IMG/VR virus record: IMGVR_UViG_3300021387_000147
Source: a virus
Lineage: Duplodnaviria > Caudoviricetes
Reading direction: 5' to 3' (one strand)
DNA length: 64,000 nt
The notes below the pieces were generated by a model, which saw nothing but the letters and a program-made list of their open reading frames with translations, ran no database searches and had not been told where the DNA came from. The position numbers and the translations under genes are program-made. Below, piece by piece: positions 1 through 64,000 of the stretch (positions within the stretch are counted from its first letter, which is position 1; the number at the start of each line of letters is the position of its first letter).

Positions 1-2
1 AG

Positions 3-203
3 AAAATTCATAAGTCTAGATTTAATAAATCAGATGATTTAATTGGGAAAAACATAGTAAAGTATGTTTACAAAACAAATAATTTAACTTATTATTTAAC
101 CATAGAAAATGAAAAGACTTATATTCGTTGTTTTTCTGATTATCAGGAAATAACATTTGAGGATTTTCTTAAGAAGTTAAGTTATTTAGAATGTGAGGTT
201 TAA
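3..203 (+). CDS. Partial hypothetical protein (5' truncated by window)
   Basis: Open frame 3..203 ending TAA that overlaps the ATG of the next gene (TAATG). Confidence 0.55.
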   Translation, partial: KIHKSRFNKSDDLIGKNIVKYVYKTNNLTYYLTIENEKTYIRCFSDYQEITFEDFLKKLSYLECEV

Positions 204-1246
204 TGAAAATTGCGGTGATAGGGGACGCACACTTTGGTATTAAGAAAAGTGACAAAACGTTCTTACAGAGTCAATTGAGATTTTTTGAAGACCAATTAGT
301 CCCTGAATTAAAAAGTAGAAATATAAAGAATTTATTTGTATTAGGTGATGTGTTTGATACACGTCAATCTGTTAATGTTCAAACTGATAATATCGTATTA
401 AAGTTATTCAAGGAAACATTAAAGGATTTTACTTGTCAGATTATTGTAGGTAATCATGACATTTATCATACAACTACTACTGAAGTAAACTCATTAAAGA
501 TGATTGATTTGCTTCCTAATTGTCATGTATATGAAAATCCAAAGAAACTTATCATTGATGGTAAGAAATGTTTAATGCTTCCTTGGATGACTGACTATAA
601 TCAATTTGATGAGATTGTAGCAGAAGACTTCGATTATTGTTTCTGTCATGCTGATATTATTGGATTTGATATGGGTGGTGGAAGATTAAGTGATGCTGGT
701 GTTCCTGCATCAAAGTTTACAGCTAAAATCAAGCATACTTATTCAGGTCACTATCATAAACGTTATACAAAAGAATATCTAGATGGAACTTCAATCAATT
801 ATATTGGTAGTCCATATCAGTTAACTCGTATTGATAGATATGAACCTAGAGGCATTACAATCATTGATATGAAGACTGATGAAGTTGAATTTGTAGAAAA
901 TGTAAAATCAATTCGCTTCATTAAGTTCATTTATCCAGAAATCAATAAAGATGTGATTACTGGTAATGTTATTGATATTGATGTTCCTTATGATTTGTCT
1001 ACTGAAACAAAGAAAATTTATAATTTGTTAGTAGAACTTGAAAAGAAAGTTCCAGCGTATCCAATCAATTTGAATATCATGCCAAAGGATGTTTCTTATG
1101 GTGATATTAAGATTGAAAGTGGTGATTTTAATTTGTTATCATTATTCAAAGGATATATTGACCAATTGGAAACAAAGGTTGATAAGAAAGAATTGTATGA
1201 TGGTTTTATGGAATTGTTTAACATGTATAAGGATGACGAAAAATGA
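203..1246 (+). CDS. gp47: Recombination endonuclease subunit, T4 gp47/Mre11/SbcD-like metallophosphoesterase
   Basis: GDAHFG, LGDVFD, GNHD, SGHYH, YIGSPYQL motifs. Confidence 0.9.
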   Translation: MKIAVIGDAHFGIKKSDKTFLQSQLRFFEDQLVPELKSRNIKNLFVLGDVFDTRQSVNVQTDNIVLKLFKETLKDFTCQIIVGNHDIYHTTTTEVNSLKMIDLLPNCHVYENPKKLIIDGKKCLMLPWMTDYNQFDEIVAEDFDYCFCHADIIGFDMGGGRLSDAGVPASKFTAKIKHTYSGHYHKRYTKEYLDGTSINYIGSPYQLTRIDRYEPRGITIIDMKTDEVEFVENVKSIRFIKFIYPEINKDVITGNVIDIDVPYDLSTETKKIYNLLVELEKKVPAYPINLNIMPKDVSYGDIKIESGDFNLLSLFKGYIDQLETKVDKKELYDGFMELFNMYKDDEK

Positions 1247-1992
1247 TTAAGGATTTTAAATTAAAAGAAGACTTCAATATTAAGCCACAGATTTTTGACA
1301 ATAATGATATTATCAAAATTCAGGTTTGTGACCCAATTGCAAAACTATATAAGAAAGGTATTAAGGTTGGTAATACATGGGAAATGATTGACGTTGATTT
1401 GAGACTATCTCCATTTCAGCCATATCTACATATTTTCCGTGATATGCCAATGAATTATCTTGAAAAAGAACATAAATGGTATATGTCTCAGGATTTGTCT
1501 ATCAAGGGTTGGATGGATGATATTAAGATTTGGCAGTTCTGTGCATCAAAGGATGATAAGCAGGAAATCAACTCTAATTATGGATGGTGTGTATTCTCAG
1601 AAGCAAATGGTAATCAATATGAAAATTGTTTGAAGAAGCTACAAGCTGACCAAAATTCTAGAGAAGCAATGTTGATTTATACACGTCCATCAATTCATCA
1701 TGATGCAGTTGAAAATGGAAAGCATGACTTTATCTGTACAAACTATTCTCATTTCTTTATTAGAAATAATAGATTAGAGATGATTCATTCTCAGAGATCA
1801 TGTGACGCTATAACTGGAGCTCCATTTGATTTTGCATGGTCTTCATTTGTATATCAGATGTTGTATGAAGAATTACGTCACACATATCCTGATTTACAGC
1901 CAGGTTTAATTCATTATCATATTGATAGTTTACACGTTTATGAACGTTCAGAAAAACTATTACAGCAATATGTAGCAGAAAATCATATTTAG
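1243..1992 (+). CDS. Thymidylate synthase-fold dCMP hydroxymethylase-like enzyme (T4 gp42-like)
   Basis: INSNYGW, SR..IYTRPS, DFICT (catalytic Cys), RSCD, PFDFAW (Asp at the substrate-specificity position), SLHVYER. Confidence 0.8.
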   Translation: MIKDFKLKEDFNIKPQIFDNNDIIKIQVCDPIAKLYKKGIKVGNTWEMIDVDLRLSPFQPYLHIFRDMPMNYLEKEHKWYMSQDLSIKGWMDDIKIWQFCASKDDKQEINSNYGWCVFSEANGNQYENCLKKLQADQNSREAMLIYTRPSIHHDAVENGKHDFICTNYSHFFIRNNRLEMIHSQRSCDAITGAPFDFAWSSFVYQMLYEELRHTYPDLQPGLIHYHIDSLHVYERSEKLLQQYVAENHI

Positions 1993-2001
1993 GAGAAAAT
2001 T

Positions 2002-2193
2002 ATGTTAAAGACTTATCTTAAATGGACATTTGGACTAGTTCTTGCATTCAGTATAATTGCAGCAATTTCTCCAATTATAGCATACGTTGCATTTTTTCTA
2101 TCACTCCTTGGATTTGGAGTCTTTATGATTTATAAGGATAACAATCCACGAGAGGGAGAATGTTCACCGATTTTTAAAGACACATCTAAATAA
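2002..2193 (+). CDS. Small membrane protein
   Basis: SD AGGAG, two hydrophobic segments. Confidence 0.6.
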   Translation: MLKTYLKWTFGLVLAFSIIAAISPIIAYVAFFLSLLGFGVFMIYKDNNPREGECSPIFKDTSK

Positions 2194-2196
2194 CAT

Positions 2197-2233
2197 AAAG
2201 AGAGTTTTATAACTCTCTTTTCTTTTATAAATA
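2197..2233 (+). promoter_or_regulatory. Intrinsic terminator followed by T4-type late promoter TATAAATA (2226-2233)
   Basis: Hairpin AAAGAGAGTT/AACTCTCTTT plus T-tract; exact gp55 late consensus. Confidence 0.75.
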
Positions 2234-2265
2234 GAATAAAGATATTAACTATTTAGGAGAATAAG

Positions 2266-3759
2266 ATGAGATTTATAGATTTTATTAATGAAGCATCAGT
2301 ACGTGAATCTAATCTTGCAAGTGCATCAAGAAAAGTAGCACAATTCATTGGTAGAAAGATTGGTTCAGATTTTAAGGAAATTAATGGTGAAACATATAAG
2401 AATGCAGATGGTGTATTCTTTGGTATTTTGTATGTATCAGATAATAATGATGCATTGAGAGTTAACTGGGATGGAAATAAATTCCATTCAATTAACTATT
2501 GGGATGATTATGCAGGAAGTGCTAATCAACCATCAAAAGAAATTAAGACTGCAGATATTGGTCCAAATGATGCATCATTCGTTCAGTTATTGCCAGAAAT
2601 TATTAGAGCAATTACAACAGAATCAGAAACATCTGATGAAATATATGAATCTTTTATTGTAGAAAAAGCAATTAAGTATGAAGATAATGAATGGGCATCT
2701 CCAGCAGATTTTATTAAGGATGTTGCATCAGATTGGACAGTTGACCAAATTCAATCTGTATTGAAACAGAATGGTAATACTTATAATAAAAAACAAATTC
2801 AAGCAAAGGTTGACCAAGTATTAGGAGTTGAATCTGAACCTGAAGAACCTAAGAAGAAAGGTGGTAAGAAGGTTGTAGTTGAACCAGGTAAACCAGAAAA
2901 AGTTGCACCACCAGAATGTGTAAAGAAAGCAAATGAAACATTAGCAAAGACAAAGTATTCTGATCCAGATGTTGTATTTGAAAATTTGAATGAATATACA
3001 CAGATGGTTGCAACAGGTTATTCTCCAGCATTATTGATTACTGGTCAAGGTGGTATTGGTAAGTCATATAACGTAAATCAAGTTTTGGCTAAGTATGGTA
3101 CAAAGGGTGAAGATTACGTTATCATGAAGGGTAAGTGTACACCTATTAAGATGTATAAGTTCTTATATACACACTATAATCAAATTTGTGTATTCGATGA
3201 CTGTGACTCAGTATTCGATAGTAAAGATGGTATTAACATTTTGAAGGGTGTTTTGGATTCTGGTGAAAACAGAGAAGTTTCATGGGATAACGCAAACACA
3301 GTCGATACATTTGGTATGACTAGACAAGAAATTGAAACTACTTTGGCAACAGCAGTTGCATCAGGTGTCAAGAATCCTATTCCAAGTTATTTCGAATTCA
3401 ATGGTGCAGTAATTTTCATTTCAAACTTAACTTATGATGACATTTATAAGAAGGATAGAGCATTGCCAACAAGATGTTTGACAATTGATATTAATTTGAA
3501 AGCAGAAGATGTAATCAATAGAATTAAGACATGTTTGCCAAGTATTAAGATTTATAAGGCTCTTGCAAAGAACGGAGAAAATAAGGATATTACAGACGAA
3601 GCTATTAAGAAAGAAGTCTTTGATTTCATGGTTTCTGATGAATATAAACAAATTTTGGGTGGTATGGAAAAAGAATTGAATTTCCGTACTTACATCAAGA
3701 TTTATCAACTACGTCACGCAGGTCTTGAACACTGGAAACGTTTGGCTGCAGCATGTTAA
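2266..3759 (+). CDS. AAA+ ATPase with N-terminal capsid-targeting-like leader (late gene)
   Basis: Walker A GQGGIGKS, Walker B VFDDCD, FISN sensor-1; N-term MRFIDFINE. Confidence 0.75.
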   Translation: MRFIDFINEASVRESNLASASRKVAQFIGRKIGSDFKEINGETYKNADGVFFGILYVSDNNDALRVNWDGNKFHSINYWDDYAGSANQPSKEIKTADIGPNDASFVQLLPEIIRAITTESETSDEIYESFIVEKAIKYEDNEWASPADFIKDVASDWTVDQIQSVLKQNGNTYNKKQIQAKVDQVLGVESEPEEPKKKGGKKVVVEPGKPEKVAPPECVKKANETLAKTKYSDPDVVFENLNEYTQMVATGYSPALLITGQGGIGKSYNVNQVLAKYGTKGEDYVIMKGKCTPIKMYKFLYTHYNQICVFDDCDSVFDSKDGINILKGVLDSGENREVSWDNANTVDTFGMTRQEIETTLATAVASGVKNPIPSYFEFNGAVIFISNLTYDDIYKKDRALPTRCLTIDINLKAEDVINRIKTCLPSIKIYKALAKNGENKDITDEAIKKEVFDFMVSDEYKQILGGMEKELNFRTYIKIYQLRHAGLEHWKRLAAAC

Positions 3760-3777
3760 AAAATTAGAATCATTTTT

Positions 3778-3817
3778 ATAACAGAGGGGTTTACAAACCT
3801 CTCTGTTTTATTATATT
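3778..3817 (+). promoter_or_regulatory. Terminator hairpin fused with early promoter (GTTTACA ... TATATT)
   Basis: ACAGAGGGG/CCTCTCTGT stem with -35 in the loop; -10 at 3812-3817. Confidence 0.7.
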
Positions 3818-3856
3818 TGTACTTGTAAACGTTGAACATATAACAAGGAGTGAAGA

Positions 3857-4060
3857 ATGAACGTTTATCGCGTAACTAGTTATCATTGTGATGAAAACGG
3901 TAAGCCATTTGGAGAACCATTTCAGCATATCGTATATACCGATGAATTGATGGAAACATACAAGAATAAAAAGTATGTTGAAAAGATTGATGTTTTCGTT
4001 CGTAAGGCCGGTTGGAAGCCAATTTGGACTAAGGACGGAAAGGTTGATGAATTAGATTAG
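3857..4060 (+). CDS. Hypothetical protein (early)
   Basis: SD AAGGAG, upstream early promoter. Confidence 0.65.
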   Translation: MNVYRVTSYHCDENGKPFGEPFQHIVYTDELMETYKNKKYVEKIDVFVRKAGWKPIWTKDGKVDELD

Positions 4061-4061
4061 T

Positions 4062-4195
4062 TATAAATAAGTTAAGCTTGTACCTCTATTGTTGATTTGA
4101 GTTAAATAAAGTTTATTAAGTTTGTACTAGAGGTTTTAACTTTATTTTCGAAGACAATAGAAAAACTATTGTCTTCTTTTTTATTAGGAGAAAAA
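4062..4195 (+). ncRNA. Candidate late small RNA or structured leader upstream of the groES pair
   Basis: TATAAATA 4062-4069; long stem GTTAA..ACCTCTA/TAGAGGT..TTAAC; hairpin GAAGACAATAG/CTATTGTCTTC plus T6; no ORF. Confidence 0.4.
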
Positions 4196-4510
4196 ATGAA
4201 ACTAACTGATGATAAAATTATTGTGAAGAAATGTTCAAATAAGACTGCTGGCGGTATTTTCGTAGCAGACATTGGACAGAAGATTGGAAACTCACTTTGT
4301 GAAGTCCTACATGTTGGACCAGGTCGTTATAATCCATATACCGGAAAATATATTGAACCTGAAGTAAAAGTTGGTGATCGAGTATTGATTAACAACTCTG
4401 TATTAGCAAAAATCAATTTGCGTTATAATGGTGAAAAACCTGCTGAAGATGAATATCTAGTTGCTGCACAGGATTGTCGTATAATTCTAGAAGATGGAGA
4501 AACAGTCTAA
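4196..4510 (+). CDS. groES: GroES/Cpn10-like co-chaperonin (gp31-like), copy 1; start corrected to 4196
   Basis: DKIIV..TAGGIFV, VLHVGPG, EVKVGDRVL; SD AGGAG before 4196. Confidence 0.8.
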   Translation: MKLTDDKIIVKKCSNKTAGGIFVADIGQKIGNSLCEVLHVGPGRYNPYTGKYIEPEVKVGDRVLINNSVLAKINLRYNGEKPAEDEYLVAAQDCRIILEDGETV

Positions 4511-4815
4511 TGAGAGTACAAGGCGCAAACGTTTTAGTTAAGAAGATTAACGACAAAGTAGCAGGAAGCATTTTCATTCCATCATTTGGTAATATGGGAT
4601 ATTGTTATTGTGAAGTAGTTGCAGTCGGTAAAGGTGCATACTTTATGCCAAATGATAAGTTAATTCCATTACAAATTAAAGTTGGTGATAGAACATTGAT
4701 TAACCAAGGTGTAATGGAAGAATATGAAATTGTTAAAGATGGTGAAAAGCAGACTTATTACTGGGTACCTGGTGTAGAATGCACAATGGTCCTAGATGAT
4801 ACTGAAGGCATTTAA
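4510..4815 (+). CDS. groES: GroES/Cpn10-like co-chaperonin, copy 2; start corrected to 4510
   Basis: GSIFIP, EVVAVGKG, IKVGDR; TAATG coupling. Confidence 0.8.
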   Translation: MRVQGANVLVKKINDKVAGSIFIPSFGNMGYCYCEVVAVGKGAYFMPNDKLIPLQIKVGDRTLINQGVMEEYEIVKDGEKQTYYWVPGVECTMVLDDTEGI

Positions 4816-5153
4816 TGAAAGTTTTTTCAATATTTAAAAATAAAAAGATAATTGCTGGCATTGCAGCCGCAATTGTCTTTTCTCTTGTTTTAATCGGTTT
4901 TGGAGTTTATGGAGTTGCAGCACAGAAACTTCTATTTACCGTATTGAAAACAGTTGGTCCAATTGTTGGTATAGCATTTGGATATTTTTTATGCGTATTT
5001 TTACCATTCAGAATTGCTGAAGCTCTAAGAATTCGTAGAGAAAAAGATGAAGAAGCACGTAAGAATGATAAAATTCAAAAACAAATACAACTAAAGAAAG
5101 ACTTAGAACATAAGATTCTAGAAACACTAAATAAGAAGGAAACTACACTATGA
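4815..5153 (+). CDS. Membrane protein (2 TM plus basic coiled tail; possibly holin-like)
   Basis: Two hydrophobic segments, charged C-terminus. Confidence 0.55.
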   Translation: MKVFSIFKNKKIIAGIAAAIVFSLVLIGFGVYGVAAQKLLFTVLKTVGPIVGIAFGYFLCVFLPFRIAEALRIRREKDEEARKNDKIQKQIQLKKDLEHKILETLNKKETTL

Positions 5154-5593
5154 GTGAACAATTTGATCCAGTGAATAAACCAAAACAGTATAACAAAAAT
5201 AAGTGTGGTATTCAGACTATTGAAGTCACACGTTATCTTGGATGTGATTTAGGAAATGCATGGAAGTATATGTCAAGATACATGTTTAAAAAGAAGCCAA
5301 AAGAAGATTTGGAAAAGGCAGTTTGGTATCTTGAAGATTTTACATACAATTTCTTAGATCAAAAAAATTGGACTTTGATTCCAGAATTTCCATTCCATGT
5401 TCCAACATTAGTAAAAGAATATATGCAGAAATTCATTGACTTTGAGGAACGTCCAGAAGTTCAGAGAATGTTCAAGCATATTTTGTCAATTATAAATAAT
5501 GAAGGCATAATCGATAAGGAATTATTTGATTATGATTTAAATAATCTATATTTGTATGCTCAAACATTAGAAGGCATAGAAATTGTAGACTAA
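5150..5593 (+). CDS. DUF3310 (SaV-like) protein
   Basis: DPVNKPKQY..IEV..LGNAWKY..R..K...EDLEKAVWYL. Confidence 0.8.
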   Translation: MSEQFDPVNKPKQYNKNKCGIQTIEVTRYLGCDLGNAWKYMSRYMFKKKPKEDLEKAVWYLEDFTYNFLDQKNWTLIPEFPFHVPTLVKEYMQKFIDFEERPEVQRMFKHILSIINNEGIIDKELFDYDLNNLYLYAQTLEGIEIVD

Positions 5594-5657
5594 TTTTTCG
5601 TAAATAACTATTTACAAAAATAACTATTTTTATTATATTACTAAAAGGAGAACTTAT

Positions 5658-6251
5658 ATGGAAATAACTAACGTATCTGTAATGCCATTAAAGAATGGAA
5701 AATTTGACTGTTTAGCAATTTGTCAATTTACTATTGATAATGCATTTATCATAACAGGACTAAAACTTTATAAGAAAAATGAAAAGTTTTATGTCGTATT
5801 TCCTAAGAATATTCATAACAAGAAAGCAATGAAGTATTGTCATCCAGTAAGTGATGGAGTATATCAGAATGTATTAAATGCTATCTTGACTGAATATCAA
5901 TCCATGAAAGAAGCTAATATCAATAACCCAGAAAACATGGTGCAGGAAGATGAATTCTATAAGAAGACTTTCGGTGAATCTGCATTTGGTCAATTTGGTA
6001 AGGTATTAGAACAAGTCGAAGATATGAAGACTGCTGCAAGAATTTGTAATCATGACGAACAGCAAATGTCTAATTTTAAAGAAATGTTTAATCAATTAGA
6101 TGCATTTGAAGAAATGATGAATAAAGATCAAGAAGCAGGCGAAAATAAGTATAAGGAATACTTAGAAAAACAGCGTGATTTATTGAATAAAGCCGCACAA
6201 GCCGCAAACGAAAGAATGAAGGCAAGAAATAATGGCGAAGAAAAAGCATAA
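5658..6251 (+). CDS. spoVG: SpoVG-family nucleic-acid-binding protein with C-terminal helical extension
   Basis: MEITNVSV..LAIC.FTIDNAFII.GLKL...FYVVFP...YCHPV. Confidence 0.75.
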   Translation: MEITNVSVMPLKNGKFDCLAICQFTIDNAFIITGLKLYKKNEKFYVVFPKNIHNKKAMKYCHPVSDGVYQNVLNAILTEYQSMKEANINNPENMVQEDEFYKKTFGESAFGQFGKVLEQVEDMKTAARICNHDEQQMSNFKEMFNQLDAFEEMMNKDQEAGENKYKEYLEKQRDLLNKAAQAANERMKARNNGEEKA

Positions 6252-6540
6252 TTGGAAATCACCAAACTTCGATAAAATCAATGTTTCAAAGTTAGATGAA
6301 AAACAAACAATGCTGGAAATTTTAAATGACCCTAATAAGATGCAAGCAGTATTGGAATTAGGTCGAACAGCAATGAATTTGGAAATGAATCTACAAGAAA
6401 CTACTTCATTGGAAGATTGGACAGAAAAGGTATTGTTGTTATTACCACATAATTTTACAGATAAAGAAAATTTTAGTGACAAACTTAGGGAATTTGTAAA
6501 TGATTATAGAAGTAAACAACAAGCAAGTGACAACACATAA
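6232..6540 (+). CDS. Hypothetical protein
   Basis: ORF in operon. Confidence 0.55.
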   Translation: MAKKKHNWKSPNFDKINVSKLDEKQTMLEILNDPNKMQAVLELGRTAMNLEMNLQETTSLEDWTEKVLLLLPHNFTDKENFSDKLREFVNDYRSKQQASDNT

Positions 6541-6721
6541 CGCAGCAAAAATGGTTTTTGCATCAGTCATTGAAGACGTATACATGAATTTTAATGAATA
6601 TGCAAGAATGTTTATCAAGAATTTTAGTGACTTGAACGAAGAAGAAATCAGAGAGCTTTTTGAAAAGAGAGAAAAGGTCTATGATTCAATCAATAAAATC
6701 TTAAATAAAGAGAAGATGTAA
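6500..6721 (+). CDS. Hypothetical protein
   Basis: ORF in operon. Confidence 0.55.
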   Translation: MIIEVNNKQVTTHNAAKMVFASVIEDVYMNFNEYARMFIKNFSDLNEEEIRELFEKREKVYDSINKILNKEKM

Positions 6722-7011
6722 TGATTAAGTTTGAAGTAAATAAAACATATCATGATAAAAACAATAATTCATATACAGTATTAAACAGAACTGAAGATAC
6801 TATTGAATGTAGATTTAATCGTGTAATCAAGAAATATCATGTAGTGAAGTATTGTAATATTGAAGCTGTTATTCAGTATGGATCACCATTAATTATGGCT
6901 GATAAAATCCATTACCAATTTGATAATGAAATTGATGGAAGCGGTATTAAGCGTAAACAAATTAATAAAGAGAGAATGGGATATATAGATGTCATTAGAA
7001 GAAGAATCTGA
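6721..7011 (+). CDS. Hypothetical protein
   Basis: ORF in operon, coupled start. Confidence 0.55.
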   Translation: MIKFEVNKTYHDKNNNSYTVLNRTEDTIECRFNRVIKKYHVVKYCNIEAVIQYGSPLIMADKIHYQFDNEIDGSGIKRKQINKERMGYIDVIRRRI

Positions 7012-7654
7012 AGTAGAAGTACCAACTCAAGAAACAGAACAGGCACCAGAACAAGATGAAGGTGGACAGACTGTAGATTTGGGTAATATGGGTAATTATT
7101 TTGAACAAGTAAGACAAAATTACTTTGAAATCAAAAGAACAATGTGGGTAGTAGGTACCATTGATTGGGATATTGCTATTCGTATTATTCAGAGATTGTC
7201 TTTCTATAGAACACAAACAGATTGTAAAGACCCTATCACAATTTATTTGTCATCACCAGGTGGTGGATGTGAAGCAGGTTTTGCAGTCGTAGATGCAATT
7301 GAAGAAATCAAAAAATTTGGTGTGCAAGTCAACACAGTTTGTTGTGGATCATGTTCATCAATGGCGTCAGTAATTTTGGCAAGTGGTACAAAGGGTTGTA
7401 GATATGCATTCCCATCATCACGTATCATGGTCCATCAGGCAGGAATTGATTTGTTTGGTGGTAAGCTAAAAGATATTGAAATTGTCCATAGAGAAGTTCA
7501 GAATTGGACAGACGCTATGAATAAGATTTTCAAGAAACAGACAGGAAAGAATCTTGAAGAACTTAAGAAAATGATTGAATATGATAATTATATGTCAGCA
7601 AATGAAGCCAAGAAAATCGGTCTAATTGACAAAGTGCAAACCAAATTAATATAA
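6989..7654 (+). CDS. clpP: ClpP-like protease subunit
   Basis: IYLSSPGG, CSSMASVIL (Ser), RIMVHQ (His), YDNYMSANEA..GLID (Asp). Confidence 0.9.
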   Translation: MSLEEESEVEVPTQETEQAPEQDEGGQTVDLGNMGNYFEQVRQNYFEIKRTMWVVGTIDWDIAIRIIQRLSFYRTQTDCKDPITIYLSSPGGGCEAGFAVVDAIEEIKKFGVQVNTVCCGSCSSMASVILASGTKGCRYAFPSSRIMVHQAGIDLFGGKLKDIEIVHREVQNWTDAMNKIFKKQTGKNLEELKKMIEYDNYMSANEAKKIGLIDKVQTKLI

Positions 7655-7661
7655 ATAGACT

Positions 7662-8462
7662 ATGATTAAAAAGGTAACTATGAGCAATATTAATTCAAAA
7701 GATCATCAAGACTTTTATGACTTTATACATGGAAAGAAGACTGAAACACAGCCTTCTATCCATACTGCACAGGAATATGATTTGCCTCCTGTGAAACCAC
7801 GTCCACGTCCAATACAAAAGAAATATCCTTTGTATGAAGATGATGAAACATATCGTCATCCAGCAGTAAGACAAGCTCCACCAAAGCCTGTTGAACCTCC
7901 TAAACCAAAGATGCCACGTCAGTTGACAGAAGCATATTCTTTGATTGAAGATATGAAGGTTAAGATGGAAGATATTTTCTATCGTTATGGTATGATTGGA
8001 TTGGAAAGATTAGACGAAGCTTTGGAAGATGTAATTGACGAAATTATGAATCCAGAACCAGTTGTAATTGAACGTCCAGTTCCAGCACCACAACCAGAAA
8101 AGCCAGTTGTCAAGAAACGTAAGAGACGTGTAGTAAGAAAGCCAATTCAGACACAGACAAATGAAGCAACAGAAGATGTTGAACCTGATGAAGTTTTGGT
8201 AGATCCACGTAAGTCATTAAATGATTTGGATATTAATGATTTAGGTGCAATTCTTGGTAAAGAAACAAAGGAATATAAGACAGAATCACAGAAGAAAACT
8301 GAACAGTTATTGAATGCTTACAGTAATGAAATGGAAGCTGAAGAACAAAAAGCAAATGAAGCTAGAGAAGCTGCAGAAGCAGCAGAAATTCAGCAACCAG
8401 AAGATATTCCTGACGAACCTCTAGAAGTTATTGGTGAAAATGAAGAAGAAACAGCAGAATAA
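7662..8462 (+). CDS. Pro/Glu-rich hypothetical late protein
   Basis: TATAAATA at 7650-7657 directly upstream. Confidence 0.6.
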   Translation: MIKKVTMSNINSKDHQDFYDFIHGKKTETQPSIHTAQEYDLPPVKPRPRPIQKKYPLYEDDETYRHPAVRQAPPKPVEPPKPKMPRQLTEAYSLIEDMKVKMEDIFYRYGMIGLERLDEALEDVIDEIMNPEPVVIERPVPAPQPEKPVVKKRKRRVVRKPIQTQTNEATEDVEPDEVLVDPRKSLNDLDINDLGAILGKETKEYKTESQKKTEQLLNAYSNEMEAEEQKANEAREAAEAAEIQQPEDIPDEPLEVIGENEEETAE

Positions 8463-8706
8463 CTTAAAAGAGAAATTACCAAAGAATAAGGTTCTTGTAG
8501 ATGGCACTGTCTTAGAGGCATTGCCAAATGCAATGTTCAGAGTTATGCTAGACAATAACAACATAGTTTTATGTACAGTTTCTGGTAATATGAGACGTCA
8601 TTTGATTAGAGTATTGCCTGATGACAGAGTACAAATTGGTGTAGAAACATACGATTTATCAAGAGGAATTATCTATTATCGTTATGATAATTCACGAAAG
8701 ATATAA
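8431..8706 (+). CDS. infA: Translation initiation factor IF-1 homologue
   Basis: VDGTVLEALPNAMFRVMLDN..VLCTVSGNMR...IRVLPDDRV...YDLSRG.I.YR. Confidence 0.9.
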   Translation: MVKMKKKQQNNLKEKLPKNKVLVDGTVLEALPNAMFRVMLDNNNIVLCTVSGNMRRHLIRVLPDDRVQIGVETYDLSRGIIYYRYDNSRKI

Positions 8707-8713
8707 ATAAAGT

Positions 8714-8944
8714 ATGAGAGAATATCATAGATTACATCCGAAAGAAATTGATTGGTATGATTTACAGGAGAACAATCCTGAATTATACGATTTAATTTAT
8801 GGAAGTGTAAATAAATGGAAAGAATTTGAACAATTACCTGATTTATCGATGATACCTATGGAATATCAGCACATGATACCAGAAAATATCAGAAAGAATG
8901 AAGAAGATAATAGAGTTCAACATATCATGTTAACAAAATGGTAA
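8714..8944 (+). CDS. Hypothetical late protein
   Basis: TATAAATA 8702-8709 upstream. Confidence 0.55.
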   Translation: MREYHRLHPKEIDWYDLQENNPELYDLIYGSVNKWKEFEQLPDLSMIPMEYQHMIPENIRKNEEDNRVQHIMLTKW

Positions 8945-8981
8945 AACTAAATAACAACTAAGTGAAATAGAGGTAAATAAT

Positions 8982-9251
8982 ATGCAAACAATGTCAACTA
9001 TCGATCAGACTGGTGCAGTAGAAGCAGAAGACGTTTTGGTTAATCAGCTACGTGCTATTAAGTCATTCCCTAACCGTGCTCGTAAGGAACTATCCGCATG
9101 CGCAGTACCACAGGTAAAGGAACCAAAGGAAGAAGCAGAAAAGGCTGCATTCAAGAAAGGATATGAAGCAGGAGAACTCGCAGGTAAGAAAGCAGGTTAT
9201 CTAGAAGCTTTGCAAAATCTAGAAATTTTTATTAAGAAGTTGAATGCTTAA
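8982..9251 (+). CDS. Hypothetical protein with GxxxG helical repeats
   Basis: KKGYEAGELAGKKAGY; SD GAGG. Confidence 0.6.
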   Translation: MQTMSTIDQTGAVEAEDVLVNQLRAIKSFPNRARKELSACAVPQVKEPKEEAEKAAFKKGYEAGELAGKKAGYLEALQNLEIFIKKLNA

Positions 9252-9272
9252 TTAAAATTTTTTATTATATTT

Positions 9273-9304
9273 TATCATGCCTGAATAAGGCATGATATTT
9301 TTTT
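9273..9304 (+). terminator. Intrinsic terminator
   Basis: TATCATGCCT/AGGCATGATA plus T7. Confidence 0.7.
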
Positions 9305-9350
9305 ATGAACATAAAATCCGTATAATACAGCGAGTTGAAGGAAAAATAAT

Positions 9351-12314
9351 ATGTTTGGATATAAACAATGTGTATATGATAATTTCAAGAAAATTATCTA
9401 TTTGAAAGAACAGGATGACGATCGATACCACAAATATCCTTATGATCAATACTGTTATATTCAGTCAAATGAACCAACAGATTTAAAGGATATTCATGGA
9501 AATTACATGAAGAAATTGACTTATTCTGATAAGTCAGTCATCCAAAATTTAAAGAATTCTGGCATTATTGTTGCTGAAAGTGATTTCAAACCTGAAGTCA
9601 AATTCATGCATGACCGTTATGACAAAGTAGAATTAAAGCCAGATATTACAAAATGGAATATATGTCTATTCGATATTGAAGTGGCATCAGGATCACAATT
9701 CTATGATGACCACATTATCAAAATCAGAAATAAGACTACCAAGAACGTCTCAGATATTAAATTATATGACTTCGATGTAAACTATCCTACCGATAATTTT
9801 GAAGTCTGGGATGAACGTGAGAGCGCCTGGAAGAAGTATAAGGACTCATGTTATGTTGAATATGATTTCCCTGCTTCTGATAAAGCATTATGGCCAATCA
9901 ACTGTATTTCTTGTTATTCTACAAAAGACAAGAAGATGTATACATTTACTACACTTGAAAATGAACCTAATGCTGATGATGACCCAGAAACAAGACCATT
10001 TATTGAATTTGTTTGTGAAAACGAATTAATAATGATGAAGAAATTCTTGCAATGGTTCAATAAACAAAAATTTGATATTATTTCAGGATGGAACTCAGAA
10101 GCATACGATATTCCTTATATTATCAATAGATGTCACAGATTACGTGCATTGTGGGATGTTGCTACTGAATTCGAAAGAGCTTTGTCTCCATTGGCAAAGA
10201 TGCCAAATGAAAAGAAAATCTTTGATAGAAAACTACCTGATGTTGACCTTGGTTCAACATGGGAAATTCCAGGTCTATATTCATTGGATTACATGGAATT
10301 GTATAAGATGTTCGCTGACCATCCACCTATGTCTTCATTTGCATTGAATTATGTTTGCAATATGGAATTAGGACAAGGTAAGTTGGAATATGAAGGTAAA
10401 ATCAACGAAACTTATAAGAAGAAGAAAAAGCGTTTCAAACACTATAACCGAGATGACGTTTGGTTGTTAGTAGATTTGGAAGGTAAGAAGAAGATTTTCC
10501 CATTGATTATTGAATATGCTTATGATACCTTAGTTAATTTGGATAAGATTTTCATGAAGGTACCAACTTCTGAAGGTTATATCATGAAGTATCTTCATAA
10601 TGAAGGTAGAGTATTCAATGATAGAGAAACACACCATGAAGACTGGTGGAGAAAAGAAAAATGTTATGAAACACATCTAAAGGATGGTTCATTATATTAT
10701 CAGAACACTGAATATGAAAATGAATGTGAAATGGCAAAGTTCAGAAAAGCACGTTTGTCAAATCCAGATGTTCATCCATTCGAAGAATTCCACGTAAAGG
10801 CAGGTTATTGTTATGACTATCCAGGACGTTATGACTGGTGTATGTCATTCGATATTACGTCTTCATATCCTCACCATATTATGCAGTTCAACATTTCACC
10901 AGAAGTAGTTGTTAAGCATCCTAAGAAAGAAGATGTAGAAAGTGGTAAGGTAATTTTGACTGATGTTGCTGAAGTAGGTTTCTTGAGAACTGATGATGCA
11001 ATCATTCCATCAATTGCAAAGAAGGTATTCGCTGAACGTAAGGAATATAAGCGTTTGAAGGCAGAAGCTGCAGCAAGAGGTGATAATGATGCTAAGATGA
11101 GATACCACAATATTCAGTTGAATAAGAAGAACATCATTAACTCTTTGTATGGTGTATGTTTGACTGACTCATTCCACTTGTATAATATTGAATGTGCAAG
11201 AGCAATTTGTAGATGTGCACGTGTCACATTGAGAGATTGGTTGAAGAAGTATCTTGATAGTTATTACGTCTCATACGAAATAATCAAAGATATTGAAAAG
11301 TATTGGGGCATTAAGCTAAAGAATCAAGAAAAGTTCACATTCACAAATAGAGAAGCATGTGTAGTTCACTGTGATACTGACTCATGTTATTTCTGTATTG
11401 CTGAATTGCATGATAGATTGGTAGAAGAAGGAATTAAGATTGAAACTGAAGATGAAGTAAGAGAATTCTTTAGACACGCAGAAGATATGTTTACTGATTT
11501 CTTTGTTAAGGTTCTAGAATATAGAGCAAAGACTTCTAAGACTACAAACAAAATCAAGTTCAATCGTGAAAACATTTTCTCTAACATGTTCTGCTTCGCA
11601 AAGAAATTGTATATTGGAAATATCATTGATAGTGAAGGTGATTTATATCCATTGAAGCCTGTTGAAGGATTTGAATCTATGACAGATGAAGAAAAGGAAA
11701 AGCTACCAGAACATTGGCGTAAGCATCCTGAAGGTCCAAAACACAAGATCATGGGTGTTCCTATTAAACGTTCAGATATGCCTGATTTCTGTAAGGTAGC
11801 CGCTGAAAAGTTGGCATTCGATATTGCAGCAGGTATGAGTTATACTGATGCTCAGGAAATTGTTGAACAGACGTTCCAACAGTATAAGGCAGCAGGTATT
11901 GATGTAGTTTCAAGTAAGAAGAGTATTACGAACTATAAGAAGTATATTCCAAAGCCAATTGAATGGTATACAAAGCATGGATTGATTTTCGATAAAGGAA
12001 TGATTTTCCAGGCTAAGGTAAGTTTGGCATATAACTATTTGATTGCAAAGAATAAATTGAAGTTAGTGCCAATAAATAATAACACCAAGTTCAATTACAT
12101 GTATGTAAAGCCAAATGATTATAACATTGAAGCTATTGCATTTATTGGTAGTTGGCCTGATGAACTAGCAAAAATACTTGAAGTTGACTATGAAACGATG
12201 TTTAGAAAATCCTTCGTACCAATTATTGAAAAGATGTTCCAAATCAGTAAATGGATTGGTGAAAAGGACTCTATCAGAATTGAAAAGTCAGGAATGTTTA
12301 ACTTTTTTGAATAA
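9351..12314 (+). CDS. gp43: Family B DNA polymerase (T4 gp43-like)
   Basis: FDIEV (ExoI), GWNSEAYDIPY (ExoII), YNRDDV (ExoIII), DITSSYP, KNIINSLYG, CDTDS, KKLY. Confidence 0.95.
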   Translation: MFGYKQCVYDNFKKIIYLKEQDDDRYHKYPYDQYCYIQSNEPTDLKDIHGNYMKKLTYSDKSVIQNLKNSGIIVAESDFKPEVKFMHDRYDKVELKPDITKWNICLFDIEVASGSQFYDDHIIKIRNKTTKNVSDIKLYDFDVNYPTDNFEVWDERESAWKKYKDSCYVEYDFPASDKALWPINCISCYSTKDKKMYTFTTLENEPNADDDPETRPFIEFVCENELIMMKKFLQWFNKQKFDIISGWNSEAYDIPYIINRCHRLRALWDVATEFERALSPLAKMPNEKKIFDRKLPDVDLGSTWEIPGLYSLDYMELYKMFADHPPMSSFALNYVCNMELGQGKLEYEGKINETYKKKKKRFKHYNRDDVWLLVDLEGKKKIFPLIIEYAYDTLVNLDKIFMKVPTSEGYIMKYLHNEGRVFNDRETHHEDWWRKEKCYETHLKDGSLYYQNTEYENECEMAKFRKARLSNPDVHPFEEFHVKAGYCYDYPGRYDWCMSFDITSSYPHHIMQFNISPEVVVKHPKKEDVESGKVILTDVAEVGFLRTDDAIIPSIAKKVFAERKEYKRLKAEAAARGDNDAKMRYHNIQLNKKNIINSLYGVCLTDSFHLYNIECARAICRCARVTLRDWLKKYLDSYYVSYEIIKDIEKYWGIKLKNQEKFTFTNREACVVHCDTDSCYFCIAELHDRLVEEGIKIETEDEVREFFRHAEDMFTDFFVKVLEYRAKTSKTTNKIKFNRENIFSNMFCFAKKLYIGNIIDSEGDLYPLKPVEGFESMTDEEKEKLPEHWRKHPEGPKHKIMGVPIKRSDMPDFCKVAAEKLAFDIAAGMSYTDAQEIVEQTFQQYKAAGIDVVSSKKSITNYKKYIPKPIEWYTKHGLIFDKGMIFQAKVSLAYNYLIAKNKLKLVPINNNTKFNYMYVKPNDYNIEAIAFIGSWPDELAKILEVDYETMFRKSFVPIIEKMFQISKWIGEKDSIRIEKSGMFNFFE

Positions 12315-12323
12315 GGAGAAACT

Positions 12324-12614
12324 ATGGAAAAATGTCCAATTTGCGGAAAGGAAAGTAAGAATAAGGCAGGTTTGAGTCTACACATGAAGAACATGCATAA
12401 GGATCAAACATTAAATGAAAACAAAGCTGCAGAAAAACTTATTCAGCCAGAATTAGTCACTGAAAATAAGGAAATTAAAGCAGAAGTCCAGAAGAAAGAG
12501 GATGAATTTGTATCAGTTAATGAGTCTGTCGACACTGATTTCGTTTCAGTAAAGAAGAATCCATATCGTGATTTATACCCTGGAGAAGGTGAAGTTATCA
12601 ACGAATGGTGCTAA
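12324..12614 (+). CDS. C2H2 zinc-finger protein
   Basis: CPIC-x12-H-x4-H at the N-terminus. Confidence 0.65.
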   Translation: MEKCPICGKESKNKAGLSLHMKNMHKDQTLNENKAAEKLIQPELVTENKEIKAEVQKKEDEFVSVNESVDTDFVSVKKNPYRDLYPGEGEVINEWC

Positions 12615-12630
12615 AAATGTAGAAACTTTT

Positions 12631-12671
12631 ATATGCACGGTTGTTTACGACCGTGCATATTTTTGTATATT
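12631..12671 (+). promoter_or_regulatory. Terminator hairpin with GTTTAC -35 in its loop plus TATATT -10
   Basis: ATATGCACGGT/ACCGTGCATAT stem; -10 at 12666-12671. Confidence 0.7.
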
Positions 12672-12718
12672 TGTATTATTAAACAATGATGTTTAAGATA
12701 TAAAGAGGTAAAAAGAAT

Positions 12719-14020
12719 ATGGCTAATTTTAGTTTTAAAGATAATATCAACAAAATCGGAAAATCTGGATTGAAGGATTTAATTGCAACAGAATTGGATG
12801 AAGTATCATTCCTATCAACTAACGTAGTTGTAATGAACCTTGTATTCAGTGGAAAGATTATGGGTGGTATTAAGAAAGGAACTATCAATACCATTTGTGC
12901 TCCTTCAGCAGAAGGTAAGTCATTGATTGGCTTGAACTGTTTGAAATCTGCTCAGAAGGCGGGAATGGACTGTGTAGTCGTTGACTCTGAAAGAGCATTC
13001 CCATTCGCTGTAGCTAAGGCACTTGGAATTGATATGTCCAAAATTCCAGTCTATCAGGCAGTAAACATTGGTGATATTAAGCGTATTTACGCAATGATTA
13101 ATGAAGGTGCAAAGGCAAAGGAACGTAAGAACATCTTCGTATTGTTTGACTCTTGGGGACCACTAGTATTCACAGGTTTAATGGATAAGGCAGAAAAGGG
13201 TTCAGATACAGCAGATATGGGTAGAACTGCAGGATTTAAGAATGAACTTGCAAATATCATTAACGCTTATGGTAATACAACATTCTGTGTTAACCACGTT
13301 TATGATTCACTACAAATGTATGGTGAAAAGTTCTGTATTCCAGGTGGTCGTCGTTTGTTCTTCTTGTCTGATGGTATTGGTCTAGCTTTGTCAGAAGCAC
13401 AATGGAAGAGCCCAGAAGATGACTCTTACATGGGTAAGTTGGTCACAATGGGTGTTAAGAAGGGACGTAGTGCTCGTGAACGTGGAAGAGTTCAGTTTGC
13501 AATTCGTGCTGACGGTGCTTTGGACCCATTCTATGGATTGTTTGATGACGCTATTGATAGTGGTGTATTGAAGAAAGTAGCACCAGGTAAGTATGTTCGT
13601 GATTTCGCAATCATTGACAAGAAAACTGGTGAAGATAAATCTGATATAGATATTGATACACATGAACCAAAGAGAACATGGCGTGAAGCAGATATGTATT
13701 GTGATCCAAAGTTGGAAGCAATATTCTGGATTCCTATTTTCCAGAATCCTGACTTCGTTAAATATGTTGAAACAAAGTATACATACGAAGCAGATGATAT
13801 GTTGTCAGCTAAGTACGATATTGTAGATATGATCAATGGTGATCAGGATCTTCCAACAGAAGAAGATTTGTATGAAGAAGTCGAAGATACTCGTCCTGAA
13901 GATTCAAAGGAAGCTGTTACTTTGGAAGATATTGGTATTACTTCAGAAGAAGCAATTAAGCCAGTTACTGAAGAAACAGCTGAAAAGGCAACAAAGAAAG
14001 GTAAAAAGAAGGCTAAGTAA
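12719..14020 (+). CDS. uvsX: UvsX/RecA-like recombinase
   Basis: APSAEGKS P-loop, VDSE, FDSWG, NHVY, PGG. Confidence 0.9.
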   Translation: MANFSFKDNINKIGKSGLKDLIATELDEVSFLSTNVVVMNLVFSGKIMGGIKKGTINTICAPSAEGKSLIGLNCLKSAQKAGMDCVVVDSERAFPFAVAKALGIDMSKIPVYQAVNIGDIKRIYAMINEGAKAKERKNIFVLFDSWGPLVFTGLMDKAEKGSDTADMGRTAGFKNELANIINAYGNTTFCVNHVYDSLQMYGEKFCIPGGRRLFFLSDGIGLALSEAQWKSPEDDSYMGKLVTMGVKKGRSARERGRVQFAIRADGALDPFYGLFDDAIDSGVLKKVAPGKYVRDFAIIDKKTGEDKSDIDIDTHEPKRTWREADMYCDPKLEAIFWIPIFQNPDFVKYVETKYTYEADDMLSAKYDIVDMINGDQDLPTEEDLYEEVEDTRPEDSKEAVTLEDIGITSEEAIKPVTEETAEKATKKGKKKAK

Positions 14021-15387
14021 TGAAAGAATTCGATTTCGAAAAGGTTATAATTAAGGCATTACTCACTAATGATAAGGTAAAAACAAAAGTTTTACCTTTC
14101 CTTAAAGAAGAATGGTTTGGCTTCAATATTGATGCAAAGGATATTGTTCGTAAGATAATTTCCTATAATTCAAAGTATTCTGAAATGCCTAATCCTCTTG
14201 AAATTGAAAGAATGATTAGTAATGATTCAACATTGAAAACATTTAAGGATATTCTAAGTATTCCTAATGAAAATGTTGAAACACCATATATTATCGAAGA
14301 AATTGAGGAATTCGTTAGAAGAAAACTGATATACAATGTTTCTGAAAAGATGCATGAATATTGTAGAGGTGAAAATCAAGAAGACAATTTCGCTGATGAA
14401 GTAGCAGAAGCACAAGCATTCTCATTCAACACTGATATTGGTTTCTCTTTCTTCGAAGACCCTCAAATTTTATTCGAAGATATTATTGCAAATGAAAAAG
14501 TCTATTCAACAGGTTTAAAGTCTATCGATGACTTAATCGGTGGTGGACTTCATGAAAAATCTTTGAACATGATTATGGCACCAACTAACGTTGGTAAGAC
14601 TTTAACTCTATGTTCAATTGCTACGAATTTGATTATCAATGGTCACACAGTTTTGTATGTCACCTTCGAAGATAGTGAAAAGAAGATTGGTCAGCGTATT
14701 GCTCAGAATTTGTATGACGTTACTCAGACTCAATTGAAGTCATTATCAAGAAATTCTTATGGTTCAATCTATAAGAAAGCATTGGCAAAATGTGGTCACA
14801 ATAAGTTAATTATTAAGGAATATGAAGAAGGTACTTTGAATGCAATTGGTTTGAAGGCACTTCTAAAAGAACTAGAAGAAAAGAAAAACTTTATTCCTGA
14901 AGTATTGATTATTGACTATATTGGTTGTATGATTCCTAATGGAAAGGTATCTATCAATACAAATGATAACACTATCTTGAAACTTGTTTCAGGTCAGGTA
15001 AGAAGCATTGGTATGATTAAGGGAATTCCTATTGTAAGTGCTATGCAGACTAACCGTGGTGGTTATCAGAGTGCTGATTTAGGATTGGATGATGCAGCAG
15101 ACTCATTTGGTCAGACTATGAAGGCAGATGCAATTTTCGGTATTATGCAGTCTCCAGAAATGAAGGAAGCAAATATGTATACAGTAAAATTGTTGAAGAC
15201 CAGATATGGTAATAAGAGAGGAAATGTAGTCACTATTGGTGTTGATGTTGAAAAACAGAGATTATTTGATTTAGTAGGATATAAACCACAAAATACAGGT
15301 AATGGTCAGCAATCAGCTTCTCCATCTGATATAATTGCATCACAAGCAGATGAAGCAATGAGTAATGTGGTAAATGATTTTGAATAA
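14020..15387 (+). CDS. gp41: Replicative DnaB-like helicase (gp41)
   Basis: APTNVGKT, IDYIG, SAMQTNRGG, LKTRYG. Confidence 0.92.
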   Translation: MKEFDFEKVIIKALLTNDKVKTKVLPFLKEEWFGFNIDAKDIVRKIISYNSKYSEMPNPLEIERMISNDSTLKTFKDILSIPNENVETPYIIEEIEEFVRRKLIYNVSEKMHEYCRGENQEDNFADEVAEAQAFSFNTDIGFSFFEDPQILFEDIIANEKVYSTGLKSIDDLIGGGLHEKSLNMIMAPTNVGKTLTLCSIATNLIINGHTVLYVTFEDSEKKIGQRIAQNLYDVTQTQLKSLSRNSYGSIYKKALAKCGHNKLIIKEYEEGTLNAIGLKALLKELEEKKNFIPEVLIIDYIGCMIPNGKVSINTNDNTILKLVSGQVRSIGMIKGIPIVSAMQTNRGGYQSADLGLDDAADSFGQTMKADAIFGIMQSPEMKEANMYTVKLLKTRYGNKRGNVVTIGVDVEKQRLFDLVGYKPQNTGNGQQSASPSDIIASQADEAMSNVVNDFE

Positions 15388-15396
15388 GGTTTTATT

Positions 15397-15804
15397 ATGG
15401 AAGAACAAGTAGAATACAGCAATGATTTACCCAAGTACTCAACAGAATATGATATATCTGTCTTGGAAGAAAATGCGAACAAAAAGAATTTTTACGATTA
15501 CATGAAAAAGAATGGATTGGATTTTGATGATGTAGATGATGTATCTAAATTACCAAAGTTTATTGTAGAGATGTCTAAGAACATTGATACATTCAACCAT
15601 TTTAATAATGTATTGTATACATTGAATAAAGAAAATAAAATAAATATTGTTGATAGCATGATTATTCTTGTCACCGATTATTTGGAACCTAACCAGGTGA
15701 AGAAATTATTGGATGAAATGAATTTTTATCTATTAACAAATGAACTAAAGAAAAGATATAAAATTGGAAAAATTGACACAGGCATGTTTGAGTTTTTTGG
15801 ATGA
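15397..15804 (+). CDS. Putative late-transcription coactivator gp33-like
   Basis: INIVDSMIILV..LEPNQVKKLL resembles the gp33 core; 33-59-32 synteny. Confidence 0.45.
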   Translation: MEEQVEYSNDLPKYSTEYDISVLEENANKKNFYDYMKKNGLDFDDVDDVSKLPKFIVEMSKNIDTFNHFNNVLYTLNKENKINIVDSMIILVTDYLEPNQVKKLLDEMNFYLLTNELKKRYKIGKIDTGMFEFFG

Positions 15805-16403
15805 TAAACAAATACCAAATATATCACTTGTATAAAGTCTTGAGTGGATTGAAGACTGCGAAGAAATTTACAAATAAGGTTTATAAGGATCTTACGACAA
15901 AGTCTGTAAAAGATATTTTGGAGGAAGATTTCTATTATACTCCTAATGTAGATAAATCGGCTAATGTGTTTATAGATTTAGTGAATAGCATAAACAGTGG
16001 ACAGTTTACAGTCAATGATTTTGCAATTTCTATTGTCAATGAGTTCATGATAACAGAGAAATTTCCGACTCTTTTATCATGTGGCAAGGTTGACAATCGA
16101 CAAAAATTTTTTATATTTAAGAAAAGAAAAGAGATAATAGCTCAGAGCGAATATCTGAAACAATTAGTAGAAGATAAAAACAAAGGACTATTTCAATTTT
16201 CAAGCAAGTATACTTTATTTGGCCTTGCGCCAGATCAAACAAATGAAATATACAAATTAATAAGAGATAAAATAGTCACATCGGAGTTTTACATACGCGG
16301 TTATGAAGCTAAAAAATTCATAATTGATGAGAGTAAGATTCAAGACACAGCATATATGAGATTCGTTTGGCTAACGAAAATCGTATTAAATCTAAAGAGG
16401 TAA
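15801..16403 (+). CDS. Putative helicase loader gp59-like
   Basis: Size and position between gp33-like and gp32; weak sequence support. Confidence 0.35.
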   Translation: MINKYQIYHLYKVLSGLKTAKKFTNKVYKDLTTKSVKDILEEDFYYTPNVDKSANVFIDLVNSINSGQFTVNDFAISIVNEFMITEKFPTLLSCGKVDNRQKFFIFKKRKEIIAQSEYLKQLVEDKNKGLFQFSSKYTLFGLAPDQTNEIYKLIRDKIVTSEFYIRGYEAKKFIIDESKIQDTAYMRFVWLTKIVLNLKR

Positions 16404-16409
16404 AAAATT

Positions 16410-17459
16410 ATGCCAGTAAATAAAAGTTTCGATTCAATTTTCAGCGCAGTTCAAAAGTCTTTCCCACAAAAGAAGGATAAAGCAGCAACTAAGAAGTCTT
16501 ATGAAATTGAAGGCCTTCTAAAGCCAACAATGAAGGACGGAAAGTTCAATATTGTATTGCGTTTCTTACCAGGTCATCCTGATGAAGATATGTCTTATGT
16601 AGAAAACAGAACACACATGATGCAGTTGCCTAACGGCGAATGGTTTGGTTGTGACTGTTTGCGTAAGTTTGGTGATGATGAAAAGCATCAGTGCCCAATT
16701 TGTCGTTATAACAATCTTCTATTCAAGAAGTATGGTAAGCCTGGAATTGAAGAATATCGTAAACATGCATTACCAAAATGGCAGCCAAAGTATTATGCCA
16801 ACGTTCTAGTAATCCGTAACCCAAATGCTCCTGAAACTGAAGGTCAAATCTTCAAGTTTGAATTCAAGCGTGCAATCATGAAGTTCATTTCTGAAGCAAT
16901 GAATGACAAGAAGGATGAACTAACTGGTGACGTTACTCCAGGAATTAACCCATTCTCTTGGTATGGTCCAAAGGATGAACAGGTAATCAATAAGGAATGG
17001 AGAGCAGGTGCAAACTTTGTTTGGGAAGGTTATCAGACTTCTAATGGTCCTAATTATGAAAAGTCTCACTGGACTGCACCATCAAGAATTTCTATGTTCA
17101 AGGATGGTAAGTTGCAGGAATTGACAGACGATGAAATTAACGAACTTGAACAGAAGCAGTTCCGTCTATCCGAAATCGAAAAGAAGGAAGAAGATTGTTC
17201 TACTTACGCTCAGATTGTTAAGCGCTATAAGCAGAAGACAGGTAAGTTCTTGTTTGCTGAATTTGGCGAAAAGGATCCAGATGAAAATGCTCCACAAGCA
17301 ATCAATGTTGATGAAGTTGTAAAGGCAGATTTTCCAAAGGCAGAAACCGTAGAGGCAGATGATTCAGAAATGTTTGCATCTAACCCAAAGGATGAACCTG
17401 AAGAAACAGCCGAAGAACTTGACAATGATGATTTCTTTGCAAGACTTTCACAAGGCTAA
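16410..17459 (+). CDS. gp32: Single-stranded DNA-binding protein gp32
   Basis: VLRFLP, CPIC Zn site, YYANVLVI.NP.APETEGQ, GANF, NY.KS, acidic tail DDDFF. Confidence 0.9.
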   Translation: MPVNKSFDSIFSAVQKSFPQKKDKAATKKSYEIEGLLKPTMKDGKFNIVLRFLPGHPDEDMSYVENRTHMMQLPNGEWFGCDCLRKFGDDEKHQCPICRYNNLLFKKYGKPGIEEYRKHALPKWQPKYYANVLVIRNPNAPETEGQIFKFEFKRAIMKFISEAMNDKKDELTGDVTPGINPFSWYGPKDEQVINKEWRAGANFVWEGYQTSNGPNYEKSHWTAPSRISMFKDGKLQELTDDEINELEQKQFRLSEIEKKEEDCSTYAQIVKRYKQKTGKFLFAEFGEKDPDENAPQAINVDEVVKADFPKAETVEADDSEMFASNPKDEPEETAEELDNDDFFARLSQG

Positions 17460-17532
17460 TACATAAGAAAATTTGATTGAAAAATCAGAAAAGGGGTTGC
17501 AAAAGCAACCTCTTTTTGTTATATTTAGACAC

Positions 17533-18405
17533 ATGAATATAACAGATAAAAATCTCAAAGTATTAAATATAACACATTTCGATATGGATGGTGCTTGCTG
17601 CCATATCATTCTAAAAAATTATTATAAAACAGTGACTGCATTGCCAATCACTTATCAGTCAGAAAAAACTTTATTTGCAAAAGCTACTGAAGAAATAAAC
17701 AAGGAACATTATGACCTAATTATTTGCACAGATTTCTATCCAGAAATTGCATATAAAGATTTGACCACATTGAAAGTTCCAATGATTGTTCTTGATCACC
17801 ATGAAAGTGCCAAGAAATTTCATAATGGAAAGACCATCGTCATAAATACGCAGAATAGCGCTTCTAGGCTCGTCTTTGATTTGTATAATAAGTTGAGCGA
17901 TCTAAGTCATTTAGAAGACCTGGTGAACATTGTGGACGATTTTGACATGTATAAGAAGAAAGATGTAAGGTCACCAGAGTTCAATAAGATTTTCTGGGAA
18001 ATGAATTTCAAATGGTTTGTCAGACGTTTCATTAATGGAAATACAAAGCTGTCAGAAGAAGAAATTCTATTCTTGAAGGAATCTATGAAGGCTGTTGATA
18101 AAATCTATAATAACATTGAAATCACTACATTACCACATAAGGGTGTTTTCTTTATCTTAGATTATTATCAGTATGAAATAACAGAACGTCTAAAGAAAGA
18201 TGGTTATAAATGGTTTATTATTTTGAATAAGAACAATCTTTCAATTCGTTCTAATGATGTAGATTTGTTGCCAATTATAAATAAGGTTGGCCGGGGTGGA
18301 GGTCACAAAAATGCAGTAGGTATTGCATTGAATTGGCAAGAAGACCCTAAATTCTTAGTAAATAAAATAATTAAATCATTCAATGAAATTTATCCAGCTT
18401 ATTAA
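17533..18405 (+). CDS. DHH-family phosphoesterase; start corrected to 17533
   Basis: THFDMDG, CTD, LDHH, GGGHKNAVG. Confidence 0.85.
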   Translation: MNITDKNLKVLNITHFDMDGACCHIILKNYYKTVTALPITYQSEKTLFAKATEEINKEHYDLIICTDFYPEIAYKDLTTLKVPMIVLDHHESAKKFHNGKTIVINTQNSASRLVFDLYNKLSDLSHLEDLVNIVDDFDMYKKKDVRSPEFNKIFWEMNFKWFVRRFINGNTKLSEEEILFLKESMKAVDKIYNNIEITTLPHKGVFFILDYYQYEITERLKKDGYKWFIILNKNNLSIRSNDVDLLPIINKVGRGGGHKNAVGIALNWQEDPKFLVNKIIKSFNEIYPAY

Positions 18406-19237
18406 ATCACAATTTGATAATAAAATGAAACAAGTAGAAGTCAATAGAGACGTTCTACTTCATTTAAAAAAGAGTATAGAACATCCATTGTTAGTTGAAG
18501 ATAAAAACTATATTCCACAATGGAAGTTTTGCTCTGTTATCGGTGATAAAAGATGTAATGAGAACATGGATAAAACAGATATTCTAATGTTAGATTACGA
18601 TGATAGTAATATGACAATAGATGAATTCAAGAATAGATTTAGAGAATATAAGTTTATTCTACATACAAGTTATTCTTATGATGGTGTAAAACAAAAGTTC
18701 AGAGTATTATTGTTCTTAGATAAAGAATATGTTATCGATAGAATGTTTTATAAATGTTCTGAAAGAGTTTATAGTCCATATCATTACTTGATGGATAGAT
18801 TTGATTATATTGATCCAGCATCATTTGTCAAATCACAATTCTTTAAGGTACCAGCAATTAAAACAAAAGATAGTCCTTATTATTGTTATTTCAATATGGG
18901 AAAATGTTTTAATTTGTTTGATATTGAAGGATATAAGATTGCTTATGATGAATGTTATATTAAACAAGAAGAATATCTAAGAAAGTTAGAAAAAGAATAC
19001 GAGAGATTTAGAAAGAAAAATCAAGGTGATTTGACTAAAGCTAAAGAATACGTTGAAAAGAAAATTGACTCAACACCAGAAGGTCAGAGACACAATTGTA
19101 TTTTTGGTTTAGCCGCATGGTGGAAACATATTGGTGGATCTTATTCAGAATTTGCAAGCATTATTCCTGGATGGGCAGATAAACAATATCATAAGCAAAT
19201 CACACGTTTAGCAACAGAATGGGCAAGGATTAGATAA
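18383..19237 (+). CDS. AEP (Prim-Pol/VirE-N-like) primase with C-terminal PriCT-like helical domain
   Basis: LMLDYDD, HTSYS, KFRVLL, D.A motif; EGQRHNCIF. Confidence 0.65.
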   Translation: MKFIQLIKSQFDNKMKQVEVNRDVLLHLKKSIEHPLLVEDKNYIPQWKFCSVIGDKRCNENMDKTDILMLDYDDSNMTIDEFKNRFREYKFILHTSYSYDGVKQKFRVLLFLDKEYVIDRMFYKCSERVYSPYHYLMDRFDYIDPASFVKSQFFKVPAIKTKDSPYYCYFNMGKCFNLFDIEGYKIAYDECYIKQEEYLRKLEKEYERFRKKNQGDLTKAKEYVEKKIDSTPEGQRHNCIFGLAAWWKHIGGSYSEFASIIPGWADKQYHKQITRLATEWARIR

Positions 19238-19689
19238 TGGATAAGTACGATAAAATGACAAATGAAACTTTAAATAAAGCATACGCTGATTTTCTTGAAG
19301 GTTTAAAGAAAGAAGCTGATAAGAAAAAGTCTTATGATTATGATTTAACTGTATCTGATAAAACATCTATGGACAAAGAATATGTAATTCCAATGGATTT
19401 AGGTACATATAAGCTAGGAACATCATCACAACGTTATTATGGCGATTATATTGATGCTAAAACAATGATTAATGGTTATGAAATAAAACCTGAATTGATG
19501 GATAAAATCAAGTCATTTGATGATTTTAATGTATTCTTAGAAAATTGTAAAAATAATGTAATTGAAGAAACTAATAGACAAAAAACTGCATCTGTCTTAT
19601 CAAGAACAATTGCAACTAATTATGATGAAAAAGAAATAAAATTATTAGTTGAGTACTTACAAGAAATGTTAAAAAAAGAGAGCAATTAG
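19237..19689 (+). CDS. Hypothetical protein
   Basis: ORF, coupled start. Confidence 0.55.
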   Translation: MDKYDKMTNETLNKAYADFLEGLKKEADKKKSYDYDLTVSDKTSMDKEYVIPMDLGTYKLGTSSQRYYGDYIDAKTMINGYEIKPELMDKIKSFDDFNVFLENCKNNVIEETNRQKTASVLSRTIATNYDEKEIKLLVEYLQEMLKKESN

Positions 19690-20528
19690 CTCTCTTTTCT
19701 ATTATCTAAGTATTTTGTTAATATATCTGAAAAATCATAACATCTAAATATATCAGGTTCTGTACCTTCTTTGGGGAGTTGTATCAATACCAACTCTCCT
19801 ATTTTTATATTTGGACAATGTTTTTCTAAAATAGCTTTATATGTTGATAACTGAATTGAATACTCAGTACAATTACATGCTGGATAAACAGAGAATGGTT
19901 CTTTTAATGTTTCACCATATTTGTTTTCTCTTGTGAATTCTTTAGATGTTTTCCAGTCAAGAATAGCATAACACTTCTTGATTTTATTCCATGCTAAGAA
20001 GTCAATTGTTCCACAAAGTTTCCAGTCTCGATCATATACAATGTATTCATTCTTTACAGGAACATACATCTTTTTTAGAGAATTAAAGATTTCTTTACAC
20101 TTAGCTTTACGATATTCAAAATCTTCAATCATTCCTGGATATAAAGCCATTTTATCTTTATGACCTTCGTAATCTTTATTTTGCCATAAGTATTCCATTA
20201 CAGCATGAACTTCAGTTCCTAAGATTTTTGCATAATCACCAGATTTATTCCATTCTTTTCTTAGAGATGGAGCTAATTTCTTTGATTCAATCTTAGCCAT
20301 TGCAATTACTTGGTCTTTCTTCAATTTAGGATTTGCTGCAGCAATTGCGGCTTTTGCTTTATTGAATGCTGACTTTTCTGCAATTAAATTCCAATCTTTT
20401 TCTTTTTCAAATTGGCCACAAAAAGTAGTCACTGAAGTATATTGTGTACCTACACTATCTGTATAAGTATGTGGTCCTTCTTCGAAATAAATGTCGTTGA
20501 AGGCTTCCCATAGTTCATTAAATATCAT
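19686..20528 (-). CDS. PD-(D/E)XK exonuclease (Cas4/RecB-like phage exonuclease)
   Basis: YTSVTT, GTEVH, CGTIDFL, ILDWKTS, Y.IQLSTY. Confidence 0.85.
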   Translation of the reverse strand: MIFNELWEAFNDIYFEEGPHTYTDSVGTQYTSVTTFCGQFEKEKDWNLIAEKSAFNKAKAAIAAANPKLKKDQVIAMAKIESKKLAPSLRKEWNKSGDYAKILGTEVHAVMEYLWQNKDYEGHKDKMALYPGMIEDFEYRKAKCKEIFNSLKKMYVPVKNEYIVYDRDWKLCGTIDFLAWNKIKKCYAILDWKTSKEFTRENKYGETLKEPFSVYPACNCTEYSIQLSTYKAILEKHCPNIKIGELVLIQLPKEGTEPDIFRCYDFSDILTKYLDNRKES

Positions 20529-20987
20529 TTAGTTTTCTCCGAATCTTATATCACCAACAGTATCATCAGTTGGTCTCATTGTTTCAAATTCAGGATTTAT
20601 ATTTCTGATTTCAATCATCTTATATAGTTTATCCTGTCTGTGTTTATATTTATTCCATTTAGCAAGACAGTCATTCATGTGTAGTCTATATCCATTGACT
20701 TTAACAGGGTCTGTCTCATCTTTACGTGCATTGATATAAGATTCAATATAAGTGTAAATAATATCCATTCTAGAACCACATTCATTTGCATCATTCTGAA
20801 TTTCTGGAATAGACTTTTCCAAATAATCCTTTATAGGTATTTCATATAAAGGATGTGGGTCATTAATAACATTCTGTTGTTCTTTCTCTTTACGGATACG
20901 TTCTTGCATTTCTGCATAAGTATTCTGTATCTGTTTCTGAATGAACTCTTTATCGCTATTATCTTTCTTTTTAAAAAAATCAAACAT
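20529..20987 (-). CDS. Hypothetical protein
   Basis: ORF in operon. Confidence 0.6.
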   Translation of the reverse strand: MFDFFKKKDNSDKEFIQKQIQNTYAEMQERIRKEKEQQNVINDPHPLYEIPIKDYLEKSIPEIQNDANECGSRMDIIYTYIESYINARKDETDPVKVNGYRLHMNDCLAKWNKYKHRQDKLYKMIEIRNINPEFETMRPTDDTVGDIRFGEN

Positions 20988-21328
20988 TATTCACCATTAA
21001 AATTTATCAATACGATTTGTTTTTCTTTCTTTAATTTTGTCCATTCGTGCAAAGTTTCATCATATTCTTTTTGCAAATAGGTATAAGCATTCATATAATC
21101 TTCTTTGGCTTTTCCATATTTTTCTTTACCATAATCAGTCAAATGTTTTTGACATGCTTCATATTCTAAATGTTCCAAATATAATGCACCTAATGCACTT
21201 TGGTTTAATTGTAATAATCTCATACGGCAATCTTTCATTTTTTCTTCATTACGAGAAATAAGAGTATCGATTGCATGCGTATATTCTTCTTTTGTTTTAT
21301 AATCTTCAGGGTTTACTATGTATTTCAT
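20987..21328 (-). CDS. Hypothetical protein (probably leaderless)
   Basis: TATATT 7 nt upstream of the ATG. Confidence 0.6.
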   Translation of the reverse strand: MKYIVNPEDYKTKEEYTHAIDTLISRNEEKMKDCRMRLLQLNQSALGALYLEHLEYEACQKHLTDYGKEKYGKAKEDYMNAYTYLQKEYDETLHEWTKLKKEKQIVLINFNGE

Positions 21329-21393
21329 GGAAACAAATATACAAAAAGAGGTTGTTTGAATAACAACCTCTTATACATTTTATTTCTAATTTT

Positions 21394-23034
21394 TTAATAT
21401 AGTTTTAGATATGGTGCTGCCAAAATTTTAATTTCAGTTCCAGTCTTTTTAACAATTTTAACTGGATAACCTGCAGCTTCAGCGAACAACATAGCTAATG
21501 TTTGAGGTTTGTCTATAAATTTCTGTGCAACTACCTGAGCAACAGCTGTGACTAATTCACCAATGTTTCCTGCAGTTCCATCATCCATAATCTGCTTAAC
21601 AAGATTTGGAATATTGATATTAGGACCTTCTTCACCCTTAATTTCTGATTTAGCCATAGGAATGTTTGCATTACCAAATGCTGGGTGACCTTTTTCACGG
21701 AATTCAGATGCAATTGATGAACCACCCTTAGTTCTAATATCTAAATTTATTTCATCAGATTCACAGTGAATATGGTCTTTATTAGCTAACTTCAATATAA
21801 TACCTGATGACTTACCTTCTGTTTCAATAACATCATCTTGTGATACTTCAGCGAAAGTATTCTTCTTCATATCTGCCTTTGTTCTTCCATGATATTCAAT
21901 GAAGATTTGTTTCTTTTCATTGATTGTAGGACCAACTGCAGTAGTTGCAGCTTTATCAAAGTTTGCTGCAGCAATAGTTGCTTCTGATACAACTTGCTTC
22001 AAAGAAATACCCATCAATTCCTGATTTACGAATGCATAATTCAATAGCTGATTATGTTCATCTAAGTCTTTTGCATTCATTACAGTAGTCATAATCTTTT
22101 CAGCACGTTGTGCATTGAAATACAATACAATATCAGACTTATCAATATTATCCTTATTAAATGATAATCTCTTCTTTCCTAAATATGCTTCTAGAACAGG
22201 AATAATTGACTTTGTGACTTTAGGACAATTTTTAGATAATCTATAGTGACCAAATTGTGCTTGACCCCAGTTTGCAATTCCTTTCTTGAATACAGAGTTA
22301 ATTAAGCCTTTAATATCAGCTCTCCAGATTGCTTCAAAAGAATAAATCCATGACTTTAAGAATTCTTCAAATTGGATTTTAAATGATTGAACATCATTTT
22401 TTGGAACACCAAATTCGATATATTTACATACACCAGTTTCTTTAATTGGATCAGATGCTAATAACCATTTGTACAATTCAGAACGAGTATCTTCTACTTC
22501 TTTACCACGTTTAATCAATGGTGGAACATCTTCTTTAATTGTATGTAATGCAGTTCCTCTAACTTTCATTGTCAATAATAGTGCAGTAATTGCTTCTTGA
22601 ATTTCAGTAGCAGCGTCACCCTTACCAACATAAATCTTAGTAGAAGTACCATCTGTTGCAGATTGTTTCAAATCTGATACGTGAATATTGATTACATTAC
22701 CATCTGTGAATGTAAATTCATAGTCTTTATTTGCTAATGTTTTAGCCTTACCAACTTTCAATAGATTTTGATAAGCTTTACTATTACGAAGTACGCAAAG
22801 CTTAATATCAGAAATAATATCTTCTGGACTATCTACTGTTTGAACAGCTTTATTAAAGAAACCATCTGCACCATTCATATTAGTAATAGGCATTAGCTTA
22901 CCAAATGCTGCTTCTAGTTCTTTAATATAATTCTTATTCTTCTTAAAATCATTCTTAGTGACTGTCTTTTCACCAAGATACAAATCTTCAAGCTGATTTG
23001 TTTCTTTTAACCAATCTGTAAAAAACTGTGCCAT
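21394..23034 (-). CDS. Hypothetical late (putative virion-internal) protein
   Basis: TATAAATA 23053-23060, SD GGAG, N-term MAQFFTDWLKE. Confidence 0.65.
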   Translation of the reverse strand: MAQFFTDWLKETNQLEDLYLGEKTVTKNDFKKNKNYIKELEAAFGKLMPITNMNGADGFFNKAVQTVDSPEDIISDIKLCVLRNSKAYQNLLKVGKAKTLANKDYEFTFTDGNVINIHVSDLKQSATDGTSTKIYVGKGDAATEIQEAITALLLTMKVRGTALHTIKEDVPPLIKRGKEVEDTRSELYKWLLASDPIKETGVCKYIEFGVPKNDVQSFKIQFEEFLKSWIYSFEAIWRADIKGLINSVFKKGIANWGQAQFGHYRLSKNCPKVTKSIIPVLEAYLGKKRLSFNKDNIDKSDIVLYFNAQRAEKIMTTVMNAKDLDEHNQLLNYAFVNQELMGISLKQVVSEATIAAANFDKAATTAVGPTINEKKQIFIEYHGRTKADMKKNTFAEVSQDDVIETEGKSSGIILKLANKDHIHCESDEINLDIRTKGGSSIASEFREKGHPAFGNANIPMAKSEIKGEEGPNINIPNLVKQIMDDGTAGNIGELVTAVAQVVAQKFIDKPQTLAMLFAEAAGYPVKIVKKTGTEIKILAAPYLKLY

Positions 23035-23113
23035 TATAATTCTCCTATGTTATATTTATAACACAAAAAAGAGAGGTCAGAAACCTCTCTTTAATTTAAC
23101 TATAAGGAATAAT

Positions 23114-25105
23114 TTAAGATTCTAATGATTTCAAATAACTTGCAAAATTCATTGATTCATTAGTTGAACCTCTTCTTGCATCAAATCCCTTAATTACATC
23201 AGGACTTCTGTTGAAATAAGAGAATGCAGAACGGTCAACTAATTTAACGAAATTACCATCAACATCTGATACCATAAATCCTTCACCATTAGTGTCCTTC
23301 ATACCAAATGTAGTTTCAACTTTATTTACCCATTTGTTAACTGAATTCAACTTAGTAATGAACTTATTTTTTACATCTGCTGCAATATACAATGCTTCTG
23401 CAATCTTATGTAGTAATGGTTCATTTGTTTCAATAATTGTATGTAAGTCTTTAGACTTGTCATCTAGAGAAATTCTCTTCTTATCTCTACCTGCTTTAGT
23501 CTTTAACTTTTCCAATCCTTGATATTCTTTTCTCATCTTACCAGTGACCCATTTATGTAGTTCATCTACGAATGTTTCTGGATCAATTAATTCTGATTTG
23601 TCAACTTTATTATTCTGTAATGTCATTACATAGAAGTTAATAAAGTCTGTATTATTTACTAACAAATCATAGTCAGCATCATTTACAATTTCAGAACATA
23701 GTGAATGCAAATCATATAGAGAATCTTCAATATCATTTGCTTCTTGATCTGATAGAGTCTGAACACCGGATAAGTTAGGTAGACGTGCATCTAATACGAA
23801 TGCCCATTCTGGAATTCCATTTAATTCATCTGTAGAAGCATCATTAGATTGCTTAACAGTTTGAACTGAACTACCTTTATAACGTGTATGGAATACAATA
23901 CCAATATCAGAAGCTAGAGCTTTCTTTGCACCATCAGAACCTACTGGTAATGCATAGACCAATGTATTTGGCTTGAAATAGATATACTTCTGACCATTGT
24001 CATCTGTATAATTCTTAATATCACCTTTAGTGAATAGTAAGTCACCCTGCCAAATTTCACCAGCTGGAATAATCTTTGCTTTAGCCAACTTCAATGCGGC
24101 TTTCAACTTAACCTTCAATTCAGGAGAACGGTCATCTGCTTCAATATCTTCATCTGAAGTATAAACCTTTGGTGTTGCATTGAAGATAGACTTTGTAGAT
24201 ACACCTGGACCTTTTAGACCTGGGAATTTTGTATACATTGTGATAGCTGGAGCACCATCAATCTTTACAGTAATTCCTGGCTTTTCTTTATCAATAGAAC
24301 CAGTTAATGTATCGAATACCTGATTATAGAAACCTAACATTCTAGAAATGTAAGCTTTACCCTTTAGGATAGAGTCTTCCATGTGTAATGAGTGAGTATC
24401 TTCAGTTAACATATTCTTATCCTTTATCATTGTTGATTCTTCTAAGACACCATTCTGTTTAGCAAATTTAACACATAAATTCCACATTTTATTTGAATAT
24501 CCGGTCATTTCTAAGAATGCTTCTTTATCGCCATTTCTAATAGCTTCTCTTACCTTAGTTCCAGATACTTCTTTATCACCTCTGTCAGTACAATATAAGA
24601 TTTCAAATTTACCAATGTCATTTTCATCTTGTAATTCGTATTCTTCACCAAATGGAACACAATATTTTCCATATAATTCTGCTCTATCTGGTCCACAAAT
24701 AAGAACTAAACGATAATCTGGGTACATTTCAGCATATTCATAAAGTGCATCTAAGAAGAAATGAGCTTTACTTGTATATGCTCCTAAGATATTATAACCT
24801 AAATCTTTACAACCAGCTTCAGCAATCTTAACCTTTTGTTCCAAAGTGAACATATTACGGTCATTATCAATTGGCTGATTTTTATAAGGTGAAACAATAA
24901 TGAAGTCTTCGATACCTTCTTGTTCACCTCTATCTAAAAGTCTTGCATGGCCATATTTACCTGTGAATGGACTGAAACATCCATAAATAACACCTAATGG
25001 TCTATCTCCCTTTTTATAAGTATAAACAGGAGAGTCAATATTTGCTCCCTTATCCTTTTTCCAAGGAGATTTTACATTTTTGATTTGAAATCTTTCCTTT
25101 AACAT
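23114..25105 (-). CDS. Fusion: nucleotidyl(cytidylyl)transferase-like domain plus DUF6267-like domain
   Basis: GCFSPFT..GH, CGPDR, VSGTKVREAI; TVKIDGAPA, QGDLLF, FKPNTLVY, GIVFHT.Y, EGF..KLVDR..FS..N; late promoter 25123-25130. Confidence 0.75.
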   Translation of the reverse strand: MLKERFQIKNVKSPWKKDKGANIDSPVYTYKKGDRPLGVIYGCFSPFTGKYGHARLLDRGEQEGIEDFIIVSPYKNQPIDNDRNMFTLEQKVKIAEAGCKDLGYNILGAYTSKAHFFLDALYEYAEMYPDYRLVLICGPDRAELYGKYCVPFGEEYELQDENDIGKFEILYCTDRGDKEVSGTKVREAIRNGDKEAFLEMTGYSNKMWNLCVKFAKQNGVLEESTMIKDKNMLTEDTHSLHMEDSILKGKAYISRMLGFYNQVFDTLTGSIDKEKPGITVKIDGAPAITMYTKFPGLKGPGVSTKSIFNATPKVYTSDEDIEADDRSPELKVKLKAALKLAKAKIIPAGEIWQGDLLFTKGDIKNYTDDNGQKYIYFKPNTLVYALPVGSDGAKKALASDIGIVFHTRYKGSSVQTVKQSNDASTDELNGIPEWAFVLDARLPNLSGVQTLSDQEANDIEDSLYDLHSLCSEIVNDADYDLLVNNTDFINFYVMTLQNNKVDKSELIDPETFVDELHKWVTGKMRKEYQGLEKLKTKAGRDKKRISLDDKSKDLHTIIETNEPLLHKIAEALYIAADVKNKFITKLNSVNKWVNKVETTFGMKDTNGEGFMVSDVDGNFVKLVDRSAFSYFNRSPDVIKGFDARRGSTNESMNFASYLKSLES

Positions 25106-25141
25106 TATATTACTCCTTGATTTATTTATAATAAATATATT

Positions 25142-25963
25142 ATGATACTAGATGAAGACAATATAAATCTGCATCGTGCAAAAGATAATAAAGATGATGA
25201 ATTTTATACTCATCTTAAAGATGTAGAAAAAGAAATGAAGAACTATAATTTCTCTGGAAAGATAGTATATTGTTGTTGTGACAATCCTGAATGGTCAAAC
25301 ATTTACAAATACTTCCATGATAATTTTAGTTCTTTAGGTTTACGTGGATTAATTTCATCTCATTATGATCCAAATGGAACATATTATAGTACATTTGATG
25401 GTGAAGAATTTAAGAAATATCCTTTAAAAGGCAATGGAGATTGCACATCTAGAGAATGTCAGAATTTAGCTAAGAAAGCAGATGTAATTGTGACAAATCC
25501 ACCATTTTCTATTTTTGGTAAAATAGTCAGTGTTTATAAAGATATGCCATTTATTATGTTATGCACAAAAATAAAAATGGCTACAAATTCTATTTGTTGG
25601 AATCTTTATATGAGTAAAGATTTGAGATATGGATATACAACAGTAGGTAAATTCTATAGACCAAATGGAGAAAAGGATAAAGAAGTAGGATGTATTTGGT
25701 ATACTAATTTACCAGTCCATAAAAAATATAGAGGATTGAATATTGTAGAATTGGATGATACATTTCAGAAATATGATAATTATGATGCTTATGAAGCAAG
25801 AATAAATGCAATTCCAGATACAGATGAGTTAATAGGAATTCCAGTCACTTCATTAACAGTTCTTGATCCTAATAATTTACCATTTGAGATTGTTGATAAG
25901 AGTGGTAAATTAAAATTAAATGGAAAAGATAAGTTTGAGCGTATAATAGTCAAACTCAAATAG
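25142..25963 (+). CDS. Adenine-specific DNA methyltransferase, EcoRI_methylase family
   Basis: LHRAK..K.DEFYT, VYCCCD.P, GNGD, VTNPPFS, YDNYDA, GIPVT. Confidence 0.85.
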   Translation: MILDEDNINLHRAKDNKDDEFYTHLKDVEKEMKNYNFSGKIVYCCCDNPEWSNIYKYFHDNFSSLGLRGLISSHYDPNGTYYSTFDGEEFKKYPLKGNGDCTSRECQNLAKKADVIVTNPPFSIFGKIVSVYKDMPFIMLCTKIKMATNSICWNLYMSKDLRYGYTTVGKFYRPNGEKDKEVGCIWYTNLPVHKKYRGLNIVELDDTFQKYDNYDAYEARINAIPDTDELIGIPVTSLTVLDPNNLPFEIVDKSGKLKLNGKDKFERIIVKLK

Positions 25964-26028
25964 AAAATTAGAAATAGATTAATGACAGTAAGTTTACGAC
26001 TTACTGTTTTTTTATATATTTGTATATT

Positions 26029-26889
26029 ATGAATAAAGTAGTTCAAAATAGAAAAAAAGTAATGTTATTCGACCTAAGCAATTTGATAATGCGGTGTCTC
26101 TTTGCATATCCGGTCAAGCCGCACGAAAAAGAATTCAAGGAATTTAAGGCAATCTTTATGCGCTCATTCCTAAAAACTATTAAGGATAATTGTCCAGATA
26201 AGATTATCTGTTGTATGGATAATACTTCTTGGAGAAAAGATGTTTCTGATAGTTATAAGGAAAATAGAAAGGCATTTAGAGCAAAGTCTATTGTAGATTT
26301 TGACGTCTTCTTTCCTATTTCTAATAAACTAATTGAAGCATTGAAAGACTGTGCTCCTAATATCCAGTTCTTGGATGTTCCTAAGTGTGAAGCAGATGAT
26401 TTAATTGCTGTTATTACACGTAGCAATCCTGATTGGGATATTATCAACATTTCTACTGACCATGACTTCTATCAGCTTTATAAGTTTCCTAACTATAAGC
26501 AATATGATGGTATGATGCATAACTATGTAGAAGTATTGAATCCTGAACATGAACTTATGAAGAAGATTATTCTTGGTGACAAGAGTGATAACATTCCTAA
26601 GTTAAAGGCAAGAGTTGGTAAAGTTACAGTTGCAAAGATTATTGATACAGGTGTAGATCAGTGGTTAGAAGAAAATAATCTTAAAGAAAAGTTCATGGAA
26701 AACTTTAAGTTAATTTCATTTGATTGTATTCCACAGATGTATGTCGAAGATATTAACGAAGCAGTTAAGTCATTCAAGCCAGGTAAATTCTCTGGTAAGA
26801 AATTTACTCAGTTAGTAATCAATGAAGGCATGACAGATATATTTGAAAAGGTCTCAGAATATATTGAAGTATTGAAGAAGGTTCAATGA
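26029..26889 (+). CDS. rnh: T4 RNase H / 5'-3' exonuclease
   Basis: FDLSN, SWRK..YK.NR, EADD.IA, STD.DF.QL, GDKSDNIP. Confidence 0.9.
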   Translation: MNKVVQNRKKVMLFDLSNLIMRCLFAYPVKPHEKEFKEFKAIFMRSFLKTIKDNCPDKIICCMDNTSWRKDVSDSYKENRKAFRAKSIVDFDVFFPISNKLIEALKDCAPNIQFLDVPKCEADDLIAVITRSNPDWDIINISTDHDFYQLYKFPNYKQYDGMMHNYVEVLNPEHELMKKIILGDKSDNIPKLKARVGKVTVAKIIDTGVDQWLEENNLKEKFMENFKLISFDCIPQMYVEDINEAVKSFKPGKFSGKKFTQLVINEGMTDIFEKVSEYIEVLKKVQ

Positions 26890-27362
26890 ACGATTACAAA
26901 CATTTGTATAAAGTAGCACTAGTAGAATATGCTAAGTTTTCTACATGCGACAGATTAAAAGTTGCTGCGCTATTAGTCCATGATGGTAGAATTCTATCAT
27001 GTGGATATAATGGCGTTCCATCTGGTGACCAACATTGTTGTGATAAATTTTCACATGATAATCATGGAAATTTTTACATAGACGGTGAACCAGTTTCAGA
27101 AGAAGTTTATAGATTTAAGCATCATGAATTTAGTGAAGCAGATGAAGTTCACGCTGAAGTGAATTGCTTGTCTTATGCTCTAAAAAATCATGTAGATGTT
27201 AGTAAATGCACATTGGTAGTATCAATTGCTCCATGTTCAAACTGTGCTAAGTTTATTCTAGCATCTGGAATTAAGACAGTTTATTACGTAGATTTATATG
27301 ATAGATCTGACGCAGGTATTGAGTTTTTAAAGAAACATAACATTAAAGTAGAAAAAATATAA
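26886..27362 (+). CDS. cd: dCMP deaminase
   Basis: STC.R.KVAA, GYNG, HAEVN, PCSNC. Confidence 0.92.
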   Translation: MNDYKHLYKVALVEYAKFSTCDRLKVAALLVHDGRILSCGYNGVPSGDQHCCDKFSHDNHGNFYIDGEPVSEEVYRFKHHEFSEADEVHAEVNCLSYALKNHVDVSKCTLVVSIAPCSNCAKFILASGIKTVYYVDLYDRSDAGIEFLKKHNIKVEKI

Positions 27363-27369
27363 GGAAAAT

Positions 27370-28488
27370 ATGGCATACATTTATAAGAAAAGTTCAGTAA
27401 AGAAAACATCATTTGCAGTTGTATATAATAGTGGTTCCCTATTTGAAAAAGAAGGTCAATATGGAACAATGCATTTGATGGAACATTTAATTTGTAAAAC
27501 ATTTATTGATGAATATGATACTTTGACTGCAAATGCAATTGATTGGAATGCATATACTGGTCATGAACATATTGTAGTTTATATGAGAGGTCTTGCATCA
27601 CGTTTGACTTCTGATATTAAGAAGAGAGTATTAAAGAAACTTCTAGGTGGTCTTGATAATCTAACTGAAGAAGTATTCCAGAAAGAAAAGGCTGTTGTTA
27701 TTCAGGAATATATGGATAATTTCAATGATCCAGTTTCTGGTAAGTTCTTGAACTGGATGAGAACACATTATGGTGATTATGGTCCAATTGGTGAAATTTC
27801 TTGTATTCAGAATTTCACTCTAGAAGATGTAAAGAAAACATATAAAGAAATGTTGTCAAAGCCAACACGTATTATTGAAGTTGGTCCAACATCTACTGAT
27901 TTGTCTGATATGAATATTGAATACGCAGAAGAATTAATCAGACAGCCACGTAAGATTAAGTATAAAAAAGATTATAAGTTAATTCAGCAAGAAGTATTGC
28001 CAATGGATAAGTCTACATTCTTAGTTCATTCTAAGAAGTTGGTAAGTAAGTCTGATTATCCATTCATGAATGTTGCTGTTGCAATGATTTCTGATGGATT
28101 GAATTCTCCATTGACACAAGAAATTAGAGTTAAGCGTGGATTGTCATACTTCTCTCATGGAATGGTTGACCATATTTGGAATGATTCTATTCTAACATTT
28201 GAGTCATGCACAACAAAGGAAAATGAAGAAGAATTGACAAACGTTTATAATGATCTTCTAAATAATGTAGACAAGTATTTGACAAAAGAAAGATACGATA
28301 TGATTATGTCTATGGCTCAGTGTGAAAAGGAAGAAATGAAGCTATTTAGATTTGCTCATGTCAATGACCTAATTAATAAGGGACTTCCACAGATGCCAAA
28401 TAATTTGTCTAAGATTACCTTTGAAAAGGTTAAGGAAGTAGCAAAGAAATACATAAATCCAGATTGTGAAATTGTAATTTTGAGGTAA
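27370..28488 (+). CDS. M16 family zinc peptidase
   Basis: HLMEH inverted zincin motif, NAYT, E...V.QE, R.KRGLSY. Confidence 0.85.
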   Translation: MAYIYKKSSVKKTSFAVVYNSGSLFEKEGQYGTMHLMEHLICKTFIDEYDTLTANAIDWNAYTGHEHIVVYMRGLASRLTSDIKKRVLKKLLGGLDNLTEEVFQKEKAVVIQEYMDNFNDPVSGKFLNWMRTHYGDYGPIGEISCIQNFTLEDVKKTYKEMLSKPTRIIEVGPTSTDLSDMNIEYAEELIRQPRKIKYKKDYKLIQQEVLPMDKSTFLVHSKKLVSKSDYPFMNVAVAMISDGLNSPLTQEIRVKRGLSYFSHGMVDHIWNDSILTFESCTTKENEEELTNVYNDLLNNVDKYLTKERYDMIMSMAQCEKEEMKLFRFAHVNDLINKGLPQMPNNLSKITFEKVKEVAKKYINPDCEIVILR

Positions 28489-28491
28489 TAT

Positions 28492-29136
28492 ATGGTAGAA
28501 AATGTAGAAATGGTTGCAAAGCCACTAAAGACTATGTTTGAGATGCAGGAATCTCTACAAAATGCAATTGGTGCTAAGCGTGGAACTATTTGTCCAAATA
28601 CATGGCAGAAGAAGGATGTAGATGATATTTACCGTGTAATGGCTAAAGAATCAGGTTATTACATGATGAGTACTATCACTGAATTATTCGAAATGTTTGA
28701 ACAGATTGAGAAGGATAATTTCCAATATACAGAACTTGTCAAGTTTGAATTGATTGATGCTTGGCACTTCGTAATGAATCAAATCCTTTATTTGAATGTT
28801 AAGCCAACAGAAGAATTATCATTCTATATGGATAAGGCAAGAGAAAACATTGCTCAAGTAGATTTTGTAAATCATGATTTGCATCATATTGTTGGACAGA
28901 TTGTAGAAGCAATGGGTGAAATTTATCAGAATACTTCTTATAAAATGTGGAAGACTTATGATAAACCAAAGGAAGATCCAGCAAAGTTGCAAGAATTGTG
29001 TGATACATTCCTAATTCGTTTCTGTACTTTGTTCGTAGTTCTAGGCATGAATGAACAAGATGTTTGGAATTATTACTACGCAAAGAACGCTGAAAACTTT
29101 AAACGTCAGGAAAAAGGCGGACGATACGAGAAATAA
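28492..29136 (+). CDS. Dimeric dUTPase/dCTPase (dUTPase_2, gp56-like)
   Basis: E..E, ELIDAWHF, KMWK, Y.AKN.ENF.RQ..G.Y. Confidence 0.8.
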   Translation: MVENVEMVAKPLKTMFEMQESLQNAIGAKRGTICPNTWQKKDVDDIYRVMAKESGYYMMSTITELFEMFEQIEKDNFQYTELVKFELIDAWHFVMNQILYLNVKPTEELSFYMDKARENIAQVDFVNHDLHHIVGQIVEAMGEIYQNTSYKMWKTYDKPKEDPAKLQELCDTFLIRFCTLFVVLGMNEQDVWNYYYAKNAENFKRQEKGGRYEK

Positions 29137-29222
29137 TTAGAAAAATTATACTCTTATGATAGCAACTTTTTTCGAAAAGTTGCTATATTTGTATTACATT
29201 AAAGTTATTAATGAGGTATAAA

Positions 29223-29969
29223 ATGGATTATAATAAGAATTTAATTGATTTATTGGATGAAGCTTCTCAAATTCAGAAGCAGTTGATTATCAACAAAGAT
29301 GCAAACACAAAAATTATTGCTATTAGAGCAAATGACCCAGATGTTTCAGTTTGTTATACTTTGTCTGCACCAGAAGATTATTTGAACTTTACTGGAACAA
29401 AGCTTGCATTTTATGATTTCACAAAGTTTGTTAAGTGTTTCCGTGTATTCGATATTAAGAGTAAGGATGACAAGTTATCTGATACTCCAGTTCTTGATGG
29501 TGTTGTAAATGCAAACAATGAAACAACTGATATTATCATTAAGTCATCTAAGACAAAGCAGAAGATTTCTTATCGTGCTGCTCGTGCAGATGTTCTAACT
29601 CAGCCAGTATTCAATCAGATTAAGATGCCAGCAGTTGATTGTAAGTTTACAATCACTCAGGAAGAATTCAAGCATCTACGTTATATGTTGGATAGTGTTA
29701 TCGAAGCAGATACTATTAAGTTCACATGGGATAATGATATTTGTAAGATTACTTTGAAGAATATGAAGACATCTAACTATTATGATGTTGAATATAAGTT
29801 AACAACACCTGCAAATCTAAATGGTGTTCTAGAAATTCAGACTAAAGGTTTAAAACAGATGCCTGAAGCTGGATATACTGTAGAAGTTGCATCAGCTGGC
29901 CTTGTTCACTTTACAATGGACAGAAATGATGATATTAACATGAACCTTTACATTTCTAAGAAGAGTTAA
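29223..29969 (+). CDS. gp45: Sliding clamp gp45; start corrected to 29223
   Basis: Size, LAFYDF..F pattern, Y.V.V...G.V.F, proximity to gp44/62. Confidence 0.7.
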   Translation: MDYNKNLIDLLDEASQIQKQLIINKDANTKIIAIRANDPDVSVCYTLSAPEDYLNFTGTKLAFYDFTKFVKCFRVFDIKSKDDKLSDTPVLDGVVNANNETTDIIIKSSKTKQKISYRAARADVLTQPVFNQIKMPAVDCKFTITQEEFKHLRYMLDSVIEADTIKFTWDNDICKITLKNMKTSNYYDVEYKLTTPANLNGVLEIQTKGLKQMPEAGYTVEVASAGLVHFTMDRNDDINMNLYISKKS

Positions 29970-29971
29970 TT

Positions 29972-30388
29972 ATGAGCGGAGTAAATGATTTCCTAACAGA
30001 AGACCAAATGACAGATAGAACAAACGTCAATGACATGGATCCATGGGACGTCATTGAGTCTGCTTGTATTGGTATGGGTATTGTCTATAATCAGCCAGAT
30101 CCAAATTGTAAAAAGTGTCATGGTCGTGGATGGACTGGACGTAGGTTAGTTCCAGATGTAGATGCAAATGGTCAGCCAAAGTTAGATGAATATGGAAAAC
30201 AGATTTTCATTAAGGAACCAATTGCATGTAATTGTATTTTCCCTAAGAATGAATATGAAAAAGAAATTGGACCATCTGGTGCATATTTCAGACCACGTAA
30301 TAGAAAAGAACGTAGAGCACAACAAGCAAAAGTAAAGAAAACTGTTGGTCAACCTCTACCAGATAGTATAACTTTAAATAAAGGATAA
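29972..30388 (+). CDS. Zn-finger protein (CxxCxGxG...CxC)
   Basis: CKKCHGRG, ACNC. Confidence 0.6.
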   Translation: MSGVNDFLTEDQMTDRTNVNDMDPWDVIESACIGMGIVYNQPDPNCKKCHGRGWTGRRLVPDVDANGQPKLDEYGKQIFIKEPIACNCIFPKNEYEKEIGPSGAYFRPRNRKERRAQQAKVKKTVGQPLPDSITLNKG

Positions 30389-30396
30389 TTATGACA

Positions 30397-30490
30397 AATC
30401 GGGACAGTTGGTCGCCACCAATTGAATAGCTCTCAACTATTCTAACCGATTTTTTATAAATAAAATAAAGGTTATGGCGATAACCTTTTT
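30397..30490 (+). ncRNA. Structured RNA element (three-way junction plus kissing hairpin) preceding the endonuclease
   Basis: AATCGG/CCGATT, CAGTTGGT/ACCAATTG, GAATAG/CTATTC; AAAGGTTAT/ATAACCTTT; TCGCCA complementary to TGGCGA. Confidence 0.55.
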
Positions 30491-30514
30491 AATATAAAGG
30501 TAAAAGGAGATTAT

Positions 30515-31252
30515 ATGGAAATACAAGAAGGTATTTGTCCAGTTTGTGGTAAACCTACAAAATTAATTAAAAAAGGTTTATATCGTAAATATTGTTCTTA
30601 TGCATGTAGAAATTATATTTTAAATAAGACAATATTAAAAGATAAAGAAAAAGAGAATTTAAATAAAATTAGAAATTCTTTAATACAATTTAAAAAAGAT
30701 AATAGTTTAAATAAATATAAGAAATTATATACAACAGGTCATATATTAAAATATGATACTGATTTTTTATGTCATTGTGATATATGTGATAAAGATTTCA
30801 ATATTACAAGAGCAAATCTATATAATAGAATTATAATAAACAAAATAAATCCATGTCCAATTTGTCATAAAAAGAAAAGAGCATGTGGAAGATCTAAAAT
30901 TGAATATGAGTTATATGATTTTTTAAAAACATTTAATTTAGATATAAAAGATCATTATAAATTTTTTAAAAATAGAAAATTAGAATTTGATTTTTATATT
31001 CCAGAAATGAATATAGCATTTGAATTTGATGGAACATATTGGCATTGTGATCCAAGATTTTATGCACCAGATTATATTATGAAAGTTAAAAATATAACAG
31101 CAAAAGAAATATGGGAAAAAGATGCTGAAAAAGACAAATTAAGTGCGCAAAATAATGTTATATTATATAGAGTTAAAGAATACGATTGGAAAAATGATAA
31201 AGATCGTATAAAACAAGAAATCAAAAATTTAATAGGAATTAAAAATGTTTGA
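30515..31252 (+). CDS. Putative homing endonuclease (Zn fingers plus DUF559/Vsr-like PD-(D/E)XK domain)
   Basis: CPVCG..YCS..C, CDIC, CPIC; S..E, FDFYIP...AFEFDG.YWH, D..KD, E.DW. Confidence 0.8.
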   Translation: MEIQEGICPVCGKPTKLIKKGLYRKYCSYACRNYILNKTILKDKEKENLNKIRNSLIQFKKDNSLNKYKKLYTTGHILKYDTDFLCHCDICDKDFNITRANLYNRIIINKINPCPICHKKKRACGRSKIEYELYDFLKTFNLDIKDHYKFFKNRKLEFDFYIPEMNIAFEFDGTYWHCDPRFYAPDYIMKVKNITAKEIWEKDAEKDKLSAQNNVILYRVKEYDWKNDKDRIKQEIKNLIGIKNV

Positions 31253-32210
31253 AAATAATGATAATCCAAAATGTTTCCTTTGGGTGGAACTTTTTAGACC
31301 AACTACAGTTAAAGATGTAATTTTACCTAAAGACTATAAAAATTTCTTTAGAAAGATTTTGAAGACAAAGGATTTACCTAATCTTTTGTTATCATCATCT
31401 ACGCCAGGAACTGGTAAGACTACTATTGCTAAAGCTATTGCTAAAGATTTAGGTGCTGAAACACTATATATCAATGCTTCTAAGGATAGTGGTAAGGATA
31501 TTGTTAAGACAACTATTTCTGAATTCGCAATGACAATGGGTTTCTCTGGATTTAATGAAGATGCAGAAACTGCAAAGCAAAAGATTGTCATTCTTGATGA
31601 AGCAGACGGTTTGTCAGTAGATTGTCAAAAGGCATTACGTGCATTTATTGAAGATTATCCTAATGCATGTCGCTTTATCATGACTTGTAATTTCCCTGCA
31701 AAGATTATTGATGCTCTACATGAAGGTAGAACAATGGAATTCGAGTTTGACTTTAAGAAACCTGAATATGTTGCAGAAATGAAGGAACAGACAGTAAAGC
31801 GTATTGAAGGTATTTTGAAGTTCGAAAAGATTAAGTATGACAAGCAAGCTATTGTTGACTTAGTTGAAGCACAATATCCATCTATTCGTAAAGCAATTGC
31901 AATCTGTCAGAAGTATGCAATGATGAAGGATGAAATCGATAAGGATATTGTCTATTATAAGAATATTGGTGAAGAACTAAGTAATTTGGTTCTTAATAAG
32001 AAGCATACTGAAGCACGTAAATATATTAACGAACATGGTTTGTCATACTCAGATGTATTCAGTTATTTCTTTGTTGAGTTAATTCCTAAGTTAAAGAACA
32101 AAGGACTTGGATATAAGTATTTGTCAGACTATGAATATAGATGTTCATTTAGTGCAGACCCATCTATTCAGATTGCGGCATGCATGATTGATTTATTTAG
32201 TTGTATTTAA
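31245..32210 (+). CDS. gp44: Clamp loader large subunit gp44
   Basis: LWVELFRP, PGTGKTT, ILDEAD, Q.ALR, FIMTCN. Confidence 0.93.
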   Translation: MFENNDNPKCFLWVELFRPTTVKDVILPKDYKNFFRKILKTKDLPNLLLSSSTPGTGKTTIAKAIAKDLGAETLYINASKDSGKDIVKTTISEFAMTMGFSGFNEDAETAKQKIVILDEADGLSVDCQKALRAFIEDYPNACRFIMTCNFPAKIIDALHEGRTMEFEFDFKKPEYVAEMKEQTVKRIEGILKFEKIKYDKQAIVDLVEAQYPSIRKAIAICQKYAMMKDEIDKDIVYYKNIGEELSNLVLNKKHTEARKYINEHGLSYSDVFSYFFVELIPKLKNKGLGYKYLSDYEYRCSFSADPSIQIAACMIDLFSCI

Positions 32211-32211
32211 T

Positions 32212-32916
32212 ATGTTTGATAGTCAGAAAATAAATTTCGATGATTGGTTATTAGGATATAAACACGGTGTATACGTGTTTACTTCCGATAGCTGTCATCT
32301 TTGTCAAGAATATAAGAAGTCTATTGAGTATATCAATAATCATTTCTTATATTTTGTTGAAGTCACTACAGAACAGCAGAAAGAAGTCTTAGCAAAAACA
32401 ATGAGACGTTCTGCTCTTCCTATGACTGCTTGTTATAAAGATAATAATCTACAATTCGTCCGTCTTGGACAATTGTTTGATTTACAAATGAAAGAAATCC
32501 TTGAATTCTTAAAGGACTTTCCAAAAGAACCTTTGACTAAACAAGAGATTTTAGAAAAAATTGAAGATGCTAAGAAGCAATGTAAGTTTGCTTATTATTT
32601 GTTCACTCAGACAACAACTGAAGATGAACGTCAAAAGATTATTCAAAAATCTTTTGGTTTCCATGAAATACCTGTTGATATTGAAAGAATTAGTCCAAAT
32701 TTAGATAAAAACGATAGAATAAAACAGTTAAAAGGTGAGATACCTTTCGTAAAATTAGTTATATTTAAAGATGGCAGATCAAGTGCTGTATCTGAATTTG
32801 GCCAAGCTATAATGATGGAATTTGCAAACTTAAAATCAAATCCAAATGCCAATCAAGATACTTTTGTAGTTAGAATGATTCCAGAGGTTTTAAATGATAA
32901 CAATAGTTCCAACTAA
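32212..32916 (+). CDS. Thioredoxin-like (CxxC) domain protein; start corrected
   Basis: VFTSDSCHLC..., LPMT cis-Pro-like motif. Confidence 0.55.
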   Translation: MFDSQKINFDDWLLGYKHGVYVFTSDSCHLCQEYKKSIEYINNHFLYFVEVTTEQQKEVLAKTMRRSALPMTACYKDNNLQFVRLGQLFDLQMKEILEFLKDFPKEPLTKQEILEKIEDAKKQCKFAYYLFTQTTTEDERQKIIQKSFGFHEIPVDIERISPNLDKNDRIKQLKGEIPFVKLVIFKDGRSSAVSEFGQAIMMEFANLKSNPNANQDTFVVRMIPEVLNDNNSSN

Positions 32917-33649
32917 AGAACTTCCAGAAAAACCAGACCCAAAATGCATTTATGTTCCTAACATTGAAGATGACTCAATGTGTAAAAAGCTAAATCGTGG
33001 AATTGAAACTTTCTTGAAGGAATTTCCAAATGAAGAAATTGTTTGTATTCGTCACGATGATGCAGAAGTCAGAACAAAAGCTGATGTTGTAGAATGGCAA
33101 ATAAAGGAAATGACTAAAACACATGAAGTTGGTGTGGTTGGTGTAATTGGATGTGCTTGTCTTTATCCAAGTTGTACTTGGTGGAACCCAAATCGTAAAG
33201 TAAATGGTTTAGGTGCTATCAAACAAGGTGGTAGAAGACCAAAGCAAGTAAATGGTTTAACATACGTCGATAAAGATGGTAAGCCAATTATGGAAGACTA
33301 TGAATACGCAATGATTGAACATTTAGGCGTAATTGATTACGCTGCAACTTGTGATGGTTGTTGCATGTTCTTCCCAAGATGGATATTTGAAGAAGGTCTT
33401 CGTTATGATGAATGGTTGCCAGACTTCCATTTTTATGATGCAGATATTTGTTGTGAAGTATTATCTAGAGGATATAAAGTTGGTATCAATACAAATATAG
33501 AAGTATTCCATAAATCTAGTGGTGAAATGCCACCTCAATTTAATAAGTTAAGAGAAAATTTCTATAATAAGTGGAATAATCGTATTGACCAATGGCCAAT
33601 TTCTAGATTGACTAAGTTTAAGAGGATTGCAAATGGCCGCATTATTTGA
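32894..33649 (+). CDS. Glycosyltransferase family 2-like (Glyco_tranf_2_5)
   Basis: N.GI, HDD, GVVGVIG, DGCCM, YDE..FHFYDADIC, H.SSG. Confidence 0.75.
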   Translation: MITIVPTKELPEKPDPKCIYVPNIEDDSMCKKLNRGIETFLKEFPNEEIVCIRHDDAEVRTKADVVEWQIKEMTKTHEVGVVGVIGCACLYPSCTWWNPNRKVNGLGAIKQGGRRPKQVNGLTYVDKDGKPIMEDYEYAMIEHLGVIDYAATCDGCCMFFPRWIFEEGLRYDEWLPDFHFYDADICCEVLSRGYKVGINTNIEVFHKSSGEMPPQFNKLRENFYNKWNNRIDQWPISRLTKFKRIANGRII

Positions 33650-34040
33650 TGTATTAAAAGCATTTACAACAAAGCAATATCCAACATGGAATGAATTGCC
33701 ACCTGAATTAAAAGAAGGTTATAGTCAATTCATGATAAATAGATTTCTATCATGTAAGGAATATCTATTACCTTTGTTAGATGATTTATCTTGTAAACGT
33801 TTAACTGATGAAATGCATTATAACATTCTTATAAATGCAGTTAGACAAGGATATACGTTCTTCAATTATAATGCATATAAGAAAGAACCTGAAGATGATT
33901 TATTATTGAATGCAATAATGAAGGAATATGAGGTTGGATTGCGTGAAGCAAGAATGTATGCAAATGATTTGACAGAAGTTCAGAAAAATAAATTAAAGGA
34001 AAAGTGGGAAGATTATTATAAATATGTTATAAACACTTAG
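33633..34040 (+). CDS. gp62: Clamp loader small subunit gp62
   Basis: LFD.L, YSQFMINRFLS, Y.V..REA..Y. Confidence 0.8.
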   Translation: MAALFDVLKAFTTKQYPTWNELPPELKEGYSQFMINRFLSCKEYLLPLLDDLSCKRLTDEMHYNILINAVRQGYTFFNYNAYKKEPEDDLLLNAIMKEYEVGLREARMYANDLTEVQKNKLKEKWEDYYKYVINT

Positions 34041-34055
34041 TAAAAAGGGTATAAC

Positions 34056-34325
34056 ATGTTATTGACTGAAGCACTTGAACTTTTAGAAAAGAATGGATAC
34101 GAAATATCTGATAATGCAACTGAAAAACAAAGAGAACGTTTAGCAAAAGATATTAGAGAGCAAATTGTTCCTGCAATGATGGAAATAATTTTTAAGCGTT
34201 CTTTTGGAGAAGAAGAATTCAAACATAAGATTATGGAATGTTATTTGCCAGTTGCAAAAATAATGGCAGATAAAAATTTGACAAAAGAACAGAAAGCTGA
34301 AGCAATCTTAGATAATTGGATGTAA
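34056..34325 (+). CDS. Late protein with MxLxE..GY leader
   Basis: TATAAATA 34017-34024; MLLTEALELLEKNGY. Confidence 0.6.
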   Translation: MLLTEALELLEKNGYEISDNATEKQRERLAKDIREQIVPAMMEIIFKRSFGEEEFKHKIMECYLPVAKIMADKNLTKEQKAEAILDNWM

Positions 34326-34326
34326 A

Positions 34327-34560
34327 ATGAAAGTATTATTATTCGTATTATTGTTGAGTTTATACTCATTTGCTTTTAATTTGCATATTGATGTATGTAA
34401 AGATGTAGATAAAATTTGTTATGAATATGATTTTAAAGATGTTAGAGATTGGCATTGGATAAATAATAAGCAATATTTAAGGGTTTTATTCTACGATAAA
34501 AGAGAATTGGATATGAACCTTGGAAATTATAAGATTGTAAACATTAAGAAACGTAAATAA
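34327..34560 (+). CDS. Small secreted protein (signal peptide)
   Basis: MKVLLFVLLLSLYSFA. Confidence 0.6.
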   Translation: MKVLLFVLLLSLYSFAFNLHIDVCKDVDKICYEYDFKDVRDWHWINNKQYLRVLFYDKRELDMNLGNYKIVNIKKRK

Positions 34561-34600
34561 AAGTTTACATATTTCTATAGGGATGGGAGGAAATATGGGG

Positions 34601-34629
34601 AAAGACAGCTGAATAAGCTGTCTTTTTTT
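34601..34629 (+). terminator. Intrinsic terminator ending the + strand arm
   Basis: AAAGACAGCT/AGCTGTCTTT plus T-tract. Confidence 0.75.
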
Positions 34630-34744
34630 GCGCCCAGATGCATTCTGGAGCATTTTTTATGCCCAAGGATGGTACTTATACGGGTAGGGCCTTCCAGGAT
34701 GCCCAGAAACGCTCTATTTTTATGTAAATTATAGTTTACATAAC

Positions 34745-34773
34745 AAAAAAGAATGACAAAAACTGTCATTCTT
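34745..34773 (-). terminator. Intrinsic terminator ending the - strand arm
   Basis: AGAATGACA/TGTCATTCT with A-tract on + strand. Confidence 0.65.
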
Positions 34774-34816
34774 CTATTGGTTGAAACGTGTCCGGTAAAT
34801 GGACCAATATTTGGAA

Positions 34817-35284
34817 TTATGCTAAAGAATTATAGAATACGATAATTGCGGCACAAAGATTTAATGTAGAATAGTCTCTTGAAGTATAATTCTTAATATA
34901 CTTGTTAAATGCTCTTGGAGAACATTTAGAAGAGTCATTTACAATTGACTCAGGTCTATCTACAGAACCGTCTTTTGCTTCTACTGTTTTAATGATTTGT
35001 TCGCATGCACCATGAACTTGGTTTTCCCAAGATTTGATTTGGTCTTCCATATCACCAATCTTTTTAGTCTGGTCACAATTATCATTATAAGCAGTAGAAA
35101 TAGCTTGAATGACGTTTTGTGCAATAGTGACTTGTGGTTTAATTGCATCTCTAATTAAAGTCTTCTTAGTCTGTGTATTTTCTTCATCTTCGTTAATGAA
35201 ATCAATACATGGCTTCTGAATCTTCAATTGATAGTCATTGTAATTAACGTCTAAATTTTCTATAAGTCTTTGTAAATTTGTCAT
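34817..35284 (-). CDS. Hypothetical late protein
   Basis: TATAAATA 35300-35307, SD GAGG. Confidence 0.6.
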   Translation of the reverse strand: MTNLQRLIENLDVNYNDYQLKIQKPCIDFINEDEENTQTKKTLIRDAIKPQVTIAQNVIQAISTAYNDNCDQTKKIGDMEDQIKSWENQVHGACEQIIKTVEAKDGSVDRPESIVNDSSKCSPRAFNKYIKNYTSRDYSTLNLCAAIIVFYNSLA

Positions 35285-35286
35285 AA

Positions 35287-38238
35287 TTATCCTCTTAGAT
35301 ATTTATATAAATCTTCAGCTAGTTCGTTTGAGAAGCTTTCCGTCTTTTCTTCCGCTTTTGCTGGAACTTTAGATGAAACGTCTTGGCCAATTGCTTTTGT
35401 ATCTCCAGAGTTAGTTTCGGTTCCTTTATCTTGTGTTTCTTCTTGATTAGTTTCTTCTTTCTTTTCTTCATTATTTTGGTTCTTTTGGAATATTCCATAA
35501 ATGACTAATAAAATATAGAATGGATCAGATTTAATTTTTTCATCATTTAATGGTTTTAAGTCATCTGCATTCTTTTGCTTGAATTCTTCACTAGACATTA
35601 AATTCTTATATAATTCATTGACTTTATTTGCCCAATCATTATATTCTTTAATGAAATCATCAACTTTCTTTTCTTTAGCATTATCAACTAATTTTTCGCA
35701 ATTTCCGCAATATTCTGCAACAGTCTTACTAATTTCTTCATAATTAAGACCTTTATTTTCTTCTTCATTTAAGTTAAGAACTATATCTTTAATTTCATCC
35801 ATTAGACTTTCTTTAGTAATAGCTTTAACTTCTTGGCCAAGAGCTTGCATATCTTGAGATACAAACTTCTTAAAGAAGAATACTTTTGGAATAAAATACT
35901 TAAAGATATTTTCAAATTTTTGTGATATTACTTCATAAGCTTTCTTTAACTTATCATTTTGTTCAATAGTCTTAGTAATAGTTGCTATTTGTTCTTGTGA
36001 TGTTTTAATGAAAGCTAAAGCATTTTGTGGTTCTTTAACTTTATCATCTACAGCTTGAATTTCTTTATTAACAGTAACTACTTGTTGTGTTAACTGTTGT
36101 GGAACTTCTTCTGATGCATCTTCTTTCTTTTCATGACCAATTGCTAATAGAACTGGGTCATTTACAATTTCAACTACATTAGAAATCTGTTTTACTGCTC
36201 CACCAAATTCTTGACGTAAATCTTCAATATTACCAATTTCTACGTCAGAGAATTCTGGAATATCAGTTAAATTACTGATTGCATCAAACAATAGCTTAGA
36301 TTTATCAAATAATTCACCAGCAGTAATTGTATTAGTTATCATTTCATCATAACTTAACATTCTTGCATTATTTGATTTTGAATTGAATAAACCTAATAGC
36401 TTAGCAAATGTTTCAGATACAACCTTCTGATTTTTATCAGTTAACTTTTCAGCAACCTTAATCATTCCTTCAGATGCTTTACCAATAGAACCGTCAGAAT
36501 ATCCTTTATCTAATGCACCAAAACCAAAATCAATACCTAAATTGAAATTGAATTTTGTATTTCTCCAATCAATCTTTTCTTCTTTAGGTTTTTCTTGTTT
36601 TTGTTCTTGATTCTTTTCATTATCTTTTTTAGCATCATCTGCAGCATCTTGAACTGCAGCTACAGTTTCTGTATTTGCTTTATCGTCATCTGGACCTTCA
36701 ACAATCATTGGATTGTTATAAACAGGTTTATAACTTGCAGCTTGCTGTGGTACTTCTTCCTGTTTTTCTTCAGTATTTTCTGCAGGTTTTTCTTCATCAA
36801 TTTTCTTTAATTCATCCATTGCAGTCTGATAACCTAACTTAACATTAGCTAGATTATTTTTGGTATTATTCATATAATCTTTTGTAGACTGATTAATACT
36901 GAATTTACCATCTTTTTCAACTACAAGAGGTTTATCCTTTAATTGTAAGAATGCATTAGTGAAATCCTGTTCATACTTAACTAAATCTGATGCGTATGTT
37001 TGGATAATTTCATAAATTTTATCATTCTTTTTCTTTTCACCATCATTACCAATCTGTTGCATATCATTACAGAAATCTTTTTGTTTCTTATTTTCAAGAT
37101 CTGTAATAATATCCTTCTGTGAAGTTCTCTTATCATTTAAGAATTCTTGCCACTTCTTTTCACCATGTTCAATAACCTTAAAGAACTTGATCAATAACTT
37201 AGCAGCGCAGTTAAAGATATTCCATTTCTGCTTATCAATAGCATCAATTGCTTTTGCTAAATCTGGGTGATTCTTAATATAAGTCATTGGACCAAAGTGA
37301 CCTAAACGACCTACACGCTTTTCAACTGTATTTGTGACAGGGTCTGTGAAATTATCTTCAGTATCTTTCTTTTCCTTTTCGATAATTTCCATACGACCTT
37401 TTTCAAAAGATGCTTGTAATGTTTTCTTCTTTGTTTCTACATCTCTCTTGTGTTCTTCAATAAATGGATTCATATATCTGATTTTATCTTCATCTTTCTT
37501 AAATGAATATACATTATTGAAGAATTCTTTAATGGATAGATTATCAATATCAGATGCTTCATTTAAATTAGCAATGAATTCATCTGTTGATTCATTTCTT
37601 TTGTTAATATCTTCTTTAACACCAGCTACAGCATCGATTAACATCTTAGTATCGATTTTTTCTAGCTGATTAAAATAATCTTCTTTTTCAGTCTTAAATG
37701 CATTCTTTAAACCGTATAGAACATCATCTTGAGAGATATTCTTTTTATCACCAAGTTTATAGATTACATCAATAGAATTATATGTTAAGATTTTACCTAA
37801 TCTTTCGTATTCTTGTGAGGCTGTACTAAAATTCCAAGATTTATTATCTTTTACATGCTTTTCAAGTGAATTTTTGTCTAACTTAACTGATTGCTGGAAT
37901 ACTTGTTTAATATCAGAATCAGTATCATCACCAAAAATTAAATCAGCTCTTGGATCTGGAGAACCATTATCTAATGCTACTTTAAATTCTTTCTTCTTAA
38001 ATTCACCTTTATCATCTTTGATATAATATGTAAATTTATCATTATTATAGCTTTTAGCAAAATCTTCAACTGGCACTACATGAGACCAGTTATCTTTATC
38101 AAAAGACTTTATTGCTTTAATAACAGCATCTTTATCTTTGGTTTCACCATTAAACCATTGTCTTACTAATTTTTCTTGGTCTTCAGTTGCTTTTTCATTT
38201 AAATAGTTCTTTACAAAATCTTGATACTTTTGTGACAT
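35287..38238 (-). CDS. Large helical K/E-rich putative internal head protein; start corrected to 38238
   Basis: Late promoter 38256-38263; MSQKYQDFVKNYLNE leader like the T4 IP capsid-targeting sequence; repeated LNE motifs. Confidence 0.65.
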   Translation of the reverse strand: MSQKYQDFVKNYLNEKATEDQEKLVRQWFNGETKDKDAVIKAIKSFDKDNWSHVVPVEDFAKSYNNDKFTYYIKDDKGEFKKKEFKVALDNGSPDPRADLIFGDDTDSDIKQVFQQSVKLDKNSLEKHVKDNKSWNFSTASQEYERLGKILTYNSIDVIYKLGDKKNISQDDVLYGLKNAFKTEKEDYFNQLEKIDTKMLIDAVAGVKEDINKRNESTDEFIANLNEASDIDNLSIKEFFNNVYSFKKDEDKIRYMNPFIEEHKRDVETKKKTLQASFEKGRMEIIEKEKKDTEDNFTDPVTNTVEKRVGRLGHFGPMTYIKNHPDLAKAIDAIDKQKWNIFNCAAKLLIKFFKVIEHGEKKWQEFLNDKRTSQKDIITDLENKKQKDFCNDMQQIGNDGEKKKNDKIYEIIQTYASDLVKYEQDFTNAFLQLKDKPLVVEKDGKFSINQSTKDYMNNTKNNLANVKLGYQTAMDELKKIDEEKPAENTEEKQEEVPQQAASYKPVYNNPMIVEGPDDDKANTETVAAVQDAADDAKKDNEKNQEQKQEKPKEEKIDWRNTKFNFNLGIDFGFGALDKGYSDGSIGKASEGMIKVAEKLTDKNQKVVSETFAKLLGLFNSKSNNARMLSYDEMITNTITAGELFDKSKLLFDAISNLTDIPEFSDVEIGNIEDLRQEFGGAVKQISNVVEIVNDPVLLAIGHEKKEDASEEVPQQLTQQVVTVNKEIQAVDDKVKEPQNALAFIKTSQEQIATITKTIEQNDKLKKAYEVISQKFENIFKYFIPKVFFFKKFVSQDMQALGQEVKAITKESLMDEIKDIVLNLNEEENKGLNYEEISKTVAEYCGNCEKLVDNAKEKKVDDFIKEYNDWANKVNELYKNLMSSEEFKQKNADDLKPLNDEKIKSDPFYILLVIYGIFQKNQNNEEKKEETNQEETQDKGTETNSGDTKAIGQDVSSKVPAKAEEKTESFSNELAEDLYKYLRG

Positions 38239-38317
38239 ATAATTTACCTCTAAGATATTTATACAATAAAAAAAGACTCTCACTTGGAGAGTCTTAAATC
38301 TTATAGGTTAATTGTTA

Positions 38318-39226
38318 TTACTTTTCCCAAACTGCTAAGCAAGAAGGATCTTGATCATCTACTTCATAGTCAATTTCGTCTAGAGTGTCAAGTGCTTCAC
38401 ATAGGTCAGAGTATACTTCTGAGTCTACAATGTTATCTACACTTTCGTCATAGATGAATGTGACATCTGCTTCAGATTCATCAATTAAAGTCTTCAACTG
38501 TAATTCCTTTACAATATCGAATACTTCATCAATATCTTTCTTTTTCTTCTTGTCCTTCTTCTTGTCTTTCTTTTTACCACCGCAGCAACCTGCACCACAT
38601 TCATTTACCTTAGTAGATTCATCAACGTCGTCATCATCGTCTTCGCCGTCTTCATTATATTCTACTGGTTCAGCATCTTCATCTGAATAGTAAATGTTTG
38701 TTTCTGGTCCCATGATTGATGGGTCTGCGACTTCAAAACCGTCAACTTCTGTTGTAGGAACATCTTCTTCTGTAGCTGGTTCTTCTGCATCTGTTTCAGT
38801 GTCAGAAATTACATTTAAATGAGCACCGCAACATGGGCAAACAGGATCAGCCAAGTCTAATTCATATTCTTCATCAGGATCTGGTTCTGCATCTGGGTCT
38901 GCTTCAGCGTCGTCATCTTCGTCACCTTCAGCATCTTCTGCATCAGCTACCGCATCTTCAGCGTCTGCAACAATATCTTCTTCAGATTCTTCTGGAGCGA
39001 TTACACCTGTTCCACCACAAGTTTCACATTCTTCTCCATCTTCATCTTCGCCGGTACCGTCACAGTCTGGACATTCAATTTCTTCAACTGCTTCTACATC
39101 AGCATCTTCTGCAGTATCGTCAGTTTCAGTTTCATCTTCTTCGACTTTGTCATCATCGTCATCGTCTTCTGAAGCTTCACACAACCATGCTGCTTTCTTA
39201 AAATATAAATCATCGAATTTGTTCAT
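38318..39226 (-). CDS. Highly acidic late protein with Zn-finger motifs
   Basis: CPDCDGTG/CETCGGTG, CPCCG; late promoter 39246-39253. Confidence 0.65.
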   Translation of the reverse strand: MNKFDDLYFKKAAWLCEASEDDDDDDKVEEDETETDDTAEDADVEAVEEIECPDCDGTGEDEDGEECETCGGTGVIAPEESEEDIVADAEDAVADAEDAEGDEDDDAEADPDAEPDPDEEYELDLADPVCPCCGAHLNVISDTETDAEEPATEEDVPTTEVDGFEVADPSIMGPETNIYYSDEDAEPVEYNEDGEDDDDDVDESTKVNECGAGCCGGKKKDKKKDKKKKKDIDEVFDIVKELQLKTLIDESEADVTFIYDESVDNIVDSEVYSDLCEALDTLDEIDYEVDDQDPSCLAVWEK

Positions 39227-39263
39227 ATTAAATATCTCCTTAGTATATTTATAAAAATTAAAA

Positions 39264-39734
39264 TTAATGAATATGTTTTAGCATTTCAATGATTTCATTT
39301 TCGATATAATAAGGATCGATTTTAATGTTATCATTGGCTAGTTTATTTGCTATCGCATTTGCTTTGACTTTTACAATTCTCTTTAATTGAGGGTCTGTAT
39401 ATTCAAAACGAGTATTATATTCTGGTTCTATATTACCATTTGCATCGTAATATGGTTCATGAACAGCTAATTCAGTTTCGTAGATATTCAATGCTTCTTC
39501 ACCGCAAATATCTAGTAAATAATCTGAAAAAGCGTTCTCTTTTAAAAACTTGTTTTCAGTTGTTAACTTCAAATCTTGTCCAAATTGATTCTTTACTGAG
39601 TCAACAATCTTTAATCGTTTACCACAGCAAGGACAAACTGGATTTGTCAATGATATATCATAAGCAACTTCTTTAGTTACTTCTTGTGTACCATCGTTAA
39701 CTTCTGTATAGTTATCTAATTCTAAATTATCCAT
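39264..39734 (-). CDS. Hypothetical protein with CPCCG motif paralogous to its neighbour
   Basis: YDISLTNPVCPCCG versus YELDLADPVCPCCG. Confidence 0.6.
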   Translation of the reverse strand: MDNLELDNYTEVNDGTQEVTKEVAYDISLTNPVCPCCGKRLKIVDSVKNQFGQDLKLTTENKFLKENAFSDYLLDICGEEALNIYETELAVHEPYYDANGNIEPEYNTRFEYTDPQLKRIVKVKANAIANKLANDNIKIDPYYIENEIIEMLKHIH

Positions 39735-42700
39735 TGTCCATCTCTACACTTATATTATCAATACTTACTGCATTGATACTAATATATTTATATAGTTTCT
39801 TATTGTCTTCATTTCCTGGTGCAATACGATAATGTTTTTCTTCTGTATCGCCGTAAATTTGGTTCTTATATTTGAAAGTACCACCACATTCTGGACATGG
39901 AATATAAAATAGACCATTAATTACCTTATTATAAGGACTACAATTTGGACATTGTTTTAATTCAATCATATCTTCTAATTCATCAGGTACAGCTGTACCA
40001 TATTCTATTTCTTCACCTACTTTCTCTGGAATCCATAAAGTACCACTTTTAGGAATAGATGTTGAATGGAATGTATAGAATTGTACTTTTTTAACAGTGT
40101 CTTGTATAGTAATATAACCTACAACATAATTACTACGACTATCAGTTGTAGCAATTGGAGTTGTATTACTTTCATTATAAGTATAATCTTTCTTTGCTTT
40201 ATATGTAGTACCTAAACCTAAACATGTTGGACATACAACATAGCCAGTGTCATGACAATGATCACATTTTGCAATGTTATAGTCTTCTCTATGTGTATCT
40301 TCTAGATAACCTACACCATTACATACAGGACAAACATCTTTTACGATAGTTGGATTGTTCATAATATCGTAAATTACTTCACCTTTAGAATTTACCTTAT
40401 AGACATCAATTTCACCTTCACCATTACACATTTTACATGTATGTTGAAGTTTAACACCTGTCTTTCTATAATCTAATTCTAAATCTCTATCATGATGACC
40501 AACTTCACCATAATATGGATAATATCTATTATTCATATTCAATGTATATTTTTCTTGAGATACATGATTATGGTTATGTTCACCTCTATTAATAATTTCT
40601 TCTTTTAGATTATACTGACATGGATTTTCTAGAGTATTATTTTCAAAATACTGCTTTTCAATCCACTTTGGATCAAAGAATATTCTTGACCATGCATCTT
40701 TAGGACCACCAGCTACGTTCTTATCTTGACCTCTAAATGCATAATATTGAACGAAATTGTCTGGTAATTCAATTCCTCTATATAATTGATTCTGATATTG
40801 CTTTCTAATCTTGTTCTGTTCAGTTCCAGTCAATCTATCCCATTTTGGATAAATCTGATGGAAATCAGTGACAAATTGGAAATTATTATTAACATCACGT
40901 GGAACGTCAACATAATTCCACATTTGACCATAACCTAAATATGCTTTCTTATAAGTTAGTTTACTTCCATATACAGTGCATGCTGAATATCCAATAGGTT
41001 CAGCTGAAGTTGTATAAAGAATTAAATCTTTCTTTATATCTTCATCCATCAAATTAGTTGGTAATAACAACTGATTTTTATTTGATATTCTTGGATCTGC
41101 TACATCATTTAATTGTAAACCATACATTGATAAAGGTTTTACATACTTATGCTTATAATATAAGTATCTGATATTAATACCAGTTCTACCACATGTTGGA
41201 CATAGTAAATCATTTGACTGTAATTCATAGAATGGTGATTCACCTTTATAAGGATAATTAGCCCAGTTATTGCAACCATGCTTATATGGGTTAATCATAC
41301 CTACACCAGAACAAGTTCTACATACATGACGATAAGCAGATAAGCCATTCCAACTAATGTTGTTATGGATTTTCATATCTGTACCTTTATTGAAATAGTC
41401 ATTAGCAATTGCTGGTCTATCAGTAAAGATGAAATTTTGTGCTACGTTTGAATTTTCTTGACCATTAGCTAAATAGGTCATACCAGAACCAGCTGACAAT
41501 GTATCATGCGCAGAGAAACTTTCTTTATAATAGATAGTCTTTACTTCTCTATTAGTCATAAAGTTATGGAAATTATTTTGCCATTGCCATTTCTTATCAG
41601 TTTCAGGCTTTCTAATTTCTGCAGTATCAATTTTACCTTCGTATGAATAATATGGTTCATATTGAATTGGATCACAATTACGTGTTGAATTATTATAAAC
41701 ATCATAAGCACTTTCATTCAAAGTTAACCATACATACTTATTTGGTATTGCATCAATTACATCATTATGGAATTGGAAAACACCTTCAAAGAAACCATTT
41801 TTAGGTGTATTCCAATATAACATATTTTGTGTTTCCTCATTTGGGAAATAATTATATCTTGTCTGATATGGATTTTTAATATAAGGATATGCTTGTAGAT
41901 AACTAATATCATTATCTTTATCATTTATAGCTACATTATAAGCACTATGAATCTGATTATCACCTAGATAACCTACGTGCATACATGTATTACCATCTAA
42001 TACATTTTCCAAATTACCAATATCAGACAAGTTATTCAATTCATTATAATAATTTGTCTTTAAGTGATATACACCATTTCTTGATGGTAAGACTGATAAA
42101 TTTTCATCCTTATACAAGATGAAATTCATAATTTCATCATAATTCCAACTATATTTTGGTGAATATTCAAATGTTTTTGTCTTTGAATGCAACATATAGT
42201 TAAGAATTTCTGCAGGTTTACTATTATTATCATTTACATGCACCATGATATTTTCATATTCACCATTAAAATCTTTATGATCTTTCATATAAGCATGTAA
42301 ATACTCACTAGAAACAATATTACTTAAACTTACCCAACTAGGATGACTTGATTGTGGATTCCACAAAAAATCAGGTAATTCTAATGCTTCAATTTTTGTA
42401 TTTAATGGTGGTAATTTAAATTTAACTGTTATCTGTGCTAAATTTTTATATGTAAATGTATCTGAAATTTCAGTAAAATCTGTTTCAGACAATGTTTTAA
42501 TAATTGATCTTTTAATATAAGCACTACGCCAATTGAACCAAATAGGTGTTGGTCCATCAATTCTTTTTGATTCAGTATTTTCACCTTGTTTATGAATACA
42601 ATAATTTATTTTATATGTTGTATCATATAATTTTTCAATTGATAATTGATGGTCAATTGAGTATTCTGGATCAGAATTACGAATAGCTTTTTCAAATAGA

Positions 42701-43584
42701 GCAACATTATTTCCATCTATCAATGTTTCATTATCATATACAACTTCACAATTTGATGCAGAAGTTAAATTTATAGGTATATATTCATCCTTTTGTGTAG
42801 ATGGATTGAAATACTTTTCTGAAAGATTAATATCATCAACTGGTCCACAATAATGACAATTTGAATTTGTACCAAAACAATATGGACATACAGTATGATC
42901 TATTGTATCATACAAACTATTTGATTCAACTATACCAGAAATTGCGCTATTCCATGAATATAATTGTTTTTCTGTTTTAGATTTACCTAAATATAATACG
43001 TCATCATCTTCAAATAAATTATCAAATGCTGAATAACTATTATCAGCGTATTTAATTCCTTTATTATCAACAATATCAAAATATGGAACTTTAGTATCAA
43101 TATTTCCACCAGATAAATCTTTTAATGTAGTTGGATAAGAAGTCCATGGAGCTTGTGCAACATGACCTTCATTCAAATTCATAAAGCCCCAAACAATATT
43201 TGTTCCAGCATGTTTATAGACTTTATATTCATCATCTTTATAAACTTCTGTCATGTTTGGTAAACTATTGATATTATCAACTACCATTGGAATTTCACCC
43301 AAAAGATTACTATCCTTTGGATCATCACAATAATTATATACCTTAATATAACGATATACAGGTTCACAACATAGTGGGTCTACGTTATCACTGTGTGAAC
43401 ACATATAAATGAAATTATTTTTTCTTCCATTTCTTAATACTTTTATCCATCCATGACCATATCCAGAAGTATCTAATTCGATATTTCCATCAACGTCATA
43501 GCCAAGTCCTCTCAAACGACTTGTTAAAGTATCATAAGCAGTCTGCAATTTAAATTTAGGTTTATTATTACGTGATATTATCAT
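39727..43584 (-). CDS. Large late protein with multiple DnaJ-type CxxCxGxG zinc fingers; start corrected to 43584
   Basis: CRTCSGVG, CPTCGRTG, CKMCNGEG, CPVCNGVG, CDHCHDTG, CPTCLGLG, CPECGG; TATAAATA 43589-43596. Confidence 0.7.
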   Translation of the reverse strand: MIISRNNKPKFKLQTAYDTLTSRLRGLGYDVDGNIELDTSGYGHGWIKVLRNGRKNNFIYMCSHSDNVDPLCCEPVYRYIKVYNYCDDPKDSNLLGEIPMVVDNINSLPNMTEVYKDDEYKVYKHAGTNIVWGFMNLNEGHVAQAPWTSYPTTLKDLSGGNIDTKVPYFDIVDNKGIKYADNSYSAFDNLFEDDDVLYLGKSKTEKQLYSWNSAISGIVESNSLYDTIDHTVCPYCFGTNSNCHYCGPVDDINLSEKYFNPSTQKDEYIPINLTSASNCEVVYDNETLIDGNNVALFEKAIRNSDPEYSIDHQLSIEKLYDTTYKINYCIHKQGENTESKRIDGPTPIWFNWRSAYIKRSIIKTLSETDFTEISDTFTYKNLAQITVKFKLPPLNTKIEALELPDFLWNPQSSHPSWVSLSNIVSSEYLHAYMKDHKDFNGEYENIMVHVNDNNSKPAEILNYMLHSKTKTFEYSPKYSWNYDEIMNFILYKDENLSVLPSRNGVYHLKTNYYNELNNLSDIGNLENVLDGNTCMHVGYLGDNQIHSAYNVAINDKDNDISYLQAYPYIKNPYQTRYNYFPNEETQNMLYWNTPKNGFFEGVFQFHNDVIDAIPNKYVWLTLNESAYDVYNNSTRNCDPIQYEPYYSYEGKIDTAEIRKPETDKKWQWQNNFHNFMTNREVKTIYYKESFSAHDTLSAGSGMTYLANGQENSNVAQNFIFTDRPAIANDYFNKGTDMKIHNNISWNGLSAYRHVCRTCSGVGMINPYKHGCNNWANYPYKGESPFYELQSNDLLCPTCGRTGINIRYLYYKHKYVKPLSMYGLQLNDVADPRISNKNQLLLPTNLMDEDIKKDLILYTTSAEPIGYSACTVYGSKLTYKKAYLGYGQMWNYVDVPRDVNNNFQFVTDFHQIYPKWDRLTGTEQNKIRKQYQNQLYRGIELPDNFVQYYAFRGQDKNVAGGPKDAWSRIFFDPKWIEKQYFENNTLENPCQYNLKEEIINRGEHNHNHVSQEKYTLNMNNRYYPYYGEVGHHDRDLELDYRKTGVKLQHTCKMCNGEGEIDVYKVNSKGEVIYDIMNNPTIVKDVCPVCNGVGYLEDTHREDYNIAKCDHCHDTGYVVCPTCLGLGTTYKAKKDYTYNESNTTPIATTDSRSNYVVGYITIQDTVKKVQFYTFHSTSIPKSGTLWIPEKVGEEIEYGTAVPDELEDMIELKQCPNCSPYNKVINGLFYIPCPECGGTFKYKNQIYGDTEEKHYRIAPGNEDNKKLYKYISINAVSIDNISVEMDNG

Positions 43585-43660
43585 ATCATATTTATAAACA
43601 AAAAAGACTCTATCTTTCGATAGAGTCTTAAAACAAAACAAATTGTCAAATAAATTTTAT

Positions 43661-44467
43661 TTACTTAGCAGTCTTTTCGTCTTCGTCAAAGAGCTTTTCA
43701 ACAAACTTTGCCTGAATAAGTGCATTCAGATCAAAGCCATCGCCCTGAGTGAGAGCCTGATAAGTCAACAGCTTGCCAATGGTAAGTTCCTTACCGCTGT
43801 CAAGGTCCTTCAAGAGCTTTTCAGTCTGCTTAGCCTGAATAATCTCATTAATATCAATTCCCTTACCTGTCGTAATGCCCTGCATAATAGTCATCTTGGT
43901 AAGAGGAATATCCTTTCCATTGCCGACAGCATCCATCATCTTTTCAGCCATCTTAGCCTGGAGAATTGCATTGACGTCAATCTTAGTATTAATCGTCATC
44001 TTGTTCTTTGTGTTATTTTCATTTGCCATAGTAGCATCTTCCTTTTTAGTTAATTTGTTTTTGTTATATTTTTCTTTGATTTTGTCCATCATACGTTCAC
44101 ATTCATCAACGTCATCTAAATTGCCATCATAAAATGCTCGCATCTTTCGTTTATTCAACTGGACTAAATCTTCTTCACTATCACGATCCATCATTTTTGC
44201 ATCCTTTGTTATTTTATCGAGTGCCCTTTCTAAGGTCTCATGACGGTGTCGTTCTTTTAGTTCTTCTTCTCGTTTCTTTCTAGCCTCTTCTACTAATTGT
44301 CTCCGTGCATACTCTTCTTGCATACGTCTGGCTTCTTCCATTTCATATCCAAATCGCTTATACACAGAGTTTTCATAGAAATCATCATCTTTAGGTTTGA
44401 GTGCACGATCCCACTCGCACCTATTGATAATGCTTTGATTGGCTAGTGCATCTTCTATACCAGCCAT
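43661..44467 (-). CDS. Hypothetical protein, coiled N-half plus C-terminal IDxNxxIQAK repeats (possible internal start 44029)
   Basis: SD GGAGG; three IDVNAILQAK/IDINEIIQAK/FDLNALIQAK repeats. Confidence 0.6.
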   Translation of the reverse strand: MAGIEDALANQSIINRCEWDRALKPKDDDFYENSVYKRFGYEMEEARRMQEEYARRQLVEEARKKREEELKERHRHETLERALDKITKDAKMMDRDSEEDLVQLNKRKMRAFYDGNLDDVDECERMMDKIKEKYNKNKLTKKEDATMANENNTKNKMTINTKIDVNAILQAKMAEKMMDAVGNGKDIPLTKMTIMQGITTGKGIDINEIIQAKQTEKLLKDLDSGKELTIGKLLTYQALTQGDGFDLNALIQAKFVEKLFDEDEKTAK

Positions 44468-44475
44468 TGACCTCC

Positions 44476-45420
44476 TTAGACGGCTTCATCGAGTTCATTT
44501 TCCCAATCAAGGTCCATATCATCGGACAGCTTGAGAAGTTCCTTCAGATTAGCCGGCTTAATAATGTTCAAATTATAACCGAACTTGTCCTTAATACCTT
44601 CATCGAAGTGAAGTTCATAAAGGGGCTGAAGGTCCTTGTAAGAGTAAGCTGCGATAACTTCACCATTCTTCATGATAACGTTGTGTTCACACCACTTATT
44701 CCAATCCAGCTTGTACTTCTTAGCAATTTCGGAAATCTTAGCACCGATCTTGAACTTCTTCAGAGATACGTTTGCAACTTCATCACATTCTTCCGCAGCC
44801 TTAGCAGCGAAGTAAGCATCGAGGTGCTTCAGAATGTTTCGGTCAGTAATCACATGCGGAATCTTATTGAAAGTCACGGACTTACCATTGTACCAGTTCA
44901 TTTCAATACCATTCATGAGCAACTTTTCTTCAACCTTACTCATCTTCGTAATGTATTCTGCATTCTTGACCTGGAATTCCTTGTCCATAACCTTTTCAGA
45001 CAAAGCGATAAGGTCCTTGTAAACCTGTTCCTTTTCGTTGCGGAAACGGTCAGCGGAAACAACGTAGATGAAGTCACGAGAGCGGGTAATCTTACCACGC
45101 TTGGACTCAGCAATCTTACGATAAATACGCATACGCTTTGCAGACGGACCCTTAACGAGATTATGAGACTTAAGGAAAGCGTTGAATTCGATCTGTTCAT
45201 CAACAGTCAGCGGTTCAACATGGTCAATAATCTTACCAATTCCACCTTTAGCAACAATGCGACCCTTTGCATTGCGCTTTGCAACGACCTTCTTCTTGGC
45301 CGTAGCCTTCACAGTCTTCTTAGCAGTCTTCTTCACAACCTTCTTTGCATTCTTCTTCATAGCAACCTTCTTGTTAGAGTTCTTGACAGTGTTCTTGGTG
45401 GCGTTGGTGTTGTTCTTCAT
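44476..45420 (-). CDS. Early protein with histone H1-like Lys/Ala-rich N-terminal tail
   Basis: KKVAMKKNAKKVVKKTAKKTVKATAKKKVVAKR; host-like codon usage; strong promoter upstream. Confidence 0.7.
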   Translation of the reverse strand: MKNNTNATKNTVKNSNKKVAMKKNAKKVVKKTAKKTVKATAKKKVVAKRNAKGRIVAKGGIGKIIDHVEPLTVDEQIEFNAFLKSHNLVKGPSAKRMRIYRKIAESKRGKITRSRDFIYVVSADRFRNEKEQVYKDLIALSEKVMDKEFQVKNAEYITKMSKVEEKLLMNGIEMNWYNGKSVTFNKIPHVITDRNILKHLDAYFAAKAAEECDEVANVSLKKFKIGAKISEIAKKYKLDWNKWCEHNVIMKNGEVIAAYSYKDLQPLYELHFDEGIKDKFGYNLNIIKPANLKELLKLSDDMDLDWENELDEAV

Positions 45421-45461
45421 AGTTATACCTTTTGTAAAGTTGTTTAGTAGTATCTTTTATT

Positions 45462-45608
45462 TTAACAAGTAAAATATACTTAATTATTGGCCCTTTGGAA
45501 ACCCCTTTTTTTGTAAAACTTTCTTTACATTTCTTTGAAATTTTTGTCATTTTATGTCAAAATGTCATATTTTGACACTTCCAGGGGCTTTGTAAACTAA
45601 AGTTTACA
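45462..45608 (-). promoter_or_regulatory. Strong early promoter with two TGTAAA-N6-TTTACA palindromes
   Basis: GGGG-TTTCCA-N17-TATATTTTACTTGT; palindromes 45512-45529 and 45591-45608; near copy at 47980-48048. Confidence 0.65.
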
Positions 45609-45612
45609 TTCC

Positions 45613-45822
45613 CTAGGGGTAGGTTTTGACTACTTTTCCATTTTCATCTAATTCTTGCGTATATGCGACGTCAGTCGTCATATCATCGATATGGCCAGAA
45701 CGAGCATCAATTGACTGTTCAATTTCTTCCAAAGCCTTTTCCTGGGCTTCTTCGTAATCTTCTGCTTCTACTTCAATTGACCATTCGATAGTCTTTGTAC
45801 CAATTACATTAAACTTAGGCAT
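45613..45822 (-). CDS. Small acidic protein (DpnD/PcfM-like pattern)
   Basis: IEVEAEDYEEA.EKA. Confidence 0.6.
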   Translation of the reverse strand: MPKFNVIGTKTIEWSIEVEAEDYEEAQEKALEEIEQSIDARSGHIDDMTTDVAYTQELDENGKVVKTYP

Positions 45823-46349
45823 TATTTATTTCCTTTTGAATAGATTGCCATACATTCTGCCATGATTTCTAAGAACGTGATATGGACTTCATCACCATTC
45901 TGCTTGAATAGGAATGCTTTTCCACCAGCTTCATTCCACTGTTTTACATTATCTTCATTGTCATCAATAAGAATAGACTGACTATCTGCTTCTTTAAACT
46001 TCATGGAGCCTTTATTGATAATCTTAATCATATCTTCTTTGATTTCTGGAAAATGCTTTTTAAGGAATTCACGTTTACCATCTTTACCTTCTTGAAGATA
46101 AATGGCCGACATGATACCAATTTCAATATCAACACCAATTTCTGCAGCATCTTTAACAAAGCCATTAATCTTGTTATAAAGAGACAGACCATAAGGAATT
46201 ACTTCCATATCTGCCCAGAATGACGGACCAATTGCTTTGAGCTTAAACCAATTAGGTTTGCCCGTTTTCTTATTACGGCCTTTGACTTCTTCAATCTTCT
46301 TGTCAAAATCAGCCAACACGCCGTCCATATCAAAATAAATTTTAATCAT
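45822..46349 (-). CDS. HAD 5'(3')-deoxyribonucleotidase-like
   Basis: IYFDMDGVLADF, K...K, ILIDDNEDN...W...GG. Confidence 0.85.
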   Translation of the reverse strand: MIKIYFDMDGVLADFDKKIEEVKGRNKKTGKPNWFKLKAIGPSFWADMEVIPYGLSLYNKINGFVKDAAEIGVDIEIGIMSAIYLQEGKDGKREFLKKHFPEIKEDMIKIINKGSMKFKEADSQSILIDDNEDNVKQWNEAGGKAFLFKQNGDEVHITFLEIMAECMAIYSKGNK

Positions 46350-46830
46350 TTTCTACCTTAAATTTGTTATCATCATCAAGTGATAAAAGCCAATTCTTAA
46401 AATGACCTTTAGCCAAACGAATATATTTGTCTCTGAATGCATCAAATGCAATAAAACCTGCAGCATCTTCAGAGTTATGTTTGATAAAGTCACTATAATC
46501 ATTGATAAATGCTTTCGCATACTTCAAAGACGGACAAATGTATTTAAACCAATTCCATTTGCATTCCTTATGATTATATCCAAAGTAAACATCAAACATA
46601 TAATAAATTTTGTTTACATACACTGGGTTATATGCACATGTTCCTGTATAGGCTGTGATATAGTCCAGAGGAACGATATGATTTAGAACTACTCTCATAT
46701 CGTGATTTGTTGGGTCTGGAATAGTTGTTTCCCAATAGTTAACTAAACATGCTTTGTCTAAATTTAGTGACTTAAATAGGTTTTTGATTTCTTCACTATT
46801 CCGACGAATTCCATCATTTACAGGCTTCAT
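46342..46830 (-). CDS. Hypothetical protein; start corrected to 46830
   Basis: Coupled to the upstream stop. Confidence 0.55.
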   Translation of the reverse strand: MKPVNDGIRRNSEEIKNLFKSLNLDKACLVNYWETTIPDPTNHDMRVVLNHIVPLDYITAYTGTCAYNPVYVNKIYYMFDVYFGYNHKECKWNWFKYICPSLKYAKAFINDYSDFIKHNSEDAAGFIAFDAFRDKYIRLAKGHFKNWLLSLDDDNKFKVEND

Positions 46831-47159
46831 TATAAACCTGCCTTTTCCATACAACGTTCAAAAATCTTGTATTCTTTTGTTGCCTTACGACGTTCAATTT
46901 CTTTTAGTGCTTCCTGACGAACATTTTCATCATAATTCTGAATGCTATCAAGTTCAGCCTTATAGAAATTCCTAGCAATTGTAGTTGATTTAATATCAGA
47001 CTCACATGCGATTAGACGAGCCTTATACTTGTCTTCTATCTTCTTAATATCTGTCTGCACAGTCTCAATTTGCTTTTGATCCTGGCGCATCTGATAATGC
47101 ATACCAAGCGGGAATGCTATAACACAACCAAACAAATAACAAACTATATACCATTTCAT
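46830..47159 (-). CDS. Membrane-anchored coiled-coil protein (possibly spanin-like); start corrected
   Basis: N-terminal TM MKWYIVCYLFGCVIAFPLG followed by coiled coil; SD GAGG. Confidence 0.5.
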   Translation of the reverse strand: MKWYIVCYLFGCVIAFPLGMHYQMRQDQKQIETVQTDIKKIEDKYKARLIACESDIKSTTIARNFYKAELDSIQNYDENVRQEALKEIERRKATKEYKIFERCMEKAGL

Positions 47160-47175
47160 TATGCAACCACCTCTA

Positions 47176-47832
47176 TTAATAGTACTTTTCCCAAACTTCC
47201 TGATCCATTCCATAGTCAAGAAGGATAATCTTTCCAGCCTTATTCACACCAAGCTGGGCATCGTAAATATCATGAATTTTGTTCTTCCAGATGAAAGTAG
47301 CCAATTCCTTGATTTCCTTAGCGAGCTTTTTGAAAATAGCCGGCTTATATTTGGCTTCATCTTTCGTTTCTCTGACAAAGTCTTTAACAATGTTTTGGAC
47401 CTTCTTGGCCGTGTAATGTTCATTTACGTTAATATCGACATAGTCAGAAAAATTGTCAGCGTTAATGTTTACATCCTTATCTTCAAGGAAGCGGTTCAGA
47501 GAAGAGCAACGTTCTACGATAAGGTAATAACCCTTTGGGTGATACAATTTGATTTTTGCAACACGGTCAGGCGACTTTTCGAAAACTCGAAGCTCTACCA
47601 AGTTCTGAGCCATTCCACGACGGTCTTTTGCCATCTTAATGACAGTATTCTTATCGAGTGCCCAAACTCTGCGAGAAGAGCCAGAACCGATTTTGTAATA
47701 TCTGCTATAGAGAATATCGAAAACCTTGTCGAACTTTGGCGTATCTTCAAAGTCGAAGTCATCGGATTTGATGCAGTCTTCGTATGCACATTCAATTTGA
47801 TAGAGAAAATCATTAAGCATTTTCAGAGTCAT
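47176..47832 (-). CDS. Protein kinase-like early protein
   Basis: IGSGSSRRV glycine loop, VIKMA, Q..VE, HDIYDAQLG, LLDYG. Confidence 0.65.
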   Translation of the reverse strand: MTLKMLNDFLYQIECAYEDCIKSDDFDFEDTPKFDKVFDILYSRYYKIGSGSSRRVWALDKNTVIKMAKDRRGMAQNLVELRVFEKSPDRVAKIKLYHPKGYYLIVERCSSLNRFLEDKDVNINADNFSDYVDINVNEHYTAKKVQNIVKDFVRETKDEAKYKPAIFKKLAKEIKELATFIWKNKIHDIYDAQLGVNKAGKIILLDYGMDQEVWEKYY

Positions 47833-47844
47833 TTTGCTACCTCA

Positions 47845-47964
47845 TTAGACTTCAACTTCGATCCACTTGTTTCCGTTCTTTTCTTCAAACAAAGTCACAC
47901 CCTTAAGAATTTTGGTGGACTTAGCCTTAAACTTTTCACGCTTACCAACAGCTTTAGTTTTCAT
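47845..47964 (-). CDS. Unlisted 39-aa basic early peptide (MKTKAVGKREKFKAKSTKILKGVTLFEEKNGNKWIEVEV)
   Basis: SD GAGG, first ORF after the early promoter. Confidence 0.55.
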   Translation of the reverse strand: MKTKAVGKREKFKAKSTKILKGVTLFEEKNGNKWIEVEV

Positions 47965-47979
47965 CTGGAACCTCTTAAT

Positions 47980-48048
47980 TTTTACAAGTAAAATATACCT
48001 ATTTTTGGATTCTTTGTTAACCCCTATTTTTGTAAAATGTTTTTTACA
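47980..48048 (-). promoter_or_regulatory. Strong early promoter with TGTAAA-N6-TTTACA palindrome
   Basis: GGGG-TTAACA-N17-TATATTTTACTTGT; palindrome 48031-48048. Confidence 0.65.
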
Positions 48049-48190
48049 AAACTGCTCCAGAATGGCATGTTCGTATATTGTTCGTATAATGTTAATAAAA
48101 AGTTTACAATGTTCGTAGATTTTATGACAGAAAATGACAAAAAATCCAGCCCTGGAGGACTGGATTTTAGTTTAACAAAAAAGGAAATTT

Positions 48191-48679
48191 TTAAGCGGTC
48201 AAAAGGCCAACGACAAATGGCTTTGCTTTATCAGGGAATTCGTCTAAATCTAATACAACTAATTCTACTTCCTGAGTTGCAGTTTCTACTTTGCGATTAT
48301 TTTCATCTTTATGAGCTACTCTTTCTAGTGCATCTTTATAGACGTTATCTAGTGCTTCTTTAGCTGCGTTAAATTCGACTATTTGTTCTTTAATAGAGAC
48401 GCCAGTTTCATTCTGAATTATATTACCTTGTTCATCTCTATCAGCATATTTTACAATAGTATCATTCAAATCATGCTTATATTTTTGATATTCTGTATCA
48501 TTTGCTTCATTATAAACAGATCCAATAATGTTATTATAAGGAATAGTTAAAGCTTCTATATTCTTATATAGCATTAGAGAGTATTTTGGATTTAGTCCTT
48601 CTGTATTCAAGTTTTTTACGAATTCGTTGAATAGTTGAAGGATTTCATAGTTTTTCAATTCACGTTTTGTTATTTTCAT
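48191..48679 (-). CDS. Hypothetical protein
   Basis: ORF followed by terminator 48139-48168. Confidence 0.6.
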   Translation of the reverse strand: MKITKRELKNYEILQLFNEFVKNLNTEGLNPKYSLMLYKNIEALTIPYNNIIGSVYNEANDTEYQKYKHDLNDTIVKYADRDEQGNIIQNETGVSIKEQIVEFNAAKEALDNVYKDALERVAHKDENNRKVETATQEVELVVLDLDEFPDKAKPFVVGLLTA

Positions 48680-48681
48680 TA

Positions 48682-49146
48682 TTAACCTACAAGTATGTTT
48701 TTATTATATAAGAAATGTAAGAAACTATATACATGTTTACAAACAGTTGGAATTTGCTTACTATTTCTAATTTTATTAGGAATTCTATTATTAGATTTAA
48801 CTACACCGCCCAATACGTTATATTTAGCGTCTGGATATGCCACGTTGTAGCGAAAAGCATTGCATGTGCAATTTACTTTACCAACTAAAGAAAGCATCAG
48901 AGGCGTCTCCAGGTTATCCCTGTGAAGTTCCACAATTACATTATAGGAACCTTTTCCAGATTGTGATTTTACTAAGCCTTTTATGACAGTATCTTGTTTA
49001 TCTTTTCCATCGATATGCCAATTAACTACTTGAATATCTTTATCTGAATATGGAAATACTTTCCTATAATTATCAATCAAATTTTTCAATGTTGGTTGAT
49101 TTGCTTCATTTAAGGATAATGTTTCTAAGTATTCTAATAGATTCAT
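48682..49146 (-). CDS. SWIM-type zinc-finger late protein
   Basis: CTC.AF....CKH; TATAAATA 49151-49158. Confidence 0.65.
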   Translation of the reverse strand: MNLLEYLETLSLNEANQPTLKNLIDNYRKVFPYSDKDIQVVNWHIDGKDKQDTVIKGLVKSQSGKGSYNVIVELHRDNLETPLMLSLVGKVNCTCNAFRYNVAYPDAKYNVLGGVVKSNNRIPNKIRNSKQIPTVCKHVYSFLHFLYNKNILVG

Positions 49147-49149
49147 AAC

Positions 49150-49656
49150 TTATTTATATAGCTCTTTTATTTGGTCTTTAGTCAAAATTCTTTGATTACT
49201 TGAACCTCTAAATTTAAGAGTTAAATCTTTCTTTGCTTCTATAAATGGACCATCTACTAAGACATCTACATTTTCTATAATTGCATTTGTAACTCCTTGA
49301 ATATATTTTCTTTGACCATATTTTAAATCTTTATCTAGAATATATCCAGTATACATCCAAAGAGTTTTATCAGGACAATTTAGTTTGAATTTCTTAATAA
49401 AAGAAAGTAAAGCTAATTGATTTTCTTGTTCAAATGGGTCTCCACCTAAAATAGTCAATCCTGAAATATAAGACTTTTTACATTGTTCTATTATTTCAAA
49501 TTCTTCTATTGGAGTAAAAGGTTTACCATATTCAAAATCCCATGTTTGTTCTGAAAAGCAACCTTTACAATGATTTCTACATCCACTAACAAATAAACTA
49601 ACTCTGACACCATCACCATCAGCTGTGTCAATCATCTTTATATTACCAAAGTTCAT
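49150..49656 (-). CDS. nrdG: Anaerobic ribonucleotide reductase activase
   Basis: DGDGVRVSLFVSGCRNHCKGCF, LGGDP, DVLVDGPF, FRGSSNQR. Confidence 0.95.
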   Translation of the reverse strand: MNFGNIKMIDTADGDGVRVSLFVSGCRNHCKGCFSEQTWDFEYGKPFTPIEEFEIIEQCKKSYISGLTILGGDPFEQENQLALLSFIKKFKLNCPDKTLWMYTGYILDKDLKYGQRKYIQGVTNAIIENVDVLVDGPFIEAKKDLTLKFRGSSNQRILTKDQIKELYK

Positions 49657-49657
49657 A

Positions 49658-49903
49658 TTATTCTACAATATATCCGTTATTTTCAAGTATTTCAATTGAT
49701 TCACGTAAATCTCTGAATTGGTCTTGTATTGCTTGAATACAATCATATTCAGACATTCCATCTACATAATAGTCTCTTATCCAAGAGTCTATATCGTGTC
49801 TAACACTATCAGACTGCTGTCTATAATCAAATCCAAGTTTCTTTAAAATATATTGCTTGTATTTGTCATATTTGTTAGACATAAACTTTTCATCTATTTC
49901 CAT
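49658..49903 (-). CDS. Small late protein with a C-terminal copy of the xLxE..GY module
   Basis: TATAAATA 49919-49926; DLRESIEILENNGYIVE. Confidence 0.6.
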   Translation of the reverse strand: MEIDEKFMSNKYDKYKQYILKKLGFDYRQQSDSVRHDIDSWIRDYYVDGMSEYDCIQAIQDQFRDLRESIEILENNGYIVE

Positions 49904-49983
49904 AAATACCTCTAAACTTATTTATATAAAGGAAAAGACACCGTCTCCAGTGTCTTTAATATAATTAAATTTTGATATTTGTA

Positions 49984-50457
49984 TTAGACTTTTTTGATAG
50001 AAATCCCAAAATTTCTACATGCCCAGTTATTCAAATCATCAGAACCCCAATGTTCTGGACTAGATGCAAACCATTCAATTGCCTTATCAGCAACACCAGC
50101 TTTAAATCTTGAATAACCTGCAATTCTTACACCACCTCTAAAGAAGTCATCACATTCTTCTCTAGAGAACTTTCTATTATTTCCTTTTGTGGTATATAGA
50201 ACATCATGAAGAATAGCAGCACAATTATATTTCATGTTCTTTTTATCCCATTTTGGTAAGAACCATGTAAACATAGATGGTACACTTGCTCCATCTGTTC
50301 TAAAACCTTTATCAATTCTTAATGTTAGTTTATAAGCGTCATTTCCTTTCATATATGAAGCAATGATATATCCTGTGTCATTAGTCATTGTCCATAATTT
50401 ATTCTTTTCAGAAAATGCTAAATTTTTATATTCAATGTTAACTAAAGTAATAGCCAT
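49984..50457 (-). CDS. DUF1353 protein
   Basis: GFRTDGASVP, AAILHD.LY, R.ECD..F. Confidence 0.85.
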   Translation of the reverse strand: MAITLVNIEYKNLAFSEKNKLWTMTNDTGYIIASYMKGNDAYKLTLRIDKGFRTDGASVPSMFTWFLPKWDKKNMKYNCAAILHDVLYTTKGNNRKFSREECDDFFRGGVRIAGYSRFKAGVADKAIEWFASSPEHWGSDDLNNWACRNFGISIKKV

Positions 50458-50563
50458 AAGATTACCTCATTATAGTTAAATGAGATATACTTTTTTCACT
50501 GTTGTCACAAATTATCTTATCTTTATATTTATTAAAAAAGGCGGTATTTAAACCGCCTTATTT

Positions 50564-50983
50564 TTAAAAGTAATTATCAATATCTAGAAGGATATTATGC
50601 ACTGTTGTTCCTAATGTATCTGCTTGTGTTTCAGTTTCTCCATCAATGAATTTTGCATAAGGACGATAATATTGAATATAATGATCATCTTCTGGATCAT
50701 ATAATGCAAATTTATCATTACCTTCGTATTTTAAAATTAATGTATTTATATGATTTTCATATTTTGGATTTTTCTGATGAACTGTAATTACAATTTCTTT
50801 TCCTTGTAATTCAGCTTCACACCATGTATGTTGAGGTCCAACTGCCTTTTTAAATGAAGCTGATTTATTAAATGCCTTCAACATACGTTGCATATAACGT
50901 GTTGTATTAAATTTGTCAGTATCTTCTTTTAATAAAGAATAACCTGCATCTCTCATTACTTTCTTAGCTTCTAGTAAATTCAT
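50564..50983 (-). CDS. Late protein with MNLLEAKKVMRDAGY leader; start corrected to 50983
   Basis: Leader identical to that of 61566-61958. Confidence 0.6.
   Translation of the reverse strand: MNLLEAKKVMRDAGYSLLKEDTDKFNTTRYMQRMLKAFNKSASFKKAVGPQHTWCEAELQGKEIVITVHQKNPKYENHINTLILKYEGNDKFALYDPEDDHYIQYYRPYAKFIDGETETQADTLGTTVHNILLDIDNYF
50943..50983 (-). repeat. 41-bp duplicated leader-coding sequence (copy at 61918-61958)
   Basis: cctgcatctctcattactttctt(a/t)gcttcta(g/a)taaattcat, 2 mismatches. Confidence 0.8.
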
Positions 50984-50984
50984 A

Positions 50985-51752
50985 TTAAAAACCTGCCTTT
51001 TCTGCACAATTTTGAAATAAATCAATATCTTCCATTTCTTCTGCAAATACACCTGGTGGAACTTCACCAACATAGTCATCTATATCTGAACGTTGTGCAA
51101 ATACATCTAACAATTCTTCTTTAGTGAAGTCTTCTAACCAACCTGGATTATCCTTTATGAAGATATTTACTGCTTTTGTTAGATATTCAACATTATTACC
51201 ATTAACTTCTTCATTTAGCTGAGGATTTTCAACTACATATCCAGCTTGTTCCAAAATCTGTTTTGCTTTATTAACGTTCATAGCTTCTCCTATTGTGTTC
51301 TTATTGATAACATCAACTACTTCTTTAATTGATTTACAACGAATAGCATCATGTTCTGTAGCTGAACGAATAATCTTAACTACATAATCTAATCCGTGTG
51401 ACCAAATAAAAAATCTAACTGGTGACTTTGATAAATCTGCAACAGTAATACCATCAGCATCTGCATCTACGTTTAAATCAACCTTTCTTGCAATTGCATC
51501 AGCAATACGTTGATTCATCATAACTTCACCTTGTCTAACAGTCTTTAAATCTGTTTCTGAGAATGGAGGACGATAATTTGGTTCAGTCACTCTTCTCATT
51601 GCTACTTCACTTGGAGCATTAGATGTTCTTAAACGTTTTTCTCTTGGACCAATTTCTGTGACTTTCTTTGCCCATGCTGGTTTTCTACCAGTGTTTATTA
51701 AATGCATATCACGTGCACTTGGTCTCCAATTATCATCATAAGTATTTGCCAT
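50985..51752 (-). CDS. Hypothetical protein with internal leader module (possible internal start 51281)
   Basis: AGGAG-N4-ATG AAC GTT..MNVNKAKQILEQAGY. Confidence 0.6.
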   Translation of the reverse strand: MANTYDDNWRPSARDMHLINTGRKPAWAKKVTEIGPREKRLRTSNAPSEVAMRRVTEPNYRPPFSETDLKTVRQGEVMMNQRIADAIARKVDLNVDADADGITVADLSKSPVRFFIWSHGLDYVVKIIRSATEHDAIRCKSIKEVVDVINKNTIGEAMNVNKAKQILEQAGYVVENPQLNEEVNGNNVEYLTKAVNIFIKDNPGWLEDFTKEELLDVFAQRSDIDDYVGEVPPGVFAEEMEDIDLFQNCAEKAGF

Positions 51753-51763
51753 ATTCTTACCTC

Positions 51764-52561
51764 TTAGTCACCACTCCAGTTTCCATTTGGATGGTCTTTA
51801 TAATATCTTCTTTGGTCTTCAGCAACAGAATCAAAGTAATCACTACCACGTTTCATTTCTTTTCTAACATATTCTTCATTATCATTCAACCACTGTTCTA
51901 TTTTATTTAAATTATCAGCAGTTAAATCATACTGACCTCTTGTCCAGGTATTACGAGTTGCTGTTAAACCATCAATATCTGATAAATTTATGAAAGCACA
52001 CAAACCAGACCATTTATAGAATGTACCATTTATCCAGTCAACATTTAATGTAATTGCTCTTTCAAATCTAGGGAATACAATTTCGTGGTCGCTAACTTTG
52101 CCATTTCTTTCTTCTAATTTAGCATTGGTTTCATTTTTAACAAGGTCTTTGTTGTATTTTTCAACTTCATCGCTTTTACTACGATAAATGTCTCGTACAC
52201 TTTCACCAGTATCAGCATCTATATTTGCTTTTTTCAAAAAGTAATTAATCATACCTTTGCAATTATTTAATTCATGTGTTATATTCCAAAAATCAGACAT
52301 ATAATTAGCAAGTTCAGAAACATCCATATCTACATATTTTTGCCACTTTGGATAATAAGATTTGAAAGTAGCAATAGCATTTCTTAAATGTTTCCAGTTA
52401 GTATCTTTTGTACCTTTTGGAAAATCATTAGCAGTAAAATTTTTACCATTTATAGTAAGAACTGCACTATTATGAGGTCCTTTATAATTTAAATCTATAT
52501 CAATTTTTTCACATATATAGCCATGTTCTTTTAATTCCAATATTGCTTCATTTAAATTCAT
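51764..52561 (-). CDS. Late protein with MNLNEAILELKEHGY leader
   Basis: TATAAATA 52577-52584, SD GGAG. Confidence 0.65.
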   Translation of the reverse strand: MNLNEAILELKEHGYICEKIDIDLNYKGPHNSAVLTINGKNFTANDFPKGTKDTNWKHLRNAIATFKSYYPKWQKYVDMDVSELANYMSDFWNITHELNNCKGMINYFLKKANIDADTGESVRDIYRSKSDEVEKYNKDLVKNETNAKLEERNGKVSDHEIVFPRFERAITLNVDWINGTFYKWSGLCAFINLSDIDGLTATRNTWTRGQYDLTADNLNKIEQWLNDNEEYVRKEMKRGSDYFDSVAEDQRRYYKDHPNGNWSGD

Positions 52562-52637
52562 AAAAACTCCTTACATTATTTATACAAAAAGAAAAGGTGT
52601 CATAAAGACACCTTATAAAATTATATCATACTAATCA

Positions 52638-55600
52638 TTATTTATCATTTGGTCTCTTATATCCAAATATCTTCATAGTATCATCTTTCTTAACTGTTCT
52701 ATCACCCTTCTTTTGTTCCTTATAGTCACATCTATGTTTTGCTATAGATTTAGACCAAAGTTTAGTGATATATGCACCTGTTCCTAATGCATGACCATTC
52801 TTTGCTTTTACATTTCCATCTTTATCTGATAGCCAATCTATTACCATCTGGACGGTTCCAGCAGAAGTAGTCTTAGCTTCATCATTCAATGTAAATTCAA
52901 TATTGAAGTCATTTACATAGTTTGCATTGTTTGTATATACCCACAAATGTAAGTTATAAGTGACATCATATAAAGGAATATTCAATCCATTCTTCTTATA
53001 ATCTTCCTTGAATTCATCAGTACAATGTTCTGCTACATAAGTTTCTACTGGAATTCCCTTAGTTGAAGCACCTACAATATTTCCTTTATCATCTACAGGA
53101 ATCATTCCATTCTTAACAATATCATCAAGAGTTGCTAATGAACCTGTTGGAGATACTGATGGCAATACAATATCAACCTTAAAGCCTACACCAATTACTT
53201 CTGGAAGACTATCATTCTTTGGATCTACAAATTTAACATCATAAGGTTTCTTATCATTATATTTGTGACCTTCTGAATAATACTCATCTACCTTATCTTT
53301 GTCTACTTTTGTGACAGGATGGACTAGAGTAATATCAATATCTTTTGCTTCTTTCATTATAACAGTTATTGTATCTTCAGCAACGTTTCCAGCCTTATCT
53401 ACATAACGTCTAATGATATGATTTACTCCCTTTTCCAATCTCTGTAGTGTCAAAGTGTCTTGAACTTCTCCATTTACAGTCCACTTAACTGGAATAGCAT
53501 TTGTATTAAATGATTCCATTGGAGTTGGATTTAAGATTTCAACCTTAGGTGGAATGTTATCAAAGATTATTTCTACCTTTGCGCTTGCTTTATTGCCATA
53601 ATCATCTGTATATTCATAAGCAATTGTATAAGCAATATTTCCTTCTTTATTCTTAACAATCTTCTTATTATCATCTACAGAATATGTGACCTTTGTGCAA
53701 GAGTCAATCATATAAGATACTTCATAATCACCAATCTTCTGACCAGTTAGATTATCAGTCTTATAAGATACTACTACATCTTTTCCATTTACTTTCTTTG
53801 TATATGTGACTGTCTGAACAGTGTCAACTGGTTTTCCAGTCTTTGTATCAATTACTTGTTTTAATTCAACTTCAACACCATCTACTTTAATTATTTCAAC
53901 TAATTCAGCCAAGTTATTTCCAATTGGAACTACTTTTGCCTTAGTTTCATCAATTATGTAGTTGTATTCAGTTAACTTAATATCCTTTGTAGAAACTGTA
54001 TCTAGAGTGACATCTATATTGAAATGCTTTTCTGTCTTATGAATTGTATCTTTTACAGTGACAGTAATTTCATTATTTTTCTTATTAACATAGATTTTAT
54101 CATCTTTTTCTTCTTCAATAGTAATATAGTCAATCAATGCATCAGTTGACTTAGCATTAGTCAAAGTGACAACTGGAGGTGCATCATTGAATAGAATTAC
54201 TACAGAATCACATACAGTCTTCTTTTCATTACATACCTTAATTATAGTATCTTTCTTAACAACTACATCCAAAGTATCATAATCACATTTAATACCTTCA
54301 CATAATTTCCATTCAATATTATGGTTAGGATCATTTGTCTTAATTGTATCTTTCTTTGGTTCATTGTCAATTGCAGTAATCTTTACATCTTCTTTTTCAT
54401 CGATTATATTGATTACGATAGTTGCAGTATCAGTATTTCCATTACCATCAGTGACAATAACTTTTACAGTATCTTTTGTTTTCTTTTCATAATCAATAGG
54501 ATTCTTGATTACTAATGTATCATCCTTAAATTCATAATTAGGGTTATCAATTACAATATAAGTTATGCTATCCTTATCCTCATCTGTTGCTGGGATTTGA
54601 CATACATTACCTACATAGTTTTCTTTAATTGTACAAGTCTTATCATCAACATGGACTGGTTCATTTACATTAGTAATTGTAATTACATATTTTAATGTAT
54701 CTTTATTATCAGCTTTATCTTTAACAACTACTGTAATTGTGACAGTTGGAGTTGTTTCATGATCAAATGGTTTTGTTGTTGTCAACTTACCAGTACTATC
54801 AATCTTAAATCCAGGTTCTTTTACACTATAGGATAATGTATCATTTTTATCTGGATCAATTGCTGTAATAATACCTATAAAACAAGTATCACAATTTTCT
54901 GGAACTTTTAATGTATCATTTGGTTGTAATACTGGAGGTTCATTAACATCTTTAATGTTTATAATTACTTTAGCGCTATCTTTATCTCCATTCTTTGTAT
55001 TAACATAGACAGTAATTGTATCTGCTTCCTTAGTTTCAAAATCAAATGGATTTACCAAGGTAAGTTTACCAGTGCTATCGATGTTATAATTAATAGAATC
55101 AGAGAGAGTAAATTTAATAGTGTCTCTAGGTCCATCTTCATCCCATGCTGTTATTGTTCCTAATACTCCTGTTGTATCTTCATTGATTGAGAATATTGTA
55201 TCTCTAACATGAACTGGTTCGTTTTCGTCGTTAATCTTTACAGACACATTCATAGTATCTTTTAATGTTCCATCAGAAACAACTACCTTGAATGTAAATT
55301 CTGTTTCCTTTTCATAGTCAAATGTTCTTGTAGATGTAATAACTCCATTGTTATCAATTTTAAATGGAACATTACCAACAATTGTATATGTTAACTTATC
55401 ACCATCTTGGTCAGTTGCTTTTACACTGTCCTTAAATGGCTTATTTTCATCAACATAGAATGTAGTATCATTCTTATCAAACTTAGGACTATCATTTGAA
55501 TTTGTAATGTTAACTGTGACGATAGCACTATCCTTCAAAGTTGGGTCATTCTTATCTTGAACTAATACTTTTAATGTATAAGTCTTCTGGTCTGCTTCAT

Positions 55601-57425
55601 AATCAAATGTTTTCTTAGCCCATAGTTCACCATCTGCATCTAATCTGAAGATGCTGGTGTCGCCTTCTAGAAGACTGAAGACGTTCTGAGTGAATTCAGA
55701 CTTAATATCAACATCAATAGCTATCAAAGTATCAATGCTCTTTGTTATAACATTATTTTCTTTTAGATCAATAGATACATCATTTATTGTAGGAGCTTCA
55801 TTAACGTCAATTACAGAAATTGGTAGATTTCTAGTAATAGAAACATTACCAGTATCTTTCAATGTGACCTTAATTACATCAGTGATTGCTTTTTCATAAT
55901 TCAAAGTATCACCAAACAAAGTCAATACACCAGTCAAACTATCTAATGTATATCTGTCAGTATATGCTGAATCCAAATAGAATCTTGTTGTTTCTGTCTT
56001 ATGTAGAACTTTAATTGAATCTACAAATCCTCTCTTATTTTCTTCAAACTTATAAGTATGAGTTGTATCGAATTCTACATTATTTTTTACATCAGCATCA
56101 ATAATTTTAATTGGTAATTCACCACTTGTTTCACCACCAGGCAAGACAGCACCACTAATACTATCAATCTTCATTACAAGAATATCATTTGTTTCTGTCA
56201 AATCATCTACTTTAACATTTATTTTAATAGTATCTAATGGAGACTTCTGACCAATAGGAATCTTTGTTGTGACTGTTGAATCACCACAAATTGGTAAATA
56301 AGGAGGCATATTGAAGTCTTCTAATGTGACTCCATCTTTAAATTCAAAGCAATATGTGAAGTATACATCAATAGTTGCTGTGTCTGATAGTTTAATTGGA
56401 ATAATAACAGTAGAGTCATTTTCCTTTAGACCACCTTGTTTATTCAATTCAGGGAAATCAAGTGTATCTGGGTCAAACTTAACGAAACGGAAATTTTCGC
56501 CTTTGAAATCGTCACCAATTTCAAGTTTGTTAGCAAGCATCTGTCCAGCAAAATCAAGATTACATTTCAAATACATTTTAGCTGTAGTAATGAATGAACC
56601 CTGAATAGGAACATTGTCAGTATTGTCAAATATAATGTCTTTGTTAGAATAAATTAAAACATTACCACGGTATTTACTTTGTGGCAAAACAGAATCACCA
56701 AGTATTACACTAATAGTAGTATGGTTACCGATAAACAAAGAATCAACGAAAATTCTTGTTAGTCGGTTCTGGGTCATGTGAATATAAATCTTACAACCAG
56801 TCTTACCATCTACGCAAGTCCAAATGTTCTTGAAATACAAGTCATATTGACCTTCTCCTTCGGGAACTTCAATAGTATCAGCTTGGTAATTATCGGTTAA
56901 AATAATGTCTTGTTGATAACCATCGGAAGGCCAAGTAATAGTAGGCATAGATAAATTAACTGGTGCTGGTGGAACACTATCACAAGACAATTTACCTTCA
57001 CCACGGGAAATACCTGTAGTTGTTGGAGCAACTGGAGTTTCTGTCAAACATATATTACCAGCAAAAATAGCCTGTTCGTTATCATTACCAGTAGTTAATG
57101 ACTTAGCACGAATAGGGCCAGTTGTGAATTGACATTGGTCACCAAGTGTAATAGTGCTATCTGTCAATACAGGACCACCTAAACTAATTCCTTCAGCAGA
57201 AGAAATTGGTCCTGACGAACCATTCCAACCTGACTTATCAGGAATGATTACACGGCGACCCATTTTAATATAGTCTGTACCATATAGCTTATACTGAAGC
57301 ATATAGTCATATTGGTCCTGTTGTAATGCAGAATCATTTGGTATATTTGAGAAATTGAATGGTCTATAATCTGCTGTGAAAGCAAATGCAACCAATAATA
57401 ATATAATTCCAATTATCTTTTTCAT
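52638..57425 (-). CDS. Secreted cadherin-repeat adhesin-like protein, Fibrobacter-type
   Basis: Signal peptide MKKIIGIILLLVAFAFTA; about 6 cadherin repeats (FDYE, DVNEAP/NEPV, A.D.D); Calx-beta-like segment; C-term GAYI...FGYKRP. Confidence 0.8.
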   Translation of the reverse strand: MKKIIGIILLLVAFAFTADYRPFNFSNIPNDSALQQDQYDYMLQYKLYGTDYIKMGRRVIIPDKSGWNGSSGPISSAEGISLGGPVLTDSTITLGDQCQFTTGPIRAKSLTTGNDNEQAIFAGNICLTETPVAPTTTGISRGEGKLSCDSVPPAPVNLSMPTITWPSDGYQQDIILTDNYQADTIEVPEGEGQYDLYFKNIWTCVDGKTGCKIYIHMTQNRLTRIFVDSLFIGNHTTISVILGDSVLPQSKYRGNVLIYSNKDIIFDNTDNVPIQGSFITTAKMYLKCNLDFAGQMLANKLEIGDDFKGENFRFVKFDPDTLDFPELNKQGGLKENDSTVIIPIKLSDTATIDVYFTYCFEFKDGVTLEDFNMPPYLPICGDSTVTTKIPIGQKSPLDTIKINVKVDDLTETNDILVMKIDSISGAVLPGGETSGELPIKIIDADVKNNVEFDTTHTYKFEENKRGFVDSIKVLHKTETTRFYLDSAYTDRYTLDSLTGVLTLFGDTLNYEKAITDVIKVTLKDTGNVSITRNLPISVIDVNEAPTINDVSIDLKENNVITKSIDTLIAIDVDIKSEFTQNVFSLLEGDTSIFRLDADGELWAKKTFDYEADQKTYTLKVLVQDKNDPTLKDSAIVTVNITNSNDSPKFDKNDTTFYVDENKPFKDSVKATDQDGDKLTYTIVGNVPFKIDNNGVITSTRTFDYEKETEFTFKVVVSDGTLKDTMNVSVKINDENEPVHVRDTIFSINEDTTGVLGTITAWDEDGPRDTIKFTLSDSINYNIDSTGKLTLVNPFDFETKEADTITVYVNTKNGDKDSAKVIINIKDVNEPPVLQPNDTLKVPENCDTCFIGIITAIDPDKNDTLSYSVKEPGFKIDSTGKLTTTKPFDHETTPTVTITVVVKDKADNKDTLKYVITITNVNEPVHVDDKTCTIKENYVGNVCQIPATDEDKDSITYIVIDNPNYEFKDDTLVIKNPIDYEKKTKDTVKVIVTDGNGNTDTATIVINIIDEKEDVKITAIDNEPKKDTIKTNDPNHNIEWKLCEGIKCDYDTLDVVVKKDTIIKVCNEKKTVCDSVVILFNDAPPVVTLTNAKSTDALIDYITIEEEKDDKIYVNKKNNEITVTVKDTIHKTEKHFNIDVTLDTVSTKDIKLTEYNYIIDETKAKVVPIGNNLAELVEIIKVDGVEVELKQVIDTKTGKPVDTVQTVTYTKKVNGKDVVVSYKTDNLTGQKIGDYEVSYMIDSCTKVTYSVDDNKKIVKNKEGNIAYTIAYEYTDDYGNKASAKVEIIFDNIPPKVEILNPTPMESFNTNAIPVKWTVNGEVQDTLTLQRLEKGVNHIIRRYVDKAGNVAEDTITVIMKEAKDIDITLVHPVTKVDKDKVDEYYSEGHKYNDKKPYDVKFVDPKNDSLPEVIGVGFKVDIVLPSVSPTGSLATLDDIVKNGMIPVDDKGNIVGASTKGIPVETYVAEHCTDEFKEDYKKNGLNIPLYDVTYNLHLWVYTNNANYVNDFNIEFTLNDEAKTTSAGTVQMVIDWLSDKDGNVKAKNGHALGTGAYITKLWSKSIAKHRCDYKEQKKGDRTVKKDDTMKIFGYKRPNDK

Positions 57426-57440
57426 TTTTAATTACCTTCC

Positions 57441-57641
57441 TTATACAATTCCTTTCTTCTTGCAGAAGTTTATCAATGCTCTAACAATAAAAATGCCGAT
57501 AAAGTCTACTATTATGAAGAATGTGTTGAACTCCACGAAGAATAACGGCAATCCTAGTAATGCACCTATAGCTGTAAGTATCGCACAAACCAACAATAAG
57601 TACATAAAAACATTTAGTGTTTTAAGTATTAATTCTTCCAT
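57441..57641 (-). CDS. Small 2-TM membrane protein
   Basis: Hydrophobic; downstream of a TTTACA-N17-TATATT promoter (57670-57698). Confidence 0.55.
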   Translation of the reverse strand: MEELILKTLNVFMYLLLVCAILTAIGALLGLPLFFVEFNTFFIIVDFIGIFIVRALINFCKKKGIV

Positions 57642-57745
57642 TTTATCTTCCTATATATTTATTCATCAAAATATACCTATTTATTACATGCTTGTAAATA
57701 CCTGCATTAAAAAAAGAGCCAAATTACTTTGACTCTTTATTATCA

Positions 57746-58252
57746 TTATCCACATGAATCGGGAAGAGGTCCGCCACAGCCTGGAGAACCGCATCCAGTA
57801 TACCTATAATAAGTTCGCCCACATCCACCTCCAATTTCAATCCAACCTGGATTTAGTGAACTACCACATCCACCATATCCTCCACATGCAACAATATTTG
57901 GCATATACATGTATGGACTTGCCCACATATTACCACAGCCACCACAACCATGAGGCCATCCACTATTTCCACAACCGCCACATGCTACTATTGTATAAGA
58001 ATTTGTTGCAGAAATTCCACCGCCACTATGGCTACGTTTTCTCTTTTGTTCATAAGGCCATAGAGGTGGAACAGGAGGTTCCTTAGGTTTCTTTATTTTC
58101 TGATAAACATATCGTAATGCATCTGGAAGAGCCTTTCCTGTATTTGGACCAGATTGAGAATAACCTTGTCCACATCCTCCACCGCAAGCAGTTATACGTA
58201 AAGGTCTAAATCCTTTCGCATAAAAATGATTTTGCATTTCAATTAACTTCAT
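57746..58252 (-). CDS. Cys/Gly-rich (A/G/S)CG-repeat protein, candidate radical SAM substrate
   Basis: All 12 Cys occur as xCG; 4-bp overlap with the radical SAM stop. Confidence 0.65.
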   Translation of the reverse strand: MKLIEMQNHFYAKGFRPLRITACGGGCGQGYSQSGPNTGKALPDALRYVYQKIKKPKEPPVPPLWPYEQKRKRSHSGGGISATNSYTIVACGGCGNSGWPHGCGGCGNMWASPYMYMPNIVACGGYGGCGSSLNPGWIEIGGGCGRTYYRYTGCGSPGCGGPLPDSCG

Positions 58253-59178
58253 AATATACCGTCTTCACCATTTTTCTTTAATAGCCAATCAATATAGACA
58301 GGATCTTTTTCATATTCTGTCACATCGTCATCCAATGTAAAATTACCAAAGACCCATCTTTCAAAATCAGTATTTGTCACAAAATCCCAATCATCATAGA
58401 TTTGTCCATCAATTGTTATTAAAATATCATTCACAAATATCTTATTACCATAGATTACCTTAGAATGTTCCATTCCTCTATGATAACTAATCAACATCTT
58501 ATCATCCCAAAATCTGTCATCATTACAGACCATGCATCCACCAGACATTTCATATTCATATTCGTTAATCAACTTTTCAAATACGTCATCTCTGTTCTTC
58601 AAATTATTTTTGTTAATCTGTCTATAATCTGCTCTGATACAAATAGAAACATTCTCTAAACCTCTATAAGGTTCTATAAAAGTCTTAAATTCATTTATAT
58701 CAAATGTTTGTGATAAAACGACATTCAATTTAATATGTTTCTTAATTAGATGAGCAAACATATCAATTGGTAGAACATCTTCATAGAACTGCTGATGCAT
58801 GTGTCTAGATACATTCAAACCTCCAATCTTTTCATTTTTGTTAATGAATTCAATCATTGGCTTGACTTTATCTAATTGCACAGTACCAGGATGGTCAGTA
58901 AATGTTGGGAATGTAGTATTGATATAAACAGGCTTTTCCATAGCATCAATTAGTCTTTGACACTTTTCTAGGTCGGCTAATGGTTCTCCACCTGTCAATA
59001 CATATTCTTGAATTAAAGGATTTTCGTTAATCTTTTTAATTTGTGCAATAATTGCATCCATATCACATGTTCTCTGCTTATACATTTGTTTGGATGTGCA
59101 GAATTTACAGTGATTATTGCAATCCCATGGCACAAAGATAGTGCAACTTAAATTACTTCTTCCTTTAATATATCTCAT
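58249..59178 (-). CDS. Radical SAM enzyme; start corrected to 59178
   Basis: CNNHCKFC, LTGGEPL, INT, NVSRH; extra CMVC; SD AAGGA. Confidence 0.85.
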   Translation of the reverse strand: MRYIKGRSNLSCTIFVPWDCNNHCKFCTSKQMYKQRTCDMDAIIAQIKKINENPLIQEYVLTGGEPLADLEKCQRLIDAMEKPVYINTTFPTFTDHPGTVQLDKVKPMIEFINKNEKIGGLNVSRHMHQQFYEDVLPIDMFAHLIKKHIKLNVVLSQTFDINEFKTFIEPYRGLENVSICIRADYRQINKNNLKNRDDVFEKLINEYEYEMSGGCMVCNDDRFWDDKMLISYHRGMEHSKVIYGNKIFVNDILITIDGQIYDDWDFVTNTDFERWVFGNFTLDDDVTEYEKDPVYIDWLLKKNGEDGIL

Positions 59179-59188
59179 ATAATTCCTT

Positions 59189-59238
59189 TGTTTATCTAAA
59201 ATATACAAAAAAAGGACAGGAGCGTCAACCCCTGTCCT
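59189..59238 (-). promoter_or_regulatory. nrdD terminator with TTGACG -35 in its loop, plus TATATT -10 driving the radical SAM cassette
   Basis: AGGACAGGGG-TTGACG-CTCCTGTCCT T-tract G TATATT, 17-nt spacer. Confidence 0.75.
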
Positions 59239-59257
59239 AATCTATTATCCAATTATT

Positions 59258-61408
59258 TTATAAATGTTTGACTCTATCATGAATATCGCCCATTCTACCT
59301 TGTGCCATATAATTTGCATTTCCAAGATAACCACAAACTCTACGAACAACATTCATTTTAGCCAAATCTGTATTTCCACATTGTTTACACTTCCAAATAA
59401 ACTTACCATCTTCATTTCTAATCATTTCAATGGTACCTGTAGAACCACAACAATGACACCAATCCAATTCTGTATTAATTTCACAATACATAATGTTATC
59501 ATAAATGTATTTGATTACAGACAAGATAGCTTCAACGTTGTTTTCCATATTTGGAGTTTCAATATAAGAAATAGCTCCACCTGGTGACAATTTCTGTAAT
59601 TCTGCTTCAATATCAATCTTCTTAAATGCATCAATCTTTTCAAAGACAGGAACGTGATATGAATTAGTGATATAGTTTCTATCAGTAATTCCTGGAATTG
59701 TACCAAATCTACGTTGCAATGCCTTAGCAAACTTTTCAGTAGTATTTTCAATTGGAGTTCCATATACAGAATAGTCAATCTTTTCTACTTGCTTCCAATC
59801 ACGGCATTTATCATTTAATGCTTGCATGATCTTCTTACCTAGAACCATTCCATCTTCATCTGTTAAAGACTTACCAATCAAGACTTTAACAGTTTCATAT
59901 AGACCAGAATATCCTAGTGAAATAGTTGAATATCCATTATATAGTAGCTTATCAATTGTTTCACCTTTACCTAATCTTGCGAAAGCACCGTTCTGCCATA
60001 GAATTGGAGCTACATCTGATTTAACACCTCTTAAATGTTCATGACGTAATCTTAATGCTCTATGACATAATTCCAATCTCTGTTCTAGAATATACCAGAA
60101 TTTTTCTAGGTCACCCTTTGCAGATAAAGCAACATCTGGCAAATTGATAGTGACAACACCCTGATTGAAACGACCATAGTACTTAGGTTTCTTTGTCTTT
60201 GGATCTCTATATGGAGTCAAGAATGAACGGCAACCCATACATGGATAGCAATCACCTGGTTCACCTTTCTTACTAATCTTCAATTGTTTCATGACTTTTT
60301 CTGAAATATAGTCAGGAACCATTCGCTTAGTAGTACATTCTGCAGCCAATTTAGTCAAATACCAATATTTACTATCTGGTGTGATATTATCTTCTTCCAA
60401 AACATATAATAGTTTAGGGAATGGATTTGCATAATACTGGCCATTTTCATTCTTAACACCTTTCATTCTTTGTTTTAAGATTTCTTCAATGACTAATGCT
60501 AAGTTTTCCTTTTCTTGTTCATTTTCTGCTTCATTCAAATACAAACAAACAGAAACGAATGGAGTCTGACCATTTGTAGTCTGTAATGTTAGAATTTGAT
60601 ATTGTAGAGTTTGTACACCATCTCTAATATCTTTTCTTACTAAATCTTCAATTTGTGCATCATTTAATGTTGGGAATTCTGATTTAAAGTAATCTCTTGC
60701 AACATTAATGAACTTAGACAAATGAGATGCAGTAATAGTTTGTCCACCATATTGAGAAGATGCAACTTGAGCAACAATCTGAGAAGCAATATTACAAGCA
60801 TTTCTAAATGTATGTGGCTTATCAATCTGTGTTCCTGAGATAATAGTACCATTTTGTAGCATATCATCCAAGTTAATTAAACAACAGTTGTGGATAGGCA
60901 TTGCAAAGTAGTCCATATCATGGAAGTGTATAATACCTTCTTTATGAGCATGGAATATATCACTTGGAATTAAATATCTTTGTGAAATATCCTTACTTAC
61001 TTCACCTGCCATATAGTCACGCATTGTAGAAACTATATTAGGATTCTTGTTAGCATTTTCTTGTTGAATATCTTCGTTATTACCGCTGAGTAATGACATT
61101 ATTCTATCATCAATCGTATTTTTACGTTCTGATAGAGCTTTTTGGTATGTGTATACCATGTATTCATCTGACACATCATATTTTCCAGCTTTATTTATGG
61201 CATCTTTTACCATATTTTGAATATCTTTATATCCAATTGAAACTGGAGAAGCTTTACATTTTTGTTCTATATCTTTAGCAATATCTTTTATTTCTTGTAT
61301 TGTTAATCTATCTTCGATTCTTACCTTTTCATTTGCTTTTGAAATAGATTCAATAATGTTATTCTTATTAAATGTGACTTCAGAACCATTACGCTTTCTA
61401 ATTATCAT
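59258..61408 (-). CDS. nrdD: Anaerobic (class III) ribonucleoside-triphosphate reductase with ATP cone
   Basis: IRKRNG ATP cone, HFHD, NCC, MGCRS, GTPIE, CHCC/CKQC, RRVCGYLG glycyl-radical motif. Confidence 0.96.
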   Translation of the reverse strand: MIIRKRNGSEVTFNKNNIIESISKANEKVRIEDRLTIQEIKDIAKDIEQKCKASPVSIGYKDIQNMVKDAINKAGKYDVSDEYMVYTYQKALSERKNTIDDRIMSLLSGNNEDIQQENANKNPNIVSTMRDYMAGEVSKDISQRYLIPSDIFHAHKEGIIHFHDMDYFAMPIHNCCLINLDDMLQNGTIISGTQIDKPHTFRNACNIASQIVAQVASSQYGGQTITASHLSKFINVARDYFKSEFPTLNDAQIEDLVRKDIRDGVQTLQYQILTLQTTNGQTPFVSVCLYLNEAENEQEKENLALVIEEILKQRMKGVKNENGQYYANPFPKLLYVLEEDNITPDSKYWYLTKLAAECTTKRMVPDYISEKVMKQLKISKKGEPGDCYPCMGCRSFLTPYRDPKTKKPKYYGRFNQGVVTINLPDVALSAKGDLEKFWYILEQRLELCHRALRLRHEHLRGVKSDVAPILWQNGAFARLGKGETIDKLLYNGYSTISLGYSGLYETVKVLIGKSLTDEDGMVLGKKIMQALNDKCRDWKQVEKIDYSVYGTPIENTTEKFAKALQRRFGTIPGITDRNYITNSYHVPVFEKIDAFKKIDIEAELQKLSPGGAISYIETPNMENNVEAILSVIKYIYDNIMYCEINTELDWCHCCGSTGTIEMIRNEDGKFIWKCKQCGNTDLAKMNVVRRVCGYLGNANYMAQGRMGDIHDRVKHL

Positions 61409-61565
61409 ATAACCTCTTTATAAACCTCTTTTAGTATAAACTCTTTTTCATATCACAAACATGTTTAGACTGAAAGTATTTTATTTATAACATGAACTTT
61501 GACATCCCAAATATAAAAAATCACAGAAAATATCTGTGATTTTGATATGAAAATTTTCCAAATAA

Positions 61566-61958
61566 TTAGAAACGTTGTTTCTTGAAATGATCAATCATTA
61601 ACTTAGTGAAGTCATCCTGATTTGGACGTTTACGTGTCTTTACATATTCTTCTGCTGCCTTAATTAGAGTCTGACGAACATCTTCAGCACTCATGCAACG
61701 CTTACATGCCTGTAGACAGTCATAAACCAAATCTTCCTTAACAACAGCACGAATGAACTTTGTGACCTTTCTAAAGTCTGTTGCAAATCCATCGTCATCC
61801 CAAGAAGCTTCTGTACCATCGTCTTCTACTTCTTCTGGATATTTTGCTGCGCCTGATGCAACCAATTTGTCTTCGATTTCTGGAGTATAAGTCCATTCTT
61901 CTTTCATCAACTTATATCCTGCATCTCTCATTACTTTCTTTGCTTCTAATAAATTCAT
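61566..61958 (-). CDS. Late protein with MNLLEAKKVMRDAGY leader
   Basis: TATAAATA 61999-62006; SD GGAG. Confidence 0.65.
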   Translation of the reverse strand: MNLLEAKKVMRDAGYKLMKEEWTYTPEIEDKLVASGAAKYPEEVEDDGTEASWDDDGFATDFRKVTKFIRAVVKEDLVYDCLQACKRCMSAEDVRQTLIKAAEEYVKTRKRPNQDDFTKLMIDHFKKQRF

Positions 61959-62075
61959 TGAATTCTCCTTTTTATACGTATAATTAAAGTTTCTACTTTA
62001 TTTATACAATATAAAAAAAGAATATGGATTTAACTCCATATTCTTGTAAGAAAATTCCTGATTTGCTTTTTCAGC

Positions 62076-62486
62076 TTATTCAATAGAATATTCGTTAGGT
62101 TTGGCTTTTGCAGCAACTGGGATAGTAATAGTCATTAGACCATTTTCTACCTTTGCCTTCATGCCATCCAAGTCCAAATCACTAGAGATTGTCCAAGAAG
62201 CCTTTTTGAAGAACTTGATGCGATGATCCTTGTAATTTGTTTCTGGAACATCCTTTGTCTTATTAACATTCTTGTTTTCTACGACCAAGCGCAATTTGCC
62301 ATCGATAACTTCAGATGTTAACTTCAAGTCATCCTTTGTCAATCCAACAACAGCGATTTCGATAGTCCAAGAGCCATCATCATTGCGTATGATGTTCTGA
62401 GGAATACCAAATTCCATCTGTGCAAGACCAAATGCCTTGTTAACTGTATCAACAAAATTGTTAATTTCTGCGGAAAAATCACTCAT
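62076..62486 (-). CDS. Small heat-shock protein Hsp20; start corrected to 62486
   Basis: PQNII..IEIAVVGL.KDDL, AKVENGLMTITIP, C-terminal YSIE. Confidence 0.85.
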   Translation of the reverse strand: MSDFSAEINNFVDTVNKAFGLAQMEFGIPQNIIRNDDGSWTIEIAVVGLTKDDLKLTSEVIDGKLRLVVENKNVNKTKDVPETNYKDHRIKFFKKASWTISSDLDLDGMKAKVENGLMTITIPVAAKAKPNEYSIE

Positions 62487-62617
62487 AATTTTAATTATCC
62501 TTTGAGACCAATAATGTATCTCTGCTTCAGGTTTAAGACTTGTTTTCAAAATGTAAAACAAGGTGAACATGGAAGCTCTCATGTTCACTTTATTTATATC
62601 TTTTCTTTTTAGAAATT

Positions 62618-64000
62618 TTACTTGATCACGTCGTAACGTGGAACGTTCAAAGTTTCCTTCAAGATTTCGTATGGGTCTAACTTGTTAGACATAACCATCT
62701 TTGCAGTGTTTACAGAGAAACCTGAGACAAGTGCTACACCAGCTTCGTTTTCCTTAACTGGGATAGTATCAGTTCTGCCACAGATATTCCAGAATACGCA
62801 CTTTGGCAATACATATCCTGCTCTCTTCCACTTTGCGGCAATGTTTTCAAACAAAGTCTTCTGTTCAGACTTGTTCATTGCACTAGCCCACCAACCATTA
62901 CGATTAGCAGTATTAGAACATGCACACTGGTCAAATTCCATATCGGACAAAATCAAAACAGTTGGAATATCCTTCTGAGCGATATGACCGTTCTTTGCGG
63001 CATCAAGCAACAAATCGAATACAGCTTCTACGTTAGTATTAGCACATTCAGATTCACGCCATGCCAACTGGATCTTATCCTTCAAGTCCTTCAATCCACC
63101 CAAGTTTACGAACTTTGGCTGCATGGAGAAGGTAATGAACTTGTCCTTATATGGACCTGCTGGCAAACGTTCTGCAAAGTAAATTGCAAGAGCAGTTGCT
63201 ACATCCAATGCAGAAACATTGGAACCACCAACACGAGAAGACATAGAACCAGAACCATCGCGAACGACAATTACTGGCTTATCGCCTACAGTGTTTGGAA
63301 GAGCCTTCCACATCTGTTCAAGAGCTACATCCTTGTTGTTCCAGTTCTGAGAACGGTACTTATAAAGGATTTCATGTGGGAAGTTTACAGCAGAGTTAAT
63401 CTTTGCTTCACCCTTTTCCAACTTACTCAAGAATTCACGACGACGTGCTTCGTCATGCTTCAAGAATGCATCCTTATAGTTCAAGTTTGCCTTAGAAGGA
63501 ACCTTCTGATAGTCAATCTTGTCCCAATCACCAGAACACATCTTGATTTCAGTTACGTCAATCTTAGAACGCAACTTAGACAACATCTTACGATACTGCT
63601 TATCATTTACACCCAATGCTGAGATGAAACGACGAGCCAATGCCTTAGTCTGTTCAGATGAAGTATTGATAGAAGGCATCCACTTTGCAAGCAAAGATAC
63701 GGACTGGCCGGAAGCACAAGCCTTCATATCAGCAGACAACTGATTCTTGACAAAGTCAATCATATCAGATTCTGCATCAGTATCAAACAAAACAAACAAA
63801 GAGTCAAATCGGTTAAATTCACCGACATACTTAATCAAGTCCTTACGGGACTGCAAAATATACTTGATTAAAATACGGAACAATCTACGTTCACCCAATC
63901 CTTCACGAATATCACCGACGTAGAATGCCCACTTCAATGCCAAAACTGGGTCTTCAGCAAGAGCCTTAATAAAATCACCCAAAATTTCAGATTCAGAGCG
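62618..64000 (-). CDS. DUF2828 TROVE/Ro60-like plus vWA protein (5' end beyond the window)
   Basis: DIREGLGER, LAKWMPS, VRDGSGSM MIDAS, ANTN, LSDMEFD, FWN, VSGFS. Confidence 0.85.
   Translation of the reverse strand, partial: RSESEILGDFIKALAEDPVLALKWAFYVGDIREGLGERRLFRILIKYILQSRKDLIKYVGEFNRFDSLFVLFDTDAESDMIDFVKNQLSADMKACASGQSVSLLAKWMPSINTSSEQTKALARRFISALGVNDKQYRKMLSKLRSKIDVTEIKMCSGDWDKIDYQKVPSKANLNYKDAFLKHDEARRREFLSKLEKGEAKINSAVNFPHEILYKYRSQNWNNKDVALEQMWKALPNTVGDKPVIVVRDGSGSMSSRVGGSNVSALDVATALAIYFAERLPAGPYKDKFITFSMQPKFVNLGGLKDLKDKIQLAWRESECANTNVEAVFDLLLDAAKNGHIAQKDIPTVLILSDMEFDQCACSNTANRNGWWASAMNKSEQKTLFENIAAKWKRAGYVLPKCVFWNICGRTDTIPVKENEAGVALVSGFSVNTAKMVMSNKLDPYEILKETLNVPRYDVIK

What the first reader, a model, noticed from the sequence alone, without database searches (positions are those of the whole stretch)
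30391..31266. Homing endonuclease inserted into codon 4 of gp44, carrying a three-way-junction RNA with a kissing-loop partner
Seen: an orphan SD+ATG ACA AAT (30391) precedes the insert. Removing 30400-31265 (AATC at both junctions) gives MTN-PKCFLWVE, a clean gp44 N-terminus, and the element supplies a new gp44 start at 31245. The left end folds into an outer stem AATCGG/CCGATT enclosing hairpins CAGTTGGT-cgcc-ACCAATTG and GAATAG-ctctcaa-CTATTC. After a late promoter (TATAAATA 30455-30462) comes hairpin AAAGGTTAT-ggcg-ATAACCTTT. TCGCCA and TGGCGA are perfectly complementary. Known: T4 homing endonuclease genes are silenced on early transcripts by RNA structures that late promoters truncate. 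Inference: an uncharacterised RNA motif acting as a pseudoknot switch, a ribozyme, or a splicing/bypass element.
Basis: partly seen in the sequence, partly recalled or inferred. Interest (0 to 1): 0.72.

Follow-up and report, generated by a model that had tools for sequence, protein, structure and literature searches.

The report
Kissing-loop leader RNA of a homing endonuclease
A selfish DNA-cutting-enzyme gene has landed just inside the start of a T4-like phage's clamp-loader gene, and it carries a folded RNA leader, absent from Rfam, whose loops pair with a hairpin beyond the gene's own late promoter and probably keep the nuclease off until late in infection.

Summary
An 866-bp, AT-rich cassette (30400-31265) sits after codon 3 of gp44. 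About 270 near-identical insert-free alleles are 317 aa and start MTEE(Q/K)CFLWVE. The window's gp44 is 321 aa and starts MFENNDNPKCFLWVE, from a start codon inside the cassette.

The cassette encodes a Vsr-like (EDxHD-type) homing endonuclease. The three-way junction, the TATAAATA motif and the downstream hairpin are all present.

I collected 14 distinct copies of this leader, upstream of at least three unrelated nuclease families. All four helices covary (19 of 23 pairs change on both sides).

The kissing pair is exactly complementary in every copy, with a different sequence each time. The summed own-partner run is 72 nt, against 31.6±2.8 for swapped partners.

In nine copies ("type B") the other junction loop is a 6-10 nt complement of the Shine-Dalgarno sequence. 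In the window's "type A" copy that pairing is only 4 nt and not significant.

Best reading: read-through transcripts are translationally silenced, and this is relieved on late-promoter transcripts that lack the junction. Nothing supports splicing, bypass or ribozyme activity.

It is a new structural variant of the known T-even endonuclease control. Notes from this scan report the same kissing-loop leader on other DNA.

The parts
30380..30399 (+). Orphaned original gp44 ribosome-binding site and first three codons (AAAGGA ... ATG ACA AAT). It now opens a 12-codon ORF (30391-30429) that runs through P1 and hairpin 1.
   Evidence: The insert-free allele G001:C41 reads ...aggaaataATGACAGAAGAACAGTGTTTCC. 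All 14 full-length (317-aa) cluster members I printed start MTEE(Q/K)C.
30400..31265 (+). Inserted mobile cassette (866 bp): leader RNA, endonuclease gene and a donated start for gp44. The end points are ambiguous by the 4-nt repeat AATC.
   Evidence: G001:C41 matches the flanks at 95-97% and lacks the insert. GC is 16-20% against about 32%. The right end at 31265/31266 coincides with the point where another locus in run X2 diverges.
30396..30452 (+). Three-way junction: P1 (30396-30402 / 30446-30452), J1 GA, hairpin 1 (30405-24, loop carrying TCGCCA), hairpin 2 (30425-41, loop CUCUCAA), J3 CUAA.
   Evidence: Fold. Covariation. Conserved junction letters G-GA-CA ... CUAA-C in all copies.
30455..30462 (+). 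T4-type late-promoter motif TATAAATA, between the junction and hairpin 3. The predicted start lies near 30468, so late transcripts would lack the junction.
   Evidence: The motif occurs 22 times in the window against 11.9±3.2 expected, and its strand follows gene orientation. The transcription start is not mapped.
30467..30488 (+). Hairpin 3. Its loop region TGGCGA (30475-30480) is the kissing partner of the hairpin-1 loop.
   Evidence: The calculated duplex energy of the loop pair is -11.6 kcal/mol.
30504..30517 (+). Shine-Dalgarno AAGGAG (30504-30509) and the ATG of the endonuclease gene (30515-30517).
   Evidence: The SD stays mostly unpaired in nested folds of both long and late transcripts.
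30515..31252 (+). Free-standing homing endonuclease, 245 aa: N-terminal Zn-ribbons and a C-terminal Vsr-like/EDxHD nuclease domain (E170, D172, H177, D179).
   Evidence: PHROG 559 and 3339. Invariant residues in alignment A4. AlphaFold model pLDDT 86. Top Foldseek hits are Vsr 1cw0/1vsr and I-Bth0305I 3r3p.
31234..31265 (+). Donated translation start for gp44: SD AGGA (31234-37), then ATG TTT GAA AAT AAT GAT AAT (31245-65). It overlaps the endonuclease stop (TGA 31250-52).
   Evidence: The same 30 nt open a different gene behind a late promoter in sheep-gut run X2.
31245..32210 (+). gp44, the clamp-loader large subunit: 321 aa, intact, four residues longer than the insert-free alleles.
   Evidence: Pfam AAA and Gp44_lid. 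97% identity to the 317-aa cluster P0001.

Best explanation
A free-standing Vsr-like homing-endonuclease cassette has inserted after codon 3 of gp44 in a T4-like phage from animal-gut metagenomes. It carries its own expression-control module.

The module has these parts, in order:
- a three-way-junction RNA;
- a T4-type late promoter;
- a hairpin;
- the SD and ATG of the nuclease.

On transcripts that read in from upstream (the early/middle mRNA of the 45-44-62 region), the junction is present. One of its loops kisses the loop of the downstream hairpin. In the related type B copies the second junction loop also pairs directly with the SD. Together this should clamp the initiation region and keep the nuclease untranslated.

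Transcripts started at TATAAATA begin at the foot of hairpin 3. They lack the junction, so the SD is free and the nuclease is made late.

The cassette's 3' end supplies gp44 with a new SD and ATG, so the essential gene stays expressed.

Shown:
- the insertion, by presence/absence polymorphism;
- the new gp44 start;
- the nuclease fold;
- the RNA secondary structure;
- the covarying loop-loop pairing;
- the anti-SD complementarity in type B copies.

Inferred:
- that TATAAATA fires late;
- that the kissing complex blocks ribosome loading, particularly in the window's own type A copy;
- that the nuclease cuts the insert-free allele.
For: Insertion:
- G001:C41 is 95-97% identical on both flanks and lacks 30320/30400-31252.
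- 270 clustered gp44 alleles at about 97% identity are 317 aa and start MTEE(Q/K)CFLWVE.
- The insert has a GC trough.
- The insert-bearing allele occurs as single contigs in independent sheep-gut and gut DNA runs and in IMG/VR locus L006.

RNA secondary structure:
- 3 copies: 14 of 29 pairs change on both sides, 98.8% paired.
- 5 type A copies: 17 of 29 pairs, and 5 of the 6 kissing pairs covary.
- 12 copies: 19 of 23 nested pairs, 96.9% paired, covariation score 0.853 against 0.237±0.028 for shuffles and 0.08-0.15 for slid partners.

Kissing pair:
- Own-copy Watson-Crick runs are 6-8 nt in 11 non-redundant copies.
- Their sum is 72, against 31.6±2.8 for swapped partners (0 of 7292 as high) and 33.3±2.8 for shuffled loops (0 of 5000).

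Anti-SD in type B:
- Runs of 6-9 nt end 1-8 nt before the AUG in the five copies whose AUG is on the contig (L153 is cut at the SD).
- Their sum is 43, against 21.8±1.8 for swapped partners (0 of 265).
- L176 against L184 shows compensatory changes: ACCUCUAG/CUAGAGGU against AUCUCCAG/CUGGAGAU.

Context:
- Downstream ORFs are GIY-YIG, HNH, DUF7487/PD-(D/E)XK-like and Vsr-like nucleases, so the leader is a nuclease-gene module rather than part of one gene.
- TATAAATA is enriched in the window and its strand matches gene orientation.
- An RNA-library contig spans 30339-30571, so molecules carrying both junction and nuclease start exist in RNA libraries.
- The same logic is established for I-TevI/II/III, segB and Aeh1 mobE (PMC2988022).
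Against: - In the window's own type A copy, the loop-2 complement to the SD is only 4 nt (UCUC/GAGA, -4.5 kcal/mol). Across type A copies it is not better than shuffled loops (p about 0.08).
- Nested folding leaves the SD 74-83% unpaired with or without the junction, so any repression would rest on the kiss alone.
- The old gp44 SD and ATG still stand in front of the junction. Ribosomes translating the 12-codon orphan ORF would melt P1 and hairpin 1.
- No transcription start is mapped. Late-promoter use in this uncultured phage is inferred from the motif alone, and gp55/gp33 were not looked for.
- RNA-library contigs may derive from contaminating DNA.
- Most copies were fished with patterns that contained TTTTATAAATA, so the constancy of the promoter is partly built in. 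Three copies found without that requirement: L005 and L141 have the motif, and L143b has only TATATAAA.
Confidence: 0.62

Rival explanations
1. The junction and kissing complex is mainly an RNA processing or decay signal. It would be a compact tertiary fold recognised by a host or phage RNase, cutting read-through transcripts in front of the nuclease gene. That would lower nuclease mRNA and separate it from the upstream message. SD masking would be secondary or absent.
For: - T4 segB, segG and Aeh1 mobE transcripts are processed by RNase E (PMC2988022).
- One RNA-library contig (X15, record 1) ends at 30383, just 5' of the junction, and runs straight into adapter sequence.
- In type A copies the SD is not clearly masked.
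- The third base pair of hairpin 1 is non-Watson-Crick in every copy I read, as a recognition feature might be.
Against: - A contig end is not a mapped RNA end.
- Nine type B copies carry a 6-10 nt covarying anti-SD loop, which a pure cleavage signal does not need.
- gp44 lies downstream on the same read-through RNA and would be cut off from its promoter.
Confidence: 0.15
2. The junction followed by the U-run works as a transcriptional insulator or terminator. It would stop upstream transcription from entering the cassette, so the nuclease is transcribed only from its own late promoter.
For: - P1 is followed directly by UUUUUU in the window and in L005.
- T4 mobE and segF have 5' terminators (PMC2988022).
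Against: - The terminator scan finds nothing in 29900-31400.
- P1 is short, and in type B copies it is A-U only.
- L084 has UAACUUUU.
- gp44, an early/middle replication gene, lies downstream and needs read-through.
- An RNA-library contig crosses the site (30339-30571).
- This reading does not explain the loop-loop covariation with a hairpin beyond the promoter.
Confidence: 0.07
3. The element is a self-cleaving ribozyme, a splicing element or a translational-bypass element that removes or skips the 866-nt insert, so that the original gp44 start (MTN...) is still used.
For: - Removing 30400-31265 restores an 11-residue N-terminus (MTNPKCFLWVE), the same length as MTEEKCFLWVE.
- Three-way junctions with loop-loop contacts occur in hammerhead ribozymes (my own knowledge).
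Against: - No Rfam intron or ribozyme match even at E up to 10.
- Only 6 unpaired junction nucleotides are conserved.
- The same leader sits in intergenic sites (a tRNA cluster in L005/L143; between gp44 and gp62 in L144), where nothing needs splicing.
- gp44 has its own SD and ATG.
- The orphan ORF stops after 12 codons.
- No joint across the insert in four runs.
Confidence: 0.03

Closest known systems
RBS-sequestering leaders with an embedded late or middle promoter in T-even homing-endonuclease genes (I-TevI, I-TevII, I-TevIII, segB, Aeh1 mobE; also T4 e and soc) - PMC2988022
   Same: Both lie upstream of a homing-endonuclease ORF. The promoter is placed so that the short late transcript lacks the 5' pairing partner. 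Long read-through transcripts are the silenced form. Type B relatives pair directly with the SD.
   Different: The known cases are single local hairpins. Here a three-way junction presents two loops that dock at a distance across the promoter. One loop makes a loop-loop kiss with a third hairpin, and in type B the other pairs with the SD. Each copy has a private loop sequence, and the module is shared by at least three unrelated nuclease families. Rfam has no model for it, and I found no paper on it.
Gene-splitting homing-endonuclease insertions in T4-like phages (Aeh1 mobE in nrdA; T4 mobA between genes 60 and 39) - partly from my own knowledge, Aeh1 mobE named in PMC2988022
   Same: A free-standing endonuclease gene lies inside an essential replication or nucleotide-metabolism gene, which stays functional.
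   Different: Here the cut falls after codon 3, so nothing useful is split off. The three codons are abandoned, and the cassette donates a new SD, ATG and seven codons fused in frame.
EDxHD/Vsr-like homing endonucleases (I-Bth0305I, PDB 3r3p; fractured-gene endonucleases, PMC2677866)
   Same: The C-terminal domain has a Vsr-like fold, with conserved E...D...H.D residues and a free-standing mobile context.
   Different: Sequence identity to solved members is about 15-18%. The N-terminal Zn-ribbon DNA-binding region differs. There is no Pfam hit.
Kissing-loop antisense control (ColE1 RNA I/II, R1 CopA/CopT) - my own knowledge
   Same: Recognition runs through 6-7 nt loop-loop helices whose sequence sets the specificity.
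   Different: Those systems act in trans between two RNAs. Here both partners lie on one mRNA and are separated by a promoter that decides whether the 5' partner is present.

Membership tests
T-even type homing-endonuclease leader (RBS sequestration relieved by an internal late promoter) | Lies immediately upstream of a homing-endonuclease ORF | tested here: met
   The leader 30396-30488 precedes the ORF 30515-31252. The same holds in every other copy whose downstream ORF could be read.
T-even type homing-endonuclease leader (RBS sequestration relieved by an internal late promoter) | A late promoter is placed so that late transcripts lack the 5' pairing partner | tested here: inconclusive
   TATAAATA 30455-30462 lies between the junction and hairpin 3. 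The motif is enriched and matches gene orientation in the window. The start site is not mapped, and promoter constancy across copies is partly built into the search patterns.
T-even type homing-endonuclease leader (RBS sequestration relieved by an internal late promoter) | The SD is base-paired in the long transcript | tested here: inconclusive
   Met in nine type B relatives (6-10 nt, covarying). In the window's type A copy the complement is only 4 nt and not above chance.
T-even type homing-endonuclease leader (RBS sequestration relieved by an internal late promoter) | The structure is a single local hairpin | tested here: not met
   It is a three-way junction plus a distant hairpin joined by a loop-loop helix.
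Free-standing homing endonuclease, Vsr-like / EDxHD class | Vsr-like nuclease fold | tested here: met
   Model pLDDT 85.9. The top Foldseek PDB hits are Vsr 1cw0_A/1vsr and I-Bth0305I 3r3p, each with probability 1.00, E 4-8e-3 and TM to target 0.53-0.75. The E-values are modest.
Free-standing homing endonuclease, Vsr-like / EDxHD class | Conserved catalytic E, D, H, D residues | tested here: met
   In the 34-sequence alignment A4, E170, H177 and D179 are invariant and D172 is at least 90% conserved, within FEFDGTYWHCD.
Free-standing homing endonuclease, Vsr-like / EDxHD class | Presence/absence polymorphism at one site among near-identical genomes | tested here: met
Free-standing homing endonuclease, Vsr-like / EDxHD class | Cleaves the insert-free allele near the insertion site | not testable with these tools
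   This needs an enzyme assay on the MTEEQ allele.
Group I/II intron, intein or gene-60-type bypass element | A ribozyme core, or an in-frame ORF with splice junctions, or matched take-off and landing codons | tested here: not met
   No Rfam hit at E up to 10. The nuclease ORF is not in frame with the orphan start. A stop follows after 12 codons. No joined form was seen.
Any Rfam 15 family | Covariance-model match | tested here: not met
   cmscan of 29500-32000 at E up to 10 returned three chance-level hits, none in the leader. ARAGORN found no tRNA.
T4 gp44 clamp-loader large subunit | AAA+ module and gp44 lid domain, next to a gp45-like clamp | tested here: met
   PF00004 and PF21328. The ORF 29211-29969 matches phrog_223, a processivity factor.

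The most novel reading that the evidence does not exclude
The junction/kissing leader may be a new, widespread class of portable cis-regulatory RNA that makes a homing-endonuclease cassette self-contained. Wherever the cassette lands, read-through transcripts would be silenced by a two-point clamp (a loop-loop kiss plus an anti-SD contact), and only the cassette's own late promoter would give translatable mRNA.

The private loop code of each copy would keep several cassettes in one genome from cross-talking. It could even allow action in trans on matching late mRNAs.

That property would explain how such a cassette can be tolerated inside the first codons of an essential early gene.
Probability: 0.4. 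Interest if true: 0.78.

Novelty: new variant of a known kind. Interest (0 to 1): 0.66.

Why it matters
Homing endonucleases must be kept quiet to be tolerated. In T4 this is done by simple hairpins.

Here the same end is reached by a modular RNA with a programmable loop-loop code. The module travels with at least three unrelated nuclease families, and it is missing from Rfam and from the papers searched.

It gives RNA biologists a natural, strongly covarying example of a cis kissing complex that spans a promoter. The clear prediction of long versus short transcripts can be tested with reporters and compensatory mutations.

It also gives annotators a marker for mobile nuclease cassettes in uncultured T4-like phages.

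The gp44 case shows that such a cassette can land inside the first codons of an essential replication gene and persist in natural populations, because it brings a replacement translation start.

Tried and rejected
RNA family and repeat searches
- An Rfam scan of the region at E up to 10 gave nothing relevant.
- ARAGORN found no tRNA-like call.
- The window holds no second copy: repeats, model R1 with filters off, a regex, a scan for TATAAATA sites flanked by complementary loops, and model R2.
- The R1 hits at window 12608-12724 and in L140 are an ordinary terminator plus the SD of a UvsX-like gene, not copies.
- Most hits of the loose DNA patterns were chance matches. I removed them by the promoter filter and the covariance model.

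Pairings tested and dropped
- Type A loop 2 pairing with the SD: 4-5 nt, p about 0.08, so not claimed.
- An alternative pairing of the hairpin-3 3' arm (ACCUUU) with the downstream AAAGGU, suggested in note e1-5482227, is possible only in the window copy. L005 and L084 lack it by inspection of their sequences.
- A/U-rich pairing between the promoter RNA and the AUG region is inconsistent across copies.
- Nested folding of long against late transcripts shows no SD sequestration.

Other negatives
- The terminator scan found none.
- Pfam gives no significant domain for the nuclease, and a PDB sequence search gave nothing. The fold search was needed.
- Phage GenBank records hold no relative of the locus.
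- 200 genomes of G001's family hold no further allele of the locus.

Origin of the donated start
- The run X2 locus sharing MFENNDN was not found in the window, in G001-G003 or in IMG/VR.

Tools and read data
The insertion sites of the 88%- and 67%-identical nuclease homologues P0136-P0138 therefore could not be examined.
- Read laying showed no joint across 30400-31265. The runs are contigs, so this does not prove absence, and they give no transcript ends.
- Complex prediction was not used, because no protein-protein claim is made.
Full report
**1. What is in the sequence**

- A Cys-rich 138-aa ORF ends at 30388.
- An SD (AAAGGA) and ATG ACA AAT follow at 30391-30399.
- The frame then runs into CGG GAC ... 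and stops after 12 codons, at TAG 30427-30429.
- Positions 30396-30452 form a three-way junction:
  - P1, AAAUCGG/CCGAUUU;
  - hairpin 1, CAGUUGGU-CGCC-ACCAAUUG;
  - hairpin 2, AAUAG-CUCUCAA-CUAUU.
- TATAAATA lies at 30455-30462.
- Hairpin 3 (AAAGGUUAU-GGCG-AUAACCUUU) lies at 30467-30488.
- AAGGAG and the ATG of a 245-aa ORF (30515-31252) follow.
- The gp44 ORF (31245-32210) starts four bases before that ORF's stop codon.

RNAfold gives the junction plus hairpin as MFE and centroid. The z-score against shuffles is only -1.9, so the single sequence proves little.

**2. The insertion is real**

The nearest held genome (G001, contig 41) matches window 29200-30319 at 97% and 31253-32900 at 95%. 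Only six bases lie between the two matches.

There gp44 starts ...aggaaataATG ACA GAA GAA CAG TGT TTC CTT TGG, which is MTEEQCFLWVE.

The closest gp44 cluster in the 5.8-billion-protein collection is 97% identical and has 270 member sequences. It is 317 aa, and all 14 full-length members I read begin MTEE(Q/K)CFLWVE. More distant relatives begin MADNNCFLWVE, MANDCFLWVE and the like.

The window's protein is 321 aa and begins MFENNDNPKCFLWVE. Deleting 30400-31265 gives MTNPKCFLWVE, exactly the length of the insert-free N-terminus.

GC drops to 16-20% inside the insert, against about 32% outside.

The occupied allele is not an assembly accident.
- An IMG/VR contig (L006) carries it.
- Single contigs of two independent gut DNA runs (X2 sheep, X8) span the whole of 30250-31450 at 97-98% identity.

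Two refinements.
- The 3' tail of the upstream ORF (30320-30388) also differs from G001. The exchanged tract is therefore longer on the left than the cassette itself, as expected if flanking donor sequence came along.
- Run X2 holds another locus, at a depth like the phage's. It consists of a late promoter, 9 nt, and a sequence identical to window 31236-31265 (GAATTAAAAATGTTTGAAAATAATGATAAT). It then diverges exactly at 31265/31266 into AAAGAATATA... (MFENNDNKEYINNYIKM...).
  - The "new gp44 start" therefore looks like the 5' end of another gene that travelled with the cassette.
  - This rests on short contig matches. I could not find that locus elsewhere.

**3. The protein**

Pfam gives nothing significant. 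PHROGs 559 and 3339 ("HNH/homing endonuclease") match.

An alignment of 34 homologues has invariant D159, E170, G173, Y175, H177 and D179. An AlphaFold model built on it has pLDDT 86.

The best PDB fold matches are Vsr endonuclease (1cw0, 1vsr) and the catalytic domain of the homing endonuclease I-Bth0305I (3r3p). Each has probability 1.0 and TM to target up to 0.75, but modest E-values.

It is therefore a Vsr-like/EDxHD homing endonuclease with N-terminal Zn-ribbons. "DUF559-type" is right at superfamily level only.

**4. The RNA is a family, and it covaries**

A BLAST hit in G001 contig 49 (L005) showed the same architecture behind a tRNA cluster, in front of a different nuclease.

Pattern scans and two covariance models (R1, R2) then recovered more copies from IMG/VR, JGI metagenomes and GTDB genomes.

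I count 14 distinct three-way-junction copies.
- Type A: window/L006, L005, L084, L143b, L144.
- Type B: L141, L153, L176, L184, L180a, L180b, L183, L192, L188.
- Variants: L191 (two hairpins), L204 (no internal promoter), L015 (partial).

All copies share the junction letters G-GA-CA...CUAA-C. The helices differ in sequence.

On the model-fitted alignment of 12 distinct copies:
- 96.9% of cells pair;
- 19 of 23 nested pairs change on both sides;
- the covariation score is 0.853, against 0.237±0.028 for shuffles (0 of 500 as high) and 0.08-0.15 for slid partners.

A fitted alignment leans toward its model. The MAFFT alignment of the first three copies, made before any model existed, gave the same picture: 14 of 29 pairs, 98.8% paired.

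**5. The kiss**

In type A copies the hairpin-1 loop is the exact complement of the hairpin-3 loop:
- window, UCGCCA/UGGCGA;
- L005, CUACCA/UGGUAG;
- L084, CUCCUA/UAGGAG;
- L143b, CUCUAA/UUAGAG;
- L144, CUUCUAA/UUAGAAG.

In the alignment, 5 of the 6 kissing columns change on both sides, and 100% of cells pair.

In type B copies it is the hairpin-2 loop that matches hairpin 3. Examples are UUUGCGG/CCGCAAA, UUCCUAG/CUAGGAA, UUUCCGG/CCGGAAA, UUACCG/CGGUAA and CUGCCA/UGGCAG.

Over 11 non-redundant copies:
- the own-partner Watson-Crick runs sum to 72 nt;
- swapped partners give 31.6±2.8 (maximum 43, 0 of 7292 as high);
- shuffled loops give 33.3±2.8;
- the other junction loop of the same copy gives 38.

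Calculated duplex energies are -7 to -12.5 kcal/mol.

The pairing partners straddle the TATAAATA motif in every copy with a canonical motif.

**6. What it does**

In type B copies the remaining loop (hairpin 1) is a 6-10 nt exact complement of the SD-to-AUG spacer of the nuclease gene:
- L176, AAACCUCUAG;
- L184, AAUCUCCAG;
- L180a, UGCUUUCC;
- L180b, ACCACUCC;
- L188, AUGUCUCC.

The sum of these runs is 43, against 21.8±1.8 for swapped partners (0 of 265 as high). L176 and L184 differ by compensatory changes on both sides.

L191 replaces the loop with a linear 10-nt anti-SD and keeps the kiss.

So at family level the 5' module masks the ribosome-binding site, and the kiss provides a second anchor. 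A promoter sits between the mask and its target.

This is the logic shown experimentally for I-TevI and proposed for I-TevII/III, segB and Aeh1 mobE: long transcripts are silent, and late transcripts lack the inhibitory partner (PMC2988022).

TATAAATA is twice as frequent in the window as expected, and its strand follows gene orientation. This supports its use as the late promoter here.

The predicted start, about 6 nt downstream of the motif (T4 rule, my own knowledge), falls on the first pair or two of hairpin 3. Late mRNA would therefore keep a 5' hairpin but lose the junction.

**7. Limits for the window's own copy**

- Type A loop 2 (CUCUCAA) matches the SD by only 4 nt. Across type A copies this is not significant (p about 0.08).
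- Nested folding leaves the SD open in both RNAs. Repression by the kiss alone, through steric or tertiary effects, is an inference.
- The orphan gp44 SD and ATG would send ribosomes through P1 and hairpin 1. In the MFE the orphan AUG pairs with the promoter's UUAUAA as an extension of P1, which might limit that. The extension is specific to this copy.
- An RNA-library contig covers 30339-30571 without a break. Long molecules therefore exist, but contigs cannot show ends, strand or level.

**8. Rivals**

- A processing or decay signal is possible and not exclusive (0.15).
- A terminator or insulator is unlikely (0.07). No terminator-like site is found, P1 is weak, and gp44 lies downstream.
- Ribozyme, splicing or bypass has nothing in its favour beyond the shape of a three-way junction (0.03). 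Rfam gives no match, the same leader sits in intergenic sites, and no joined form was seen.

**9. Context and novelty**

The leader precedes GIY-YIG (L143b), HNH (L144, L180), DUF7487/PD-(D/E)XK-like (L176, L183), C2H2-finger (L084) and Vsr-like (window) ORFs.

- In L144 the cassette sits between gp44 and gp62.
- In L143 two cassettes sit in a tRNA cluster.

I found no description of the fold in Rfam 15 or in the papers searched. A 2023 catalogue of more than 10,000 candidate viral RNAs (PMC10690425) does not mention it in its text, and I did not check its supplement.

Earlier notes of this scan report the same "kissing-loop leader RNA of homing endonucleases" on other genomes. A first-stage note exists for this very place. 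I reached the same reading independently on my own loci.

I class the RNA as a new structural variant of a known regulatory principle. I class the gp44 insertion as a new member of the known set of endonuclease insertions into essential T4-like genes.

Noticed in passing
window 39246-39253 (- strand) and about 90 nt on either side: A TATAAATA motif has an upstream hairpin whose loop holds UCCUUA, the complement of the downstream SD UAAGGA(G) of a gene that did not look like a nuclease gene. It may be a simple anti-SD/late-promoter arrangement, as in T4 e and soc, or a 6-nt coincidence.
   Followed up: no
whole window: TATAAATA occurs 22 times against 11.9±3.2 expected. Sites are mostly on the + strand up to 34 kb and all on the - strand beyond, following gene orientation. 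The phage probably uses T4-type late promoters. I did not look for gp55/gp33.
   Followed up: partly
window 31236-31265; run X2: Another locus in a sheep-gut metagenome consists of a late promoter and then the same 30 nt (SD plus ATG TTT GAA AAT AAT GAT AAT). It then diverges into AAAGAATATATAAATAATTATATCAAAATG. This is a possible source of gp44's donated start. It was not found in the window, in G001-G003 or in IMG/VR.
   Followed up: partly
window 30320-30388: The upstream 138-aa Cys-rich ORF has a tail 20 codons longer (AQQAKVKKTVGQPLPDSITLNKG) than the insert-free allele in G001:C41 (TKRK). This suggests that flanking donor DNA was co-converted with the cassette.
   Followed up: partly
L144:2132-2964; L143:417-2383: In a more distant T4-like contig, an HNH cassette with the same leader sits between gp44 and gp62, and its stop overlaps the gp62 start. 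In L143 two cassettes lie in tandem in a tRNA cluster: one encodes a nuclease I did not classify, the other a GIY-YIG nuclease.
   Followed up: partly
hairpin 1, third base pair (window G30407-U30422): This pair is non-Watson-Crick in every copy I read: G-U in 9 of the 12 aligned copies and also in L188; A-C in L005; C-C in L143b and L144. A conserved non-canonical position may be a recognition or tertiary-contact site.
   Followed up: no
window 30383 (run X15, record 1): A 1661-nt contig from an RNA library ends at 30383, just before the orphan start and P1, and runs straight into Illumina adapter sequence. It may mark an RNA 3' end or a cleavage site. A contig end alone is not evidence.
   Followed up: no
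L191:3437-3532; L204:2785-2882: These are variant leaders. L191 has one upstream hairpin that kisses hairpin 3 (TTGCAG/CTGCAA), plus a linear 10-nt anti-SD (ATACGCCTCT/AGAGGCGTAT). L204 keeps the junction, with a loop complementary to the SD region (CCAAGC/GCTTGG), but has no internal TATAAATA.
   Followed up: partly

Follow-up and report, generated by a model that had tools for sequence, protein, structure and literature searches.

A phage-encoded radical SAM enzyme associated with a Cys-Gly repeat protein: a putative protein-modification system of gut phages

Background

Radical SAM enzymes that modify peptides are a main source of new natural-product chemistry, and almost all known ones carry SPASM/twitch clusters and act on separate leader-bearing peptides. 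The sactipeptide and ranthipeptide maturases and other SPASM/twitch peptide enzymes (SkfB 6efn, CteB 5wgg, SuiB 5v1q, ChlB 9gm3, EpeE/YydG 8ai1) have a Cys-rich partner encoded next door, and multi-repeat substrates are known in this group. In the SbtA/SbtM system (NCBIfam TIGR04081/TIGR04082), SbtM, a SPASM enzyme with about three clusters, converts the Cys or Sec of a conserved GG(U/C)G motif into a thio(seleno)oxazole by H abstraction at Cys C-beta, giving -4 Da and a band at 304 nm (PMC9204691). The CXXX-repeat system (TIGR04114/TIGR04115) combines a radical SAM enzyme with a protein carrying Cys at every fourth residue. MoaA, the GTP 3',8-cyclase (PDB 1tv7/2fb2; NCBIfam TIGR02666), carries a three-Cys auxiliary cluster motif CxxCx13C and an essential C-terminal GG. 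Finally, the PeSL (promoter-early stem-loop) cassettes of T4-type phages consist of a terminator hairpin joined to an early promoter and are associated with module shuffling (PMC2839356).

Here, a pair of genes of a giant sheep-gut phage (IMG/VR record IMGVR_UViG_3300021387_000147) was analysed within a stretch of 64,000 nucleotides, further called the window. The earlier note on this DNA had described a radical SAM gene overlapping a gene for a Cys-Gly repeat protein, with a promoter and a terminator of their own, and this observation was confirmed, with qualifications concerning the promoter. Its interpretation, that the phage makes a multi-core polypeptide modified by sactipeptide/ranthipeptide-like chemistry and possibly associated with the virion, could be supported only in part.

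Gene pair and flanking elements

The features of the locus are given in Table 1. The open reading frame of the enzyme runs from a TTG (58249..59208), but its homologues start at MRYIKG, and the real start is therefore the internal ATG, which is preceded by an AAGGA box. The TGA stop of this gene overlaps the ATG of the repeat ORF as ATGA. All 12 Cys of the repeat protein are followed by Gly and preceded by A, G or S, while in 200,000 composition-preserving shuffles the maximum was 9 CG, so that none reached 12. Close relatives keep the reading frame through indels of repeat modules. No family was found for this protein in Pfam, NCBIfam or PHROGs, and it has no signal-peptide-like N-terminus.

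Table 1. Positions of the features in the 64,000-nucleotide window
Coordinates	Strand	Feature	Length	Characteristics
58249..59178	-	Radical SAM enzyme	309 aa	CxxxCxxC at residues 20-27; GGEP at 63-66; invariant C215-x-x-C218 and H233-R-G on C-terminal beta-hairpins
57746..58252	-	Cys-Gly array protein	168 aa	12 of 12 Cys in (A/G/S)-C-G; ends in SCG; N-terminal helix-GF motif; Pro/Lys-rich insert at about residues 30-85 that shorter relatives lack
59200..59228	-	Sigma-70-like promoter candidate		TTGACG-N17-TATATT; 10 of 12 matches
59213..59238	-	Terminator hairpin of nrdD		Loop holds the -35 of the promoter candidate
57706..57738	-	Intrinsic-terminator-like hairpin and T-run closing the pair		Hairpin at 57738..57713
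49150..49656	-	Canonical NrdG		TIGR02491, 170.3 bits against a cut-off of 126.1; 58% identical to the NrdG of relative G003
59258..61408	-	NrdD, anaerobic ribonucleotide reductase (upstream neighbour)		PF13597 at E 2.4e-176; NF006732 at 835 bits

Both the terminator-like and the promoter-like elements were found, although promoter-like hits in the region are no more frequent than in shuffled sequence (12 against 12.4). In strains of 95-99% identity, 1.8 kb or 168 bp of other DNA is located between the -10 (59200) and the ATG of the enzyme (59180), and the promoter is therefore not private to the pair, contrary to what the earlier note had supposed. The pair itself stays together in every close relative. 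The promoter candidate looks early-type, and no TATAAATA late box was seen on reading the sequence. Contigs from four sheep-gut metatranscriptome libraries cover the pair, which shows presence in RNA libraries but is no proof of transcription, since contigs cannot show strand, ends or level.

Predicted fold and remote homology of the enzyme

The residues C20/C24/C27, G63-G64-E65-P66 and the later C215/C218 are invariant in 33 homologues, and only two invariant Cys lie outside the SAM cluster. In Pfam, only Radical_SAM (PF04055, 32.3 bits against a cut-off of 29.5) and Fer4_12 were found. No SPASM (PF13186) hit was obtained, nor a PqqD/RRE hit, although RRE detection by Pfam is insensitive; the model is a single domain from residue 1. 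In NCBIfam, the scores remained far below the curated cut-offs, with 31.1 bits against 131.15 for TIGR02495 (NrdG2, the best hit, E 1.3e-7), 23.2 against 126.1 for TIGR02491 and 21.1 against 284.05 for TIGR02666 (MoaA), and no curated family was matched. PADLOC gave only weak pVip hits to the cluster-binding region.

The AF2 model of the enzyme (pLDDT 89.8) shows a partial TIM-barrel fold, and every top PDB match is a radical SAM enzyme. The best structural matches are MoaA and peptide-modifying SPASM/twitch enzymes (GDGT-MAS Z 14.5, MoaA 14.3, SuiB 13.8, ChlB 13.3, SkfB 12.8), which stand above PflA and QueE at 10.8; CteB (11.7) and viperin, which acts on CTP, are also among the matches. MoaA was the top hit in Foldseek and in the search of PDB profiles, and profile-profile alignment by hhalign gave 97.8% (E 1.3e-12 over 216 columns). 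In this alignment C215 and C218 correspond to the first two Cys of the auxiliary motif of MoaA, the third Cys aligns with Ser/Ile, and H233 aligns with the His that follows it. The GTP-binding Arg pair after CxxC is not conserved, and the enzyme ends in GEDGIL.

Structure prediction of the enzyme and its partner with SAM and two 4Fe-4S clusters gave a median ipSAE of 0.22 (mark 0.32), which counts neither for nor against binding. For a fused member of the family (P0199, alignment of 59 rows) the core was modelled at pLDDT about 96, but the tail (277-349), predicted to be disordered, stayed below 50 and no docking of the C-terminal Gly-Cys could be read.

Conservation of the association between enzyme and array

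The family comprises about 200 clusters at 50% identity and occurs mostly in phages of anaerobic guts. As the earlier note had asked, homologues of the enzyme were examined for adjacent Cys-Gly-rich ORFs, with a positive outcome: they usually have such a neighbour or carry the array as their own C-terminal tail. In 29 loci with enzyme relatives at 37% identity or more, 21 ORFs with at least 4 CG and at least 60% of Cys in CG lie within 800 bp of the enzyme gene (44.5 kb), and none in the other 228.7 kb. Further independent lineages down to 35% identity show the array upstream or downstream. Of 139 representatives (50%-identity clusters), 65 have two or more CG in a C-terminal tail of the enzyme itself, and 79 end in C or CG. 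On the tree, the split clade of the window is sister to a fused form inside a clade with 99% support, and the fused label needs at least 16 changes.

The association is not universal. The complete 348-kb phage genome G005 encodes the enzyme (40% identity) but no Cys-Gly array ORF anywhere, the loci L014, L028 and L029 of enzyme relatives also lack one, and a bacterial sister group at about 30% identity lacks arrays. The nearest genome and virus record examined (G001, G002) do not contain the enzyme, and GenBank phage records gave only two weak tblastn hits for the enzyme and none for the array ORF. Full-text literature searches for a phage radical SAM enzyme with Cys-Gly repeats found nothing relevant, apart from the SbtM precedent.

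In 18 arrays from different lineages, 100 of 123 Cys are followed by Gly and 10 more are C-terminal. Among these 100 units, in which position +1 is Gly by construction of the count, position -1 is Gly in 56% and position -2 is Gly or Ser in 53%. Tyr is enriched three residues before Cys (27%), but only C and G are fixed. The Cys-Cys spacings are irregular, with modes of 5-6 and 9-11 residues. A universal leader before the arrays was also looked for. The helix-G-(Y/F) motif is seen in several split forms, and in the window an N-terminal motif M-x-L-x-E...G-(Y/F) is shared with four other ORFs, but the linkers of fused forms are diverse and the N-terminal motif is absent from many arrays in other lineages; it was therefore dropped as a general recognition element.

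Interpretation

Based on these results, we consider the pair to be one member of a large, uncharacterised and mostly phage-borne radical SAM family, whose core is a remote MoaA relative with a cut-down auxiliary-cluster hairpin and which works together with a disordered polypeptide of (G/S/A)-Cys-Gly units, being either the C-terminal tail of the enzyme (the commonest form) or a separate protein encoded next door (the form in the window). In the proposed mechanism the array is the substrate: a Cys thiolate of a G-C-G unit would bind at or near the incomplete auxiliary site (C215, C218, H233), and the 5'-deoxyadenosyl radical would abstract a hydrogen from that Cys (C-beta) or from the following Gly (C-alpha), so that each unit is covalently changed. 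By analogy with SbtM, the most likely product would be a thiooxazole ring that keeps a free sulfur and could bind metal, a thioether link being the next option. We give this reading a probability of about 0.55. The gene pair, the conserved linkage and fusion, the predicted fold with its remote homology, and the fact that the enzyme is not NrdG are established by the analysis, while modification of the array, the atom concerned, metal binding and the use of the product to the phage are inferred, the modification from gene association alone. The cases without an array count against this reading, as does the presence of only two conserved Cys beyond the SAM cluster, since known Cys-oxidising or thioether-forming radical SAM enzymes use full SPASM/twitch clusters. 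An enzyme fused to its own substrate would moreover be single-turnover unless molecules act on each other.

Among the alternatives, a role of the array as a built-in helper is unlikely but carries the most weight. The tail could supply the missing ligand(s) of the auxiliary cluster, gate the active site as the C-terminal Gly-Gly tail of MoaA does, or give up sulfur, hydrogen atoms or electrons, the real substrate being a nucleotide or another small molecule or macromolecule. The nearest homologue acts on GTP, the third auxiliary Cys is missing, some relatives do without any array, and the gene sits beside nrdD here and beside nrdG in G003. The frequent ending of tails in Cys or Cys-Gly also recalls the C-terminal GG, found in the four MoaA sequences examined, and the C-terminal carboxylate of QueE that binds its substrate (PMC9204691). 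However, a ligand or gate needs one Cys and not 5-12 units of variable number and spacing, Gly is kept after 100 of 113 non-terminal Cys, which fits recognition of a dipeptide better than a redox relay, the Arg pair of MoaA is not conserved, most family members lie among small phage early-type ORFs rather than nucleotide genes, and arrays also sit at the N-terminus of unrelated 200-aa proteins. Glycyl-radical formation on the Gly of Cys-Gly (a mini-GRE), peptide cleavage or amidation at Gly, and a sacrificial sulfur donor were also considered and are counted among these alternatives. The reading of the earlier note appears more doubtful still, also in a variant with a secreted instead of a virion-associated product. 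An adjacent, translationally coupled Cys-rich partner, structural matches to the thioether-forming SkfB and CteB, the Tyr enrichment (a possible acceptor) and the shared N-terminal motif, which is real but of conjectural meaning, speak for it. Against it stand the lack of a SPASM domain or full twitch cluster, the absence of a conserved acceptor residue, the absence of a protease or exporter nearby, the prevalence of enzyme-array fusion and the sigma-70-like rather than T4-late-like promoter. Thioether cross-links, a classical RiPP and a place in the virion are thus not supported.

It is very unlikely that the Cys-Gly protein is simply a metallothionein-like metal binder or a disulfide-cross-linked low-complexity protein next to an enzyme with another task. 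C-G-G-C (CxxC) spacings occur, the Gly/Tyr/Cys-rich composition resembles that of matrix-forming proteins and the tail is predicted to be disordered, but Cys makes up only 7% of residues (12 of 168), and linkage and repeated fusion to one enzyme family are not expected for an unrelated neighbour. An unusual NrdG-type activase for the adjacent NrdD, with the array ORF as unrelated neighbour, is close to refuted. The position directly downstream of nrdD, the NrdG2 hit and the JGI name 'organic radical activating enzyme' of some relatives pointed to it, but the scores are far below the cut-offs, a canonical NrdG is encoded in the window and in relatives G003 and G006, which also carry this enzyme, most relatives are not near nrdD, and PflA is a weaker structural match than MoaA or the SPASM enzymes.

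A further-reaching possibility, which we regard as unlikely although it is not excluded, is a new class of self-contained module, in which a MoaA-derived enzyme lacking a full auxiliary cluster would rewrite Cys-Gly units of its own disordered tail or of a split-off partner into sulfur heterocycles or cross-links, chemistry so far known only from SPASM (SbtM) or oxygen-dependent iron enzymes. Gut phages would express it early in infection to make a metal-binding or redox-active polypeptide. The family offers enzymologists a compact two-gene, or even one-gene, system in which to test for new Cys/Gly chemistry, and phage biologists an unexplained, widespread gene with an early-type promoter here and, in the relatives looked up, a place among small unannotated ORFs. 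If the product is a thiooxazole-type metal binder, it would extend such chemistry to viruses.

Comparison with described systems

The hairpin directly joined to a sigma-70-like promoter resembles the PeSL cassettes of T4-type phages, and near-identical strains differ by insertions exactly at this element, as described for PeSL-mediated module shuffling (PMC2839356). This resemblance was judged on arrangement rather than on the RB49/phi1 PeSL consensus, and it concerns the mobility of the cassette, not its function. The CXXX-repeat system shares the combination of a radical SAM enzyme and a Cys-repeat protein, but the fixed unit here is Cys-Gly with irregular spacing, and its models gave no hit. 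With the sactipeptide/ranthipeptide maturases and other SPASM/twitch enzymes, the fold-level similarity covers the core and the C-terminal hairpin region (Z 11.7-13.8) and a Cys-rich precursor-like partner is likewise encoded next door, while the SPASM domain with its 7-Cys motif and a fixed acceptor residue are lacking and the array is most commonly fused to the enzyme.

The SbtA/SbtM system has the same target motif, GG(U/C)G corresponding to the (G/S)-G-C-G consensus of the arrays, and likewise combines a radical SAM enzyme with a Gly/Cys-rich partner. However, TIGR04082 was not among the best 25 of the 27 NCBIfam families hit by the enzyme at E up to 0.1 and did not match its relatives in five phage genomes. 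The 168-aa ORF gave no hit in Pfam or NCBIfam; a genome search with TIGR04081 returned nothing, controls included, and is by itself uninformative. The enzyme has five invariant Cys in all, and the partners are phage-encoded and often fused to it. MoaA remains the closest detectable homologue, sharing the radical SAM core, a C-terminal beta-hairpin bearing CxxC-N and, as a theme, a functionally important extreme C-terminus. The phage enzyme keeps two of the three auxiliary-cluster Cys, lacks the rest of the MoaA C-terminal domain and the GG end, and is coupled to Cys-Gly arrays, which MoaA is not.

Gene organization

The positions of the features discussed here are listed in the table. On the minus strand of the window, nrdD ends in a hairpin terminator and is followed by a radical SAM ORF. 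All homologues of this ORF begin with MRYIKG, and the start was therefore placed at the ATG at 59178, which is preceded by AAGGA, and not at the TTG at 59208. The resulting protein has 309 residues, and its stop codon overlaps, as ATGA, the start of a 168-aa ORF, after which a second hairpin and T-run close the pair. In the 168-aa ORF all 12 Cys are followed by Gly and preceded by Ala, Gly or Ser, while none of 200,000 shuffles of the same residues gave more than 9 such dipeptides. Close relatives of this ORF (77-90% identity) keep the reading frame through gains and losses of whole repeat modules and keep the Cys-Gly positions. It is therefore a real gene, and the description of this two-gene unit in the earlier note was correct.

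Coordinates of the features in the window and in related loci
Feature	Position	Strand	Remarks
nrdD	59258-61408	-	PF13597, E 2.4e-176
Terminator hairpin of nrdD	59238-59213	-
Radical SAM ORF, start codon	59178	-	309 aa
Cys-Gly array ORF	57746-58252	-	168 aa; starts with the shared N-terminal motif
Hairpin and T-run closing the pair	57738-57713	-
Promoter-like site of the 66-aa ORF	57698-57670
Hydrophobic ORF	57441-57641	-	66 aa; just downstream of the terminator of the pair
Cadherin/Ig domain protein	52638-57425	-	1595 aa; directly downstream of the region
nrdG	49150-49656	-	TIGR02491, 170 bits, cut-off 126
ORF with shared N-terminal motif	34056-34325	+
ORF with shared N-terminal motif	50564-50983	-
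ORF with shared N-terminal motif	51764-52561	-
ORF with shared N-terminal motif	61566-61958	-
Convergent array proteins (relative G003)	L007:5168-5779 and L010:5178-5795	-	200-225 aa
Convergent array protein	L015:4804-5466	-	200-225 aa
Convergent array protein	L030:4804-5535	-	200-225 aa
Inserted ORF in a near-identical strain	L140:1076-2839	+	587 aa
Inserted remnant in a near-identical strain	L141:2831-2998		168 bp
Gene with Tad2-like hit	L004:4520-4918	+	just upstream of the enzyme homologue
Further radical-SAM-like ORF of G003	G003:C1:182039-182293 (L230)		334 aa

The radical SAM enzyme is not the activase of NrdD. Its best curated hit is NrdG2, with 31 bits against a cut-off of 131, while a canonical NrdG is encoded 9 kb away from nrdD in the window. 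In the complete 415-kb relative G003 the gene order is nrdD, two genes, nrdG, one gene, this enzyme and a Cys-Gly ORF, so that only two genes separate nrdD and nrdG, and the nucleotide-metabolism block has been rearranged. In another relative, G006, the enzyme lies 220 kb from nrdD-nrdG, and other relatives are located among small unannotated ORFs with no nrdD in sight.

Conservation of the link between enzyme and Cys-Gly arrays

Loci around relatives of the enzyme were collected from viral, genome and metagenome collections. In the 29 loci whose enzyme is at least 37% identical, 21 ORFs with at least four Cys-Gly and at least 60% of Cys in Cys-Gly lie within 800 bp of the enzyme gene, and none lie in the remaining 229 kb. 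More lineages, down to 35% identity, show the same, with the array ORF located downstream, upstream or convergent. The arrays appear as short peptides of 50-90 aa, as the C-terminal half of 100-170-aa proteins, and as the N-terminal part of unrelated 200-225-aa proteins. The latter, found in L007 and L010 (relative G003), L015 and L030, are convergent to the enzyme gene and carry 6-8 Cys-Gly units at the N-terminus, followed by an unrelated C-terminal domain with no Pfam family. An exhaustive profile search gave 207 cluster representatives at E up to 1e-30. Of 139 listed representatives with the HRG motif of the family, 65 carry two or more Cys-Gly units in a C-terminal extension of the enzyme itself, and 79 end in Cys or Cys-Gly. 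On a tree of the enzyme cores, fused and unfused forms interleave, and well-supported branches force at least 16 changes, with the split clade of the window being sister to a fused form within a clade of 99% support. Repeated fusion and fission of two parts is strong evidence that they work together.

Some relatives do not follow this pattern. The complete phage genome G005 (348,671 bp, L121-L139) encodes a 40%-identical enzyme with all family motifs, but no Cys-Gly array ORF was found anywhere in it, and a few other loci also lack one. A bacterial sister group at about 30% identity (L042, L083 and about 70 other genome loci from Megasphaera, Oscillospiraceae and Acidaminococcus), with CxxxC and YHKT in place of CxxC and YHRG, has no Cys-Gly partner. 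In Megasphaera elsdenii its gene lies between an IclR-like regulator and addB-like genes, as judged from the ORFs. In L004, a locus from a 269-kb contig, the gene preceding the enzyme homologue hits Pfam Tad2-like (Thoeris anti-defence), a hint from one locus only that the module sits in counter-defence regions.

Over 18 arrays from different lineages, 100 of 123 Cys are followed by Gly and 10 more are the last residue. Position -1 is Gly in 56% (otherwise Ser, Arg, Thr or Ala), position -2 is Gly or Ser in 53%, and Tyr is frequent at -3 (27%). The spacing from Cys to Cys is irregular, with modes at 5-6 and 9-11, and only the dipeptide is fixed. The tail of a fused member was left disordered by AF2.

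Predicted structure and homology of the enzyme

The invariant residues of the enzyme are the SAM-cluster Cys (20, 24, 27), GGEP, N-x-S-R-H (122-126), R-x-D-Y (182-185), C215-x-x-C218, H233-R-G and D-W (263-264). The AF2 model is confident (pLDDT 89.8, pTM 0.89). Structural alignment with VIA-align ranked GDGT-MAS (Z 14.5), MoaA (14.3), SuiB (13.8), ChlB (13.3), SkfB (12.8), viperin, PqqE, anSME and EpeE above PflA and QueE (10.8), and the matches run through the C-terminal hairpins. Foldseek, a PDB profile search and the ESM Atlas all placed MoaA first outside the family. A profile-profile comparison with four genomic MoaA sequences gave 97.8% probability (E 1.3e-12) and aligned C215 and C218 with the first two Cys of the auxiliary-cluster motif CxxCx13C of MoaA, while the third Cys has no counterpart and H233 matches the His that follows it in MoaA. 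The Arg pair after CxxC, which binds GTP in MoaA (PDB 2fb2 is the Arg17/266/268 mutant), is not conserved. The enzyme is thus a MoaA-derived radical SAM with an incomplete auxiliary site, no SPASM domain and no curated family.

Setting in the phage genome

The genome has been described as that of a giant T4-like phage of the sheep gut, and the stretch was present in DNA and RNA libraries from sheep gut. The promoter candidate is sigma-70-like, with its -35 in the loop of the nrdD terminator, which resembles the promoter-early stem-loop cassettes that mediate module shuffling in T4-type phages (PMC2839356). Strains 95-99% identical to the window over the matching segments fit that picture. One of them has a 1.8-kb gene for a protein with a hydrophobic N-terminus (L140), and another has a remnant with a short signal-like ORF (L141), both inserts lying exactly between the -10 (59200) and the ATG of the enzyme (59180). 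Contigs from three metatranscriptome libraries show the same break at 59180. The enzyme-array pair moves as one block, but the promoter is not its own. Downstream of the pair, the 66-aa ORF is very hydrophobic and gave no family hit, while the 1595-aa protein has a signal-peptide-like start and several cadherin and bacterial Ig domains, and may be a phage surface or adhesion protein.

No late-type TATAAATA box precedes the pair, so a late or virion role finds no support here. The N-terminus of the array protein does share the motif M-x-(L)-x-E-x(5-9)-G-(Y/F) with four other ORFs of the window. Two of the five read MNLLEAKKVMRDAGY, and the downstream sequences of the five are unrelated. The motif has been listed for many more ORFs of this genome and read there as a capsid-targeting signal, while its helix-then-G-Y pattern may also resemble the start of HicA-type proteins. 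In G003 a 205-aa protein with the same motif carries a Cys-Gly array right after it.

Possible function and comparison with known systems

The observation made in the earlier note is confirmed. Its interpretation as a radical SAM plus Cys-repeat modification system is partly supported, holding in its core but needing correction in its details, since the enzyme is not of the sacti/ranthi type, is probably not a classical RiPP maturase, and is not shown to be linked to the virion. No description of this family was found in the literature searches.

By analogy with the thio(seleno)oxazole-forming enzyme SbtM discussed below, it is proposed that a Cys thiolate of a G-C-G unit completes or approaches the two-Cys-one-His site and that the unit is oxidised at Cys. 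A thioether to Gly C-alpha or to a nearby Tyr is the next option. While the gene pair, its conserved linkage and fusion, the kinship to MoaA and the distinction from NrdG come from the sequence and model comparisons, this reaction is inferred. The main rival explanation is that the tail is a helper (cluster ligand, gate, or donor of sulfur or electrons) for a reaction on something else. The kinship to MoaA, the strict C-terminal Cys and the array-free relatives favour that rival, while the many units, their variable number and the invariant Gly argue against it.

A published precedent fits the motif of the arrays. SbtM, a radical SAM/SPASM enzyme, converts the Cys or selenocysteine of a conserved GG(U/C)G motif into a thio(seleno)oxazole, taking hydrogen from the Cys beta-carbon, with a mass loss of 4 Da and the appearance of a 304 nm band, and the authors favour binding of the Cys to an auxiliary cluster (PMC9204691). 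The relatives of the enzyme and the partner ORF of the window do not match the SbtM or SbtA models, so they are not members of that system, and in G003 the SbtM model gave a weak hit (12 bits) to a further radical-SAM-like ORF. The same core motif nevertheless makes the same kind of reaction the best single guess.
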